From contig CAWUVN010000031.1 of the NCBI GenBank assembly GCA_963925995.1, positions 8,683-72,682 of the forward strand: DNA of 64,000 bases, read 5' to 3'. The position numbers and the translations under genes were made by a program. This document shows, piece after piece, positions 1-64,000 of the stretch (the stretch's first letter is position 1; every line of letters begins with the position of its first letter). A model generated the notes under the pieces. The model was not told the DNA's origin. It did not search any database and worked only from the letters and a program-made list of their open reading frames with translations. The stretch comes from an uncultured Pseudomonadales bacterium. Lineage in GTDB: Bacteria; Pseudomonadota; Gammaproteobacteria; Pseudomonadales; Porticoccaceae.

Positions 1-51
1 ATTGGCATAGGGAAGCGCGTTAGTGACCAGGATCTGACGTTTTGATGACAT
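1..51 (-). CDS. metG: methionine--tRNA ligase, first 17 codons only (gene runs off the left edge)
   Basis: The reverse complement of 1-51 reads MSSKRQILVTNALPYAN, the conserved class I MetRS N-terminus (ILVT.ALPYAN). It is divergent from mrp/apbC as in E. coli and Pseudomonas. It is absent from the ORF track because it is truncated. Confidence 0.8.
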   Translation of the reverse strand, partial: MSSKRQILVTNALPYAN

Positions 52-184
52 GGTAAGGTTTCTTGTTAAGGCTTTTAATAGCGCGCGATTATAGCGATTT
101 TGCGCTAACTTTTCATAGGCAATTGACCTGAGCCGTTTAAGCGGGCGTAAAACAGGCAGTTAAAAATTTATTTGGAGCTATTTA

Positions 185-988
185 GTGTTGGATCAAGTGA
201 AAAAAATTATTGCAGTGGCCTCAGGGAAAGGCGGCGTAGGCAAATCCACAACTGCGGCTAATCTAGCGCTGGCACTGCAGGCAGAGGGTAAAAAGGTCGG
301 CTTGTTGGATGCTGATATCTATGGCCCCAGTGTTGCCATGATGTTCGGTGTACCCGAGGGTCAGCGCCCGGAGTCCCCAGATGGTAAGTCCTTTACGCCA
401 ATAACTGCCCACGGACTGGAAACTATGTCGATGGGTTATCTGGTTACCGATAAGACACCCATGGCATGGCGTGGCCCAATGGCTGGTGGCGCGCTGCAAC
501 AGATCCTTACCCAGACCAACTGGGGTGAGCTTGATGTGCTGGTGGTGGATATGCCGCCGGGAACCGGGGATATTCAGTTAACTCTGGCGCAAAAAGCCGA
601 AGTGGCTGGCGCAGTGATTGTGACCACGCCGCAAGATATTGCGTTGCTGGATGCCCGAAAAGGTATCGAGATGTTTACCAAAGTAAAAATCCCAGTGCTC
701 GGTATCGTTGAAAATATGGCCGTGCATATCTGCAGCAACTGTGGCCATGAAGACTCAATTTTTGGTACTGGTGGCGGTGAGGTGGTTGCTGGGGAGTACG
801 GCACTCAGCTGCTGGGAAGCCTACCTTTGGATAGAAGTATCCGCGAACGCGGTGATCAGGGTGTTCCATCGGTTGCGGCTGAGCCTGAGGGTAAAATTGC
901 CCAGAGCTACCGTGAGATTGCGCGAAAAGTGCTGGAGCAGTTGGCGAGTGAAGGCAGTGATAGTGGGCCGGAAATCGTTTTTGAGTAG
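185..988 (+). CDS. apbC: Mrp/ApbC-type iron-sulfur cluster carrier ATPase (short 267-aa form)
   Basis: Deviant Walker A motif ASGKGGVGKST and a CSNCGH CxxC motif. The GTG start is preceded by GGAG 7 nt upstream. Confidence 0.9.
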   Translation: MLDQVKKIIAVASGKGGVGKSTTAANLALALQAEGKKVGLLDADIYGPSVAMMFGVPEGQRPESPDGKSFTPITAHGLETMSMGYLVTDKTPMAWRGPMAGGALQQILTQTNWGELDVLVVDMPPGTGDIQLTLAQKAEVAGAVIVTTPQDIALLDARKGIEMFTKVKIPVLGIVENMAVHICSNCGHEDSIFGTGGGEVVAGEYGTQLLGSLPLDRSIRERGDQGVPSVAAEPEGKIAQSYREIARKVLEQLASEGSDSGPEIVFE

Positions 989-997
989 CTATTTTAT

Positions 998-1155
998 GTC
1001 ATCCCGGTAGAGCCCTTTTAAGTCATCCCGGTAGAGCCTTTTTATGTCATCCTGAGCGGAGCCGAAGGATCTGAGCAAACATCAAGAGATTCCTCACATT
1101 CGTTCAGAATGACAGGAGTATGTCATCTCGACAGAGCGCAGCGACGAGGGATTTC
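998..1155. repeat. cluster of five GTCAT-headed palindromic (REP-like) units
   Basis: Units are: gtcatcccggtagagcc twice (998, 1022); gtcatcctgagcggagccgaaggatc (1046); an inverted unit gattcctcacattcgttcagaatgac (1088-1113); and gtcatctcgacagagcgcagcgacgagggat (1122-1152). The cluster lies between convergent genes. Confidence 0.85.
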
Positions 1156-1179
1156 TTCACGAAATATTTATCTGTACAC

Positions 1180-1911
1180 CTATTGCTTTTGTTTTCCCTC
1201 AAACCTGCCTTTATGTAAGTAAAAGATGACCTGTCTAATAACGGTCTCATTGTTCATCATAAACGGATGTGTCGCTGGCACTTCGATATGATCATTCATA
1301 CCTTCTAGCTTGGTTCGCTCAACTGAAACCTTTCCATCATCAACCTCAGGTATAAGTAATGACAGCATCCAATTTATGCTTTTATTGCCCGCGATAATAC
1401 CAACATCAAAATCTGCAGGTCCCAGACTATTCGGGACGCTTAGCTCACTAGTGCCTAGTTGCAAGCCCGCCACCCCGTTTATAAATGTAAATCCAGGCGC
1501 AGCGCCCAATTTGTCAACGACCTCGCTACCTTTATTGGGTGGTCCAAGCATAACGACTCGCTTTAGATTGGGTATTTGCTGCTGACTTAGATATTGCCGA
1601 ACCAGTATTCCTCCGAGAGAGTGGGTGACAAAGTTTACTTCCATATCTTTGCTGCACTCTGCCAGTGCAGGTGTTATTGCTTTCATTGCTAGAATGTCTA
1701 TCGAATGCTCTCTGGATGGATACCCCAAGTTAACGGGATAAAAACCATTCTTTGATAGAGCCTGCTCAAGTTTATCCATTGAGCCACTTGATCTTGCGAG
1801 CCCATGGAGAAGTATTACGCAGGATGAGTTGGCATGTATTGAAACGAGGCTAAATACAATGAATAGAATGGTATATATGCGATATTTAAGTGTCTTGTTC
1901 GATAATGGCAT
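1180..1911 (-). CDS. secreted alpha/beta-fold hydrolase (lipase/esterase-like, COG1075-type)
   Basis: N-terminal signal peptide, an HGL oxyanion-type motif (VILLHGLARS) and the nucleophile elbow THSLGG. AGGTGA lies 8 nt upstream of the ATG at 1911. Confidence 0.75.
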   Translation of the reverse strand: MPLSNKTLKYRIYTILFIVFSLVSIHANSSCVILLHGLARSSGSMDKLEQALSKNGFYPVNLGYPSREHSIDILAMKAITPALAECSKDMEVNFVTHSLGGILVRQYLSQQQIPNLKRVVMLGPPNKGSEVVDKLGAAPGFTFINGVAGLQLGTSELSVPNSLGPADFDVGIIAGNKSINWMLSLLIPEVDDGKVSVERTKLEGMNDHIEVPATHPFMMNNETVIRQVIFYLHKGRFEGKQKQ

Positions 1912-2309
1912 AAGCAGTCACCTGTTGTAACGCATGCTAATAGAACGCCGATTGCGATCATAGGAATAACTCCAATAAGCCCAACTATTAGGGAGGTTAT
2001 ATTGGCGGTTGTTTTTTTTATTTCAAAGCGTTGGCAGACTTGGAAAGTCACTGCTGTCAGAAATATCGGGATGGCCAATGAAATAAAGGCTGAGATAAGT
2101 TTTCCTATAGTGCTTGGGAGATTCCACGCGGCACCAATACCCCAATAAAAAATAACCACAGCCCTAAGCAACAGCGAAGCTGTCAATGAAAACAATAACG
2201 TCTGCTTTATAGTTCTGTCGTACGATTTGCTATTGGCGAAAATTAATAGTGAAGCGCAAGCTAATAATTCTAATAGGAATATTAGCAAGGGGGGAAGTAG
2301 CTGATTCAT
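1815..2309 (-). CDS. hypothetical multi-pass membrane protein
   Basis: Four or five hydrophobic segments, with GAGGGG upstream of the ATG. The 3' end overlaps the downstream hydrolase gene by 97 nt, so the true C-terminus is uncertain. Confidence 0.5.
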   Translation of the reverse strand: MNQLLPPLLIFLLELLACASLLIFANSKSYDRTIKQTLLFSLTASLLLRAVVIFYWGIGAAWNLPSTIGKLISAFISLAIPIFLTAVTFQVCQRFEIKKTTANITSLIVGLIGVIPMIAIGVLLACVTTGDCLCHYRTRHLNIAYIPFYSLYLASFQYMPTHPA

Positions 2310-2336
2310 TAAAGCCCCTCGGGACGAATCTTGAAA

Positions 2337-2840
2337 CTACTCGTTCGTTCTTTTATCCCTAGCTAATGCCAATTGTTGTTTTAATTGCTTGGATATTTCC
2401 CGGATTCTAGGTATTGCAGTTGTGGTAAGGTTTTGACCAATTTGCATTGATTCTTGGGTCAATTTTGGCGTCTTAGCGATGAATGCTTGCCCTGTATCGC
2501 TTTTATAAAAAGCGATTACATCGGAAATTTCTTTTTCGTTAAAATTATTCATATAGATATTTATCATAGGCTCTTTCATTTTTGCCCAGCTCATTTCTTC
2601 ACGCATCACGTTAACCATTTTGGAATAGTATTCATCAAAAATTACTTTTTCTGAAGGTTTTACACCTAACTCTTTAGACATGTTCTGCAGCATGATCTCC
2701 ATTTGAGAATACATGGAATTTATAATGGATGACGTATCCATTAGCTCCAAGAGGTCTTCTACCTGTTCTCTTTTAGAGTCGGTTTCAGCGATTGCGCTAA
2801 CTGAAAAAATAAATAGCATTCCTATTAAAATGTACTTCAT
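2337..2840 (-). CDS. DUF2059-family periplasmic protein
   Basis: Signal peptide plus the typical DUF2059 core (FNEKEISDVIAFYKSDTGQAFIAKTPKL). Confidence 0.7.
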   Translation of the reverse strand: MKYILIGMLFIFSVSAIAETDSKREQVEDLLELMDTSSIINSMYSQMEIMLQNMSKELGVKPSEKVIFDEYYSKMVNVMREEMSWAKMKEPMINIYMNNFNEKEISDVIAFYKSDTGQAFIAKTPKLTQESMQIGQNLTTTAIPRIREISKQLKQQLALARDKRTNE

Positions 2841-3054
2841 AACCTATCCTTGTCTGAGCCCTTAATATTGTATGTGTTGTCGTTCTAAGTTTGTTTGTTA
2901 AGCGTAGATCAGACCTCGTATCTTTACAGAAGGAATAATGCCAAATATCAGGCGTCCACTCGGTTGTGGTTTGCTTTGAATGTTATCCACTGGTAATCTC
3001 AGTTTTTGATCGCTTAGAACGGACTTACTTTAACTTTTACAGGATGTAAAAAAT

Positions 3055-4383
3055 ATGAAGATCAATCTACTTATTACTGTCACTCTTTTCACAGCCCTAG
3101 CCAGCTGCGGCGGAGGTGGCGGCAGCTCAAACCCTCCTTCTACCGGTACCTTTGTCGATAGCCCGGTAATCAATATAGGTTACAGAACTGAAACCCAAAA
3201 TGGCGTGACCAATTCGCGCGGAGAATTTAACTATTTCCCCGGTGAGATGGTGACGTTTTTTATTGGTGATCTGGAATTTCCTTCAGTGTTGGCTGCTGAG
3301 ATTATTACTCCTCTAGATATAGCCGACACCGATGATGTGTTTCATCATATGGTGGTTAATATTATTCGCCTGCTGCAATCGCTGGATAAGGATGGCAATC
3401 CTGATAATGGCATTACCATTACCGATACGGCTAAAAACAATGCTGCGGCATTGGATTTTGATTTGTCTGTAATAGCCTTTCAGACTTTGTCTGAGGTTTC
3501 TTCGCTTCTTGCCAATGGTGGTCAGGATGTTTCCAGATCAGAACTTGTCTCAGTTATAGAGGCGACACTCCACCTTATTCTTAGCTTGGCACTGTCTGAA
3601 GACGTTTTTGGTCCGGCGCCTGACCCTGAAACGTTTTTTATGGGTACTTGGCGAGGGACTCATCCTGATAGAGATTTTGTGTTGCTGAGTTTTTTTGAAG
3701 ATAACAGCTATATTCATGCGGAGGTCGGGGACTTAGGTATTGGTGAAATATCCGGTATGGAGTGGGGAACGGTTTCTTTTGAGGGTCAGGGGTTTTCTCA
3801 AGCGACACAGACATTTGATGGTAATGGTACTGCTGGGTTAAATGGTATCAAAGCTAGTCCACCACTGAGTTGGGTCTTTTTGAGTGGGCCAGCAACTGGT
3901 ATTAGCTCAGATGTACTAGTTTTGGGGCCTTCGGTTATTACAGAACCTGCCGAGGAAGAGTCGGTTGAAGAGGAGCCTGTTCAGGAGTTTGGCCTTGGAG
4001 ACTCAAGATTTGAAAATTCGATTCAATTTCGAAAAATTCTATCTGAAGGTATTCTTGGCACCTGGGTAAGCACAACCACCCCGGCGGAATTATTAACTAT
4101 CAGCTTCTTCGACGACGATACCTATTTCTTCGCCGAAATCGATCGCGATGATCCTTCATTAATGTCAGGTATGGAGCTAGGCACCTATGCCCGCGATGAG
4201 AGTACCGGCTTACTCACGGTCATCCAGACCTTTGATAACAACGGCAGTGCCGGCTTAACCGACTTTGTTGGTATTGGCGCACCCAATGTTTTTGTCGATG
4301 TCTCGGCGGATACCATGACAGTAACCATTGATGAAGATGGCGATACTCAGATTGATGAGACCATAGTCTTTCAGCGGCAGTAG
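3055..4383 (+). CDS. lipoprotein of unknown function with an internal domain duplication
   Basis: Lipobox-like signal LFTALASCGGGGGSS. Two related ~70-aa segments share GTW..SFF.D..Y..AE..SGME.GT..QTFD.NG.AGL. Confidence 0.65.
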   Translation: MKINLLITVTLFTALASCGGGGGSSNPPSTGTFVDSPVINIGYRTETQNGVTNSRGEFNYFPGEMVTFFIGDLEFPSVLAAEIITPLDIADTDDVFHHMVVNIIRLLQSLDKDGNPDNGITITDTAKNNAAALDFDLSVIAFQTLSEVSSLLANGGQDVSRSELVSVIEATLHLILSLALSEDVFGPAPDPETFFMGTWRGTHPDRDFVLLSFFEDNSYIHAEVGDLGIGEISGMEWGTVSFEGQGFSQATQTFDGNGTAGLNGIKASPPLSWVFLSGPATGISSDVLVLGPSVITEPAEEESVEEEPVQEFGLGDSRFENSIQFRKILSEGILGTWVSTTTPAELLTISFFDDDTYFFAEIDRDDPSLMSGMELGTYARDESTGLLTVIQTFDNNGSAGLTDFVGIGAPNVFVDVSADTMTVTIDEDGDTQIDETIVFQRQ

Positions 4384-4490
4384 ACTTCCCCTTGCCCAAC
4401 CTGCGTAAATCGGTATCATACCGGCTGCACTTTTATGAGGCGCAGCCCTATGCTGCGATCTCTCGAAAAAATCAAAAAAGAGAGTAATCA

Positions 4491-5057
4491 ATGAGCATTA
4501 AGTCAGATCACTGGATTCGCCGTATGGCTGAACAACAGCAAATGATTGCACCGTTTGAGGCAGGGCAGGTGCGTTACTCTGGTGATGAGCGGGTGATTTC
4601 TTACGGTACTTCTAGTTACGGCTACGATGTTCGCTGTGCCAATGAGTTCAAGGTTTTTACCAATGTTCACTCGAAGACGGTGGATCCGAAGAACTTTGAT
4701 AATGACTCTTTTGTGGATATGACCGGTGACTACTGCATTATTCCACCAAACTCTTTTGCTCTGGCGCGAACCGTGGAGTACTTCCGTATTCCTCGCTCGG
4801 TGCTAACTATTTGTCTGGGTAAGTCTACTTACGCGCGCTGCGGCATTATTGTTAATGTTACGCCTCTTGAACCTGAGTGGGAGGGACATGTGACTCTGGA
4901 ATTTTCCAATACGACCAATCTTCCGGCTAAAATCTATGCCAATGAGGGCGTTGCTCAGATGCTGTTTTTTGAGTCTGATGAGGTCTGTGAAACATCCTAT
5001 GCTGACCGTGGTGGTAAGTATCAGGGGCAGACAGGCGTTACCCTGCCAAAGACCTAG
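4491..5057 (+). CDS. dcd: dCTP deaminase
   Basis: Full-length match by eye to the Dcd family ([13 protein letters not shown]..., 188 aa). Confidence 0.93.
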
Positions 5058-5086
5058 ATAACAGCTTATTTGCGTTATTCAGATAC

Positions 5087-5121
5087 AAAAAAAACCTGGA
5101 ATAATTATCCAGGTTTTTTTT
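5087..5121. terminator. bidirectional intrinsic terminator
   Basis: A-run, then the hairpin acctggaataattatccaggt, then a T-run. It lies between convergent dcd and the DUF3014 gene. Confidence 0.8.
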
Positions 5122-5167
5122 CGATCTCGATTTCTGTCTATGGATTTAGCTTTTAAGGGTTTAGCTC

Positions 5168-6016
5168 TTAAGGGTTTAGAAGTGCCTGTTGTAGAGCATA
5201 GGCCTGTTTCTGCAGATGCTTGGTATTGTTGGGTCCGATTCTAAGCAGCTGCTTTTGCAATGGCGGCAGTGCTTCCAGAGCGGGGTCGGCAAATTTATAA
5301 ACCACGGATTCTCTGGTGAGTTTAATCGGCTCGACAATAATTGGTGCGGCCAAAATTACATCGATGGCTTGAAGAACAATGCCATCCATCTGTCGTGGGT
5401 TGTAGCCCATCTCTGCAAATGCCGCTTCTAATAAGGGTCGCGAGAAGTGAAACATCTTGGCTATCGAGGTCATATCTGTATTGGCAATGGCATTAATAGT
5501 GCGGTTATAGCGCTCGTAGTTTCCGGCATTTAACCAGATGCTGCCATCGCTTTTATGGGTGGTGAATGCTCCCTCTGGTGGGGTTAGGGGGAATATCTTG
5601 GATAACATGACGCCATTGGAGAGGCCGTCGAGATAGCTGGCGCTTCGTCTGACTAGGTCGTCAGCTTTTACCCAGTTTGAAAATTCTTTTTTGCTGTTAA
5701 TTAGCAGTAGGCGTTCACGAACAAAGTCGTCGCTGTTGTCTAGGCCGGGTAGTTCTGGCGGTTTGGAGACCAGATTTTTCTGTGGCTCTGGTTGAGGTTC
5801 GGGCTCTGGTTCCGGCGCACTGGGGATTACCGCTTCTGGTACCACCGGGGCTTGAACCACTGGTTCAACTTGCTGTTCTGGTATTGCGACCAACTCGAGG
5901 TCTTCATCTGGCGTCGACTGTGATTGGTAAATAACCCCAACGACTATAGCGACTGCTATCAATGTGCCAATAATAAGTGCTGGGTTTGAACCAGAGGATT
6001 TGCGTGGGCGATTCAT
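5168..6016 (-). CDS. DUF3014-family membrane-anchored protein
   Basis: N-terminal TM segment and a Pro/Glu-rich linker (PEPEPEPQPEP). The C-terminal domain is typical of DUF3014. There is a 4-nt overlap with the upstream gene. Confidence 0.7.
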   Translation of the reverse strand: MNRPRKSSGSNPALIIGTLIAVAIVVGVIYQSQSTPDEDLELVAIPEQQVEPVVQAPVVPEAVIPSAPEPEPEPQPEPQKNLVSKPPELPGLDNSDDFVRERLLLINSKKEFSNWVKADDLVRRSASYLDGLSNGVMLSKIFPLTPPEGAFTTHKSDGSIWLNAGNYERYNRTINAIANTDMTSIAKMFHFSRPLLEAAFAEMGYNPRQMDGIVLQAIDVILAAPIIVEPIKLTRESVVYKFADPALEALPPLQKQLLRIGPNNTKHLQKQAYALQQALLNP

Positions 6017-6846
6017 AGTTGCTTCTCGTCAGTTTTTGCCAGTGGGGTTAATTGTTTATCGTTTATAACGGCATCGAGCAGTTCCAGATAATGACTGTCT
6101 TTGCCTTTTGATTGTTCTAATTTCACAATCAGGTAGTCCCAGTCACAGGCTAACCAGACGTTGACTTTTTTCTTGTCATCGTCGGTGACTCTTTCAACTT
6201 TAACTGTATTTAACGGGCCGATGGTGGTCTCCAGAATTTGTTTGGAGACCACTCTGTAATCGTACTGCTTCAGTTTACCCCGAGAAATAACCGGGTAGGA
6301 AAAAACTTGTTTGCCGGCGTTAAGGTCACGGCGCAGTTGCAGTCGATGGGTGATCATATCCAGATAGCCAGTTTCAAGATCTAACTGGCTGTTGGCGCTA
6401 CCCTCTTTTATATATTGCACCACACTGTTCTGCCAGTCGAAACTCTGAACTTCCGAGCGGTCTCGGCCAAACACTGAACGTTTGTAGCTGTATTGAGTGG
6501 GACTCAATTGCTGGTCCGGGGTTAAGCTAAAGGTGCTCTGCTCATTAATCTTGCCGATAAAGTTTTTTGCTGAGAGACTTTCGCGATAAACGCCGGGTTC
6601 GATTTCTTCGAGCTTTTGTTCGGCTTGAATATTAAGGCCGCTAAATTTGGCGGAGTAGTTTGCGCGGTAGAGGTTGATCGGTGATTCTGGTTGGCGGCTG
6701 TTTTGACTGCTATCTTGAATAACAGCTTTGCTGGAAAGCTGGTTGCCAAATGCTGAGCTGCCAATAACCAGCAGCAGAGGTAAAAGCAGTTTTGTCAGGC
6801 CCATATTATGTGCAGTTGTTGCAAATATGTTGGACGGTTGGACCAT
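6013..6846 (-). CDS. DUF3108-family protein
   Basis: Signal peptide and DUF3108-like sequence. It sits downstream of purN as in Pseudomonas. Confidence 0.7.
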   Translation of the reverse strand: MVQPSNIFATTAHNMGLTKLLLPLLLVIGSSAFGNQLSSKAVIQDSSQNSRQPESPINLYRANYSAKFSGLNIQAEQKLEEIEPGVYRESLSAKNFIGKINEQSTFSLTPDQQLSPTQYSYKRSVFGRDRSEVQSFDWQNSVVQYIKEGSANSQLDLETGYLDMITHRLQLRRDLNAGKQVFSYPVISRGKLKQYDYRVVSKQILETTIGPLNTVKVERVTDDDKKKVNVWLACDWDYLIVKLEQSKGKDSHYLELLDAVINDKQLTPLAKTDEKQL

Positions 6847-6906
6847 TTTGACCTCGGGATTATTTACTGATGTGGTTAGAGTACCAAATTAATAGAATGT
6901 TCTAAA

Positions 6907-7581
6907 TTAAGTTTTTTCATGTATTTCTATATTAACCCCTTCGACCGGAAGCAGCTGGTTGTCGAAGAGAACATCGCCATCTCTGAGCTCTATGCGCCCC
7001 TGACAAAACCACTCGGCAGCCAGAGGGTAAATCTGATGTTCAAACTCTAATACTCGTGTTGCCAGTGCATCTGCGCTGTCATTTTTCAATACCGGTACCT
7101 GTGCCTGAACAATCGCTGGGCCACCATCGAGTTCTGGTGTTACGAAGTGCACGGTTGCTCCGGCTTCACGGTCACCGGCATCTATTGCGCGCTGATGGGT
7201 GTGTAGGCCGGGATATTTTGGCAGTAGTGAGGGGTGGATGTTCATCAGCTGGCCGAGAAAGCGATTCACAAACTGCGGCGTAAGGATGCGCATAAAGCCC
7301 GCCAGAATAATCAGGTCTGGCGAGAAGCTTTCAATCACATCGCCGAGTGATTGATCAAATTCACCCCGTGATTCGAAGCTATTGTGGTCGAGGGTAATAT
7401 TTGGGATGCCAACGTTAGCGGCTCGTTCGAGACCTTTAACGCCGGCTTTGTTGCTGATAACGGCTGCGACGTCGGCGTTTAATGTGCCGTCGGCGCAGGC
7501 ATCAATAAATGACTGCAGATTGGATCCGCCGCCAGAGATTAATACAACTATTCGTCGCTTGCGCGTCGAGTGATCAGTCAT
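6907..7581 (-). CDS. purN: phosphoribosylglycinamide formyltransferase
   Basis: VVLISGGGSNLQ and NIHPSLLP motifs. TAATG overlap with purM. Confidence 0.93.
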   Translation of the reverse strand: MTDHSTRKRRIVVLISGGGSNLQSFIDACADGTLNADVAAVISNKAGVKGLERAANVGIPNITLDHNSFESRGEFDQSLGDVIESFSPDLIILAGFMRILTPQFVNRFLGQLMNIHPSLLPKYPGLHTHQRAIDAGDREAGATVHFVTPELDGGPAIVQAQVPVLKNDSADALATRVLEFEHQIYPLAAEWFCQGRIELRDGDVLFDNQLLPVEGVNIEIHEKT

Positions 7582-8633
7582 TATTTGAGCCCAACCAGTT
7601 GCACCTGCTCTTCGCCGGCGGCCAATTCAGAGATGCTGCCCAATTCAAATGCAGTCTCTCCGCTGGTAGCTAACATATCTAGCGCTTCTTGCGCTTTGTC
7701 AGCTGGAACACAGATAACCATGCCAACACCACAGTTTAGGGTGCGATGCATTTCGTGCTCGTCAATATTGCCGCCTTTTTGTAACCAGTCAAATACCGCT
7801 GGACGCTTCCAGGCTTGGGTATCTATAACGGCTTTGGCATTGTCTGGCAGAACGCGGGGAATATTTTCCAAGAGTCCGCCGCCGGTAATATGAGCCAGAG
7901 CATTTACCTGAGAGTTTTTAATCAGTTCAAGCAGGGGCTTGACGTAGATGCGTGTGGGTTCCATTAGCAGGTCGATAAGCGGGACACCATTGAGCTGTTC
8001 AACCGCTGGATCAGTGTTGGTAACTTCCAATACTTTGCGGATTAATGAGTAGCCATTGGAGTGAGGACCGCTAGAGGCGAGACCGATCAGCTTGTCGCCG
8101 ACAGCCACTTTAGTACCGTCAATCAGTTCAGATTTCTCTGCAATACCGACACAGAACCCGGCCAGATCGTAGTCTTCGCCTTCGTACATGCCGGGCATCT
8201 CAGCGGTTTCGCCGCCGATCAGAGAACATCCGGAAAGTTCACAGCCATCTGCAATACCGTTAACTACGGCGGCAGCTGTGTCTATCTCGAGCTTGCCGGT
8301 GGCGTAGTAGTCGAGGAAAAACAATGGCTCGGCACCACAGACAATAAGGTCGTTGACGCACATGGCGACCAGATCGATACCGACACTGTCATGTTTGTTG
8401 TGATCCAGTGCGAGGCGCAACTTTGTGCCTACCCCGTCGGTTCCGGAAACCAGTACTGGTTGACTGTAGCCAGTGGGTAATTCGAAGAGTGCGCCAAATC
8501 CACCCAAGCCTGCCATTACTTCTGGTCGACGTGTGCGTTTTGCGGCACCTTTGATTTTTTCGATAAGTGCGTTGCCCGCATCGATATCGACGCCTGCATC
8601 TTTATAGCTTAATGATTTAGTATTTTCTGTCAT
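7581..8633 (-). CDS. purM: phosphoribosylformylglycinamidine cyclo-ligase (AIR synthetase)
   Basis: [15 protein letters not shown]-terminus and 350 aa of full-length PurM similarity. Confidence 0.95.
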
Positions 8634-8731
8634 GGCATTGGCTTCCGTTGTTGACCGGCTATTTTAGATGCAGTGGGCCTACTTTTCATCAAGCACTGAT
8701 ATAATGTTGCAAATTTTTTGGAGAAAAACCG

Positions 8732-9796
8732 TTGAAACGGACATTTATTTTGGTTTTTAGCCTTTTTTGCGCCTATGTGCCGACTGAAGTGACCGCTGAA
8801 GAAGTCTCTGGACTCTATAGTGGACAAGTTTCTGTTGCGGACCAAACAGAGCAATCGCGAAAATCTGGCGTGCGAGATGCCCTTGCTCAGGTGCTGGTTA
8901 AATTAACCGGTAATAGCAATATTATGCAAGTGCCGGGCATTCAGGAAGCAGTGAGCAATACGGATAATTACGTTGCTGGGGTAGGCTATAAAAGTTTACC
9001 TGCCGAGCAGGGCGAGCCAGCAAAAACCAGTTTGCAGGTGAGTTTTTCTCGTCAGGCGATTGATTATTTAATCCGCTCGGCACAGTTGCCGTTATTGCCC
9101 TCTGATCGACCCAAGCTGCTGATTTGGATTGTGCGCGATGATCCCCAGAGCGGTCGCAAGTTTGTCAGTGATCAGACGTTACCTGAATTTACTCAGCAGT
9201 TTGCTGGTCTGATGCAGGATCGCGGTATGCCCTACCGACTGCCGGATTTTGATCTCGAAGATCAGCTGTCGCTTTCGGTAAATGAGGCTTGGGGCCTACA
9301 GGAGAAGGCGATTGAGGCTGCATCCCAGCGCTATCAGGCGGATGGCTGGGTGCTGTTGCGTTTCTTTACCACGGCCACCGGTGAGGCTCGCGGGGCCTGG
9401 ATGTATCAGGTCGGTGATCAGCGCGGCTTTAATGATGTGCGTGCCGAGACCACTGAGTTATTTGTGCCGCTGGCAGTTAATAGTTTGGTTGATAGCCTCT
9501 CGGCGCAGTTCACCTATATACCCCAGACTGATACTAGTGAGTTGGTGGTACAGATCAATCGGGTCGATTCGTTCAGCGATTATCAGGCGGTGCTATCACA
9601 GCTTCAGAAGCTGGAGCTGGTGCAGTCTTTAAATGTATTTGCAGTTAAGGGCGATAAGCTTTTCTTAACTCTGGATATTGAGGGCGGTGTTGATCTGCTC
9701 GAGTCAGCGTTGGCGCGCAGTGGTCGTCTGGAAAACCAGACTTCCCAATCGGCGCGGTTCAGCGGAAATTTAGAATTTGATTGGATTGCCAAGTGA
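8732..9796 (+). CDS. DUF2066-family protein
   Basis: Signal peptide. It lies between purM (divergent) and hda, as in Pseudomonas-type genomes. TTG start. Confidence 0.65.
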   Translation: MKRTFILVFSLFCAYVPTEVTAEEVSGLYSGQVSVADQTEQSRKSGVRDALAQVLVKLTGNSNIMQVPGIQEAVSNTDNYVAGVGYKSLPAEQGEPAKTSLQVSFSRQAIDYLIRSAQLPLLPSDRPKLLIWIVRDDPQSGRKFVSDQTLPEFTQQFAGLMQDRGMPYRLPDFDLEDQLSLSVNEAWGLQEKAIEAASQRYQADGWVLLRFFTTATGEARGAWMYQVGDQRGFNDVRAETTELFVPLAVNSLVDSLSAQFTYIPQTDTSELVVQINRVDSFSDYQAVLSQLQKLELVQSLNVFAVKGDKLFLTLDIEGGVDLLESALARSGRLENQTSQSARFSGNLEFDWIAK

Positions 9797-10497
9797 ATGA
9801 TTTTCAGCAGTTGAGTTTGGGTATCAAGTTAGATAACCAGGCTACCTTCGATAATTTTTATGCCCCCAATGGAACGCCGCAGCATCTGGCTAAGATGTTG
9901 TTGCAGGATGAGGGCAAGCAATACGCTTATATATGTGGTTCTTCAGGCACGGGTCTGTCGCATTTATTACAGGCGCTCTGTCAAACCCATTCACTGCGTC
10001 CCGCGAGTGGAGCGGCTATTTATCTGCCGTTAAAAGAGTTGTGTGATTATCCGGCGGAGCAGGTTCTGCAGGGTTTGGAGTCTTCGGATATTGTCTGTCT
10101 CGACGATTTTGAAGAGGTGGCTGGGCGTGAGGAATGGCAGGAGCCGTTATTTAATTTCTTTAATTTCTGCAATGAGTCTGGCACGCGTTTAATTATTGCC
10201 GCTCATACCTTGCCGGATTTATTAGAGGTGGTGTTAGAGGATTTACTGTCGCGCTTAAAGTCGGGAATTTCTCTGCAGTTGGTGGATTACAAAGACGCTG
10301 ATCTTCGTCGCCTATTGCAGCACCGAGCCAGTGGCCTGGGTCTTTATCTCTCTGATGATGTGGCGCTGTTTCTATTGCATAGATTGCCGCGCAATACACA
10401 TGTGCTGATGGAGTCCCTAGAGAAACTAGATGCTGTTTCTCTGCGTGAGCAGCGCCGATTGACGCTGCCGTTTGTTAAGGGTGTTTTGGAGCTTTAG
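9793..10497 (+). CDS. hda: DnaA regulatory inactivator Hda
   Basis: Hda-like sequence (QLSLGIKLDNQATFDNFY ... CGSSGTGLSHLLQA). A GTG at 9793 overlaps the upstream stop (GTGA). The ORF-track start at 9781 is a TTG. Confidence 0.85.
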   Translation: MNDFQQLSLGIKLDNQATFDNFYAPNGTPQHLAKMLLQDEGKQYAYICGSSGTGLSHLLQALCQTHSLRPASGAAIYLPLKELCDYPAEQVLQGLESSDIVCLDDFEEVAGREEWQEPLFNFFNFCNESGTRLIIAAHTLPDLLEVVLEDLLSRLKSGISLQLVDYKDADLRRLLQHRASGLGLYLSDDVALFLLHRLPRNTHVLMESLEKLDAVSLREQRRLTLPFVKGVLEL

Positions 10498-10505
10498 TTT
10501 ATTTC

Positions 10506-10588
10506 GTCATACTAGCGTAGGCTAGTATCTAGTGATCTGTAGAGATGTCCCAGCCTTCGCTGGGATGACGTTCTTTCGCCAGTATGAC
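10506..10588. repeat. three GTCAT-family palindromic units
   Basis: gtcatACTAGCgtagGCTAGTatc (10506-10529), an inverted gtcCCAGCcttcGCTGGgatgac (10547-10569), and a half unit agtatgac (10581-10588). They lie between convergent hda and sppA. Confidence 0.85.
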
Positions 10589-10591
10589 GAG

Positions 10592-12439
10592 TTAATCCGG
10601 ACAGTCGTCGCAATACAGATAGATACCGCTGGGATCAGTTAAGGTATCCAAAATCTCCAGTGGTTTAAGCACCTTCACAACCTGATTCTGCAAGCTCTCT
10701 GGCAACCAGCTGGTTACACTCATAGCGGTTACAGCCGCGCTGATATTGCCATTAATCTCCATCATCACCTGTTCGATAAAGCTCAACTTTTTACGTCGAT
10801 AGTCGACTTTATAGTTGCTGATTCCTGCCAGTGTTGCGGCACTTTTAATCGCATCGTTAAGGTCGCCGAGCTCATCGACCAGGCCTAACTGCAGAGCTTT
10901 CTCACCAGTCCAAACCCGACCCTGGGCAATTTTATGAATATCGCTAGGGGTTGAGTTTCGCGCATTGGCGACCAGCTTCAAGAAACGTGTGTAAACGTTC
11001 TCCACCCCGGATTGCATAATCATCCCAGCTTCTGGGCTCATCGGTTGATCGAGTTGAAGCATTCCGGAAATATTGGTGGTACCCACCCCGTCGGAGTGAA
11101 TGCCCAGGGCCTTTAAGGAGTCTTCAAAGGTTGGAATTACACCATACACACCAATCGATCCGGTGATGGTGGTCGACATGGCGAGCACAAGATCAGACTC
11201 AGTGGCGATCCAGTAGCCACCGGAAGCGGCATAGCTGCCCATGGAGACAACCACCGGAATATTGTTTTTGCGGGTGGCGGCGATGGCATCGCGGATAACG
11301 TCCGAGGCAAAGGCGCTGCCGCCTGGGCTGTCGACTCGCAGCACTACGGCTTTAACCTGATCGTCATCGCGTATCTCGCTAAAGATATTGGCGATGGTGT
11401 CACCGCCCACGGTGCCCTCGGGTTGGTTGCCATCAATAATGGTGCCGCTGGCAACAACCAGTGCTATTTTGGGTTTGGTTTTATCGACCGCTTTCAGTTT
11501 GCTGAGCTTGATATGGTTGAGATAGGCGGGCATTGAAATGCTGGCGAAGTCACCGTTGGAGGTTGGCAGTATCTGCTCTAAGTAGTTTTGGGTTTCACTT
11601 CTTGTCGCTACCCGATCAACTAATCCCTGATCCAGTGCCAGCGCTGAAATATCGCCATTGGCTGCGGCTAATCTGCTGTGCATATTGTTGACTAGATCGT
11701 CGATAGCGCCTGTCGGAAGGCCACGCAGGTGCTCGACCTGAGAGGTGTAGTACTTCCAAAGTGAATCGAGAAGTTCAGAGCGATCGGCACGTGCTTCGTC
11801 GGACATGCTATTGGCTATATAAGGCTCAACTGCACTTTTATATTTGCCAACTCTAAAGATATGCATATTGACCTTTAGCTTATCCAGCGCCTCTTTATAG
11901 TAGCTGTTATAGGAGCCAAAGCCGGTGAGCATAATTCTGCCCATCGGGTTAATGATAATTTCGTCGGCATGGGCTGCGAGAAAATACTGCTGCTGCGAGA
12001 AATTGTCACCAATCGAAATAATAGGTTTGCCGCTTTTCTTAAAGCGTTCTAGAGCGCTGCTGATCTCTTCAAGTTTGGCGATGCCGCCACCAGCTAGATA
12101 GTTGGTGTCGAGCAGAATATGGGTGATACGCTCGTCGTACTGGGCATGGTCGAGGACATCGACTATATCTCTAACCAGCGTTTCCGCATCTCGTTGATCG
12201 GCTTGTGAGAGTGCCTGAGTAAAGGGATCAATATAAGAACGTTGGTCGACCAGAATACCGCTAGGTGCTAAATACAGCGCGCCTTTATCCGGTATTGGCT
12301 GAATATCACCGGCAAACAGTCCGCCAATAATGATAATAAACAGCACCAGAAACGCGAGACTGATCAGATGGCGAATAACGTTGACGATTTTGCCGACAAA
12401 CCTGAAAACCCTTCGTATAAAGCCTACTTTCTCACTCAT
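10592..12439 (-). CDS. sppA: signal peptide peptidase SppA, 67K type
   Basis: 615 aa with an N-terminal TM segment and two ClpP-like halves (GGSAFASD, SMGSYAASGGYW). Confidence 0.9.
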   Translation of the reverse strand: MSEKVGFIRRVFRFVGKIVNVIRHLISLAFLVLFIIIIGGLFAGDIQPIPDKGALYLAPSGILVDQRSYIDPFTQALSQADQRDAETLVRDIVDVLDHAQYDERITHILLDTNYLAGGGIAKLEEISSALERFKKSGKPIISIGDNFSQQQYFLAAHADEIIINPMGRIMLTGFGSYNSYYKEALDKLKVNMHIFRVGKYKSAVEPYIANSMSDEARADRSELLDSLWKYYTSQVEHLRGLPTGAIDDLVNNMHSRLAAANGDISALALDQGLVDRVATRSETQNYLEQILPTSNGDFASISMPAYLNHIKLSKLKAVDKTKPKIALVVASGTIIDGNQPEGTVGGDTIANIFSEIRDDDQVKAVVLRVDSPGGSAFASDVIRDAIAATRKNNIPVVVSMGSYAASGGYWIATESDLVLAMSTTITGSIGVYGVIPTFEDSLKALGIHSDGVGTTNISGMLQLDQPMSPEAGMIMQSGVENVYTRFLKLVANARNSTPSDIHKIAQGRVWTGEKALQLGLVDELGDLNDAIKSAATLAGISNYKVDYRRKKLSFIEQVMMEINGNISAAVTAMSVTSWLPESLQNQVVKVLKPLEILDTLTDPSGIYLYCDDCPD

Positions 12440-12487
12440 TTGGATTCCTTTTCGATTGTTACTACTTTGGTCTTTACCAGTTAGTAG

Positions 12488-12832
12488 TTATAGATTATTT
12501 GTCTGCCTGATGCGTGCATAAAACATTGAAGCACTAAAGAGTACAGTGGTTAAAACCAGTTCAGCTATATCCAGAGCCAGAGGTTCGTGAACACTCAGCT
12601 TGTAGACCACAATGACAAAATACATCAGTAGTGCAAAGCCCATCCAGATGAGGTTGCGGACGGTATCGGCAATCATTCCTGGAAGAAAAATAAGCAGCGG
12701 TATCAGAAAGAAAAGAAAAGCCGCCCAGGGTGCATTTTCCGTCCACAAATTAACCGCAATGGTCAGTATTAACAGTGCATAACTGCCGCGGGTTAGAAAT
12801 CTGCTGATCGAGAGTTTAAGTTCAGTGGTCAA
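12488..12832 (-). CDS. DUF2069-family membrane protein
   Basis: Small 4-TM protein downstream of wrbA/arsC, as in Pseudomonas. Confidence 0.6.
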   Translation of the reverse strand: MTTELKLSISRFLTRGSYALLILTIAVNLWTENAPWAAFLFFLIPLLIFLPGMIADTVRNLIWMGFALLMYFVIVVYKLSVHEPLALDIAELVLTTVLFSASMFYARIRQTNNL

Positions 12833-12849
12833 GTTAATCTGCCTTAGGG

Positions 12850-13796
<947 letters not shown>

Positions 13797-13885
13797 CGTC
13801 TATCCTTTATCCCTATAGCTTTATAAATGATTAAGAAGACTATTGTACGAGCAAATGGTTTTAAACAGAATGGGAGTTTTTCTCG

Positions 13886-15196
13886 ATGACCAATGGGTTG
13901 CAAGCTGGTCTGCAAAATATATCTGATCATATGGTTCGCGGTGGGCATTTTCTGCACTATCTGGTGCAGCGCTTTAACCGTGATGGCTGTCGCCAAAGTG
14001 CCGCGGCTCTGACTTATATGAGTCTGTTTGCGGTAGTGCCGATGCTGACGCTGATGTACAGCATGTTTTCACTGGTGCCGGCCTTTAATGAGGTTGGTTC
14101 GCAGGTCGAGGCTTTTATCTTTTCCAAATTTTTGCCCAGCAGTGGTCAGGAGATAAGTCAGTATTTAACGGAGTTTTCATCTCAGGCGCGCAAACTGAGC
14201 GCTGCTGGTGTGGTTATTTTGATGGTCACTTCATTTTTGATGTTGGCCAATATTGAGAAGACCTTTAATCATATCTGGGCTACTACCGGCGGTCGCAAGG
14301 GGCTGGCGGGGTTTTTGGTCTACTGGGCGATTCTCAGTCTTGGGCCGCTGTTGTTGGCGGCGGGCATGATGATGAAAACCTATCTGGTGTCGTTTCAATT
14401 GATTGTCGATGAGGTCGATAGTCTTGGCGTATCAGCTATTCTTTTTTCCTATTTACCCTGGTTGCTGACCTGGCTGGCTTTTACCCTTCTTTATATAGCG
14501 GTTCCCAACTGTAAGGTTCGAACATCCTATGCGATCTTTGGTGGGTTGGTTACCACGGCGCTGTTTGAAACAGCCAAGACTTTATTTGGTTTGCTGGTGG
14601 CCCATTCCAGTTATACCAGCGTATATGGTGCATTCGCGGTAATTCCGTTATTTTTATTATGGATTTATCTGCTCTGGGTTTTGATTTTGGTGGGTGCCGA
14701 GTTGGTGCGCAGTCTGGAGACATTCCGCTATCAGGGACGCGGCAGTGCCATGCCGGATCTGCTCGCGGTGGTGATTATTTTATGGCAGTGCTGGCGCCGC
14801 CAACAGAAGGGTCAGACCCTATCCGATAGTGCTATGCATAGACTCGGGAGCGTGGTCGGTCTGGATGCGGAGCACTGGCGTAGGTTGCGAAATATGCTTT
14901 TAGAAAAGTGTGTTTTGGAGAAAACAGCCAAAGGCCAGTATGTGCTGATCCGAGATCCAAGTAATATTAGCCTAAATGATGTGGTCGGCTGGTTGGGAGG
15001 TAATTTCCTCAGTTCAACGGATGCGATGAGCGAAAAGCTGGCCGTCGGCCACCCTTGGTATGCAGAGTACAATAGGCTTATCGGCGATAATCGACAGGTC
15101 ATAGAACACAATATGTCAGTCGATTTACAAACGCTGTTTACGAGTGATAATAGTGCAAAATCGATCGGCGACAATACTAATGAAGAGAATGGTTAA
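13886..15196 (+). CDS. YihY/BrkB-family inner membrane protein
   Basis: ALTYMSLFAVVPML motif and multiple TM segments, plus a C-terminal extension. Confidence 0.8.
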   Translation: MTNGLQAGLQNISDHMVRGGHFLHYLVQRFNRDGCRQSAAALTYMSLFAVVPMLTLMYSMFSLVPAFNEVGSQVEAFIFSKFLPSSGQEISQYLTEFSSQARKLSAAGVVILMVTSFLMLANIEKTFNHIWATTGGRKGLAGFLVYWAILSLGPLLLAAGMMMKTYLVSFQLIVDEVDSLGVSAILFSYLPWLLTWLAFTLLYIAVPNCKVRTSYAIFGGLVTTALFETAKTLFGLLVAHSSYTSVYGAFAVIPLFLLWIYLLWVLILVGAELVRSLETFRYQGRGSAMPDLLAVVIILWQCWRRQQKGQTLSDSAMHRLGSVVGLDAEHWRRLRNMLLEKCVLEKTAKGQYVLIRDPSNISLNDVVGWLGGNFLSSTDAMSEKLAVGHPWYAEYNRLIGDNRQVIEHNMSVDLQTLFTSDNSAKSIGDNTNEENG

Positions 15197-15642
15197 TGAT
15201 TAAAAAAATTGTATTGCTCTGTCTGCTATTGGCAGGGTGCGGTGGGGATGCGACTGACTCTTCGGTAGGCTTAGTGGGTGGCGGTAGTCACAGTTTTAAA
15301 AACGATGAGGGCAAGCTGACGCTGATTAATTATTGGGCTATTTGGTGTGCGCCCTGTCGTGAGGAGATTCCTGAGCTAAATCACTTTGCTGAGGAGTATG
15401 CAGATCAGTTAACTATTGTCGCGGTTAATTTTGATAATGAGCAGGGTGAGAAGTTGCAGGCTCAGGTTGAAAAGCTGGGTATTGAGTTTTCATCTTTACA
15501 GTCTGATCCAAGAGCACTTTGGTCTCTAAAGCCGGTGTCGGTTCTTCCTGAAACACTGATTATAGATAGTGAGGGTGTTTTGCTTCATCGTCTTATCGGG
15601 CCGCAGACGCTTGAGTCTCTTAGTGTTTTAATTGCTGAATAG
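15196..15642 (+). CDS. TlpA/thioredoxin-like thiol:disulfide oxidoreductase lipoprotein
   Basis: LLAGCGG lipobox and a WCAPC active site. TAATG overlap with the upstream gene. Confidence 0.8.
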   Translation: MIKKIVLLCLLLAGCGGDATDSSVGLVGGGSHSFKNDEGKLTLINYWAIWCAPCREEIPELNHFAEEYADQLTIVAVNFDNEQGEKLQAQVEKLGIEFSSLQSDPRALWSLKPVSVLPETLIIDSEGVLLHRLIGPQTLESLSVLIAE

Positions 15643-15652
15643 CCACCTATTT

Positions 15653-15734
15653 GTCATCTCGGGTTTTTATTTTTTCTGTCATCTCGGCTTTTTATTTTTC
15701 CTGTCATCTCGACAGAGCGTAGCGACGAGAGACC
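15653..15734 (+). repeat. three GTCATCTCG-headed units at exact 25-nt spacing (two truncated, one full palindromic unit)
   Basis: gtcatctcg starts at 15653, 15678 and 15703. The third continues as gtcaTCTCGacagagcgtagcgaCGAGAgacc. Confidence 0.85.
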
Positions 15735-15767
15735 TCTATCCACGTACTTCCCATTTTGTTCGAGCGA

Positions 15768-15925
15768 AATAGCCTCTGCCTCCATTCTTGAGATCGGTCC
15801 CATGGGTTTGTAATTTCCAGCGTTCGCACAACTCGCTGGCGCTCAAACAAGTGCTCTCTTAACCTGAAAATTCCAAACCCATAAGCGGGCCCTGACTGAT
15901 CTCAAGGGTGGAGGCAGAGACTATT
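15768..15925 (+). repeat. long imperfect hairpin element, copy A (candidate structured RNA or structured DNA repeat)
   Basis: The 28-nt outer arms (15768-15795 and 15898-15925) and the ~19-nt inner arms (15801-15820 and 15864-15882) are complementary. It is homologous to 58747-58903. Confidence 0.8.
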
Positions 15926-16045
15926 TGAAATTCCGCAGAAGAGTCCATTTAAAAAAATGGGTATTTAATAAAAGAATCCGAAATAGAATTACAACTCGAT
16001 CTTGAGGCTTGCCTTCACCCTGAGCTAAAGGCTCTCTCTAGGCTG

Positions 16046-16876
16046 TCAGGACAAACACCGTGCCGATTCCCAAGCATGCATAGCGTGCTTTCGGGTTGTC
16101 CCCCAGAGATAGCCACCAATATTGCCACTCTGCTGCAACACCCGATGACAGGGAATAAAGAACGCCACTGGATTTGAGCCAATCGCAGTGCCAGCCGCCC
16201 GAGCCGCCTTGGGTCTGCCCACCGCCTCGGCAACCTGGCTGTAACTGGTTAGTGTGCCCTCAGGTATCTGCAGCAGAGCGCGCCAGATATTGATTTGAAA
16301 ATTAGTGCCCGAAACATGCAGTGAAAGTGGGCGATCAGGTTTCTGATCGACAAAGAGAGATTCAACAATTTTTAGCCTATCCGAATCTCGATTACACAGA
16401 ATTGCTTTCGGCCAACGCCTTTGTAGATCTTCAATATGCAGCTCTACTTTATCCCCATCAATAAATGAGAGTTTGCAAATTCCCCGCGCCGTAGCCGCAA
16501 CGAATATATCCCCAAAAGGACTGTTGTAAATATCGTAGTCGATGGTTAAACCTGCACCGCCAGTTTTAAATTCACCGGGGGTGACTGCTTCCAGTTGCAC
16601 AAAATGATCATGCAGGCGTGAGGTGCCACTTAAACCAACCTGATCGGCCACTGCCAGCAGTGGTTGAGCCTCGGCTAGTAACCGTTGGGCATGCTCGACA
16701 GTCAGAATTTGCAGATATTTTTTCGGTGTCACACCAACCCAGCGACTAAACAGACGCTGAAAGTGAAAGGGACTTAGATTGAGCTGTGCAGCAATCGCTT
16801 CAAGGGAGGGCTGTTGGTCTGCGTTGGCATTAATAAATTCTATTGCCTCAGCTATGCGTTGATAGTCTGAATTCAT
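16046..16876 (-). CDS. AraC-type HTH domain fused to methylated-DNA--protein-cysteine methyltransferase (Ada/Ogt-like)
   Basis: N-terminal AraC HTH (LSPFHFQRLFSRWVGVTPKKYLQ) and a C-terminal MGMT active site IPCHRV. Confidence 0.85.
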   Translation of the reverse strand: MNSDYQRIAEAIEFINANADQQPSLEAIAAQLNLSPFHFQRLFSRWVGVTPKKYLQILTVEHAQRLLAEAQPLLAVADQVGLSGTSRLHDHFVQLEAVTPGEFKTGGAGLTIDYDIYNSPFGDIFVAATARGICKLSFIDGDKVELHIEDLQRRWPKAILCNRDSDRLKIVESLFVDQKPDRPLSLHVSGTNFQINIWRALLQIPEGTLTSYSQVAEAVGRPKAARAAGTAIGSNPVAFFIPCHRVLQQSGNIGGYLWGTTRKHAMHAWESARCLS

Positions 16877-16904
16877 AAAAACAGTATTGCCGACTGTGGG
16901 TTAT

Positions 16905-18206
16905 TTATCGACCCGAATCTTGCGCTTTGTTAGCGGAAAGGTAATACAGCAGGGCACCAACAGCGATCATCCCAATACCAATCCAGCCCTCCATGGGTCG
17001 CGAAATCAACACATAGATTAAAGTCCACAGCGTCACACCGAGATAGATCAGCGGCGCAAAAGGATAGGCAAAGGTTTTGTACGCCCCGGCAATATTCATC
17101 TTGCGCCAGCGCAGCACAAAGACACCGAGCACCGAGAAAAGAGTATTTACTCCAAGCACAAAGCTGGAGAAGATCAGCACTGATTCAAAGGTCGCGCTAA
17201 GAATAAATAATATGGCTAACAGTCCCTGAAAAATAATCGCCGTCATAGGCACGCCATGTTTGTTGTTGCGTGCCAGGGCAGCAAATAACTTAAAGTCTTC
17301 ACCAATAACCTGCAGCACTCTGGGGCCAGCCATAGTCATGGCGCTAACCGTTGAGATTAGTAATAGGGCGAGCATGGCACCCATGGCGCGACCGGCATTT
17401 TCACCCAGCGCATGGTTGGCGACGATGACACCTATTTCCAATTTTCCTTCAAGGATGGACGTTGGCGCTGCACTTAAAAAGGTAAAGTTAAGTAATAGAT
17501 AGAGCAGCATGACTATCCCGGTGCCGACAAACAGCACGATGGGAAGATTGCGCTGGGGATTATCGAGTTCGCTGGTGACATAGGTGGCGGCATTCCAACC
17601 GGTGTAGGCGTAGTTTACGTAGATCAGTGATATCGCAAAGGCGCCGCTTAATAACAGTTTTTCGTCGCCCGCCTGAGGCATTAGGTCGATGGACTGTGGA
17701 GTGCCACCCCAGATAAATATAACGGCGCAAAAGATCAAGATTAACAGTATTTTCAAACCGGTAAAGGCTTGCTGAACGCTGCTGCTAGTCTGTCGGGACA
17801 GGCAGTGTATGGCGGTTAACAGAATCACTAGGGAGACCGCTGACCAGCTCGGCAATATGTTCGGGAACACGGCGGACAGGTAGGCGCCAAAGGTCATGGC
17901 GGCCAGTGCCACTGGTGCGGCAAAGCCGACGGTGGCTGAGACCCATCCGGAGATAAATCCGGCGCAGGGATGGTAGAGTCGCGAGAGGAAATTATATTCA
18001 CCGCCGGAGCGGGGCAGATTGGCACCCAGTTCGGCGTAGGTCAGTGCGCCGCAGAGTGCAGTTAGGCCGCCGATAAACCACAGCATCATCAGTACAAAAA
18101 AGGATTGGATACCCAGCAGCTGAAAGCCGAGGCTGGTAAATACACCGGTACCCACCATGTTGGCGACGACAACCGAGATGCCGGTAGCTTTAGAGAATTT
18201 TTGCAT
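16905..18206 (-). CDS. APC-superfamily amino acid permease
   Basis: 433 aa with ~12 TM segments and an APC-type N-terminal motif (VVANMVGTGVFTSLG). Confidence 0.8.
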   Translation of the reverse strand: MQKFSKATGISVVVANMVGTGVFTSLGFQLLGIQSFFVLMMLWFIGGLTALCGALTYAELGANLPRSGGEYNFLSRLYHPCAGFISGWVSATVGFAAPVALAAMTFGAYLSAVFPNILPSWSAVSLVILLTAIHCLSRQTSSSVQQAFTGLKILLILIFCAVIFIWGGTPQSIDLMPQAGDEKLLLSGAFAISLIYVNYAYTGWNAATYVTSELDNPQRNLPIVLFVGTGIVMLLYLLLNFTFLSAAPTSILEGKLEIGVIVANHALGENAGRAMGAMLALLLISTVSAMTMAGPRVLQVIGEDFKLFAALARNNKHGVPMTAIIFQGLLAILFILSATFESVLIFSSFVLGVNTLFSVLGVFVLRWRKMNIAGAYKTFAYPFAPLIYLGVTLWTLIYVLISRPMEGWIGIGMIAVGALLYYLSANKAQDSGR

Positions 18207-18337
18207 AGAGGCTTCGCTAGACTTTTTAGCACTTTACAGCAGTCGCTGGGTCGGTGCAGTAAATACCCAGATTGGGACAAATGGGTTAGACTCGAGCTCA
18301 GATAAGAAAAATAATAAAGATAGTGAGGAATAGCGGT

Positions 18338-18727
18338 ATGGATAAAGGCATACGTATTGGAGTGGTGCTTATGGGGCTGATTGCCCTGTTGGGTGGCCTT
18401 GGGTTTATATTTGCGCCGACTCAGATGGAGGCGGATTTTTCTATAGTTGCCAGTCGTGTTGATGGGCTTGGAACCATTCGCGGTGATCTGGGCGGTATGT
18501 TTTTGATGGTGGCCGGCTTTATGTTGTATGGCTCGCGCCCAGGTAATAGTGCGTGGTTGATAGTGCCTGTGGTTTTATTGGTCACTGTACTTTTTGGTCG
18601 CACGATTCATATTTTGATTGACGGTATTTCTCAGCCGGCAATTCGCTCTACTTTAATAGAGATATTCGCGCTGTGCTTTCTTGAGTTTGCCCGTCGAAAA
18701 TTACCTGCCAGTGGTCACCAGGTCTAA
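18338..18727 (+). CDS. small 4-TM membrane protein (possibly DUF4345-like)
   Basis: Hydrophobic profile. The ATG at 18338 is preceded by GAGGA. Its stop is 4 nt before the DUF3604 gene start. Confidence 0.55.
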   Translation: MDKGIRIGVVLMGLIALLGGLGFIFAPTQMEADFSIVASRVDGLGTIRGDLGGMFLMVAGFMLYGSRPGNSAWLIVPVVLLVTVLFGRTIHILIDGISQPAIRSTLIEIFALCFLEFARRKLPASGHQV

Positions 18728-18731
18728 ATAA

Positions 18732-20672
18732 ATGTTCACTCCTAAGATAGTTACCAATACACTTTTAACGGCTGTTACTGCGTTGACTTTTTCGTCAATG
18801 GCAGAGCCAGAAGTTGAGACCCGTCAGGTATATTTTGGTGATACCCATGTTCACAGTTCCTACTCTTTTGATGCTTTCTTAAATAATAATCACAGTGCTG
18901 ATCCGGATACCGCCTATCGCTGGGCGAAGGGTCAGCCGGTGATTCATCCTTACAATAGAGTACGGGTGCAAATTAATACGCCGCTAGATTTTATGGTGGT
19001 CTCGGATCACGCCGAGATGCTCGGTGTGATGCGCGCGGTTCGCAACGACAGTATTGAATTTGAGGATCTTGGCCTGCTAGGTAATATCAAACGCTGGATT
19101 GGTATTAAATTGATGATGCGGGCGATTGATAATAATACCGGCCTGGAATTCTTTGGCCGGTTTTTGCCGATTTCGGCAATCGATCAACATCACTCTGACC
19201 CGGTTGCTGATAGTAGTAATAATATTGGTAGCGTCGATTTTTTTGGTGATACCAGCGCAACGTCGATGGCTGCCTGGCAGGATATTATTCAGACCGCAGA
19301 CCGACACAATCAACCCGGTTCCTTTACCGCCTTGATCGGATGGGAATGGTCTTCAATCCCAACTGGCGCAAATCTGCATCGGGTGGTGATTACTCCAGAC
19401 GGTGCAGATAAGGCCAGTCAGTTTTTCCCCTACGGTTCTGATATCAGTCAGTATCCTGAGGATCTCTGGCAGTGGTTGGATAAAACAGAGCAGAGTACTG
19501 GCACGCGCTTTATCGCGATTCCCCATAACTCGAATATCTCTAAAGGCTATATGTTTGACGATACCACTCTGCGTGGGCAGCCTATTAGTGCTGACTATGC
19601 CCGTCAGCGTATGCGCTGGGAACCAATTGTAGAAGTTACCCAGATCAAGGGCGACAGTGAGACGCGCAGCGATTTTTCACCAGAGGACGAGTTTGCCGAT
19701 TTTGAAAGTTATGATCACTATATTCAGTTAGCCCAGGAAGGTGAAAATGGGCAAGAAGGGCAAGGAGCACAGAAAGAGTTTACCGCCCGTCCGGGGGATT
19801 ATATTCGCCCAGCCCTAAAGAAAGGTCTGGCCATTGAGCAGAAGGTGGGTGTTAACCCCTATAAGTTTGGCTTGATTGGTTCAACCGATTCGCACTCTGG
19901 GCTTGCCTCCCCAGAAGAAAATAATTTCTGGGGCAAGATGGCCACGGATTCCACACCTGAGACTAAAGCCCGCAAGGGTAATAGCCCAGTTACCAGTAAT
20001 GGCTGGAATATGTCCGCCTCAGGTCTGGCTGCTGTCTGGGCCGAAGAGAATACTCGCGAAGCTATCTATGCAGCGTTTAAACGCAAGGAAGTTTATGCCA
20101 CCACAGGGCCGCGTATTCGAGTGCAGATGTTTGCCAGCTGGGATTTTCCTGCTGGTGCAGTAAGTGCCGAAGACTTTGCTGCCATAGGTTATCAGTATGG
20201 CGTGCCTATGGGTTCTGATCTTGTTGCCTTGAAGGACTCAAATAAGGCGCCTCAGTTTTTGGTCCGAGCAGTCAAAGGCCCCGTCGACGCTAATCTCGAT
20301 CGAGTACAGATGGTCAAAGGTTGGGTTGATGCCAAGGGTCAGCAGCAGGAGCAGATTTACAATATTGCCTGGTCTGACGGCAGAACTCTGGATAGCCGTG
20401 GACGCCTGACGGCGGTTGGCAATAGCGTCAATTTAAAAACTGGGCACTACTCGAATAATATTGGTCAGGCCGAGCTCGCTACCCTCTGGGTTGATCCAGA
20501 TTTTAATCCTAAGCAATCGGCATTTTATTACGTCCGAGTGCTACAGATTCCCACGCCGCGCAATGGTTTGTTAGACGCTATTGCCCTGCAGCTGGATAAG
20601 CCACCTCGCGGTCCAAAAACTATTCAGGAACGTGCCTATACTTCTCCGATCTGGTATCAGTCACAGCTATAA
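18732..20672 (+). CDS. DUF3604-family protein (PHP-like metal-dependent hydrolase fold predicted)
   Basis: Signal peptide followed by the family signature YFGDTHVHSSYSFDAF. 646 aa. Confidence 0.8.
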   Translation: MFTPKIVTNTLLTAVTALTFSSMAEPEVETRQVYFGDTHVHSSYSFDAFLNNNHSADPDTAYRWAKGQPVIHPYNRVRVQINTPLDFMVVSDHAEMLGVMRAVRNDSIEFEDLGLLGNIKRWIGIKLMMRAIDNNTGLEFFGRFLPISAIDQHHSDPVADSSNNIGSVDFFGDTSATSMAAWQDIIQTADRHNQPGSFTALIGWEWSSIPTGANLHRVVITPDGADKASQFFPYGSDISQYPEDLWQWLDKTEQSTGTRFIAIPHNSNISKGYMFDDTTLRGQPISADYARQRMRWEPIVEVTQIKGDSETRSDFSPEDEFADFESYDHYIQLAQEGENGQEGQGAQKEFTARPGDYIRPALKKGLAIEQKVGVNPYKFGLIGSTDSHSGLASPEENNFWGKMATDSTPETKARKGNSPVTSNGWNMSASGLAAVWAEENTREAIYAAFKRKEVYATTGPRIRVQMFASWDFPAGAVSAEDFAAIGYQYGVPMGSDLVALKDSNKAPQFLVRAVKGPVDANLDRVQMVKGWVDAKGQQQEQIYNIAWSDGRTLDSRGRLTAVGNSVNLKTGHYSNNIGQAELATLWVDPDFNPKQSAFYYVRVLQIPTPRNGLLDAIALQLDKPPRGPKTIQERAYTSPIWYQSQL

Positions 20673-20798
20673 AGGCTACAGATACCTGTATATCGCTGCT
20701 GGTGGAATTGTCCTGACAGAGTTTCACGGTTTAGACTATAGTCATTCGGATACTTCCCTCCTTATGGATATATTTGCTGGCGATTTGTGAAAGGATTT

Positions 20799-21689
20799 AT
20801 GAAAAAAATATTCAGAGAACCGCTGTTTCAATTTTTGCTTATTGCGTTGGTATTGCTGGGTGGTGAGCGGCTGATCAATGCCGACGCCTATTCCGATCAG
20901 CAATATCAGATAGTTGTCGATGATCAGGTATTGCTGCAGTTTATGCAGCTACAGGCTAAAACCTTTAAGCCTGAAAAGGCCATGGCTGCCTTAAAAGCGC
21001 TGAGCGCTGAGGAGCGTCAGCAGCTAATTGATAACTATGCGCGCAATGAGGCTTTGTTTCGCGAAGCTGTGGGGCTCAATCTAAATATGAATGATCAGGT
21101 GATTCGCCGTCGTCTTATTCAAAAAATGGATTATCTGGCGCAGGGTTTTTACGATGAAATTGAGCCGCTCACGGAAGAGGATCTACGTGCCTATTATGCA
21201 GAGCATCGGCAGGACTATAAGAAGCCTGCATCTGCGACTTTTACTCATGTCTTTATCTCTGGTGAAAAGCGCAGTTCTGAGCAGTCTGAGACTATGGCTG
21301 AATTGCTTGCAAAAAAACTCAATGCCGAACAGGTGCCGTTTGAAAAGTCCCTTGGCCATGGCGAGCGATTTTTATATCACCGCAACTATGTCAATCGCGA
21401 TGATGATGAGATTGGCAGTCACTTTGGCGCTGGCTTTCAGGAGCAGTTATTTAGCTATCAGGTTTCCGCTCAATGGCAGGGGCCGCTGCAGTCCAATTAC
21501 GGCTGGCATTTGGTGCTGTTGGTAAAAAATACCTCGTCTTATATTCCTGAGTTTGAAGAAATAGCTCAGGCTGTTTTTGCCGATGCTCAGCGCCAGCAGC
21601 AGCGGGAAATTAAGCGTCATGCCATTGATGCGTTGATTGCTAAATATCAGGTCAGTGATCAGGTCAGTGATGAGAGCCAGCAACAATAA
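20799..21689 (+). CDS. PpiC/parvulin-type peptidyl-prolyl isomerase domain protein, membrane-anchored
   Basis: N-terminal TM segment and a C-terminal parvulin-like segment (GPLQSNYGWHLVLL). The ATG at 20799 follows AAGGA. Confidence 0.7.
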   Translation: MKKIFREPLFQFLLIALVLLGGERLINADAYSDQQYQIVVDDQVLLQFMQLQAKTFKPEKAMAALKALSAEERQQLIDNYARNEALFREAVGLNLNMNDQVIRRRLIQKMDYLAQGFYDEIEPLTEEDLRAYYAEHRQDYKKPASATFTHVFISGEKRSSEQSETMAELLAKKLNAEQVPFEKSLGHGERFLYHRNYVNRDDDEIGSHFGAGFQEQLFSYQVSAQWQGPLQSNYGWHLVLLVKNTSSYIPEFEEIAQAVFADAQRQQQREIKRHAIDALIAKYQVSDQVSDESQQQ

Positions 21690-22696
21690 TGCGCTTTATG
21701 CTTGCGTTGCTTGCGTTGATAACAGTGTCGATTGCGGCGACTACTGCCGTTGCCGATGAGGCACGTCCGGTCTATGTAGAAATTGCTCAGCAGGCTGAAA
21801 CTGAGTATCTGTTGAAGTGGAAAATACCGCCGGTTATGCCTGTCGGAGAGGAGCCCGCGGTGGAGCTGCGTCACCCGAGCTGTAGTTTATTGGATGGTTC
21901 GGTGGGTGGTCGCCCGGCGGGTCTAGTGGGTAAAAAACGCTACAGTTGCACTGAGCTCAATCCGCCATTTTCTATCGAACTGATTTATCCGCGCAGCAAT
22001 CCGGCGCTGACTTCATTAATTGTCTACAAGCCGCTTTCCGGTGATCCGCTGCAGGTCTTTTCCGGCCCGGAAAAAACGCTGCTTGAGTTGCCGCTGGCCT
22101 CTTCACCGGCTGCCGTGGCCAAACAGTATACGGTGGCCGGTATTGAACATATTTTGATCGGCACTGACCATCTGTTATTTATTCTCTGTCTGATGATGAT
22201 TGCTGGCACCTGTAAACGTCTGGTGCTGACGGTAACCGGTTTTACTGTGGCTCATTCGATTACCTTAAGTCTTGCGACCCTGGATATTTTTCGCTTGCCC
22301 ACGGAGTTGGTTGAGCTGCTAATTGCCCTGAGTATTTTATTGTTGGCGGTGGAGATTATTAAGCATCGACAGGGCGGCTCGGCAGAGAGTTTTACCTGGC
22401 GCTATCCAGTCAGTGTCTCTGCAGTCTTTGGTCTGCTGCATGGCTTTGGTTTTGCGGTGGTGTTGCAGGAGTTGGGACTGCCCGCGTCGATGAAGGTTCA
22501 GGCGCTGCTGTTCTTTAATATTGGAGTTGAGCTGGGACAATTATCCTTTATCGCTGCTGTTTTGGTCTTGGTGTTTGTGGCTGCGAGGCTGGTGCCTTTG
22601 ATCGGCAAGCATCAGGTGAAGCTTGTCGATATAGTTGTCTATGTTGTTGGAGTTTGTAGTGCCTACTGGCTAATCGAGAGAGCAGCTCTTTTTTAA
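21689..22696 (+). CDS. HupE/UreJ-family membrane protein with an N-terminal periplasmic domain
   Basis: GIEHILIGTDHLLFILCL signature and six TM segments. TAATG overlap with the upstream gene. Confidence 0.75.
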   Translation: MRFMLALLALITVSIAATTAVADEARPVYVEIAQQAETEYLLKWKIPPVMPVGEEPAVELRHPSCSLLDGSVGGRPAGLVGKKRYSCTELNPPFSIELIYPRSNPALTSLIVYKPLSGDPLQVFSGPEKTLLELPLASSPAAVAKQYTVAGIEHILIGTDHLLFILCLMMIAGTCKRLVLTVTGFTVAHSITLSLATLDIFRLPTELVELLIALSILLLAVEIIKHRQGGSAESFTWRYPVSVSAVFGLLHGFGFAVVLQELGLPASMKVQALLFFNIGVELGQLSFIAAVLVLVFVAARLVPLIGKHQVKLVDIVVYVVGVCSAYWLIERAALF

Positions 22697-22751
22697 TGAG
22701 CCGCTCAGGGCTGTTTAATACGAGATGCTCAGGCTGTCTCTTATTAAATGC

Positions 22752-23555
22752 TTACTTTAGGTTGCCGAGATTTTTTGCGAGTATTTTTAAAGTAGGCTTA
22801 AACAGCTTTGGTGTGCAGGCAACTATATGTCCGGTATCCAAAAACTTCTCGCCGCCTTGGAAATCACTGACCATTCCTCCGGCTTCTCTTACCAACAGTG
22901 CCCCCGCAGCTATATCCCAGGGCTTTAAGTACATTTCCCAGAAGGCATCCATACGCCCGGCAGCTACATAGGCCAGGTCGAGAGAGGCTGCGCCCATACG
23001 TCTGATACCTGAAGAGTTGTCGGCAAATTCATGCAGAGACTTTAAATAGTTTTCCATATAGTCAAAAGAGGGCGCGCTAAAAGGGATGCCAGTTGCGTAC
23101 AGCGCGCCAGCATCACTGGCGCGACCCGAGACGCGAATGCGGCGGCCATTTAATTTGGCGCCATCACCACGACTCGCAGTAAATTCTTCCTGCTTGAAAG
23201 GGTCGAGAACGATCGCATGCTCAAGGCGTCCCTTAATACGACAGGCAATAGATATGGCCAGATGAGGTATACCGCGGACAAAATTGGTGGTGCCATCCAA
23301 TGGATCGATAATCCATTCAACGTCGCTTTCAAGGTTTCCGCTGACGCCGCTCTCTTCGCAGAGGAAGCGATGGTCGGGAAAGGCTTTTTGAATATGGTAG
23401 ATAATGGTCTCTTCAGAACGCTTGTCGACTTCGGTGACAAAGTCGTGACGACCTTTCTCATCCACCTTAACCGAGTCGAGACTGTCTGCAGATTTTACAA
23501 TCATTTCGCCGGCCAGACGGGCAGCGCGAAGGGCAATATTAACCATTGGTTGCAT
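22752..23555 (-). CDS. suhB: inositol monophosphatase SuhB
   Basis: MQPMVNIALRAARLAG parallels E. coli MHPMLNIAVRAARKAG. WIIDPLDGTTNF motif. The ORF-track start at 23603 is a 16-codon upstream extension. Confidence 0.93.
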   Translation of the reverse strand: MQPMVNIALRAARLAGEMIVKSADSLDSVKVDEKGRHDFVTEVDKRSEETIIYHIQKAFPDHRFLCEESGVSGNLESDVEWIIDPLDGTTNFVRGIPHLAISIACRIKGRLEHAIVLDPFKQEEFTASRGDGAKLNGRRIRVSGRASDAGALYATGIPFSAPSFDYMENYLKSLHEFADNSSGIRRMGAASLDLAYVAAGRMDAFWEMYLKPWDIAAGALLVREAGGMVSDFQGGEKFLDTGHIVACTPKLFKPTLKILAKNLGNLK

Positions 23556-23752
23556 ATTAGATTTTCCAATTAACTTTAGCAGTGACTTAAAGAGCGCGCG
23601 CATTGTAACAGAACTACAGTGCCAGAGAAGAGGGATTCTGCTACACTCGCGCCCGTTTTTTAGCCCATGGATTTATTGGGCTATATAAGTCTTTAACGGG
23701 ACTGTATAAAAGCCTTTAACTGGGCTTTATGTGAGTCTATAAGAGGTGCTAA

Positions 23753-24499
23753 GTGTCAATATCTGAGCGACAGGCAAATATCCGAATTGTATTAGTCAAT
23801 ACCACACATCCGGGCAATATCGGTGGTGCCGCACGAGCCATGAAAAATATGGGTCTGGCAGAGCTGTATCTGGTTCAACCAAAAGAGTATCCAGCTCCGC
23901 GAGCAGTATGGCGTGCTGCCGGTGCCAGAGATGTGTTGGCCAATGCGACTATTGTTGAGTCCGTCGATGAGGCGATTGCCGACTGTGGTCTTGTGGTGGG
24001 TACTAGCGCCCGTGAGCGCAGAATTCCATGGCCGCTGCTCAATCCCCGTGAATGCGGTGAAAAAATCTACCTCGAAGCGGAGAAGCACAAGACGGCGCTA
24101 TTGTTCGGTCGTGAAGATCGTGGCTTAACCAATGATGAGCTGCAAAAGTGCCACTACCATGTGCATATCCCGTCCAATCCTGAGTACAGCTCGCTCAATC
24201 TGGCAACGGCGGTTCAGGTTCTCGCCTACGAAGTGCGTATGGCCAGTCTCGCAGATGAGCAGGGTAATTTACCCTCTCTCACCGACTGGGATCAGCCACC
24301 CGTCAGCGCCGGTGATCTCGAGTATTTCCATGAACATTTGGCCACCACTATGGCCGATCTGAAATTTTACGACCCCGAGAATCCCAAGCAGCTTTTAACC
24401 CGTATGCGCAGGTTGTTTAACCGCGTAAGAATGGATGAGATGGAGGTTTCTATACTCCGTGGTCTGTTATCTTCGGTACAGCGTACAATCAAAAAATAA
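23753..24499 (+). CDS. trmJ: tRNA (cytidine/uridine-2'-O)-methyltransferase TrmJ
   Basis: NIRIVLVNTTHPGNIGGAARAMKNMG SpoU-type N-terminus. Located between suhB and iscR as in E. coli. Confidence 0.9.
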   Translation: MSISERQANIRIVLVNTTHPGNIGGAARAMKNMGLAELYLVQPKEYPAPRAVWRAAGARDVLANATIVESVDEAIADCGLVVGTSARERRIPWPLLNPRECGEKIYLEAEKHKTALLFGREDRGLTNDELQKCHYHVHIPSNPEYSSLNLATAVQVLAYEVRMASLADEQGNLPSLTDWDQPPVSAGDLEYFHEHLATTMADLKFYDPENPKQLLTRMRRLFNRVRMDEMEVSILRGLLSSVQRTIKK

Positions 24500-24507
24500 C
24501 ACAACGA

Positions 24508-24557
24508 ATAGTTGACAAGATTAATCAGGTATTTAGTTGACTAAAATAGTCAGGTAT
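24508..24557 (+). promoter_or_regulatory. two abutting type-1 IscR operator sites
   Basis: ATAGTTGACAAGATTAATCAGGTAT (24508-24532) and TTAGTTGACTAAAATAGTCAGGTAT (24533-24557). By my count they match the remembered type-1 consensus ATASYYGACTRWWWYAGTCRRSTAT at 22/25 and 24/25 positions. Confidence 0.8.
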
Positions 24558-24565
24558 TAGATAAT
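24537..24565 (+). promoter_or_regulatory. sigma70-type isc promoter
   Basis: TTGACT (24537-24542), a 17-nt spacer, then GATAAT (24560-24565), located 30 nt upstream of the iscR ATG. It is overlapped by IscR site B. Confidence 0.7.
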
Positions 24566-24594
24566 TTCAGTCTGAACATGGCAGAGAGCATACG

Positions 24595-25071
24595 ATGCGA
24601 CTGACAACCAAAGGGCGTTACGCGGTGACAGCCATGCTGGATCTTACTATCCATGCAGATGATAAGCCTGTTTCGCTGTCCGAAATATCTGAACGACAAT
24701 CGATTTCACTCTCGTATCTTGAGCAACTGTTTTCAAGATTACGTCAGTCTGAACTGGTGAGTAGCGTGCGCGGCCCCGGTGGCGGCTATCGTTTGGGGCG
24801 ATCCAGCGAAGATATTTATATCGCGCAGATTATCGAAGCGGTTAACGAGTCAGTGGATACTACCAATTGCCAGGGAAAGGGTGATTGTCAGGGTGGCGAG
24901 ATATGCCTTACCCATGCACTCTGGGATGAGCTTACAGCAGAGATACACAATTTTTTAAACGGTATTTCGCTGGCCCATTTAATGGCCCGTCGCGATGTTA
25001 AAAACATTGCCCAGCGCCAAGTAGACCAGCTTTTAATTTTAAGTGAAAGCCCGCAGGCAGGTGCCTGCTAG
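24595..25071 (+). CDS. iscR: Fe-S cluster assembly transcriptional regulator IscR
   Basis: [17 protein letters not shown] Rrf2 N-terminus and a Cys cluster (C..C.....C) in the C-terminal half. Confidence 0.95.
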
Positions 25072-25085
25072 AACTGGAGAAGTAA

Positions 25086-26300
25086 ATGAGTCTTCCTATT
25101 TATCTCGACTACGCGGCGACAACCCCGGTTGATCCTGCAGTTGCAGAGAAAATGATGCAATACCTAACGCCAACTGGCCACTACGGCAATCCGGCGTCGC
25201 GCTCTCACACCTTTGGTTGGGAAGCGGAAGCGGCGGTCGAAGATGCCCGTGAACAAGTTGCCAATATGATTAATGCGGATCCCCGCGAAATCGTCTGGAC
25301 CTCTGGTGCTACCGAAGCCAGCAACCTGGCGATTAAAGGCTGTGCGCACTTTAATCAGCGCAAAGGCAAGCATGTGGTTACATCGCGTATCGAGCACAAG
25401 GCGACTCTGGATACCTGTCGCCAGCTTGAGCGTGAAGGCTTTGAAGTGACCTATCTGGACCCAGATAAAAATGGCCTGATTCAGCCTCAGGCAGTTGCCG
25501 ATGCTCTTCGTGAAGACACTACTGTTGTGTCGATTATGCATGTGAATAACGAGATCGGAACACGCAATGATATAGCCGCGATCGGCGCAATCTGCCGTGA
25601 AAATAAGGTTTTCTTTCATGTGGATTCCGCTCAGAGCGCCGGTAAAACACCGATTGACGTGGAAGCGATGAACGTCGATATGATGTCTTTCTCCGCCCAC
25701 AAAATTTACGGCCCCAAAGGTATTGGTGCTCTCTATGTCCGTCGCAAGCCGCGCGTTCGTATTGAAGCGCAGATGCACGGTGGCGGCTACGAGCGTGGTA
25801 TGCGTTCAGGAACATTGCCGACTCACCAGATTGCCGGTATGGGCGAAGCCTTCCGTATTGGTGGTGAAGTGCTTGCTGAAGAGTCAGCGCGCATTGAAAA
25901 ACTACGCACACGACTCTGGGAAGGCGTATCAGATATGGAAGAGGTCTATTTGAATGGGTCTCCAGATCAGCATGTACCAGGCATTGTTAATATCAGTTTC
26001 GCCTTCGTTGAAGGTGAGTCACTGATTATGGCGCTCCGTGACCTGGCGGTCTCCTCAGGTTCAGCCTGTACATCAGCCAGCCTTGAGCCTTCCTATGTGC
26101 TGCGCGCACTAGGCCTCAATGATGAGATGGCCCACAGCTCAATTCGCTTTAGTATCGGTCGCTATACCAGCGAACAGGATATCGACGATGCCATCGCAAA
26201 AGTACGCCATGCAGTAACCAAGCTGCGCGAACTGTCGCCACTCTGGGATATGTTCAAAGATGGTGTCGATTTAAGTCAGGTAGAGTGGGCGGCGCACTAA
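25086..26300 (+). CDS. iscS: cysteine desulfurase IscS
   Basis: 404 aa with the PLP lysine motif [12 protein letters not shown] and the SSGSACTS active-site loop. Confidence 0.97.
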
Positions 26301-26365
26301 ATCGCGTTCCGCTTGCCTTAAGAGAAGTTACGAGAAGTATAAAACTATTAAATAGGAGTCATCAA

Positions 26366-26749
26366 ATGGCTTACAGCGAAAAAGTTATTGATCATTACGA
26401 AAATCCACGCAACGTTGGCAAGCTTGACGACAGCTCAAAAAATGTTGGTACTGGCATGGTTGGAGCACCCGCCTGTGGCGATGTTATGCGCCTACAAATT
26501 CAGGTCAACGATCAGGGTGTTATCGAAGATGCCAAGTTCAAAACCTACGGCTGTGGTTCGGCAATTGCGTCGAGCTCACTGTTGACTGAATGGGTTAAAG
26601 GCAAGCATATTGACGATGCTGCGGAAATTAAAAACACTGAAATTGCTGAAGAACTGGCACTGCCCCCAGTGAAAATTCACTGTTCAGTACTGGCTGAAGA
26701 TGCAATTAAAGCCGCAGTTCGCGATATTAGAGAAAAGCAGGGGAGCTGA
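26366..26749 (+). CDS. iscU: Fe-S cluster scaffold IscU
   Basis: [27 protein letters not shown], and LPPVKIHCS. The ORF-track start at 26285 is an upstream extension. Confidence 0.97.
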
Positions 26750-26757
26750 TTGACGTA

Positions 26758-27081
26758 ATGGCAATCACAATGACACCAGCTGCGGAGCAGCATGTAACCA
26801 AACACCTTGAGCATCGCGCTAAAGGGGTTGGTATTCGTCTGGGTGTTCGCACCACTGGCTGTTCGGGGCTCTCCTATGTACTGGAGTTTGTCGACAGCGC
26901 AGAAGCAGAAGACGAGGTTTTTCACTGTGGTGATATCAAGTTAATTATTGACCCTAAAAGTCTTGTCTACCTCGATGGCACGCAGCTTGATTATGTCAAA
27001 GAGGGATTGAATGAAGGCTTTGAATTTAAGAATCCCAATGTAAAAGACGAATGTGGTTGCGGCGAAAGCTTCCACGTTTAA
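26758..27081 (+). CDS. iscA: iron-binding A-type carrier IscA
   Basis: 107 aa ending CGCGESF. Confidence 0.95.
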
Positions 27082-27121
27082 TTGCCGACCATTAATTACC
27101 GACCTAAATGGTGTTGAGACA

Positions 27122-27670
27122 TTGGATCTATCGACAAAGCTGTTAGAGACAAGCAACTACTACGAAATATTTTCCCTCCCAGCGGGTTGGCAGATAGATC
27201 GCACTGTTCTCGACGGCCGCTACCGTCAACTGCAGCGTGAATTTCACCCAGATCGCTACGCTGCCAAGGGAGATGTTGAAAAACGTCTCGCTGTGCAGAC
27301 CACCTCGCTGATCAACCAAGCCTACGAAACCTTAAAATCTCCCCTTAAGCGCGCGCAGTATATGCTCGAGCTGGAAGATATAGATGCTGGCCAAGAGAGT
27401 CATATCACCAGTGATATGAGTTTTTTGATGAAGCAGATAGAGTTTCGTGAAAATCTGGATGAGATTCGCGATAGCGCCGATCCACTGGCTGGACTGGAAG
27501 CCATGCGCGACGATGTGCAGGCTCAGTATCTGCAGCTGCAAGAGGATTTCCAAGCGCAGCACAGCGCTAAAAATTATAATGACGCCCTTGATACAGTGGC
27601 AAAAATGCAATTCTTCGCCAAGCTGTTAGACGAGATCGAACAGCGCGAAGAAGAGCTAGAGGACTTTTAA
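27122..27670 (+). CDS. hscB: co-chaperone HscB (start codon uncertain)
   Basis: J-domain FHPDRY and the C-terminal HscB helix bundle. There is no in-frame ATG near the expected N-terminus (NYYEIFSLPAG). Candidate starts are TTG 27122, CTG 27140 and GTG 27053; the last overlaps iscA. Confidence 0.85.
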   Translation: MDLSTKLLETSNYYEIFSLPAGWQIDRTVLDGRYRQLQREFHPDRYAAKGDVEKRLAVQTTSLINQAYETLKSPLKRAQYMLELEDIDAGQESHITSDMSFLMKQIEFRENLDEIRDSADPLAGLEAMRDDVQAQYLQLQEDFQAQHSAKNYNDALDTVAKMQFFAKLLDEIEQREEELEDF

Positions 27671-27673
27671 ACC

Positions 27674-29545
27674 GTGGCACTACTGCAAATTTCAGAACCT
27701 GGACAATCACCACAGCCCCATCAGCGCAAACACGCGGTGGGTATAGACCTGGGCACCACCAACTCACTAGTAGCCGCTGTCCGCAGTGGCACGCCAGAAA
27801 CCCTTGCCGACGAGCAGGGCAGACATCTGTTGCCCTCTGTGGTGCACTACATGAAAGACGGTGTGAGCTGCATCGGCTACGAAGCGGCAGAGCACAATGT
27901 TAGCGATCCGCTGAATACTCTTTCATCGGTTAAGCGTCTAATGGGTCGCGGTATTGCCGATGTAAAAACCTTTGGCGGCCAGTTGCCTTACAACTTTGCT
28001 AAAGATGATGGTGGTATGCCAAAGATTATTACCGCCAGCGGTTCTGTCAGCCCGATTCAGGTCTCCGCAGAAATTCTCCGTAAACTCGCCGGGCGCGCTG
28101 AAATTGCCCTCGGGGGTATGCTTGATGGCGCAGTTATTACCGTCCCCGCCTATTTTGATGATGCCCAGCGTCAGGCCACCAAAGATGCGGCAACTCTTGC
28201 TGGTATCAAAGTGTTGCGCCTGTTGAATGAACCCACAGCCGCGGCAATCGCCTATGGCCTCGATCAGGTCGAAGAGAGTGTTATTGCCGTCTACGATCTC
28301 GGTGGTGGCACCTTTGATATTTCAATTCTACGGCTCTCCCGCGGGGTGTTTGAAGTGCTCGCAACCGGCGGTGATTCGGCCTTAGGTGGCGATGATTTCG
28401 ATCGCGCTATTGCCGAGTGGATTCGCCAGCAGGTCGGTATGGATGAAAATCTCGACCCGGTAGAGCAGCGCATACTTTTAGAGACCGCCAAGTCCGCCAA
28501 AGAAGAGCTTACCGATCAGGAATCAGTCGAGATAGAAGTTCTGGATTGGCAGGGCACTCTGAGTCGCGAAAAGCTCAATGAGCTGATTGATAGCCTAATT
28601 GATAAAACCCTGCGCGCCTCGAAAAAATCACTGCGTGATGCTGGAATAAGCACAGATCAGGTCGATGAAGTAATTCTGGTCGGCGGTTCAACCCGTGCAC
28701 TGCGTGTGCGTGAAAAAGTTGAACAACTATTTAATCGTCAGCCCCACTTGAAACTTGATCCTGATCGTGTGGTTGCCATGGGCGCTGCGCTGCAAGCTGA
28801 AGTACTAGTCGGCAATAAGTCCGGCGACGAAATGTTGCTGTTGGATGTGATTCCCCTGTCCCTAGGTATTGAAACCATGGGCGCTCTGATTGAAAAAATT
28901 ATCCATCGCAATACCACTATCCCAGTATCCAAAGCCCAAGAATTTACCACCTTTAAAGATGGCCAGACGGCGATGGTCGTGCATGTGTTGCAGGGCGAGC
29001 GCGAGCTGGCCACAGACTGTCGTTCACTGGCGCGCTTTGAGCTGCGCGGTATTCCGCCAATGGTTGCCGGTGCGGCAAAAATTAGGGTTACCTATCAGGT
29101 TGATGCCGATGGACTACTCAGTGTGACTGCCCGTGAAACGATCAGCGGTGTTGAATCCCGTATCGAAGTTAAGCCCTCCTACGGTCTGCAGGAAAATGAA
29201 ATCACCGAGATGCTGCAGGATTCGTTTAGCCATGCCCGCGATGATATGCAGGCGCGAGCACTGCGCGAACAACAGGTTGAGGCAGATCGTATGATTGAAG
29301 ATCTGCACGCGGCGCTGCAAAAAGATGGCGGCGAGCTGCTCGATCCTAAGGAATACCAGTGTTTGGAAGTGGCGGTTAAAGAACTGCAAGAAGTACGAGC
29401 TAGCAGCACAGAACATCGTGTATTGGCGCGACAAATTGAATCGGTAGGCAAGGTCAGCGAAGAGTTTGCCGCCCGCCGTATGGACGCCAGCATTAAAAGT
29501 GCGCTGGCCGGACAAAGCCTTGATGATGTGGAGACAAACTTATAA
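27674..29545 (+). CDS. hscA: Fe-S protein assembly chaperone HscA (Hsp70 family)
   Basis: [12 protein letters not shown] and DLGGGTFD motifs. 623 aa, GTG start. Confidence 0.96.
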
Positions 29546-29883
29546 TGGCACGTATAGTATTTTTACCCAATGAAGAAATTTGCCCAGAGGGTGCAGTGGT
29601 TGAATCACAGCCTGGAGAGAGCGTCTGCCAAGCCGCACTGCGCAGCGGCATCCATATTGAGCACGCCTGCGAAATGTCCTGTGCCTGCACCACCTGCCAT
29701 GTTCATGTGCGCGAAGGTTATGCCGAGCTGCCAGTCGCCGATGATCTGGAAGAGGATTATCTGGATATGGCTTGGGGCGTAGATCCGGATTCTCGCTTGA
29801 GCTGCCAGGTTATTCCCGGCGATACCGATCTGGTTGTAGAAATCCCCAAGTACACGATTAATATGGTGTCTGAAAAGCACTGA
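29545..29883 (+). CDS. fdx: ISC-system [2Fe-2S] ferredoxin
   Basis: C....C..C motif (CEMSCACTTCH) plus a distal Cys. TAATG overlap with hscA. Confidence 0.93.
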   Translation: MARIVFLPNEEICPEGAVVESQPGESVCQAALRSGIHIEHACEMSCACTTCHVHVREGYAELPVADDLEEDYLDMAWGVDPDSRLSCQVIPGDTDLVVEIPKYTINMVSEKH

Positions 29884-29934
29884 GTGCTGCGCTTTAAATG
29901 CTATAGCGAACGGCAAAAAATGGAGTAATAGACT

Positions 29935-30132
29935 ATGCTAAAGTGGACTGATATACATGATATCGCCATTGAACTGACAGATAACCATCCAGATGTGGAT
30001 CCACAGTATGTAAATTTTGTAGATCTGCGCAAATGGGTTCTCGGACTTGAAGATTTTTCTGATGATCCAGAGCGTTGTGGAGAGAAGATTCTTGAAGCTA
30101 TTCAAATGGCATGGATGGAAGAATTGGATTAA
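29935..30132 (+). CDS. iscX: Fe-S assembly protein IscX
   Basis: MLKWTDIHDIAIELTDNHPDVDP is an IscX/YfhJ-type sequence. 65 aa, at the end of the isc cluster. Confidence 0.9.
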   Translation: MLKWTDIHDIAIELTDNHPDVDPQYVNFVDLRKWVLGLEDFSDDPERCGEKILEAIQMAWMEELD

Positions 30133-30175
30133 AAGTACAAGCTTAGAAAGTACAAGCGTAGAAAGTACAAGATTA
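30131..30175 (+). repeat. 15-bp tandem direct repeat, three copies
   Basis: aaaagtacaagctta / gaaagtacaagcgta / gaaagtacaagatta. The array starts at the iscX stop codon and ends 58 nt upstream of the GGDEF-EAL start. Confidence 0.9.
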
Positions 30176-30232
30176 AAATCTGATCAGAGTTAATAACAAA
30201 ATGCTGCAACAGCAGCGGGATTTGAGCAAAGG

Positions 30233-32140
30233 ATGCCAGCCAAGAATCAACTGTATAAAAAAGTTCTCGATACAGCGCCTTTTGGCACGGTGTTCTTCGC
30301 CTATGGTGTCTGCATTGATGCCAATGCCCAAGCCCTTTCGATTCTTAAATGCGATCGCGCGCAAATCATTGGCGCAACGATTAGCGAAGACCAGAACCAC
30401 CAACCCCAATCTATTCAGCAGCTCAAGCAGGTAGTAAGAAAACTTCAGGACGACCGGCTTAAAGGTATTCTGTGGCGCTCTGAAAATACTCTCGAGCAGG
30501 ATGAAATCGTCGTCTCCATAGGTTCGGTTGAAGACACTGATGATGGGGTGCTGTGCCTGATGCTCTACCCACTGCCATCACTGGCTCAGATGGTGGTTCA
30601 GGAGTTTGTTACTGAAGATCTGGCCACCTTGGAGACTTCACCTCAGAACAAGCTAGATAGCAGTGAAGACCTAAAACAAAAGCCAATTCCTGAGAATATT
30701 GATCAGCAGCCTGTAGAGAAACTGGAAGAAATTCCCGTCACCAAAACGCTGCTCGAAGAGCAGCCTGAGCCTAAGATACTGGATGAACAAAGTGCCCTCG
30801 CCGAAGGTATTAAAGCGGATCAGTATGAAACCCTCGCCGGCCTGCCAGTCAGCCCGCGATTGATTGAAAGTATCAGTGGATATCTAGATCTTTCGCGAGA
30901 AAAGAGTCCCTGCGGTACTTTATTGTTAATCGACTTCGATAATTTCAACTCGATCAATGAATCCCTCGGTAAGCAAGTCGGTAATCAGATTCTCGAGCGC
31001 GCCGCTGAAACTATTCAGGGAATGTGCACAGATTTGATGGAGGTTGATCAGGTCGCCGGTGACTCATTTCTGCTGTTTGTAAAAGATATTGCCGATACCG
31101 CCGAACAGGCTCGCGAAGCCAGTCTCGCCATCGCAAATGAAATTCGCTGTGTGATTACCCGCCCATTCTTTACCGAAAATGGCGAAGTCAGTGTTACCGC
31201 CAGTGTCGGAATCAGTGTGCTCTATGCGGGTATTTACTACCCCTCTACGGATTCTCTATCGAATGCTGAAGAGGCTGTGCAACAGGCCGAGAGCGCGATG
31301 TTTGAGGCCAAGCGCCGCGGTCGCGACACCGTGGTGTTATTTGATTCGCAGATAACCCGGCAGGCTCGTCAGCGGATTAATATGCAATCCAGTCTGCGCA
31401 AGGCAGTGGCCAATCAGGATTTTGATCTCTATGTTCAGCCCCAGGTCTCAACTCACAGTGGCGATGTAGTCGGGGGTGAGGTGCTGCTGCGCTGGATGAA
31501 CTCAGATCAGGCTCGGCACTCGCCAGCGGACTTTATTCCTATTCTCGAATCTTCAGGGATGATTGTCGATGTCGGGCTCTGGGTGATTCGCACCTCCTGT
31601 GAATATCTGCGCAATATGCTCGACCGGGGTCTGTGGGATGAGAGTATGCAGATGGCGGTCAATATCAGTCCCAAGCAATTCCATGATCCGCATCTGATTA
31701 AATCCTTAGAGCACAGTCTCAAGAGCTACGATATCCGCCCAGATATGTTGACGCTGGAAGTAACGGAAAATCTGCTGATTGATGATTTTGAATCGGTTGC
31801 TGAGAAAATGAAAAAGATCCGCAATATGGGCACCCGATTTGCCATCGACGATTTTGGCAGCGGCTATTCCTCAATGATCTATTTAAAGCGCCTGCCTCTG
31901 GATATTTTAAAGATCGACCGAGAATTCATTACCCATCTCAATTCGGATAAAGAAACCCTCGGGCTGGTCGAGGCGATTATGATGGTAGCCCACCACTACG
32001 GTCTGGATGTGGTCGCTGAGGGTGTTGAAAAGCGTGAGGTGTTGGAAATTTTGCGCAGCCTTGGCTGTGAAAAATATCAGGGTGCGCACTTTAGTATGCC
32101 AGTCTCGCTAGATAAATTTCAGCGTCTATTGGTGGCATAA
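30233..32140 (+). CDS. PAS-like / degenerate GGDEF / EAL-domain c-di-GMP phosphodiesterase-type protein
   Basis: The GGDEF position reads AGDSF. The EAL domain has EVLLRW, DDFGSGYSS, KIDREF, AEGVE and YQG motifs. Confidence 0.85.
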   Translation: MPAKNQLYKKVLDTAPFGTVFFAYGVCIDANAQALSILKCDRAQIIGATISEDQNHQPQSIQQLKQVVRKLQDDRLKGILWRSENTLEQDEIVVSIGSVEDTDDGVLCLMLYPLPSLAQMVVQEFVTEDLATLETSPQNKLDSSEDLKQKPIPENIDQQPVEKLEEIPVTKTLLEEQPEPKILDEQSALAEGIKADQYETLAGLPVSPRLIESISGYLDLSREKSPCGTLLLIDFDNFNSINESLGKQVGNQILERAAETIQGMCTDLMEVDQVAGDSFLLFVKDIADTAEQAREASLAIANEIRCVITRPFFTENGEVSVTASVGISVLYAGIYYPSTDSLSNAEEAVQQAESAMFEAKRRGRDTVVLFDSQITRQARQRINMQSSLRKAVANQDFDLYVQPQVSTHSGDVVGGEVLLRWMNSDQARHSPADFIPILESSGMIVDVGLWVIRTSCEYLRNMLDRGLWDESMQMAVNISPKQFHDPHLIKSLEHSLKSYDIRPDMLTLEVTENLLIDDFESVAEKMKKIRNMGTRFAIDDFGSGYSSMIYLKRLPLDILKIDREFITHLNSDKETLGLVEAIMMVAHHYGLDVVAEGVEKREVLEILRSLGCEKYQGAHFSMPVSLDKFQRLLVA

Positions 32141-32333
32141 ATAGCTGCGTAAGCTGCCTAAAATCGCTAGTTTAATCGACACGGTAAAAGCCCTATAAAA
32201 AAGCTACTCCAAAAAAGCATTGTTACCGCCCCCCAGTGCAGGTAAAATCCGCGCCATTGCCCAATAGGGCTATTTTTTTATCCCTAATTTAAACTTTTTT
32301 AATTTACCTTAGCCCTTGTTTGGAGAAATCTTC

Positions 32334-32759
32334 ATGGCGACTGAACGCACACTATCTATTATCAAGCCCGACGCAGTAGCAAAAAATGTTGTTGGCCAAA
32401 TCCTTAGCCGTTTTGAAGCCGCTGGCCTTAAAATCGTTGCCTGCAAAATGCAGCAGCTCAGCCAAGAACAGGCTGAAGGTTTTTACGCTGAACACAGCGA
32501 GCGTCCTTTCTTTAAAGATCTGGTTGCCTTTATGACGTCTGGCCCAGTTTCTGTTCAGGTTCTCGAAGGCGAAAACGCGATTATCACCAACCGCGATCTG
32601 ATGGGTGCTACTAACCCTAAAGAAGCTGCCGCTGGTACTATCCGTGCGGACTTTGCAGAATCTATTGATGCTAACGCCGCTCACGGTTCTGACTCAGCTG
32701 AATCTGCAGCTCGTGAAGTTGCATACTTCTTTGCTGACAACGAGATCTGTGCTCGCTAA
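32334..32759 (+). CDS. ndk: nucleoside diphosphate kinase
   Basis: [15 protein letters not shown] and the NAAHGSDS active-site His region. Confidence 0.96.
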
Positions 32760-32808
32760 AATCACTTTATCGAACAGCACCTTCTCGACATTAGAGAAAT
32801 AGACATTT

Positions 32809-33987
32809 ATGTCCCAAGCAGTTGAAGTAACAGCGATTGACGAACAGCCCCGAAAGGAAAAAACCAACCTTTTGGGGCTTTCTGCTTCCCGTATAGGTGA
32901 TTTTTTAGAGTCACTCGGCGAGAAACGTTTTCGTGGAACTCAGATTCTCAAGTGGGTACACCAGCAGGGTGTAACCGACATTAACGAGATGACCAATATC
33001 TCCAAAGGCCTGCGCACCAGCCTTAGCGAAGTGGCAGAAGTCGTATTGCCGGAAGTTGTCAGCGTGCAGGATTCGGTTGATGGTACACGCAAATGGTTGA
33101 TCCGTATGGATGGCGGCAGCTGTATAGAGATGGTTTATATTCCTGAGCGCGACCGCGGAACCCTCTGTGTATCCTCGCAGATTGGTTGTGCACTGGACTG
33201 TAGTTTCTGTGCCACCGGAAAGCAGGGTTTTAATCGCGACCTGACCGCCGGAGAGATTATTGGCCAGTTGTGGATCGCCGCAGAATCATTTGATCAGTTT
33301 GATCCCAAAACGAAACGCCGTGTCACCAATGTGGTGATGATGGGTATGGGCGAACCACTGATGAACTTTGATAATGTTGTCGATGCAATGAATCTGATGC
33401 TTGACGACAATGCCTACGGGCTTTCCAAGCGACGAGTCACTCTGAGCACTGCGGGTATGGTTCCCGAAGTTGATAAGCTCGGCGATGTCATCGATGTGTC
33501 GCTGGCAATTTCTCTGCACGCGCCCAACGATGAGTTGCGCAATGAACTGGTGCCAATTAATCGTAAGTATCCGCTGAAGACATTTGTCGACAGCGCTAGA
33601 CGGTATCTGGAGAAGATGCCGGATAATCGACGCAAAATTACCGTTGAATACACGCTGATGGATCGGGTCAATGATCGCGATGAACACGCCAAAGAATTAT
33701 CGGTACTGCTGCGCGATTTACCCTGCAAGATAAACCTGATTCCGTTTAATCCGTTCCCGGGTTCGGGCTATAAAACGGTCACCAAGGTTGCCCTTGGGCG
33801 GTTTAGGGACATTCTGCATAATGACGGGTACACTGTCACTGTGCGAACCACCCGCGGCGACGATATTGCCGCTGCCTGTGGTCAGTTGGCAGGCGAAGTA
33901 AACGACCGCACCAAACGTCAGGAGCGCTATAAAAAACGTCTCGACGAGGAGCAGGTTCAGGAGCAGGTGGTCAAAATTATTGAGTGA
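32809..33987 (+). CDS. rlmN: 23S rRNA/tRNA (adenine-C2)-methyltransferase RlmN (radical SAM)
   Basis: CALDCSFC radical-SAM cluster motif and MGMGEPL. 392 aa. Confidence 0.95.
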
Positions 33988-34028
33988 GGAATACCAGCTT
34001 ATACAGAGTGGTCACAGGGAGAGGGAAT

Positions 34029-34823
34029 ATGAACATAACAACAGGGTACGTTGTAACACTGATTAAACTGGGTTTTTTAGTGGCCGCACTGAGCATCACT
34101 GGCTGTGTGTCAAATGCTCCAAAAAGTGCCAACTCGGAAAACCCCGCTGCTGCAAGCCAGCAGCATATTAAGCTGGCGCTAAAATATATAGGTTCGGACA
34201 ATCGCGATTTAGCCAGAGTCCACCTTGAGAAAGCTGCGAAACATCGCTCGCGTTCAGCCCAGTTATATAATGCTTACGCTCTGTTATACCAGAGCGAGCA
34301 AGAATTTAAGTTAGCCGAAGAGTTTTACCAAAAGGCCCTTGGCAGAAATAAAGGTTACACCCTAGCACGCTACAATTTCGCTGCTTTTTTGTACAATCAG
34401 GGGCGATTAGCTGAGGCCAGAGAGCAGATAACACTGGTCAGTGAAGATCTCGGGTACGAACGCCGCGCTCAGGCTTTTTATATACTCGGGTTGACCCAGA
34501 AAAGAATGGGCGACAACCCGCAAGCGCTTGAATCCTTTGAGAAAGCGACACAGCTTTCATCAGGATTTCCGCCGCCGTTTCTAGAGGCCGCTGAACTCTA
34601 TTATCAGCAAAAGAATTATCCTCTAAGTAAATTGGCGCTGGATCGCTTTAGACGCTTGAGCCAGCCGACCGCCCAGAGCCTGTGGTTAGCCGTGCGAGTG
34701 GAAGAGCGATTTGGTAATCTGGATAAAGCGGCGAGTGAAGGACTGAAACTAAAGAATCTGTTTCCGTACTCACAGGAAAATTTGGCCTATCAGGCCTGGT
34801 TAAAAAAATTAATTGAGAAGTAA
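34029..34823 (+). CDS. pilW: type IV pilus biogenesis/stability TPR lipoprotein PilW (PilF of Pseudomonas)
   Basis: LSITGC lipobox and TPR repeats. Located after rlmN as in Pseudomonas. The ATG at 34029 is chosen over the 33984 extension. Confidence 0.8.
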   Translation: MNITTGYVVTLIKLGFLVAALSITGCVSNAPKSANSENPAAASQQHIKLALKYIGSDNRDLARVHLEKAAKHRSRSAQLYNAYALLYQSEQEFKLAEEFYQKALGRNKGYTLARYNFAAFLYNQGRLAEAREQITLVSEDLGYERRAQAFYILGLTQKRMGDNPQALESFEKATQLSSGFPPPFLEAAELYYQQKNYPLSKLALDRFRRLSQPTAQSLWLAVRVEERFGNLDKAASEGLKLKNLFPYSQENLAYQAWLKKLIEK

Positions 34824-34838
34824 CTGAGAAGTATCGGA

Positions 34839-35963
34839 ATGTTTAGTGAAACACCTATAGTGCGACGCAAGTCGCGACAGATTATGGTTGGCAATGTCCC
34901 CGTAGGTGGCGATGCTCCAATCTCTGTGCAGAGCATGACCAATACCAGCACTGCAGATGTCGCGGCAACCGTTGCTCAGATAGAAAACATTCAAGCAGCC
35001 GGCGCAGATATAGTCCGTGTCTCGGTTCCCTCTATGGCCGAAGCTGAAGCCTTCGGTCAAATTCGCAAATTGGTCAGTGTACCGCTGGTTGCAGATATTC
35101 ACTTTGATCACAATATCGCCCTGCGAGTGGCTGATTTAGGTGTTGATTGCCTGCGAATTAACCCTGGCAATATAGGCCGTGACGATCGCCTCCGCGAAGT
35201 GATCGCCAAAGCCCGCGACCTCAATATTCCAATCCGTATCGGCGTTAATGCCGGTTCACTGGGTAAAGACCTGTTGCGCAAATACAACGAACCCACCGCC
35301 GAGGCGATGGTTGAGTCGGCTATGCGCAATGTCGACCTGCTCGACAAATACGATTTCCAAGATTTTAAAGTCAGCGTTAAGGCCTCGGATATTTTTATGG
35401 CTGTCGCCGCTTACCGCGACCTGGCCACCCGTATCGAACAGCCCCTGCATCTGGGTATCACCGAAGCGGGTGGACTGCGTTCGGGCACCGTTAAATCGGC
35501 GATTGGTCTCGGTGCGCTGTTACTCGATGGTATAGGTGACACAATTCGAATTTCCCTTGCCGCCGATCCGGCGGAAGAGGCGAAAGTCGCTTGGGATATG
35601 TTGCGCAGCCTTAGATTGCGTAGCAAAGGGATTAACTTTATTGCCTGCCCGAGCTGTTCACGACAAAATTTCGATGTAATTAAAACCGTCAATGAGTTGG
35701 AAACCCGACTTGAAGATATTACCGTGCCTATGGATGTGTCGATTATTGGCTGTATCGTCAACGGCCCAGGTGAAGCCAAAGAGTCCGATTTTGGTTTAAC
35801 GGGTGGCACTCCAGCCAACCTGGTTTATGTCGACGGTGTTCCGGACCACAAGGTTGGCAATGAAAATTTAGTCGATGAGCTTGAGACGCAAATTCGCGCC
35901 AAGGCAGCGGCCAAAGAGACGCAGATGGCCAAAGATGCGGCCAACCTGATAGTGAAAGTTTAA
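34839..35963 (+). CDS. ispG: 4-hydroxy-3-methylbut-2-en-1-yl diphosphate synthase
   Basis: [29 protein letters not shown]-terminus and the CPSC...C cluster motif. Confidence 0.96.
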
Positions 35964-36031
35964 GTGTTAAAGCTTAAGTATTAAAAACTAGCTGTATTAA
36001 GATTAGTTGTATAAAGAGTATTGAGAAATAG

Positions 36032-37309
36032 ATGAAAATCCAATCGATCCGGGGAATGAATGATCTACTCCCCGAACAGTCAGCCACATGGCAGTATCTC
36101 GAGCGCGTTATTGCCGACGTACTTGGCCGCTACGCCTATCGTGAAATCCGTTTCCCGATACTCGAGCAAACTGAACTGTTTAAACGCGCGGTTGGAGAAG
36201 TCACCGATATAGTCGAAAAAGAGATGTATAGTTTCGACGACCGCAATGGCGATAGTCTGAGTCTGCGCCCGGAAGGCACCGCCGGCTGTGTGCGCGCCTG
36301 CAATCAAAATGGTTTATTACACAACCAAACTCAGCGGCTCTGGTATACAGGTCCAATGTTCCGTCACGAGCGCCCGCAAAAAGGCCGCCTGCGTCAGTTC
36401 CATCAGGTTGGTGTTGAAGCCTTTGGACTGGTTGGTCCAGATATAGATGCAGAGCTATTGGTGCTTACAGCACGACTTTGGAAAGCCCTGAATATCGAAA
36501 GTGCGGTTACCCTGCAGATTAACTCTCTGGGAACCTCGGCTGATCGCGCCAATTATCGCAGCGCACTGGTCGACTATCTCAGTGCTCGACAGGAGCAGCT
36601 CGACGAAGATAGTCAGCGCCGCCTGCAGACAAACCCGATGCGTATTCTCGACAGTAAAAATGCCGAGACACAGGCGCTGTTAAATGATGCGCCGAGCCTC
36701 GAAGACTTTATCGACGAAGAATCCAAACAGCACTTTAAGCAGCTCTGCTCTATGCTTGACGCCGCTGAAATCAATTACCAGATCAATCCACGACTGGTGC
36801 GAGGACTCGATTACTATTCGAAAACAGTGTTCGAATGGGTGACCACTCATCTCGGTGCTCAGGGTACAGTCTGTGCCGGTGGCCGCTATGACGGCCTTGT
36901 CGAACAACTCGGCGGCAAGCCGTGCCCAGGTGTTGGATTCGCCATGGGCGTGGAAAGACTGGTGCTGTTGCTTGACGAGCTCGGCGTTGTCCCTGATAGT
37001 GTCGGGCTGACAGTAGATGTCTATCTAGTTGCCGTAGGTGATGTAGATACTCAGGCACTGGTGTTGGGAGAAAATCTGCGATCTAATTGCCCAACCATTC
37101 GTCTGCAGACAAACTGCGGCGGTGGAAGCTTTAAATCGCAAATGAAAAAAGCGGATAAAAGCGCGGCCTTTATTGCCTTAATACTCGGCGAAGATGAAGC
37201 AGCGAATAAAAAAATTGGGGTTAAGTTTTTACGCGAAGACCGCCCCCAGGAAACCGTTGACCAGAAAGATTTGGCCAACTACATAATGAAAATAATTACT
37301 ACTTACTGA
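36032..37309 (+). CDS. hisS: histidine--tRNA ligase
   Basis: GMNDLLP, LRPEGT and FHQ.GVE class II motifs. 425 aa. Confidence 0.96.
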
Positions 37310-37322
37310 TTGAGGAACACTC

Positions 37323-38009
37323 GTGGCAGATCACATTACAGAAGAAGAGCAAATTGAAGCTCTTAAGCGTTGGTGGGAAGAGAACGGCAAGCAAACCATT
37401 CTGGGTATAGCCCTTATCGTTGGCGGATATTTTGGCTGGCAAGCCTGGACCGATCACAGCGAAGAACAGGCATCTGCTGCCTCATTGACCTATCAGGAAA
37501 TGCTCGACAACCTGGCCGGCTTAACTCCCGGTGAAACTCTTGCCGAAGACAAGCAGCTTGCGGTTGGACTGTTGGCCGACAAACTCAAGTCAGAGTTCAG
37601 CGACACTCAGTACGCAGTTTATGCGGCGCTGACCAAAGCCAAGCTCGCCGTTGAATCTGAAAATCTGGATGGCGCTGTTATCGAACTGCAGTGGGCTATG
37701 GACAATGCCGATGACGTCAGCAAATCTATTGCGCGACTGAGACTAGCTCGAGTTCAGGCTGCACGTGGTGATCTGGATGCAGCGCTGCAGTTAGTTCAAG
37801 GTGTTGATGCCGGTGAGATGAAGTCTGCGTTTGAAGAAGCCAAAGGTGACTTCTACCTAGAGCAGGGCAACACAGCCGCTGCTTACAGTGCTTATCAGTC
37901 TGCTGCGGCGACAGATAACTCAGGTGACGCATCCGTGCGCGCACTGTTACAGCTTAAAATTGGTTTGGTTCAGCCTGCACAGCTCGAAGAGCCAGCGGCT
38001 GAAGAGTAA
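37323..38009 (+). CDS. yfgM: YfgM-family membrane-anchored TPR-like protein
   Basis: EEEQIEALKRWWEENGK N-terminus followed by one TM segment. Located between hisS and bamB. GTG start. Confidence 0.7.
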   Translation: MADHITEEEQIEALKRWWEENGKQTILGIALIVGGYFGWQAWTDHSEEQASAASLTYQEMLDNLAGLTPGETLAEDKQLAVGLLADKLKSEFSDTQYAVYAALTKAKLAVESENLDGAVIELQWAMDNADDVSKSIARLRLARVQAARGDLDAALQLVQGVDAGEMKSAFEEAKGDFYLEQGNTAAAYSAYQSAAATDNSGDASVRALLQLKIGLVQPAQLEEPAAEE

Positions 38010-38059
38010 GGGATTTACCAACTAGCTGCCGAGCAGCCGGTCGAATAGGAAAACGCTCC

Positions 38060-39217
38060 ATGAAAAAGTTAAATTTATTGCTCAGTGCGCTAGTTTGCGC
38101 ATTCTTAGTCTCAGGTTGTAGCTGGTTTGGTGGCGACGACGAAGATGCTGAGATCAAGCCTGCAGAACTGGTTAAATTTGATCAGGAACTAACCCTTAAG
38201 AAACAGTGGTCGGTGAATATAGGCGCGAGCAATAAAGATTTTTGGAACAGCCTGCGACCTGTTGCGAGCTCTGAGCTAGTTTTTGCCGCTGATCATGAAG
38301 GTGAGATTACCGCGATTGATTTAGCTACAGGCGAGCGCCGTTGGAGTACTGAACTGGACGTTCTGGTTTCCGGTGGTGTTGGTTACGGCTCTGGTCTGGT
38401 TATGGTAGGCACTATCGAGGGTCAGGTCTATGCCCTCAATGCAGATGACGGCACTATCGCCTGGACTAGCACTGTTAGCTCGGAGATTCTTTCAAGCCCG
38501 CAGAGCAATGGTCAGGTTGTGGTGGTTCAGACTATCGACAATAAACTCTTCGCCTTTAATGCCGCCGATGGTTCAGCGCTCTGGCAGCATGAAGATACTG
38601 CGCCACTGTTGAGTGTGCGCGGCACCAGCTCTTCTGTTATTACCGAGAAAATGGTCTTAAGCGGTTTTGATTCAGGAAAACTGATCGCTTTTAACCCGGA
38701 AAATGGTTCACTTATTTGGGAGGCACGACTGGCACTGCCCAAGGGTCGCACAGATCTCGAGCGTATGGTTGATCTCGATGGTTCCCCGCTATTGGTTGGC
38801 GATGTTATTTACGCGGTAACCTATCAGGGAAGACTGGGTGCGCTCGCGCGCGGTACCGGTCGCAGCCTGTGGTTTCAGGACAGCAACTCCCATCAGGCAC
38901 CAGCTTATAGTCTCGAACAGGTCTATGTCAGCGAAGCCGACAGCACCGTTCGCGCCTTTCGTGCCGGTAGTGGCCAAGTTATCTGGAGCAACGAAGATTT
39001 GTTTTTACGCCGTGTAACCGGCCCGGCAAAACTCGGTGGCAGTATTGCCGTCGCCGATGCTGAAGGTTATTTACATTTACTCGATCCAGTTGATGGTCAC
39101 TTTGTTGCGCGCACCAAAGTGCATGGCAGCGGGGTAAGCGCGCCGATGCTAACAGTGGCTGATACACTGATAGTTCAGTCAAATAATGGCTCATTGAGCG
39201 CATTTAAAATTCAGTAG
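38060..39217 (+). CDS. bamB: outer membrane protein assembly factor BamB
   Basis: LVSGCS lipobox and PQQ-like beta-propeller repeats. Synteny with der. Confidence 0.9.
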   Translation: MKKLNLLLSALVCAFLVSGCSWFGGDDEDAEIKPAELVKFDQELTLKKQWSVNIGASNKDFWNSLRPVASSELVFAADHEGEITAIDLATGERRWSTELDVLVSGGVGYGSGLVMVGTIEGQVYALNADDGTIAWTSTVSSEILSSPQSNGQVVVVQTIDNKLFAFNAADGSALWQHEDTAPLLSVRGTSSSVITEKMVLSGFDSGKLIAFNPENGSLIWEARLALPKGRTDLERMVDLDGSPLLVGDVIYAVTYQGRLGALARGTGRSLWFQDSNSHQAPAYSLEQVYVSEADSTVRAFRAGSGQVIWSNEDLFLRRVTGPAKLGGSIAVADAEGYLHLLDPVDGHFVARTKVHGSGVSAPMLTVADTLIVQSNNGSLSAFKIQ

Positions 39218-39242
39218 CGATTAATCGCACTATTTACAGTAG

Positions 39243-39275
39243 AATGCCGCAATTGAAACCTGCGGCATTTTTTTA
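39243..39275 (+). terminator. GC hairpin plus T-run between bamB and der
   Basis: aatgccgca-attgaaacc-tgcggcatt followed by ttttttt, ending 6 nt before the der ATG. Confidence 0.6.
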
Positions 39276-39280
39276 TCCCT

Positions 39281-40696
39281 ATGATTCCTGTTATCGCCCT
39301 TGTGGGCCGACCCAATGTTGGTAAATCTACACTCTTTAATCGACTCACACGCAGTCGCGACGCGCTGGTGGCCAACTATTCTGGCCTGACTCGCGATCGC
39401 AAGTACGGCGATGGTGAAATGTTCGACCGGCGTTTTATGGTGATTGATACCGGTGGTATCAGTGGTGAAGAAGAAGGCATTGATGTGGGCATGGCCGAGC
39501 AGTCGCTGCTGGCCATGGATGAAGCGGATATCGTACTGTTTATTGTCGACTGCCGGTCGGGCATTATTGGTGCAGACTATATGATCGCCGAGAAGCTGCG
39601 CCAGAAGAATCGCAAGGTCTATCTGGTGGCGAACAAAATTGATGGTTTGGACCCCGCTGAGGCGTTAGCTGATTTTTATCAGCTCGGTTTCTCCGGTATG
39701 TTCCCAACCACGGCTACCCATGGTCGCGGTGTTAAGTCGATGATGGAAGAGTTGCTGGAGCCCTATCCAGAATACGTTGAGCCTGATAATAGTGGTTTAA
39801 ACGGCATTAAGATCGGTATTGTTGGCCGCCCCAATGTGGGTAAGTCGACGTTGGTCAATCGCCTACTCGGTGAAGACCGGGTAGTGGTTTACGATGAGGC
39901 GGGTACTACTCGTGATAGTGTTTATATCGATTATGAACGTCATGGTAAAAACTATACGTTGATAGACACTGCGGGTATCCGCAAGCGTAAAAACATTAAG
40001 TTGGCGATCGAGAAATTTTCGATTGTTAAGACCTTGCAGGCTATTGATGACGCCAATGTAGTAGTGTTGATGGTCGATGCTCAGGAAGGGCTAGTAGAGC
40101 AGGATATGCACCTAATGGGTTCAGTGATTGATGCTGGTCGCGGTCTAGTGGTTGGGATTAATAAGTGGGATGGTCTAGATCCGGAAAAGCGCGAGAAGAT
40201 TAAGGCGGATATTAAGCGTCGTCTGCGTTTTGCCGAGTTTGCCGATGTGCATTTTATTTCGGCTCTTCACGGTACTGGTGTGGGCAATCTCTATGACTCC
40301 ATTGAAAATGCTTACCGTGCGGCTACAGATGCGCTGAGTACTTCGCGTCTAACTAAAGTGCTTGAAGGCGCGGTGGAAGAGCACCAGCCACCGATGGTCC
40401 ACGGCCGTAGAATCAAATTGCGGTTTGCCCATGCTGGTGGTCGCAATCCTCCAGTGATTATTATTCACGGTAATCAGACCGATTCTGTGCCTGCGCAGTA
40501 CACCCGTTATCTGGAGAAGATTTTCCGTCGTGAGTTGGGTTTGCACGGTACGCCGGTCAAGGTTGAGTTCCGTACTTCGGAGAACCCTTATAGCAAGGCT
40601 AAGCCGGATACCAAACCGACCTTTAAGAGCAAGCCGGTGACTAAGTTTAGCAAACGCAACGAAGCGAAAAACCCTAAGAATACTAAAAAGCGCTAA
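39281..40696 (+). CDS. der: ribosome biogenesis GTPase Der (EngA)
   Basis: Two G domains (GRPNVGKST twice), a KH-like domain and a Lys-rich tail. Confidence 0.96.
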
Positions 40697-40718
40697 TTCA
40701 GGCGAAGCCTTAATTAGC

Positions 40719-40917
40719 GTCCTGAGCCGCGCAGCGGAGAAGGACCCCGTCCGTGAAACTCGCAGCGGAGAAGGACCTCTAACACCCCGCATGATCTCCC
40801 CATGAAGCACCGTCATCCCAGCGAAGGCTGGGACCTGTCTCTATCACTGCATACTATAATAATGGGTTAACAGCGAGGTTCTAGAGGTCCCAGCCTTCGC
40901 TCGGATGACGGTGCTTC
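40719..40917. repeat. REP-like repeat block: two direct GCAGCGGAGAAGGACC units and a 33-nt inverted repeat
   Basis: Direct units lie at 40719-40746 and 40759-40777. The inverted-repeat arms at 40804-40836 and 40885-40917 are complementary at 32/33 positions, and each arm carries a gtcatcccagcgaaggctggga unit. Confidence 0.9.
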
Positions 40918-40976
40918 GTGGATATAATGGCGCTTCGCTGAGATATGCTTTGTTAATATGACGAGGTTGCCGAGCC

Positions 40977-42323
40977 CTAAAGCCTTTTATCAGTTGTTTT
41001 AATCACGCTAAAGCAAATCTCTCCATCCACCATCTGACTTTTCAGTTTATCACCATCACTAACCCCCACCACAGACTTAACCACAGCACCGCGATCATCA
41101 CGAATAATCGAGTAACCACGCCCAAGAGTTTTTAGCGGACTCACCGTATCCAGCAGATGCATAGCCTGGGCAGTTTTATTCTTCTTCGTCTCAAGGTGCT
41201 GAGCAATACCCCGCGACATTCGCTTAAGGTACTCAGTCACCAACTGCTGACGGTTAACAATGGCATCGGCTGGGTGCACTCGCGACAATTTACCCTGCAC
41301 ATTATCCATCTGGTAACGCTGTTGCTGTAACTTGCTGCTGATAGCGCGGCGCAGGCGGATATCCAGATGATCCAGGTGTTGTGCCTGTTCCTGCAGTTTA
41401 CGACCCGGGTGTTGCAGGCGTTTGTGTAGATTGGTGATCTGTTGACGAAGCTGCTGGGTTGTTCTGGCCATAGCTTCGGCTAGCAGTACTTCAAAGCCCT
41501 CAAACTGGTTGAGCATATCCTCACCATCCGGGCTGATCATTTCAGCGGCGACAGAGGGTGTAGGTGCACGCAGATCGGCGACAAAGTCAGCGATGGTAAA
41601 ATCAATCTCATGGCCAACCGCGCTAATAATCGGAATCTCGCTGGCGAAAATAGCCCTGGCCACCGACTCTTCATTAAACGGCCAGAGGTCTTCTAGCGAA
41701 CCGCCGCCGCGACCGACAATTAATGCATCACATTGCGTTTCTTGGGCTGTATTGATCGCCTCAACGATTTGGCCTGCAGCTTGTGCACCCTGAACAGCGG
41801 TGGGTAATATACTTACCCGAATGGATGGAAAGCGCCGTTTAAGCACTGAGAGAATATCTTTTACTGCAGCACCAGTGGGCGAGGTAATAATCCCTACATG
41901 ACTCACAGACTCGGGCATTAGTTGCTTATGGGCAGTCTCAAATAAACCCTCACTGGCAAGTTTCTGTTTAAGCTCATCAAACTGACGTTGCAGCGCGCCA
42001 AACCCGGCTTCTTCCATATGCTCAATAATCAGCTGATAGTCGCCGCGGCCCTCATAGATTCCCACTCGGCCACGCACCAATACTTGGGTGCCATTGACGG
42101 GTTTAAAGTTGACCCGCATATTGCTGTTGCGAAACATCGCACAGCGCACCTGAGCCTGACCGTCTTTAAGGGTTAGATACCAGTGCCCAGAGGCGGGGCG
42201 GGCAAAGTTGGATATCTCGCCTTCCACCCAGAGCATGGGTAGACGGGTTTCGAGCAGTTGGCGAACGCTTCTATTGAGTTCGCTAACGCTAAATATTTGA
42301 CGGTCGCCGGTATTTAAATTCAT
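40977..42323 (-). CDS. xseA: exodeoxyribonuclease VII large subunit
   Basis: FSVSELNRSVRQLLE N-terminus and RGGGS motif. 448 aa. Divergent from guaB as in E. coli. Confidence 0.95.
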   Translation of the reverse strand: MNLNTGDRQIFSVSELNRSVRQLLETRLPMLWVEGEISNFARPASGHWYLTLKDGQAQVRCAMFRNSNMRVNFKPVNGTQVLVRGRVGIYEGRGDYQLIIEHMEEAGFGALQRQFDELKQKLASEGLFETAHKQLMPESVSHVGIITSPTGAAVKDILSVLKRRFPSIRVSILPTAVQGAQAAGQIVEAINTAQETQCDALIVGRGGGSLEDLWPFNEESVARAIFASEIPIISAVGHEIDFTIADFVADLRAPTPSVAAEMISPDGEDMLNQFEGFEVLLAEAMARTTQQLRQQITNLHKRLQHPGRKLQEQAQHLDHLDIRLRRAISSKLQQQRYQMDNVQGKLSRVHPADAIVNRQQLVTEYLKRMSRGIAQHLETKKNKTAQAMHLLDTVSPLKTLGRGYSIIRDDRGAVVKSVVGVSDGDKLKSQMVDGEICFSVIKTTDKRL

Positions 42324-42476
42324 GCTGCCATTGTAGTGATAAAAGTGCGGCTATATAAGCAGTTTTAGCCTCCAAGCTAGAGCTGGATGGCGGATAAATA
42401 GTTGTTTCCTTACATCGGTGGCTGATTTATAATGCGCCGCTTACTTTTTAAACCCTCATTGAGGTAAGCGTCCCTT

Positions 42477-43952
42477 ATGTTACGCATTTCTCACGAAGCT
42501 CTAACCTTTGACGATGTACTTCTGGTACCCGGCTATTCAGAGGTTACTGCGAAAGATGTTACTACAAGCTCTCAGCTGACTCGTGGTATTACCATGAATA
42601 TCCCACTGGTCTCAGCGGCTATGGATACAGTTACTGAATCTCGTCTGGCAATTGCTATTGCTCAAGAAGGCGGGGTGGGTATTGTTCACAAGAGCATGAC
42701 TATCGAACAGCAGGCTAAAGAAGTCTGGGCGGTTAAAAAATACGAAAGTGGCGTGGTTAAAAACCCGTTTACTCTTCAGGGAACTGCCACCTTAGCTGAT
42801 CTTCACGCCTTTACTGAAGCCAATAATATCTCCGGTGTACCTATTCTGGATAAAAATAATCTAGTCGGTATTGTCACTCGTCGTGATGTCCGTTTTGCCA
42901 CAGATATGACCGCTTCAGTGACTTCAGTGATGACACCGAAAGAGCGTTTGGTGACCGTTAAAGAGGGTGCAGAGCCCGATGAAGTGCGCGCTTTACTACA
43001 CAAAAACCGTATTGAGAAAGTATTGGTTATTAATGATGACTTTGAGCTTAAAGGTCTGATTACCGTAACCGATATTGATAAAGCCGAGCAGTACCCCAAT
43101 GCCTGTAAAGACGATCAGGGCCGACTGCGTGTTGGTGCTTCGATTGGTGTTGGTGAAGGTACCGCCGAGAGAATTCGTGCGCTGGTAGCTGCCGGTGTCG
43201 ATGTGTTGGTGGTTGATACTGCTCATGGCCATTCTAAGAATGTACTCGATCGCGTGCGCTGGATTAAGGATAACTATCCTGAAGTTCAGGTTATCGGTGG
43301 TAATGTGGCAACTGGTGAGGGCGCTAAAGCCCTAGCTGATGCCGGTGCCGATGGCGTAAAGGTTGGTATTGGTCCAGGTTCAATCTGTACCACCAGAATT
43401 GTCACCGGTATTGGTGTTCCACAGGTCACAGCTATTGCCAGTGCTGTTGAAGCGCTTAAAGGCACAGGTGTCCCAGTGATTGCCGATGGTGGTATCCGCT
43501 ACTCTGGCGATATGTCTAAGGCGATTGTTGCCGGTGCTAGTGCAGTGATGATGGGTTCCATGCTTGCCGGTACTGAAGAGGCACCGGGCGAGATTGAAAT
43601 CTATCAGGGTCGCTCTTACAAATCCTATCGCGGTATGGGCTCTCTGGGTGCCATGGCGCGTAATCAGGGTTCCAGTGATCGCTATTTCCAAGATGCCAAT
43701 GCAGGTGCTGAGAAGCTGGTTCCTGAGGGTATTGAAGGACGTGTTCCCTACAAAGGGCCAGTATCGGCGATTATTCACCAGATGTTGGGTGGTTTGCGTT
43801 CAGCGATGGGCTACACCGGTTGTACCACTATGGAACAGATGCGCACTGAACCAGAATTTGTGCGGGTGACTTCTGCAGGTATGGGCGAGAGCCATGTGCA
43901 CGATGTGCAGATTACCAAAGAAGCTCCCAATTATCCGGCCGGTGGTCGTTAA
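42477..43952 (+). CDS. guaB: IMP dehydrogenase
   Basis: [14 protein letters not shown], the [11 protein letters not shown] active site, and a CBS pair. Confidence 0.97.
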
Positions 43953-44048
43953 GGTCGTTTTTTAAAAATCGCGTTAGCGCTTTTTACACATGTTATGGGG
44001 GGTTGTGCTGTGAGTGCAGCCCTCTTTTTGTTTTTATAGGATCAAGTA

Positions 44049-45626
44049 ATGTCTGATATTCATTCGCAAAAAATTCTTATTCTCGATTTTGGTTCACAGT
44101 ACACACAGCTGATTGCGCGTCGTATTCGCGAGATTGGTGTGTTCTCCGAAATTCGCGCCTGGGATATCAGCGAAGAAGAAATTCGTGAGTTTAACCCCCG
44201 CGGCATTATTCTTTCCGGTGGCCCCGAGTCAGTAACTGGTGGTGCCACTGCACCCCGTGCACCAGACTGCGTATTCACAATGGGTCTGCCTGTGCTGGGT
44301 ATTTGTTATGGCATGCAAACCATGGCTAGCCAGCTGGGTGGTCGTGTCGAGAGTTCCGCAGTGCACGAATTTGGTTATGCACAGATTAAAGTTGAGTCGG
44401 CGAATACACTGTTACAGGACATTAAAGATCACATAGGCAGTGACGGCGAGTCCCTGCTCGATGTCTGGATGAGTCACGGTGACAAGGTTACCGCTATGCC
44501 AGAAGGCTTTGAATTGATGGCTTCGACGCCGTCTTGCCCCATTGCCGGCATGGTCAATGAAGAGAAGAAATTATACGGTATTCAGTTCCATCCAGAAGTG
44601 ACTCACACCCTTCAGGGTGAGCGTATGTTCCAACACTTTGCACTACAGATCTGTGGCTGTGAAGCGCTGTGGACAGCGGCTGCGATTATCGAAGACCAGA
44701 TCGCACGAGTACGCGAGCAGGTCGGTGATAGCCATGTATTACTAGGTTTGTCAGGCGGCGTTGATTCCTCTGTAGTTGCGGCACTGCTGCACAAAGCGAT
44801 CGGTGATCAGCTCACCTGTGTTTTTGTCGACAATGGTTTGTTGCGCAAAAATGAAGGCGATGCGGTGATGGAAATGTTCGCCAAAAATATGGGCGTAAAA
44901 GTGATTCGCGCCAATGCGCAGGATAAATTCCTGAATGGCTTGGTGGGTATTAGTGATCCAGAGAAAAAGCGTAAAGTCATTGGTAATACCTTTATCGAAG
45001 TGTTCGATGAAGAATCGCAGAAAATTGATAATGTAAAATTCCTCGCCCAGGGTACGATCTACCCTGATGTGATCGAGTCTGCCGCCTCTAAAACCGGCAA
45101 GGCACATGTGATTAAGTCACACCACAATGTTGGCGGTCTGCCAGATCATATGCTCCTGAAATTGGTTGAGCCACTGCGCGAACTATTTAAAGACGAAGTA
45201 CGCAAAATTGGTGTTGAGCTGGGGCTACCCTACGATATGGTATACCGTCATCCGTTCCCTGGCCCTGGCCTGGGTGTACGTATTCTCGGTGAAGTTAAAA
45301 AAGAGTATGCAGATATTCTTCGTGAAGCCGATGCAATCTTCCTTGAAGAGCTGCATAACTTTGGTTGGTATCAAAAGACCAGTCAGGCCTTTGCGGTATT
45401 CCTGCCGGTTAAGTCTGTGGGTGTGGTCGGTGATGCGCGTCGCTATGAATGGGTGATTGCACTGCGCGCTGTCGAGACTATCGACTTTATGACCGCCCGC
45501 TGGGCGCACCTGCCTTACGAGTTGCTGGAGAAGGTTTCCAATCGCATTATTAATGAGATTCCCAATGTATCTCGGGTTGCTTACGATGTTTCGAGCAAGC
45601 CGCCGGCGACGATTGAGTGGGAATAA
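44049..45626 (+). CDS. guaA: GMP synthase (glutamine-hydrolysing)
   Basis: [17 protein letters not shown], the [10 protein letters not shown]-loop, and a C-terminal PPATIEWE. Confidence 0.97.
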
Positions 45627-45674
45627 TTCCCCGTTACCCCAGCTTTCAGTAGCCGCACTCAGCCCCTTAAAAGC

Positions 45675-45736
45675 GTTACCTCGCGAAGGAACGCCACCTC
45701 ATAAAGGAACGTCACCCCAGCCTTCGCTGGAATGAC
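45675..45736. repeat. GTCAT-family palindromic units (degenerate)
   Basis: gttacctcgcgaaggaac (45675-45692) and an inverted gtcaccccagccttcgctggaatgac (45711-45736). Confidence 0.7.
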
Positions 45737-45796
45737 GATGGATTCGTTCTTAAGATAAATCCCATGTTAACTTATCGAATAATTTAGGTGCCCGCT

Positions 45797-46972
45797 GTGT
45801 TTTTGAAACCCTCTATGTTTAATAATTTCGCACTTGTTACTGTTGTTTTATCAAGCATGTTGTCTGCATCATGCTCGAATAAAGCACCTAAAAATGTAAC
45901 CAGTAATCCCGAATCAATTTCTAATACCAATGCGAACTACTGTCCGGCCGGATCTGAAAATATAAAACTGGATCTGGCAAATATAGCCCTTACCCGCGAA
46001 GAAAATATTCCGCTTATGTATCAGGGCTATAACAATATTGAGGGCCCTGTATGGCATAAGGGCGCTTTGTATTACTCGAATATGGGTAGCCATCAGCCAG
46101 ATGAAAATGGTTTTGAGTTGAGCAATCAAACGACCATCTGGCGTTGGGTTATCGGCGAGAAACCACAGGTCTGGATTGAAGATACGATTGCAGGCACCAA
46201 TGGTTTAGCCTTAGATAGCAAAGGCAATCTGATCGGAGCACGTCAGCTAGACGGCTCTCTTTCTTATATTGATTGGCAAACTAAACAGGTCACACCGATT
46301 GTGACGTCTTTTCAAGGCAAGCGCTTTAACTCACCAAATGACTTAACCATTGCCGATGATGATACGGTTTATTTCACTGACCCTAATTGGAATACCCCCT
46401 CAAATATTCATCCAGATACAGTTCAAGGGGGTGGATGGCCAGGTTCAACAGAGCCAGGGCAGCGTGTTTACCGTGTGACTGCTGATGGTGAAGTAACTGC
46501 CACGGCTGTTACTGAACTTGTACCGGCGCTGCGTGACAAGCCAAACGGCATTATATTGTCGTTTGATCAACAGCAGATTATTGTTGCTGGGTTACGGGGG
46601 CTTTGGGCATTTGACCTAATTGCAGATGAGGTATCAAATCCACAAAAATTACTCGATAGTCCTATTGATGGCTTGGGTAAAGATTGCAGTGGCAATATTT
46701 ATGTCACAACCACTCGAGAGTTGCCGGCCAGAACCGACGGGCAGGTGGTAGTCGTTTTAGACAAAAACTATCAAGAAATCGGAGAGCTAAACGTTGAAGG
46801 CATCCATATTGTGACTAATGTCGCTTTTGGTGGAGACGAGGGTAAAACCTTATTTGTCACTGGTTTAACTGCGCCGATGGACGGTGACAAGCTACGTCTC
46901 TGTGGTGATGTGCCCTGTCTAGCAGCGGGTATTTATACCGCCAAGTTGAATGTGCAGGGTTTTCCGTATTAG
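45797..46972 (+). CDS. SMP-30/gluconolactonase/LRE-like beta-propeller protein, exported (start uncertain)
   Basis: Signal sequence and lactonase-family motifs (FNSPNDL, PNGI). The GTG at 45797 follows AGGTG by 6 nt. Alternative starts are 45788 and 45815. Confidence 0.7.
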   Translation: MFLKPSMFNNFALVTVVLSSMLSASCSNKAPKNVTSNPESISNTNANYCPAGSENIKLDLANIALTREENIPLMYQGYNNIEGPVWHKGALYYSNMGSHQPDENGFELSNQTTIWRWVIGEKPQVWIEDTIAGTNGLALDSKGNLIGARQLDGSLSYIDWQTKQVTPIVTSFQGKRFNSPNDLTIADDDTVYFTDPNWNTPSNIHPDTVQGGGWPGSTEPGQRVYRVTADGEVTATAVTELVPALRDKPNGIILSFDQQQIIVAGLRGLWAFDLIADEVSNPQKLLDSPIDGLGKDCSGNIYVTTTRELPARTDGQVVVVLDKNYQEIGELNVEGIHIVTNVAFGGDEGKTLFVTGLTAPMDGDKLRLCGDVPCLAAGIYTAKLNVQGFPY

Positions 46973-47093
46973 TTTTAATCCAGCATTTGTCTCCAAGATA
47001 AAGCTAGTTCTAACAGCCCAAGTGGAATTATTCCGCTTGGATTGGAAGAGATGTTAGTCTAGATAAAAATAATAACCATCAGGGGAGAAACGT

Positions 47094-48230
47094 ATGTCAG
47101 AGCAGACTTCAAAACAGATTAGATCAATGGTCACCAGCGATGGGAATATAGAAATCTCAATCGCCACTGTAGAAATTCCAACACCTTCAGAAAACGAAGT
47201 TTTAGTCAAAATAGAAGCCTCTCCCATTAATCCCTCAGACCTTGGTCTTCTGGTTAGCTTTGCCGCTGATTTTGATAGCCTCAGCGTTACCGGTTCCGGT
47301 GATGGGACTGCGGCAAAAATGAAGATAAACCCTGCGTTAATGGGCGCTTTAAAGGGCAGGGTGGGCCAATCGATGCCGATTGGTAATGAGGGCGCTGGGG
47401 TGGTTGTAGATGCCGGCGCTAATGCCAAAGGGCTGATAGGCAAGACGGTGGGTGTTGCTGGGGGTGCTATGTATTCTCAATACAGATGCCTTCCGGCTAC
47501 TAGCTGTTTGGTTATGAATGAGGGTACAAGCTCTGCTGAAGCCGCCTCTTCATTTGTGAATCCGCTAACCGCTCTGGCCTTTGTTGAAACCATGAAAATG
47601 GAGGGTCACAGTGCCTTACTGAATACAGCAGCCGCCTCAAATCTGGGTCAGATGCTGGTTAAAATTTGTCGAGACGACTCGATTCCTCTGGTTAATATTG
47701 TTAGAAAAGCCGAACAGGTAGATGTACTTAAGAAGCTGGGTGCGGAGTATATTTGCAACACCAGTGAGCCCACTTTTATGCAAGACCTGGTGGCTGCACT
47801 GGTGGCTACTGGCGCTACCATAGGGTTTGATGCCACAGGTGGTGGTAATGGAGGCAAGTTGCCTGGGCAGATTCTAGCTGCAATGGAAGTTGCGGCTAAT
47901 AAAGCTGCGACTGAATACTCTGTGTATGGCTCAGACACATTCAAGCAAGTGTATATATATGGTGGGCTAGACCAGACACCGACGGTTTTAAATCGATCAT
48001 TTGGCATGCAGTGGGGACTGGGCGGCTGGCTGTTAATGCCGATGATTGGTCGAATTGGCATGGAAAAATTTATGCAGATGCGCCAGCGTGTGGCCAGTGA
48101 GATTAAAACTACGTTCGCCAGTCATTACACTCAAGAGATTTCCTTCGAGGAAATGCTGCAGCCGGAAATCCTTAAAAGCTATGCCAAACAAGTCACAGGT
48201 GAAAAGTACTTAGTGAACCCGCATAAATAA
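47094..48230 (+). CDS. medium-chain (zinc-type/quinone oxidoreductase-like) dehydrogenase/reductase family protein
   Basis: MDR-like N-terminal GroES-fold segment (VLVKIEASPINPSD) and a Rossmann segment. GGGGAG RBS. Confidence 0.7.
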   Translation: MSEQTSKQIRSMVTSDGNIEISIATVEIPTPSENEVLVKIEASPINPSDLGLLVSFAADFDSLSVTGSGDGTAAKMKINPALMGALKGRVGQSMPIGNEGAGVVVDAGANAKGLIGKTVGVAGGAMYSQYRCLPATSCLVMNEGTSSAEAASSFVNPLTALAFVETMKMEGHSALLNTAAASNLGQMLVKICRDDSIPLVNIVRKAEQVDVLKKLGAEYICNTSEPTFMQDLVAALVATGATIGFDATGGGNGGKLPGQILAAMEVAANKAATEYSVYGSDTFKQVYIYGGLDQTPTVLNRSFGMQWGLGGWLLMPMIGRIGMEKFMQMRQRVASEIKTTFASHYTQEISFEEMLQPEILKSYAKQVTGEKYLVNPHK

Positions 48231-48255
48231 GAGCTAGGGTGAAAAGTCAGTAAAG

Positions 48256-48287
48256 AAAAAGGGGTGCCAATTGGCACCCCTTTTTTT
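48256..48287. terminator. bidirectional intrinsic terminator
   Basis: aaaaa + ggggtgccaattggcacccc + ttttttt. A second hairpin, ggccagtattttcacactggcc (48298-48319), faces the TonB receptor gene. Confidence 0.85.
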
Positions 48288-48349
48288 GTATCTTAAAGGC
48301 CAGTATTTTCACACTGGCCTTAGCTTCCAATTAACTCATTGAGAGTTGC

Positions 48350-50998
48350 TTAGAAGTTATAACGGTAGTTCGCGTACCAGAATGCACCGCTGAAGCCCAT
48401 TGGAGCGAATGCGCTGTAAGTGTTACCTACTGCCGCAGTCGCTGTGTTAAATCCAAGGCCATGCATTTCAGTAGTGGTCTGGCCACTGTTGTCGAGAACA
48501 TTGTTCACGCCAAGCAGTACGCTAGAGTTTCCGTTGATTTCATATTCAGCTTCTAAATCAACAACAAACTCTGAGTCAAACGTGTAAGCACTGTCGTCTG
48601 CAAGGATGTCTGCATTACAGTTTTTGAATCCAGCAGCCGTCTCAGGAGTGTCTGCGAAAACATCACACTCGAACTGGTCGAACCACTCGTCATAGAAGCT
48701 TACACGAGCGAGGAAACGCCATGCGTCCATGCTGTGATTAGCTGACAGGTTCCAGCGCGTCTCAGGCGTAGTATCTTCGATTTGCTTGATACGCTGTGGG
48801 TCGATAGTTGCTGTGTTGTATTCAGTAACATCTGTCTTAGTTTGGTTGTAAGCAAGATTCCACTGAGTGGTTCCACCCATCCAATCGGTGCTAGTTGAAA
48901 CGATAATATCGAAACCGCTAGTATTAGTGTTGAAGTCATTGGTGAAGAAACGGAAACGTCTTAGATCACCAGCTCCTGGAACACCTTCAGCAATTAGATC
49001 GTCAATGTCATCATCCGTTAATTCAACTTCTGACGAGAGGTTTAAACGATCTTCTACATCGATATCGAAGTAGTCAACAGTAATATCAAACTCGCCTACG
49101 GTTGCGTAGACACCCAGAGTGAAGTTAGTCGCATCTTCAGCCTTCAGTGGCGCGCCACCGTTGCGAAGTGCTACAGCACTTGTTGCAGGGATTGTGCCAT
49201 TGTTAACCAAAACACCACCGGTTAACTCGGTAGAGGTATTTGAAGTGTTCGACTGACCGGGTGTTGGTGCTTTAAAGCCTGTGCTGTAAGTAGCACGTAC
49301 ACCCAAGTCTTCAGTCATACGGTAGTTAGCACCAATCTTGTAGTTGGTGGTAGTACCGAAATCGTCAAAGTCTTCAAAGCGCAATGCAGATTGAACTAGC
49401 AGATCATCAGATGCATCCCACTCAGCTTCCACATAGGCAGCGATGTTAGAACGGTCAAATACACCTGAGGTTGCAGCTGGGAATCCAGGGAAACCGTTGG
49501 AAGATGTGCTGAAGCCCTGGGAGCCCAGACCGCCATCAATGTAAGATTCTTCTTGTCCTGCGCCAATAGTGAATTCTTCAGTACGGTACTCAGCACCGAA
49601 TGCCATGTTTACATCTTCACTGAGTGAGTAAGTAAAGTCTGCGTTGTAGTTAATGTCCACTTGCTGGTAGTAACCTGGATCAAAGTTGCGAGGACTCAAG
49701 GCACCAAGGCTGGCATTAACACTATTATTAATGTGGAAGTCAGCTTTGCTTTTACCGTAGTAGGTGCTTACATCCCAACCTAAACCGCCTCTAGTTTTGC
49801 CTTTTAAGCCAAACAAGAACGCTTGGTCAGTAACTTTTCCACCAAAGCGAGGTGTAAAACCGCCGGGGATAGTTTTTTGGAATGCAAAACAATTGTCATC
49901 AGCAAGAACTGCAGCCCAATCTGCTTCTTCTTGTGCGTTGAGCGGCATATCATTGTCGTTCGTGCGTACTTCTGGGCATGCACTACCCTCGTCCACACCA
50001 TCCATATCGCCTATTAACCAATAGTTGTAGTCATCAGAATCATCATTGAGAAGTATATTGTCGCTAGTACCTTGGTAAACACCGGGACGATTAATTGGGT
50101 TACGGTAGAAGAATCCACCATCTACTTCTTTAGAGTTGTGGTTGGTATAACCATACATCTCTGTGCCATTGCCTAAATCAGCACCAAAGTTGACGAAAAA
50201 TTTCATGTCGTTATCAACAATCGGGCGGCCCCAGATCATTGCAGGTTCAGGAACACCCTGAAAACCAGCGTCGATAAGACCCTGTGCATCGTTACGCTGC
50301 TCTGAACGGCTAGTCGCGTCTGAGCTGCCATACTCAAGAGTCATGTTTACGAAACCATTGCTGCCCAGTTCCATACCTTTGTTCAGAGACACAGTCATTT
50401 GATCGCCGTCGCCCGCAGAGTACTGGCCGGCGCGCAATTCGATGCTAGTGCCTTCGCTTGCATCTTTTAGATTGAAGTTGAGTACGCCTGCAATTGCATC
50501 AGAACCATATTGTGCAGCTGCACCATCTCGGAGAACTTCAACGCTCTTTAGTGCTGCGGCAGGAATTGCGGCAGCGTCTGGTCCTTGAGAACCGTTTGAA
50601 ATACCGTTGCCCAGCCAGGTAATAACAGCAGCACGATGACGACGCTTGCCATTAACTAGCAGTAGCGTGTGGTCAGGAGCCATGCCACGCAGGTTTGCAG
50701 GACGAACTAACGTCGCCGCATCACTGATTGGTTGGTCGTTTACACTATAAGAAGGGACCGTGTTACGCAGCAGGTTGCTGATGTTAGTGTCGCCTTGGTT
50801 AGCCAGTTCAGAGGCACTGATAACATCTACAGGTGCAGGTGTTTCAGTGGTTGAACGTGCTTTAACACGGCTACCAGTAGTTACAATCTCTTCTACCATA
50901 CCTTCATCAGCGGCGATGGCTATTGTAGGAAGCACAGTGCTTCCAGCAATAATTGCTGCTGCAATCGTATTTAATTTCCAAAAGGTTTTAGTGTTCAT
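48350..50998 (-). CDS. TonB-dependent outer membrane receptor
   Basis: Signal peptide, plug-domain motifs (IVTTGSR, VEVLRDGAAAQYGSDAIAGV), an 882-aa barrel, and a C-terminal aromatic residue (YRYNF). Confidence 0.9.
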   Translation of the reverse strand: MNTKTFWKLNTIAAAIIAGSTVLPTIAIAADEGMVEEIVTTGSRVKARSTTETPAPVDVISASELANQGDTNISNLLRNTVPSYSVNDQPISDAATLVRPANLRGMAPDHTLLLVNGKRRHRAAVITWLGNGISNGSQGPDAAAIPAAALKSVEVLRDGAAAQYGSDAIAGVLNFNLKDASEGTSIELRAGQYSAGDGDQMTVSLNKGMELGSNGFVNMTLEYGSSDATSRSEQRNDAQGLIDAGFQGVPEPAMIWGRPIVDNDMKFFVNFGADLGNGTEMYGYTNHNSKEVDGGFFYRNPINRPGVYQGTSDNILLNDDSDDYNYWLIGDMDGVDEGSACPEVRTNDNDMPLNAQEEADWAAVLADDNCFAFQKTIPGGFTPRFGGKVTDQAFLFGLKGKTRGGLGWDVSTYYGKSKADFHINNSVNASLGALSPRNFDPGYYQQVDINYNADFTYSLSEDVNMAFGAEYRTEEFTIGAGQEESYIDGGLGSQGFSTSSNGFPGFPAATSGVFDRSNIAAYVEAEWDASDDLLVQSALRFEDFDDFGTTTNYKIGANYRMTEDLGVRATYSTGFKAPTPGQSNTSNTSTELTGGVLVNNGTIPATSAVALRNGGAPLKAEDATNFTLGVYATVGEFDITVDYFDIDVEDRLNLSSEVELTDDDIDDLIAEGVPGAGDLRRFRFFTNDFNTNTSGFDIIVSTSTDWMGGTTQWNLAYNQTKTDVTEYNTATIDPQRIKQIEDTTPETRWNLSANHSMDAWRFLARVSFYDEWFDQFECDVFADTPETAAGFKNCNADILADDSAYTFDSEFVVDLEAEYEINGNSSVLLGVNNVLDNSGQTTTEMHGLGFNTATAAVGNTYSAFAPMGFSGAFWYANYRYNF

Positions 50999-51152
50999 AG
51001 ATCTCCCCCGAGATAATTTTCAAAAAGGAACGATGCTTTAATTTTTTATTTGTATAAATGCATCGCTGATGAGCCAAGGTTGGCGCACCTATAATTAAAC
51101 GAATGGGAGATCTATCCCCTCAGTTAATTGGCAATAAAAAGATGAATATTTT

Positions 51153-52166
51153 TTATTCGGGGGCGATGGTAGTTTTGGAGGGTTTGTTGGGAATTTCACG
51201 AACCAGTTTTGGCACTAGAAAACCGGGCAGAATAGCCTGTAGATCGGCGTAGATTTTCTTTGCTCGCTGCTCTTCAATATCGAAGTGGCTAGCACCGGCA
51301 ACCGGGTCGAATAAATGCAGGTAATAGGGCATAACATCGCAGTCAAAAAGCTTCTCGCTAAGCTCGGCCAGACAGTCTGCACTGTCATTGATATCTCGGA
51401 GTAATACGCTTTGATTTAAGACTTTAATACCGCAGGCCTGTAGCCGCTTAATGCTCTGAATAACCTCATTGTCTATTTCATTGGCGTGATTAATATGCAG
51501 AACCACTATAGGCTTTAGTCTGGTGGCGGTAGCCCAAGACAGAAACGATTGATCGATTCGCGAGGGAATAACCACCGGAAGTCTGGTGTGAATGCGCAGC
51601 CGTTTAATATGCTTAATGTCGGCGATCTGTTCGGTTAGCCAGGCCAGGAAATGGTCGTTGGCGGCAAGCGGATCGCCGCCGCTGTAAATCACTTCGTTTA
51701 TCTCAGTGGCACTGCGTATATAGTCTAAAGCGTTCTGCCACTGTTCTTTGTTCTGACGATTTTCCTGATAGGGGAAGTGGCGGCGAAAGCAGTAGCGACA
51801 GTTGATAGCACAGGCGGGGCTGACGACTAAAAGAAGTCGGTTGGCATATTTATGTACAATGCCCGCAATCGGATTGTGGCTGACTTCGTCGAGAGGGTCG
51901 TCGCTGTAACCCGCGGCGCTGGAAAGCTCTGCTTTAACTGGCAGCACCTGCAAGAGCAGAGGGTCGCTGGGGTTATTGACCTGCATGCGACTGATAAATG
52001 GACGCGGCACTCGCAGTGCAAAATCTGCAATGGCTTGTTGGCTAGTACTGAGTTGCGCTGCATTGAGGTTTAAACTGCCAAGTAATTCATCAATGGTGGT
52101 GACCGATTGGCTGAGTTCCAACTTCCAGTCCGGAGTGATGCTGATAGGTTGAGGAGAATTTGGCAT
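51153..52166 (-). CDS. epmB: EF-P beta-lysylation protein EpmB (lysine 2,3-aminomutase family, radical SAM)
   Basis: Collinear with E. coli YjeK: LRVPRPFISRMQ, CAINCRYCFRRHFPY, SGGDPL and MPYYLH. The ATG at 52166 is chosen over the TTG at 52184. Confidence 0.88.
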   Translation of the reverse strand: MPNSPQPISITPDWKLELSQSVTTIDELLGSLNLNAAQLSTSQQAIADFALRVPRPFISRMQVNNPSDPLLLQVLPVKAELSSAAGYSDDPLDEVSHNPIAGIVHKYANRLLLVVSPACAINCRYCFRRHFPYQENRQNKEQWQNALDYIRSATEINEVIYSGGDPLAANDHFLAWLTEQIADIKHIKRLRIHTRLPVVIPSRIDQSFLSWATATRLKPIVVLHINHANEIDNEVIQSIKRLQACGIKVLNQSVLLRDINDSADCLAELSEKLFDCDVMPYYLHLFDPVAGASHFDIEEQRAKKIYADLQAILPGFLVPKLVREIPNKPSKTTIAPE

Positions 52167-52300
52167 GAGGCAGTTTTTTTGCAAACTTAGTGGCTGATTG
52201 ATTGGCGCAGAGTTTACGCTATTCCCGATTGGGGTGGATAGTTTGTTATTTAAAATACCGCTTGTTTGTAATCAAGCGGGGAGAGAATACAGGTGAGAAT

Positions 52301-52759
52301 GTGACTGCAGATATCGAGTTTATGCGCCGAGCAATTGCCCTTGCCGAGCAGGCTGCCAGTGTTGGTGAGGTACCGGTGGGCGCGTTAGTGGTTAAGGATG
52401 GTCAGGTGATTGGTGAGGGTTTTAATCAGCCGATTACCAGCTGCGATCCAACCGGCCATGCGGAAATTATTGCCCTGCGCGACGCCTCCTCGGCGCTGCA
52501 CAACTATCGCCTTAGTGGCTGCGATCTGTATGTCACTATCGAGCCCTGCACCATGTGTGTTGGCGCGATGATCCACGCGCGAATCAACCGAATTGTATTT
52601 GGTGCCCCCGAGCCGCGAGCGGGCGCTCTCGAAAGTCAATTGCGGCTGATGGATAATAATCATTACAACCATTCTATTGCATGGCAGGGTGGTGTTTTAG
52701 CGGAGGAGTGCGGCGAGATTATCAGTGGTTTCTTTCGTCGAAAACGAACTAAAAGTTAG
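52301..52759 (+). CDS. tadA: tRNA adenosine(34) deaminase TadA
   Basis: HAE and PCTMCVGA zinc motifs. The GTG at 52301 follows AGGTGAG. The ORF-track start at 52202 is an extension. Confidence 0.9.
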   Translation: MTADIEFMRRAIALAEQAASVGEVPVGALVVKDGQVIGEGFNQPITSCDPTGHAEIIALRDASSALHNYRLSGCDLYVTIEPCTMCVGAMIHARINRIVFGAPEPRAGALESQLRLMDNNHYNHSIAWQGGVLAEECGEIISGFFRRKRTKS

Positions 52760-52787
52760 CGCTTACTGTCCTTAATGGAATTATTAT

Positions 52788-54251
52788 CTATAGGGATGAA
52801 GGCCCAGATCCTTCCCAGTCACTATTTTTTGATGCCTCGGCGGCACTGTCTAAATTGTTCTCATTTTCCCGCTGAATAGAGAGTGAATTGAGTTGCAGGT
52901 AACGTGTGTAGTACTGAATATTGTCGACATAGGTCACCGGCTCGCTGCCGCGAGCAAACCCGTATTTTAATGTTGAGTAATACTGTTTGTTGCTCAGTAG
53001 CGGCAGGTGCTCGCGTACATCAACCCAGAGATCCGGATTTTTGCCACTACGCTCGGTGAGTATTCGCGCATCTTCCAAGTGCCCAAGTCCGACATTGTAA
53101 GCGGCCAGACTCATCAGAGTGCGGTCCGGCTCAACAATCCGCTTCGGCAGTCGCCCTTTGAGCTTGGCCAGATAGGCCGCTCCACCCTGCAGGCTCTGCA
53201 GGGGATCGAGGCGGTTGTTTATTTTCATTTCACGGGCGGTGCTCAGAGTTAGCATCATCAATCCGCGCACGCCGGTTGGGGAGCGCGCTTTCGGATTCCA
53301 GTGAGACTCTTGATAGGCAACCGCTGCCAGCAGATGCCAGTCAAAGCCATGCTGTTCGGCGGTTTCCTGGAACAGTTCCTGATACTCCGGCAGTCGTTTA
53401 GCAACCAGCTCGCCGAGCCGCTGTGAATCGGCGACCGAAAAATCTTCGGTATGCGCCAGCAGTTCATCTTTTAGTGCATCCAGTTTGCCGCTAGCGCTGT
53501 ATTCCTGCAAAAACCGATTTGCCGCTTTCAACAGCGTGCCGTCACCATGTTTCGGGAAAGCCCAGGCAATCGGCTGATTGTCGGAGATATCCAAAGCCCT
53601 GCGCACCTGCGGGTAAATATGTCGGCTAACCAGATAGGCCAAGGAGTCAACGACCGTATAGGTTATCTCTCGATCGTGAACCATACGCAGTAGTTCGCTC
53701 ATTTCGGCGCGATCATCTTCCTGCCAAACCAGATTGGGATAGTCTTTGGTCCAGTAATTGAGCCGCTCGCTGTGCGAAGAGCCTTTAATAACCATCAGCT
53801 GGCCATTGAGGTTGTTGAGTGAGCGCGGTCTTGAGCTGCCGCGTCGGTAAACCAGATGCTGGGTAACTTCCATATAGGGATCGGAGAACTGTATCCAGCG
53901 ATCACGATCTTGGGTGTGAGTGATATTGGCAGCGGCAAAGCTGCCCTCTGGGCCACCTACTGACAGCAGCATTGAGTGCAGAGTCGGCTTGGATTTCATT
54001 ACCAATTCAGCCCCCAGACTGTCGGCAAAGGCTTTGGCGAGCAGATATTCAAAACCATTTTTGCCGCGACCATCCTCAAAATAGGTGGTCGGGCCATCGA
54101 TAGTCAGCACATGGAGTTCGCCATTGGCCTGAATTTTTTCGAGGTCGCTGATGCGTGCGGCGCTGGTAACATAGAATAGAAATACGCTTGCCGACAGGAT
54201 TAGAAGCCCGCGGTTACGGATTCGTCTCGCTCTGTGTGAAAGTCCTCTCAT
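52788..54251 (-). CDS. mltF: membrane-bound lytic murein transglycosylase F
   Basis: N-terminal solute-binding-like domain plus a C-terminal SLT domain ([11 protein letters not shown]). Divergent from purL as in E. coli. Confidence 0.9.
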
Positions 54252-54414
54252 GGAATTTTTAGGCCGCCAATTGCGATTTACTGTGGATAATTGCGGTTAT
54301 GTTTTACCGACTAAAAATAATTGTACATGGTTTGCTAAATTCTATCTGCCAACGAGCCGTTTTTCCGCTAGAATGACGTGCTTTCTCAATCAGATGAATA
54401 TGAGCACTCCATCT

Positions 54415-57400
54415 ATGATGATCCTCAGTGGCGCACCTTCCCTGTCCGCGTTTAGACGTAAAAAATTACTTTCCACTCTGCAAAAATCGGTGCCCTCGCT
54501 GGTCTCTGTGTACGCGGAATATGTTCACTTTGCCGAAATCACTGAGAGCCTCAGCGATAGCGCTGCAGAAACCCTTAAGGCACTGCTTACCTACGGGCCA
54601 CGGGAAGAGAAGACATCCACCAAAGGCCAGTTGATTTTAGTTGTGCCGCGCCCCGGGACAATTTCACCCTGGTCAAGCAAGGCCACCGATATTGCCCATA
54701 ACTGCGGTTTAGCGCAGGTGGTCAGAGTCGAGCGCGGAACCGCCTACTATGTTCACGCCGAAGAGACCCTTAGCGAAAAGCAGTTAGCGACGCTGGCAGC
54801 GGATCTGCACGACCGTATGGTTGAGACGGTGCTCGATGATTTAAATAAAGCCGATGTGCTATTCAGTCATCAGCAACCAGCCCCAGTCACCAGTGTGGAT
54901 ACTCTGGGTGGTGGCGTTGAGGCGCTTAAAACGGCCAATATTGAATTGGGTCTGGCCCTTGCCGACGACGAGATCGGTTATCTGGTCGATAGCTTTAACG
55001 AGCTAAAGCGCAACCCAACCGATGTTGAACTGATGATGTTTGCTCAGGCCAACTCAGAACACTGTCGACATAAAATATTTAATGCCAGCTGGACGCTCGA
55101 CGGCAAAGATCAGGAGCATTCCCTGTTCGGCATGATTCGCAATACCTATAAGGTTAATGGCGAGAATGTGCTCTCTGCTTATTCGGATAATGCCGCAGTT
55201 ATAGTGGGTACCGAAGGCGGACGCTTCTTCCCTGATCCGGCTACCAAGCTCTATGGTTACAACCAAGAGCCTGTGCATCTGTTAATGAAGGTCGAGACTC
55301 ATAATCACCCAACGGCTATTTCCCCCTATTCTGGTGCTGGCACCGGTTCCGGTGGCGAAATTCGTGATGAGGGTGCCGTGGGTCGTGGTTCCAAGCCTAA
55401 AGTTGGTCTAGTTGGTTTTAGTGTTTCCAATCTAAATATTCCCAACTACCGTCAGTCCTGGGAAGAGGACTACGGCAAGCCAGATCGAATTGTCTCGGCG
55501 CTAGATATTATGCTCGAGGGCCCGATTGGTGGCGCGGCCTTTAACAATGAATTTGGCCGACCGAATATCTGTGGTTACCTGCGGACTTTCGAAGTGGATT
55601 TTGACGGGCAGCGACGCGGCTATCACAAGCCAATTATGATCGCCGGCGGTTACGGCAATATCCGTGAAGACCATGTTGATAAACCCGAATTTGAGCCCGG
55701 TGCCCAGTTAGTAGTTCTAGGTGGCCCGGCGATGTTGATCGGCCTTGGTGGTGGCGCAGCCTCATCCATGGCGACCGGTTCCAGTTCAGCGGATTTGGAC
55801 TTTGCATCCGTGCAGCGTCAAAACCCTGAGATTGAGCGCCGCTGTCAGGAAGTGATCGATCAGTGCTGGCAGCAGGGTGGTGAGAACCCAATTGCCTTTA
55901 TCCACGATGTGGGTGCTGGCGGTCTTTCCAATGCCCTGCCTGAATTAGTTAAAGATGGCGGCACCGGCGGCCATTTTCAGCTGCGTAAAGTACCCAATGA
56001 TGAACCCGGTATGGCACCGGTGGAGATCTGGTGTAACGAAGCTCAGGAGCGCTATGTGTTGGCAGTATTGCCCCGCGACCTGACCCGTTTTCTAGAAATC
56101 TGTCATCGTGAACGCTGTCCGGTAGCCGTGGTCGGTGAAGCTATAGAAGATAAAAAAATTACCGTTAGCGACAGTCATTTTGATAATGATCCGGTTGATC
56201 TTCCGATGTCTGTGCTGTTTGGCAAGGCGCCAAAAATGCACCGTGTTGCCGAGACGATGGAGGTTAATGCCAGTCCGTTTTCTACCGATGATTTAAATAT
56301 TGACGATGCAGTATTTCAGGTACTGCGCCATCCCACCGTAGCCAGTAAAAACTTCCTGATCACCATCGGTGATCGAACCGTTGGCGGTATGGTTGCCCGC
56401 GATCAGATGGTTGGGCCCTGGCAGGTGCCGGTGGCTGACTGTGCAGTAACCACTGTGACCTATGACAGCACCGCTGGTGAAGCCATGGCTATGGGTGAGC
56501 GCACGCCGCTGGCACTTATTAATGCTCCCGCGTCTGGGCGTATGGCGATTGGTGAGGCGATTACCAATATCGCCGCTGCGCGCATTGGTGACCTTAAAGA
56601 TATTAAATTGTCTGCTAACTGGATGAGCCCTGCAGGGCATCCGGGCGAAGACGAGAAACTCTTCCGCACCGTTGAGGCGGTGGGTATGGAGCTCTGTCCA
56701 GCGCTGGGAATTACGATTCCGGTGGGCAAGGACTCAATGTCGATGCGCACCACCTGGAATGACCGTGGTGAAGATAAGGCGGTTACCTCGCCTATGTCAT
56801 TGATTATTACTGCGTTTTCGCCCGTTCTGGATGTGCGCAAAACTCTGACTCCGCAGCTGCGAACCGACTGCGGAGAGACACAGCTATTACTCTTGGACCT
56901 GGGTGCCGGTGCCAACCGTATGGGCGGCTCGATTCTGGCTCAGGTCAATAATGAAATGGGCGATACAGCGCCGGATTTAGAAAATCCCGCACTACTTAAA
57001 GGCTTCTTTGAAGTGATGCAGGCGTCTATGGAGCAGGGCGATATTCTCGCTTACCACGATCGCTCTGACGGCGGTCTGTTGGCGACGCTAGCGGAGATGT
57101 CTTTTGCCGGTCATGTGGGTGTCTCGGTGGATCTTCAGACCCTTGGCGATGATTCGATTGCTGCGCTATTTAATGAAGAGCTAGGTGCTGTGATTCAGGT
57201 GAGTGCTGAGCGCGCCAATAGCATTGCCGAGCGGTTTAGCGATGCGGGGGTGGATGTGCATCTGCTCGGCGGCTTAAATGATCGTCAGGAATTGGAAATT
57301 GTTAAAAAGAAAAAGTCACTGTTCACTCGTTCGCGAATAGATTTACAGCGTACCTGGGGTGAGACTTCCTACCGTATGGCCGCGCTGCGAGACAATGCAG

Positions 57401-58287
57401 ACTGTGCCTGGGAGGAGTTTAATACTTTGCGCATGGATGATCCGGGTCTCTCGGCTAAGCTGACTTATAACCCTGAAAAAGATATTGCTGCGCCCTATAT
57501 TAATAGTGGTGTTCGTCCCGCTGTGGCGATTCTGCGTGAGCAGGGCGTTAACAGTCATCTGGAAATGGCTGCGGCCTTTAATCGCGCTGGCTTTGATTCG
57601 GTGGATGTTCATATGAGCGATCTGCTGGCCGGTCGTCGCACTCTGGCTGATTTCTCTGGAGTGATTGCCTGTGGTGGTTTTTCTTACGGTGATGTGTTGG
57701 GCGCCGGTGAGGGTTGGGCTAAAACTGTGCTGTTTAATGAGCAGATTCGCGATCAGTTCCAGACTTTCTTTCACCGTTCAGACAGCTTTAGTCTGGGTGT
57801 CTGTAACGGCTGTCAGATGTTGAGTAATTTGAAAACATTGATTCCTGGCGCTGAGTTATGGCCGCGCTTTGTGCGCAATCTTTCCGAGCAGTTTGAAGCG
57901 CGTTTCTCGCTGGTTCGAGTGGAGGAGTCTCCTTCTATATTCTTGCAGGGAATGGCGGGTTCGCATATGCCGATTGCGATTTCTCATGGTGAGGGTCGCG
58001 CGGAGTTTTCGTCGCAGAAGGCGATGGATAGGCTGCTGGCCAGTAATCAAATTGCTATGCGCTTTTTGGATAACCATGGTGTGGTTGCCAGTACTTATCC
58101 GGCTAATCCCAATGGTTCGCCAGAGGGGATTACCGGTGTTTCCAGTGCTGATGGCCGTGCTACATTGATGATGCCGCACCCGGAGCGTGTTTACCGTACG
58201 GTGCAGAATTCCTGGCATCCTGATGATTGGGGCGAGGATGGTGCTTGGATGCGTATATTTAGAAATGCGCGTAAGTTTGTCGACTAA
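54415..58287 (+). CDS. purL: phosphoribosylformylglycinamidine synthase (single-chain PurL)
   Basis: [19 protein letters not shown] parallels E. coli [20 protein letters not shown]. C-terminal glutaminase motif GVCNGCQM. The start could also be 54394 or 54400. The ORF-track start at 54250 is spurious. Confidence 0.96.
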
Positions 58288-58311
58288 CTTATAAAAATAG
58301 AGGAGCGGTTT

Positions 58312-58581
58312 ATGTCAAAGTTACCTAATGAGGTGGAGTTGGTTAAGAAGGCGCTTCAGATCGGTGCTGTTTATGCTCAGAAGCGTGCCTATGGCGTGGT
58401 TGAGGATCAGGATTCGGTTAAGTTGAAGGTTGAATTTATCTATAAGGTGTTGGTGAAAGATAAGCTGATTCAGCCGCTGGCGAAGAAGGATATAAGTGAT
58501 CCGAATATGCGTCATAAATTGGCGCTGTGGATCTCTCGTCAGCTTCCGGCAGGCCATTCTTTGCTGTCTGAAACTAAGTAA
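58312..58581 (+). CDS. hypothetical 89-aa protein
   Basis: AGAGGAG lies 8 nt upstream of the ATG, and the gene is followed by a strong intrinsic terminator. I recognise no family. Confidence 0.55.
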   Translation: MSKLPNEVELVKKALQIGAVYAQKRAYGVVEDQDSVKLKVEFIYKVLVKDKLIQPLAKKDISDPNMRHKLALWISRQLPAGHSLLSETK

Positions 58582-58595
58582 TCACTTCTTGTATT

Positions 58596-58624
58596 AAGCC
58601 CGCCAGTTGTGGCGGGCTTTTTTA
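58596..58624 (+). terminator. intrinsic terminator
   Basis: aagcccgcc-agtt-gtggcgggctt followed by a T-run. Confidence 0.85.
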
Positions 58625-58633
58625 TTCCATTCT

Positions 58634-58716
58634 GTTATCCCAGTTTTTCACCTTATCCTGTATCCCGGCTATCCGTTTTATCCTTTCATCCCGACAGAGC
58701 GTAGCGATGAGGGATC
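58634..58716 (+). repeat. three degenerate GTCAT-type units at 25-26-nt spacing, homologous to 15653-15734
   Basis: gttatccc (58634), gtatcccgg (58660), and ttcatcccgacagagcgtagcgatgagggatc (58685-58716). Confidence 0.8.
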
Positions 58717-58746
58717 TCCTTGCCGGTTACTTCCTGTTTTGGCGTG

Positions 58747-58903
58747 GAATAGCCCCTGTGTATTGCCTTGAGATCGGTCCCATGGATTTGCAATTCCCAG
58801 CGCTCCCGCAACTCGCTTCGCTCAAACAAGCGCTCGCTCAGTCTGGGAATTACAAATCCATAAGCGGGCCCTGACTGATCTCAAGGCAATACACAGGGGC
58901 TAT
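58747..58903 (+). repeat. long hairpin element, copy B (candidate structured RNA or structured DNA repeat)
   Basis: The outer arms 58747-58774 and 58876-58903 are perfectly complementary over 28 nt. The inner arms are 58780-58799 and 58842-58860. It is homologous to 15768-15925. Confidence 0.85.
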
Positions 58904-58989
58904 TTGAACTATCGCAGTACAGTCAAAAAATATTTGAATTACGCTCGGTGTTTGAGCTTAGTTGCGCGCCATACTTGCTACAGCGCCCC

Positions 58990-59081
58990 GTCATGCTAGC
59001 GAAGGCCAGTACCTCTTCAACCGGCAGCATAATTCGAAAGACCCCAGCCTCCGCTGGGGTGACGTTATTAGCTGGGGTGAC
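58990..59081. repeat. GTCAT-family palindromic units
   Basis: gtcatgctagcgaaggccagtacc (58990-59013), an inverted ccccagcctccgctggggtgac (59042-59063), and a half unit gctggggtgac (59071-59081). Confidence 0.75.
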
Positions 59082-59150
59082 GTTTCAGCATCCATTTCCG
59101 ACGTACATTTTAAAACCCCTAAGAAACCCCCGTCTGTGCTATCCTAGCCG

Positions 59151-59531
<381 letters not shown>

Positions 59532-59552
59532 TTTTTATGGTTTTGCAATGAA

Positions 59553-59582
59553 GGCTAGCGAGAAATCGCTAGTCTTTTTTGT
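59553..59582 (+). terminator. intrinsic terminator of rnpB
   Basis: ggctagcga-gaaa-tcgctagtc followed by tttttt. Confidence 0.8.
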
Positions 59583-59807
59583 TGGCGCTGGATTTTGAGT
59601 GACGTTTAGTTCGTTTCGATCTAAAAAAAACCAAAAAAAGCTAAAATTGATCTTAAAATAAATCAAAGCTAGAAGTTACTTTAACTTGCAGCCTTACTGT
59701 TATGTTTTACATTGTTAAATATTTTCCCCTATCGCCCGCCTTAAAACCAATCTATAGATAACCGCTGAACTTACTGATTTTATTAAGTTTTTCATCCTGT
59801 ATCCCCC

Positions 59808-59836
59808 TTGACATTGGTCAGTGCGGGCCATAATCT
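59808..59836 (+). promoter_or_regulatory. sigma70-type promoter of the dcw cluster (Pmra-like)
   Basis: TTGACA (59808-59813), a 17-nt spacer, then TAATCT (59831-59836). Confidence 0.6.
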
Positions 59837-59843
59837 GCATAAA

Positions 59844-59868
59844 TGGGTAAAAGTGGAAAAAAGTGGTG
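59844..59868 (+). promoter_or_regulatory. candidate MraZ operator: TGGnn repeats at exact 10-nt spacing
   Basis: TGGGT (59844), TGGAA (59854) and TGGTG (59864), each separated by aaaag. This resembles the E. coli MraZ-bound TGGGN direct repeats. Confidence 0.55.
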
Positions 59869-59913
59869 AAGTAGGGTTAATAAGAGTCATTAAATAGAGA
59901 GAAAGGGTTAAAA

Positions 59914-60381
59914 GTGTTTAGAGGTAGTGATCCAATCAATATGGACGCAAAGGGTCGGATGGCAATTCCGACTCGCTACCGAACCCTGTTTGAAGATATT
60001 TGCTCTAACGATCTGGTCATCACGATAGATATGAAGTCTGCTTGTTTGACGCTCTCTCCACTTCCAGAGTGGAAAAAATTTGAAGAGAAGGTCGCTGCGC
60101 TGCCGGCAATGGACGAGTTGGGTGAGATGCTCAGTCGCTTTGTTGTCGGTCAAGCCAAAGATTTACAGGTAGATGGTAGTGGTCGAATCCTGATTCCAAC
60201 AGAATTGCGAGACTATGCCGAGCTGGAGAAAAAGCTGGTGTTGGTCGGCCGTACGCAGCGCTTAGAAATCTGGTCAGAGAATAACTGGAATGCTGAGCGA
60301 GAGAAATCTCAGGAAAATTATCGCAGCATGTTGATAGATAAAGACAACATGTCTGATGCTCTTAAGAGCCTGTCTTGGTGA
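59914..60381 (+). CDS. mraZ: division/cell wall cluster transcriptional regulator MraZ
   Basis: MFRGSDPINMDAKGRMAIP contains the first of the two DxxxR SpoVT-AbrB repeats, and GSGRILIP contains the second. Confidence 0.95.
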   Translation: MFRGSDPINMDAKGRMAIPTRYRTLFEDICSNDLVITIDMKSACLTLSPLPEWKKFEEKVAALPAMDELGEMLSRFVVGQAKDLQVDGSGRILIPTELRDYAELEKKLVLVGRTQRLEIWSENNWNAEREKSQENYRSMLIDKDNMSDALKSLSW

Positions 60382-60392
60382 GGGACTTAGCT

Positions 60393-61334
60393 ATGGGTAG
60401 CGCCCAATCGGCCGAACATACAACCGTGCTGTTGCATGAAGCCATTGATGCTTTAGTCGTCGACCCCAATGGCTTTTATGTCGACGGTACCTTTGGTCGC
60501 GGTGGCCATTGTGCAGAGTTGCTATCTAGATTGTCCAGCAGCGGCCGAGTGCTAGCTATAGACAAAGACCCGCAGGCAATAGCAGCTGGGCATGAGCGTT
60601 TTAGTGAGGACAGCAGATTACAGTTATTGCACGGTACCTTTGCAGACCTTCACAGCATGGTTTCCGAGATGAATATGGCAGGCGAATTGTCAGGGGTGTT
60701 GCTTGATTTGGGTGTCTCTTCTCCTCAGTTAGATCAGGCTGAGCGCGGCTTTAGTTTTATGCGCGATGGCCCGTTGGACATGCGCATGGATACCAGTAAG
60801 GGCCTCTCGGCAGCGCAGTGGATTGCCAGCGCAGACGAGGAGGAGATTGCTCGTGTTATCAAAACATATGGCGAGGAGCGCTTTGCTCGACGAATGGCTC
60901 GTGCGGTTGTCGCTGAGCGAGCTAAGGCACCCATCGTCCGGACAGTGCAGTTGGCCGGAGTTTTGGCCGCAGCGCACCCTGCATGGGAGCGAGGGAGACA
61001 TCCCGCCACTAAGGCGTTTCAGGCTATCCGAATTTTTATTAACCGCGAGTTAGACGACCTTGAGGATTTGCTAGGACAGGTCATCGACAGTTTAAGGGTG
61101 GGCGGCCGACTAGTTGTCGTTAGCTTTCACTCATTAGAGGATCGGCGGGTAAAGCGTTTTATTCGCGATCAAGAGCAGGGTATCAAACTGCCGAAAAATC
61201 TGCCGATACGAGATATTGATCGTGGAGTGAGGCTGGTAAAAGTGGGGAAAGCTATAAAACCGGCAGCATCAGAGGTGGGTGGCAATGTTCGATCACGCAG
61301 TGCGGTGATGCGTATTGCTGTGCGCGTCGCCTGA
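60393..61334 (+). CDS. rsmH: 16S rRNA (cytosine1402-N4)-methyltransferase RsmH
   Basis: HTTVLLHEAIDAL, DGTFGRGGH and DLGVSSPQLD motifs. The ATG at 60393 follows GAGGGA. Confidence 0.95.
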   Translation: MGSAQSAEHTTVLLHEAIDALVVDPNGFYVDGTFGRGGHCAELLSRLSSSGRVLAIDKDPQAIAAGHERFSEDSRLQLLHGTFADLHSMVSEMNMAGELSGVLLDLGVSSPQLDQAERGFSFMRDGPLDMRMDTSKGLSAAQWIASADEEEIARVIKTYGEERFARRMARAVVAERAKAPIVRTVQLAGVLAAAHPAWERGRHPATKAFQAIRIFINRELDDLEDLLGQVIDSLRVGGRLVVVSFHSLEDRRVKRFIRDQEQGIKLPKNLPIRDIDRGVRLVKVGKAIKPAASEVGGNVRSRSAVMRIAVRVA

Positions 61335-61335
61335 G

Positions 61336-61605
61336 ATGGGCGACGCAAAACCAGTGGTGGTGCTTTGGCTTTTAGTGCTGGTTAGTGCGTTATCGGTTGC
61401 GTTTGTAAGCCACCTCTGCCGGCAGAAGTATGCGCAGCTGACAGAATTGGAGCGCGAAGCTAATCAGTTGCAGGTGGATTATGGCAAGTACCTTCTGGAG
61501 CACAGTGCCTGGGGGTCATTGCAGCGCGTTGAGACGATGGCGACGGTACGCCTCAATATGCGCAGTCCGCAGGCGCAAGAAATTTTGATTATTAAGCGGC
61601 AGTAG
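61336..61605 (+). CDS. ftsL: cell division protein FtsL
   Basis: Small bitopic protein with a TM segment and a coiled coil, located between rsmH and ftsI. The ATG at 61336 immediately follows the rsmH stop. Confidence 0.85.
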   Translation: MGDAKPVVVLWLLVLVSALSVAFVSHLCRQKYAQLTELEREANQLQVDYGKYLLEHSAWGSLQRVETMATVRLNMRSPQAQEILIIKRQ

Positions 61606-61678
61606 ATCGAGTTTTAGACGTTGTAAATACATGGTGCCCTAATCGGCTCGCAATAGATAAAAAAGGTAAGACAGAATC

Positions 61679-63433
61679 GTGGCCAAAAAACCGGTAGAGA
61701 CAGTTATACCGCGCTGGCGTTACTATTTAGTAATGCTAGCTTTGGTCTCTCTACCGATTGTGCTTGTTGCCAAGATTGCCCAGCTACAAATAATGCCTGA
61801 AGCCGAGCGTGGCGTAGATTTTTTGCAGACTCAGGGCGACGCGCGATCTATTCGTTTAGAGCCTATTCCAGCCTACCGAGGCCTGATTACCGATAGGAAT
61901 GGTGAGCCATTGGCGGTTAGCACGCCAGTGACTGAGCTGTTTGTAAATCCGCAGCATTTCCAAGAGTCCGCTACCCAGGCGGATTTGTTGGTGCTAGCTG
62001 AGGCCTTGGCGCTTTCGGCGACTGAATTAAAAGGTCGACTTCAGCGCTACCGCAATAAGGCATTTATGTCTCTGGCTCATCATCTGCCCGCTGTTGAGGC
62101 CGCAAAAATTCTTTCCCTTCAGATTCCCGGCGTCGAGGGTCGCTTGGAATACAAGCGCTTCTATCCTGCGGGCGAAGTTACGGCGCAATTAGTCGGCTTT
62201 ACTGATGTTGATGATGATGGTCAAGAGGGGATGGAGCTGGCCTACGATGCTTGGCTGGCAGGTGTGTCGGGTTCTAGGAAAGTGGTTAAAGACCGCGCGG
62301 GTCGAGTGATTAAGGACATTGCGCTGATTGAGTCTGCACATTCAGGCAAAACTCTGCGCCTCAGTATTGATTTGCGCGTGCAGTATAGCGCTTACCGTGC
62401 CTTGAAGGCTGCGGTACAAAAACATCAGGCTAAATCGGGTTCGGTGATTGTGTTGGATGTCGAGACTGGTGAGGTTCTGGCTATGGCAAATCAGCCGTCT
62501 ATGAATCCCAATGACCGCTATAATTTACAGTCAAGCTCGGTGCGTAACCGGGCTATGACCGATAGGATAGAACCGGGCTCCACGGTGAAGCCCTTCACTA
62601 TTTTGGCGGCTCTGGAAAGTGGTCAGTTTGATATTAATAGCAAAATTGATACGAGTCCTGGTTATATCAAGGTTGCCAATAAAATCTTTGATGATAGCAA
62701 TGATTACGGTCTGCTAGATTTGGGTGGTGTGCTGCGCAAATCGAGTCAGGTCGGTACCACCAAGTTAGCCCTCGCTTTAAATCCCGAGTCAACGCGAGAG
62801 CTGTTTGCGCGTATGGGTTTTGGTGAGAGTCTTGGTAGTGGCTTCCCGGGTGAGACAGCAGGTAGTTTACCGGCTCATCGCAATTGGGATCCCGTCACTC
62901 AGGCAACGTTTGCATTTGGCTATGGGTTGAGTGTTTCCCCTTTGCAGCTTGCTCGAGCCTATGCAATATTGGCCAGTAATGGCCAGCGCAAAGATATTTC
63001 ATTGTTGGCTATTGAGGGGCCGCCCGAAAGCGTCAAGGTAGCAGATGCTGAACTTGTCAAACAGGTTCGTCAGATGCTGCATGATGCCAGCAGTGACCAG
63101 GGTACAGGTAAGCGCGCCATGATTGAAGGCTACTCCGTCGGCGGTAAAACGGGAACGGCGCGCAAGACTAAGGCAACCGGGGGTTATGACGAAAATCGTC
63201 ATATGTCGGTTTTTGCTGGGTTGTCGCCGATAGATAAGCCACGTCTGGTAACCGTTGTTGTTATTGATGAGCCCAGTGAAAATGTTTACTACGGTGGTCT
63301 TGTGGCCGCGCCGGTATTTTCTGAGGTGACTGGTAATGCGCTGCGCTTACTGCAGGTCACGCCCGATCAAATAGATGTTAATCGTACCATCGCGAGCCTA
63401 CTTGCAGCCTCAAGAAAGCGAGGGGACTCATGA
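61679..63433 (+). CDS. ftsI: peptidoglycan D,D-transpeptidase FtsI (PBP3)
   Basis: N-terminal TM segment and class B PBP motifs STVKP, SSQ(V)G(T) and KTGT. GTG start. Confidence 0.93.
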   Translation: MAKKPVETVIPRWRYYLVMLALVSLPIVLVAKIAQLQIMPEAERGVDFLQTQGDARSIRLEPIPAYRGLITDRNGEPLAVSTPVTELFVNPQHFQESATQADLLVLAEALALSATELKGRLQRYRNKAFMSLAHHLPAVEAAKILSLQIPGVEGRLEYKRFYPAGEVTAQLVGFTDVDDDGQEGMELAYDAWLAGVSGSRKVVKDRAGRVIKDIALIESAHSGKTLRLSIDLRVQYSAYRALKAAVQKHQAKSGSVIVLDVETGEVLAMANQPSMNPNDRYNLQSSSVRNRAMTDRIEPGSTVKPFTILAALESGQFDINSKIDTSPGYIKVANKIFDDSNDYGLLDLGGVLRKSSQVGTTKLALALNPESTRELFARMGFGESLGSGFPGETAGSLPAHRNWDPVTQATFAFGYGLSVSPLQLARAYAILASNGQRKDISLLAIEGPPESVKVADAELVKQVRQMLHDASSDQGTGKRAMIEGYSVGGKTGTARKTKATGGYDENRHMSVFAGLSPIDKPRLVTVVVIDEPSENVYYGGLVAAPVFSEVTGNALRLLQVTPDQIDVNRTIASLLAASRKRGDS

Positions 63434-64000
63434 TGAGCCTATCGCAACGAAGCGCCATTACTCTGTTCGATCTAATGGCGGATTTTACTATGTCAGGTCA
63501 CTGTTATGACGTGAGTATAAACGGCATTGCGCTCGATAGCCGTCAGGTTGAAGAGGGAGATTTGTTCATTGCTGTTCAGGGCTCTCAGACCCATGGTGCC
63601 GACTATATCTCTCAGGCGATTGATCGTGGCGCCGTCGCTATCTTGGTCGACAGTACTGTCATCGACGATAGCGTTTTAATCAATCATTTGGTGCCCGTAG
63701 TTGGCATCGACAAGCTCATTGAACATGTTTCACATATAGCTGGGATTTTTTATGCTGTTCCGTCGCGAGAGATGGCTCTGACCGCTATCACTGGTACCAA
63801 CGGCAAAACGACCTGTTCTCGACTCTATGCAGCACTGGTCGAGGCCCTTCAGGTCAACTCAGCAGCCTTTATAGGTACCTTGGGTTACGGGATGATTAAC
63901 GCCAATGGTGGTCGTTTGCCCGCTCCATCTAATGCGGGGCTGACGACCCCCGATGCTGTCTCCATGCAGAGAATTCTTGAGGAGCTAAGAGTTGCGGGTG
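63430..64000 (+). CDS. murE: UDP-N-acetylmuramoyl-L-alanyl-D-glutamate--2,6-diaminopimelate ligase, N-terminal part (runs off the right edge)
   Basis: ATGATG overlaps the ftsI stop. DSRQVEEGDLFIAVQG and ITGTNGKTT motifs. Located after ftsI. Confidence 0.92.
   Translation, partial: MMSLSQRSAITLFDLMADFTMSGHCYDVSINGIALDSRQVEEGDLFIAVQGSQTHGADYISQAIDRGAVAILVDSTVIDDSVLINHLVPVVGIDKLIEHVSHIAGIFYAVPSREMALTAITGTNGKTTCSRLYAALVEALQVNSAAFIGTLGYGMINANGGRLPAPSNAGLTTPDAVSMQRILEELRVAG

Follow-up and report, generated by a model that had tools for sequence, protein, structure and literature searches.

ERIC (IRU) sequences of the enterobacteria and vibrios are imperfect palindromes of more than 100 nt, present in a few tens of copies. 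They are old, lie in intergenic regions at gene ends, and are thought to act as folded transcripts. The attC sites are used as a folded bottom strand with extrahelical bases, and are found 3' of a gene with the folded strand on the leading-strand template. REPINs are mobile doublets of REP sequences in which compensatory hairpin changes have been documented, and in these elements the two terminal REPs are conserved while the spacer varies (PMC3116915). On a smaller scale, the DNA mini-hairpin, defined as GCGNAGC or GCGNNAGC with any base at N, is known from ssDNA initiation sites and melts at 76.5 °C as DNA versus 39 °C as RNA (PMC13037366). The window analyzed here, a 64,000-nt stretch of DNA from an uncultured member of the Porticoccaceae, carries two hairpins, A and B, that are real, selected and undescribed. 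They are members of an intergenic repeat family restricted to the SAR92 clade (Porticoccaceae).

Two hairpins and their family

Both hairpins were predicted on the + strand in collinear orientation, and as written on the window this is correct: copy A spans 15768..15925 as proposed, while copy B, proposed at 58747-58903, was one base off and is better placed at 58748..58904. Each is a near-perfect hairpin of ~158 nt for which folding is favored on the - strand, and a covariance model of the family scores A at 178 bits and B at 190 bits. A scan of the whole window with this model, with filters off, detected no third copy. The 28-nt left arms, whose sequences had been quoted exactly, differ at 8 positions. 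Six of these eight are two-sided changes from one Watson-Crick pair to another, where at least five compensated positions had been claimed; the seventh replaces T·G in A with G-C in B, and the eighth is one-sided, with T·G in A and C-G in B. The loop segments that join the helices, GATCGGTCCCATGG and CCATAAGCGGGCCCTGACTGATC, are identical in the two copies as predicted, each occurring exactly twice in the window with zero mismatches, and shuffles give an expectation of zero chance matches for the 23-mer segment. Both copies fold as one long rod; A reaches -76.4 kcal/mol (z = -8.8), and B reaches -90.9 kcal/mol (z = -12.3). The two copies are also homologous for ~110 nt upstream and ~20 nt downstream of the hairpin.

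Taken as a whole, the element is a rod of ~165 nt whose ends read AATAG...CTATT. An outer stem of ~27 bp, with the middle 8 free to vary, leads to an invariant GATC/GATC helix, followed by a core whose bulges are confined to one side, an inner stem in which the middle ~8 bp are variable, and a conserved apical domain. In copy A the left arm of the outer stem (15768..15795) is partnered with the right arm (15898..15925), their middle ~8 bp being the variable box. The left half of the invariant core, GATCGGTCCCATGG, is located at 15792..15805 and is nearly invariant in 81 distinct copies; the right half, at 15879..15901, accompanies the one-sided bulges AAGC and CTGACT (AGTCAG and GCTT when read on the - strand). 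The apical domain of copy A (15821..15863, - strand) comprises helix P_a, two tandem G·A sites and the apex itself, which reads GC-GCCA-GC on the - strand at 15835-15842. In copy B, an exact-match search places the two halves of the core at 58772..58785 and 58858..58880, and the apex, GCGAAGC on the - strand at 58815..58821, is the mini-hairpin motif (PMC13037366). The + strand of copy B also contains an ORF of 31 codons (58781-58876) that takes its ATG from CCATGG in the left core and its TGA from CCCTGA in the right core. This ORF is attributed to chance because codon 4 is TAA in copy A and in most of the other copies, and a coding reading of the hairpin was rejected on the same grounds.

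A covariance model trained on 21 copies recovered at least 149 copies from genomes and metagenomes. By shared neighbor genes these fall into roughly 45 loci, an approximate figure in which at least one orthologous pair (L092/L013) is split in two. All copies are from Porticoccaceae (SAR92) genomes or marine metagenomes, and homologs of one window protein carry the source names Porticoccaceae or SAR92. An exact scan of one genome per species, using 19 nt of the right loop as the query, returned 20 loci (21 copies), two to five per genome and all in Porticoccaceae/SAR92 (HTCC2207-like, MOLA455 with at least one copy, L007, and MAGs), plus six further matches inside genes that are ascribed to chance; a metagenome scan returned at least 120 marine loci. 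The per-genome counts from the exact scan are several-fold too low, because the 19-mer has C at a position that is T in 67 of the 81 distinct copies and so matches only ~1 copy in 6. A 2-Mb genome is likely to contain tens of copies. BLAST searches of plasmids and phages gave no match to the hairpin, nor did a scan of viral contigs. The original prediction recognized no named RNA family in the element, and searches of Rfam 15 at the gathering score and at E <= 10 were indeed empty of any family matching either hairpin, the sole overlap at E <= 10 being a chance match to mir-3160 (E = 8.8). Resemblances to twister, hammerhead, K-turn and SRP were supported neither by Rfam models nor by the layout of pairs. 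Literature searches on small RNAs or repeats of SAR92, HTCC2207 or Porticoccaceae found nothing.

Alignment of 81 distinct sequences places standard pairs in 93.6% of cells (92-94% across alignments), compared to 79.7% in column shuffles and 29-47% when partners were slid by 1-3 columns. Two-sided changes are seen at 31 pairs, or at 37 once two apical helices derived by hand are added. One pair in the apical region occurs as G-C (40 sequences), A-U (38) or U-A (two), and the two-pair apex stem is 100% paired with seven compensated cases. The one-sided bulges are invariant in the 81 distinct copies. Pairing and core are maintained by selection, and with 102-147 copies in support it is beyond doubt that the hairpin is a selected structure of compensated helices around invariant asymmetric loops, as had been proposed from the two copies in the window. 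Gene conversion is unlikely to be the sole cause of core conservation, as, on a scale of 10 nt, blocks that are conserved alternate with blocks that vary. An outer helix built from the flanking sequence is present in only part of subfamilies I and III and is not general.

The folding strand and its working form

The original prediction mildly favored a + strand RNA, based on the two T·G pairs and one C·A pair found on that strand in the outer helix of copy A. This count is correct, but it is not representative of the family, and across all copies the preference is reversed. Mismatches in the stems occur as A·C on the + strand (equivalent to G·U on the -) versus G·U on the + strand at a ratio of 146:21, a count that leaves out two invariant core columns. 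The same comparison in the ungapped outer arms, which does not depend on the model alignment, gives 107:20 in total and 35:8, 24:2 and 48:10 by subfamily. The - strand is the more stable of the two in 100 of 110 distinct copies with RNA parameters, by a mean of 9.3 kcal/mol, and in 103 of 110 with DNA parameters, with A and B included in both sets. The RNA folding energies of the + and - strands are -76.4 versus -79.8 kcal/mol for copy A and -91.5 versus -98.9 kcal/mol for copy B. Two internal UC/UC sites on the + strand are tandem G·A sites on the - strand, and the tandem G·A pairs and the GC-GNA/GNNA-GC apex are found on the - strand only. Here the + strand is the G-rich one, on which the known replication bias turns C into T, and this bias would yield the opposite excess of mismatches; the simplest reading is therefore that selection acts on the fold of the - strand. 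Pairing is optimized on the - strand of the window, and a strand call made from two copies can flip once the whole family is examined.

Read on the - strand, 40 copies have the apex GC-GNA-GC and 58 have GC-GNNA-GC, which puts a GNA or GNNA loop in 98 of 107 distinct copies. The apex stem is exactly GC/GC in ~87 of the 98, the rest being covarying GT/AC or AC/GT or, in three copies, mispaired (GC/AC, GC/GA and GC/GG). This apex falls within the definition of the DNA mini-hairpin, and its two stem pairs covary. Among the tetraloop apices, 46 of 58 are GNYA and not GNRA, the tetraloop expected of RNA. An apex-type motif, GAGCGNAGCGA, also occurs inside the adjacent REP-like units. In tandem gene contexts the folding strand is antisense to the flanking genes by 39:6, and judged by GC skew the + strand of the element is the G-rich strand at 96 loci versus 16. 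Between convergent genes, where gene direction is uninformative, the skew polarity is 24:5 (17 versus 4 distinct elements). A GC-skew polarity of this kind is typical of ssDNA processes at the replication fork and would be odd for expressed RNA genes. From these sequence features, DNA appears likelier than RNA as the working form of the hairpin.

The main rival reading, possible though in our view doubtful, is that the family instead represents a small structured RNA transcribed from the - strand, with a promoter at each hairpin base and with bulges and apex that bind a protein or form tertiary structure. Such an RNA would be in keeping with the wobble asymmetry and the folding energies, which favor the - strand, with covariation of classical RNA type, and with purifying selection on the core at orthologous loci; transcription of the - strand would also bias it toward C-to-T changes. 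Subfamilies I and II share a conserved 16-nt sequence 5' of the hairpin on the - strand, GTACTGCGATAATYCA, which holds a good extended -10 box (TGCGATAAT-like) ending 4 nt before the hairpin. The corresponding extension of copy B (58905..58920, - strand) reads GTACTGCGATAGTTCA and resembles an extended -10 box, and that of copy A (15926..15941, - strand) has diverged from the consensus. This box is, however, absent from subfamily III and from L149, and simple scans at copies A and B detected no sigma-70 promoter or element-associated terminator, the one terminator-like site being that of the upstream gene at 58596-58625. Such transcripts would run head-on to replication and antisense to their neighbors in ~85% of cases, and they would mostly carry GNA or GNYA apex loops rather than GNRA. 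Tens of copies with master-like arms, accompanied by tandem duplicates and decay, would likewise be unusual for sRNA genes.

Genomic context, turnover and cassette-like loci

The elements occur at gene 3' ends, keep a fixed polarity with respect to the flanking genes and to GC skew, and avoid divergent promoter regions. In 98 of 114 cases the gene upstream of the element is co-directional with it, and contexts between convergent genes outnumber those between divergent genes by 37 to 7. The right-hand neighbors belong to 51 families of diverse housekeeping genes, so a linked protein gene as a cis-acting partner was rejected; no transposase, integrase, reverse transcriptase, RAYT or recombinase is found among these 51 families. 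A tblastn search with an IS200-like transposase gave no match in 1.1 Mb of flanking sequence, which is a weak test as the query was approximate. The DUF5062 gene upstream of copy B is followed by a strong intrinsic terminator (58596-58625, + strand) that stands between the gene and the hairpin, and terminators similarly precede the element in L002, L006, L008, L014 and L020. The only Rfam match in the window, a bacterial class A RNase P RNA (59151-59534, + strand, 327 bits), is ~250 nt downstream of copy B, and the gene order purL-DUF5062-rnpB-mraZ is conserved in relatives.

Small REP-like units of the form GTCATCYCG...GAGCGNAGCGAC...GAGRGATC are found on the + strand to the left of both copy A (15653..15737) and copy B (58634..58718). 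These GAGCGNAGCGAC units often accompany the hairpin, but they constitute a separate repeat because they also stand alone at 1114-1155 (window span 998-1155) and are missing at the L016 site orthologous to copy A. They often form short arrays of truncated heads, with a T-run after each head, and are insertion-polymorphic between strains, being present in L089 and not in L132, and at copy A and not in L016. A loose REP-head pattern that covers both REP types matches the window 11 times on the + strand versus 5 on the - strand, with two of the matches inside purL. A classical, REPIN-like REP doublet is present at 40805-40921, consisting of two inverted units of a second type, CGTCATCCCAGCGAAGGCTGGGAC, ~55 nt apart; the hairpin model matches this doublet weakly, at 30 bits. 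Single units of the CGTCATCCCAGCGAAGGCTGGGAC type are located at 10543-10578, 45710-45745 and 59037-59072. Short tandem repeats of GAGATTGAGAGTGCCGG, AGCTGAG and GGTGCG units adjoin some copies of the hairpin (L057:262-330, L044:1830-1892, L049:738-770).

Comparison of orthologous copies shows that the variable box diverges by 11-28% and flanking non-coding DNA by 14-22%, whereas the core, inner stem and apex diverge by 2.8-5.4%, ~5 times more slowly than the flanks, and the nine pairs adjoining the core show zero changes. The variable box thus diverges at the rate of the flanks, by which hypermutation of the box was rejected, and the pattern is therefore one of core constraint plus neutral mid-stem drift with compensation. 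Between loci, 530 pairs of variable boxes are identical or one base apart, most of them in subfamilies II and III. Such clustering resembles populations centered on a master sequence, a pattern that is clear in II and III and weaker in subfamily I, which holds A and B. The earlier argument that differing arms set the element apart from an ordinary MITE needs qualification here, as two subfamilies show near-identical arms at many different loci.

A ~310-nt unit made up of a REP-like unit, linker, hairpin and right flank is tandemly duplicated at L094:2365-2841, where the repeats are nearly identical and recent, and at L129:3080-3561, where they have diverged and are older. An internal deletion has left a remnant of 44 nt in L024 (L024:5787-5842), and a deletion between GATCTCAAGG repeats has produced a hybrid in L014 whose arms no longer pair (L014:4498-4661). 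Between the DUF5062 gene and rnpB, the window lineage and L149/L150 carry the element, whereas the site is empty in L147/148 and L151/152. Presence and absence are seen only between distant lineages: among 226 flank pairs the only candidate for an empty site was one decayed remnant, and the flanks yielded no clear target-site duplication and no precise empty site between close strains. Duplication, decay, and presence or absence therefore mark the family as a dispersed repeat rather than simply a set of related genes. The copies downstream of leuB (L025:852-1016, L027, L040 and L054) have arms of the subfamily III type even where the other copies of the genome belong to subfamily I. In L025 the right-arm base next to GATC has switched to the subfamily I state while the left arm is unchanged, a change that may stem from gene conversion or from adaptation to a host factor.

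In an intergenic hot spot between ADH and flavoprotein genes, an inverted pair of hairpins encloses different genes in different genomes: a GFA-family gene (L019:3523-4368, L145), a GNAT gene (L017:3552-4448), a Zn-ADH gene (L127:1432-2996), or nothing (L014, which carries the hybrid hairpin). Homology at this locus breaks 10-24 nt outside the hairpins at no fixed position. In L056 an inverted pair encloses an HTH gene, and to the right of one element the sequence continues differently in each of three genomes. These arrangements are suggestive of recombination at or near the elements, but the breakpoints are not fixed, the pairs are inverted, and only two loci are involved. They are also what might be expected if the hairpin were an attC-like folded-strand recombination site that borders single-gene cassettes and is cut by a structure-specific recombinase, and the one-sided extrahelical bases, the position 3' of a gene and the location of the folding strand on the leading-strand template all parallel attC. 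We nonetheless judge this reading improbable: the pairs are inverted and not direct, the homology breakpoints vary (13-24 nt outside the hairpin), R-box-like GTTRRRY/RYYYAAC ends and arrays are absent, no integrase is among the neighbor families, cassettes are seen at only 2 of the ~45 loci, and deletion between short direct repeats accounts for L014 and L024.

The original prediction of a + strand RNA could be recast as an element co-transcribed in the 3' UTR of the upstream gene and serving as a terminator or mRNA stabilizer, which would suit its co-directional position behind a gene in 98 of 114 cases and its resemblance in placement to REP, ERIC and terminators. This seems very improbable given the 7:1 excess of A·C over G·U on the + strand, a + fold that is ~9 kcal/mol weaker, and pyrimidine-pyrimidine mismatches where the - strand has G·A; moreover, a strong intrinsic terminator often separates gene and element, as at 58596-58625, and the hairpin is not followed by a U-tract. 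Imperfect inverted repeats can acquire apparently compensatory double changes in a single event of template switching, and clustered multi-base changes do occur between orthologs (e.g., winB versus L076), but a functionless palindrome kept symmetrical by such quasi-palindrome correction and not by selection is scarcely credible, as correction would erase the one-sided bulges that are invariant in 81 distinct copies, the core evolves 5 times more slowly than the flanks at orthologous sites, and the strand asymmetry of mismatches would be left unexplained.

Interpretation and comparison with known systems

The reading we prefer, with moderate confidence, is that of a REPIN/ERIC-class dispersed repeat that acts as a folded single strand, probably of DNA, and is bound via its invariant core. 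The family would constitute a lineage-restricted, dispersed, non-coding intergenic hairpin repeat of the Porticoccaceae (SAR92 clade), and its working form would be a folded single strand that is more likely DNA than RNA. The invariant bulged core and the GATC-flanked helices could provide the recognition surface for one trans-acting protein encoded elsewhere, candidates for which are a RAYT-like HUH enzyme and other structure-specific proteins that bind or recombine DNA, while the variable helices would need only to pair. Copies may spread and persist via their interaction with this putative protein, and each host lineage would carry its own “master” arm sequence.

Several observations count against such a REPIN/ERIC-class repeat. 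REPINs conserve their ends, whereas the SAR92 element conserves its center. The ~5-fold slower evolution of the core indicates a host- or locus-level constraint, which fits an RNA gene as well, and the extended -10-like box of subfamilies I and II is positioned such that transcription would begin at the hairpin base. The strand that folds lies on the leading-strand template, while the IS200/IS605 paradigm predicts the opposite polarity. The 1.1 Mb of flanks contains no match to a transposase, RAYT or recombinase, in what is a weak test, and comparison of close strains gave neither a target-site duplication nor a precise empty site.

Unlikely, by our estimate, is that the hairpins are recognition sites of an undescribed structure-specific system acting on the folded strand, in the form of either a protein-bound - strand RNA of ~165 nt or an ssDNA recombination or processing site. 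If the ssDNA option were true, inverted hairpin pairs would delimit swappable single-gene cassettes in streamlined marine genomes, following an integron-like logic with a different architecture. Abundant in coastal waters, the SAR92/Porticoccaceae have genomes that are small and tightly packed, yet they probably maintain tens of copies of the element per genome. The element presents a clean natural case of invariant one-sided bulges in freely covarying helices, with a measurable strand asymmetry that reveals the folding strand. Three questions thereby become directly testable: whether a REPIN-like repeat can be under host constraint, which protein reads such a structure, and whether hairpin pairs mark gene exchange.

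While a REPIN/ERIC-class repeat is our preferred reading, the SAR92 hairpins are members of no REPIN, ERIC, attC or Rfam family, as one defining feature of each is lacking. Like attC, the SAR92 element conserves structure without sequence, has extrahelical bases on one strand only, lies 3' of a co-directional ORF with the folding strand as the leading-strand template, and can have small accessory genes (GNAT, GFA) between sites. Unlike attC, it possesses no R'/R'' core sites (RYYYAAC / GTTRRRY), arrays or nearby intI, its gene-flanking sites are inverted, its conserved part is in mid-stem, and its copies are scattered or inverted. With the ssDNA initiation signals and hairpin promoters of the phage G4 origin, RSF1010 ssiA and the phage N4 early promoters it has in common a strand-specific DNA mini-hairpin (PMC13037366). 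Those signals are single phage or plasmid sites on the strand to be primed, whereas the SAR92 element is present in tens of chromosomal copies.

Like ERIC, the SAR92 element is an imperfect palindrome of more than 100 nt present in tens of copies in intergenic regions at gene ends. The two differ in host clade, and the favored strand of the SAR92 element is antisense to neighboring genes; no blastn match to the hairpin was found in 5,426 E. coli genomes, which carry ERIC (127-bp consensus), and ERIC copies are alike along their whole length, whereas the stems of the SAR92 element differ freely. Compared to REPINs, the SAR92 element is longer (~165 versus ~110 nt), is conserved in its central asymmetric core and apical domain while its ends and mid-stem vary, is not accompanied by a RAYT among the 51 neighbor families, has a folding strand that is the leading-strand template, and is constrained in its core at orthologous sites. 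In other respects it resembles the REPINs and REP-BIMEs: it is extragenic and present in tens of copies, is predicted to form a long hairpin in ssDNA or RNA, and shows compensatory changes in its arms (PMC3116915). It also shares with them lineage-specific master-like sequences, vertical persistence and tandem arrays, and the window itself carries both REP-like units and the REP doublet at 40805-40921.
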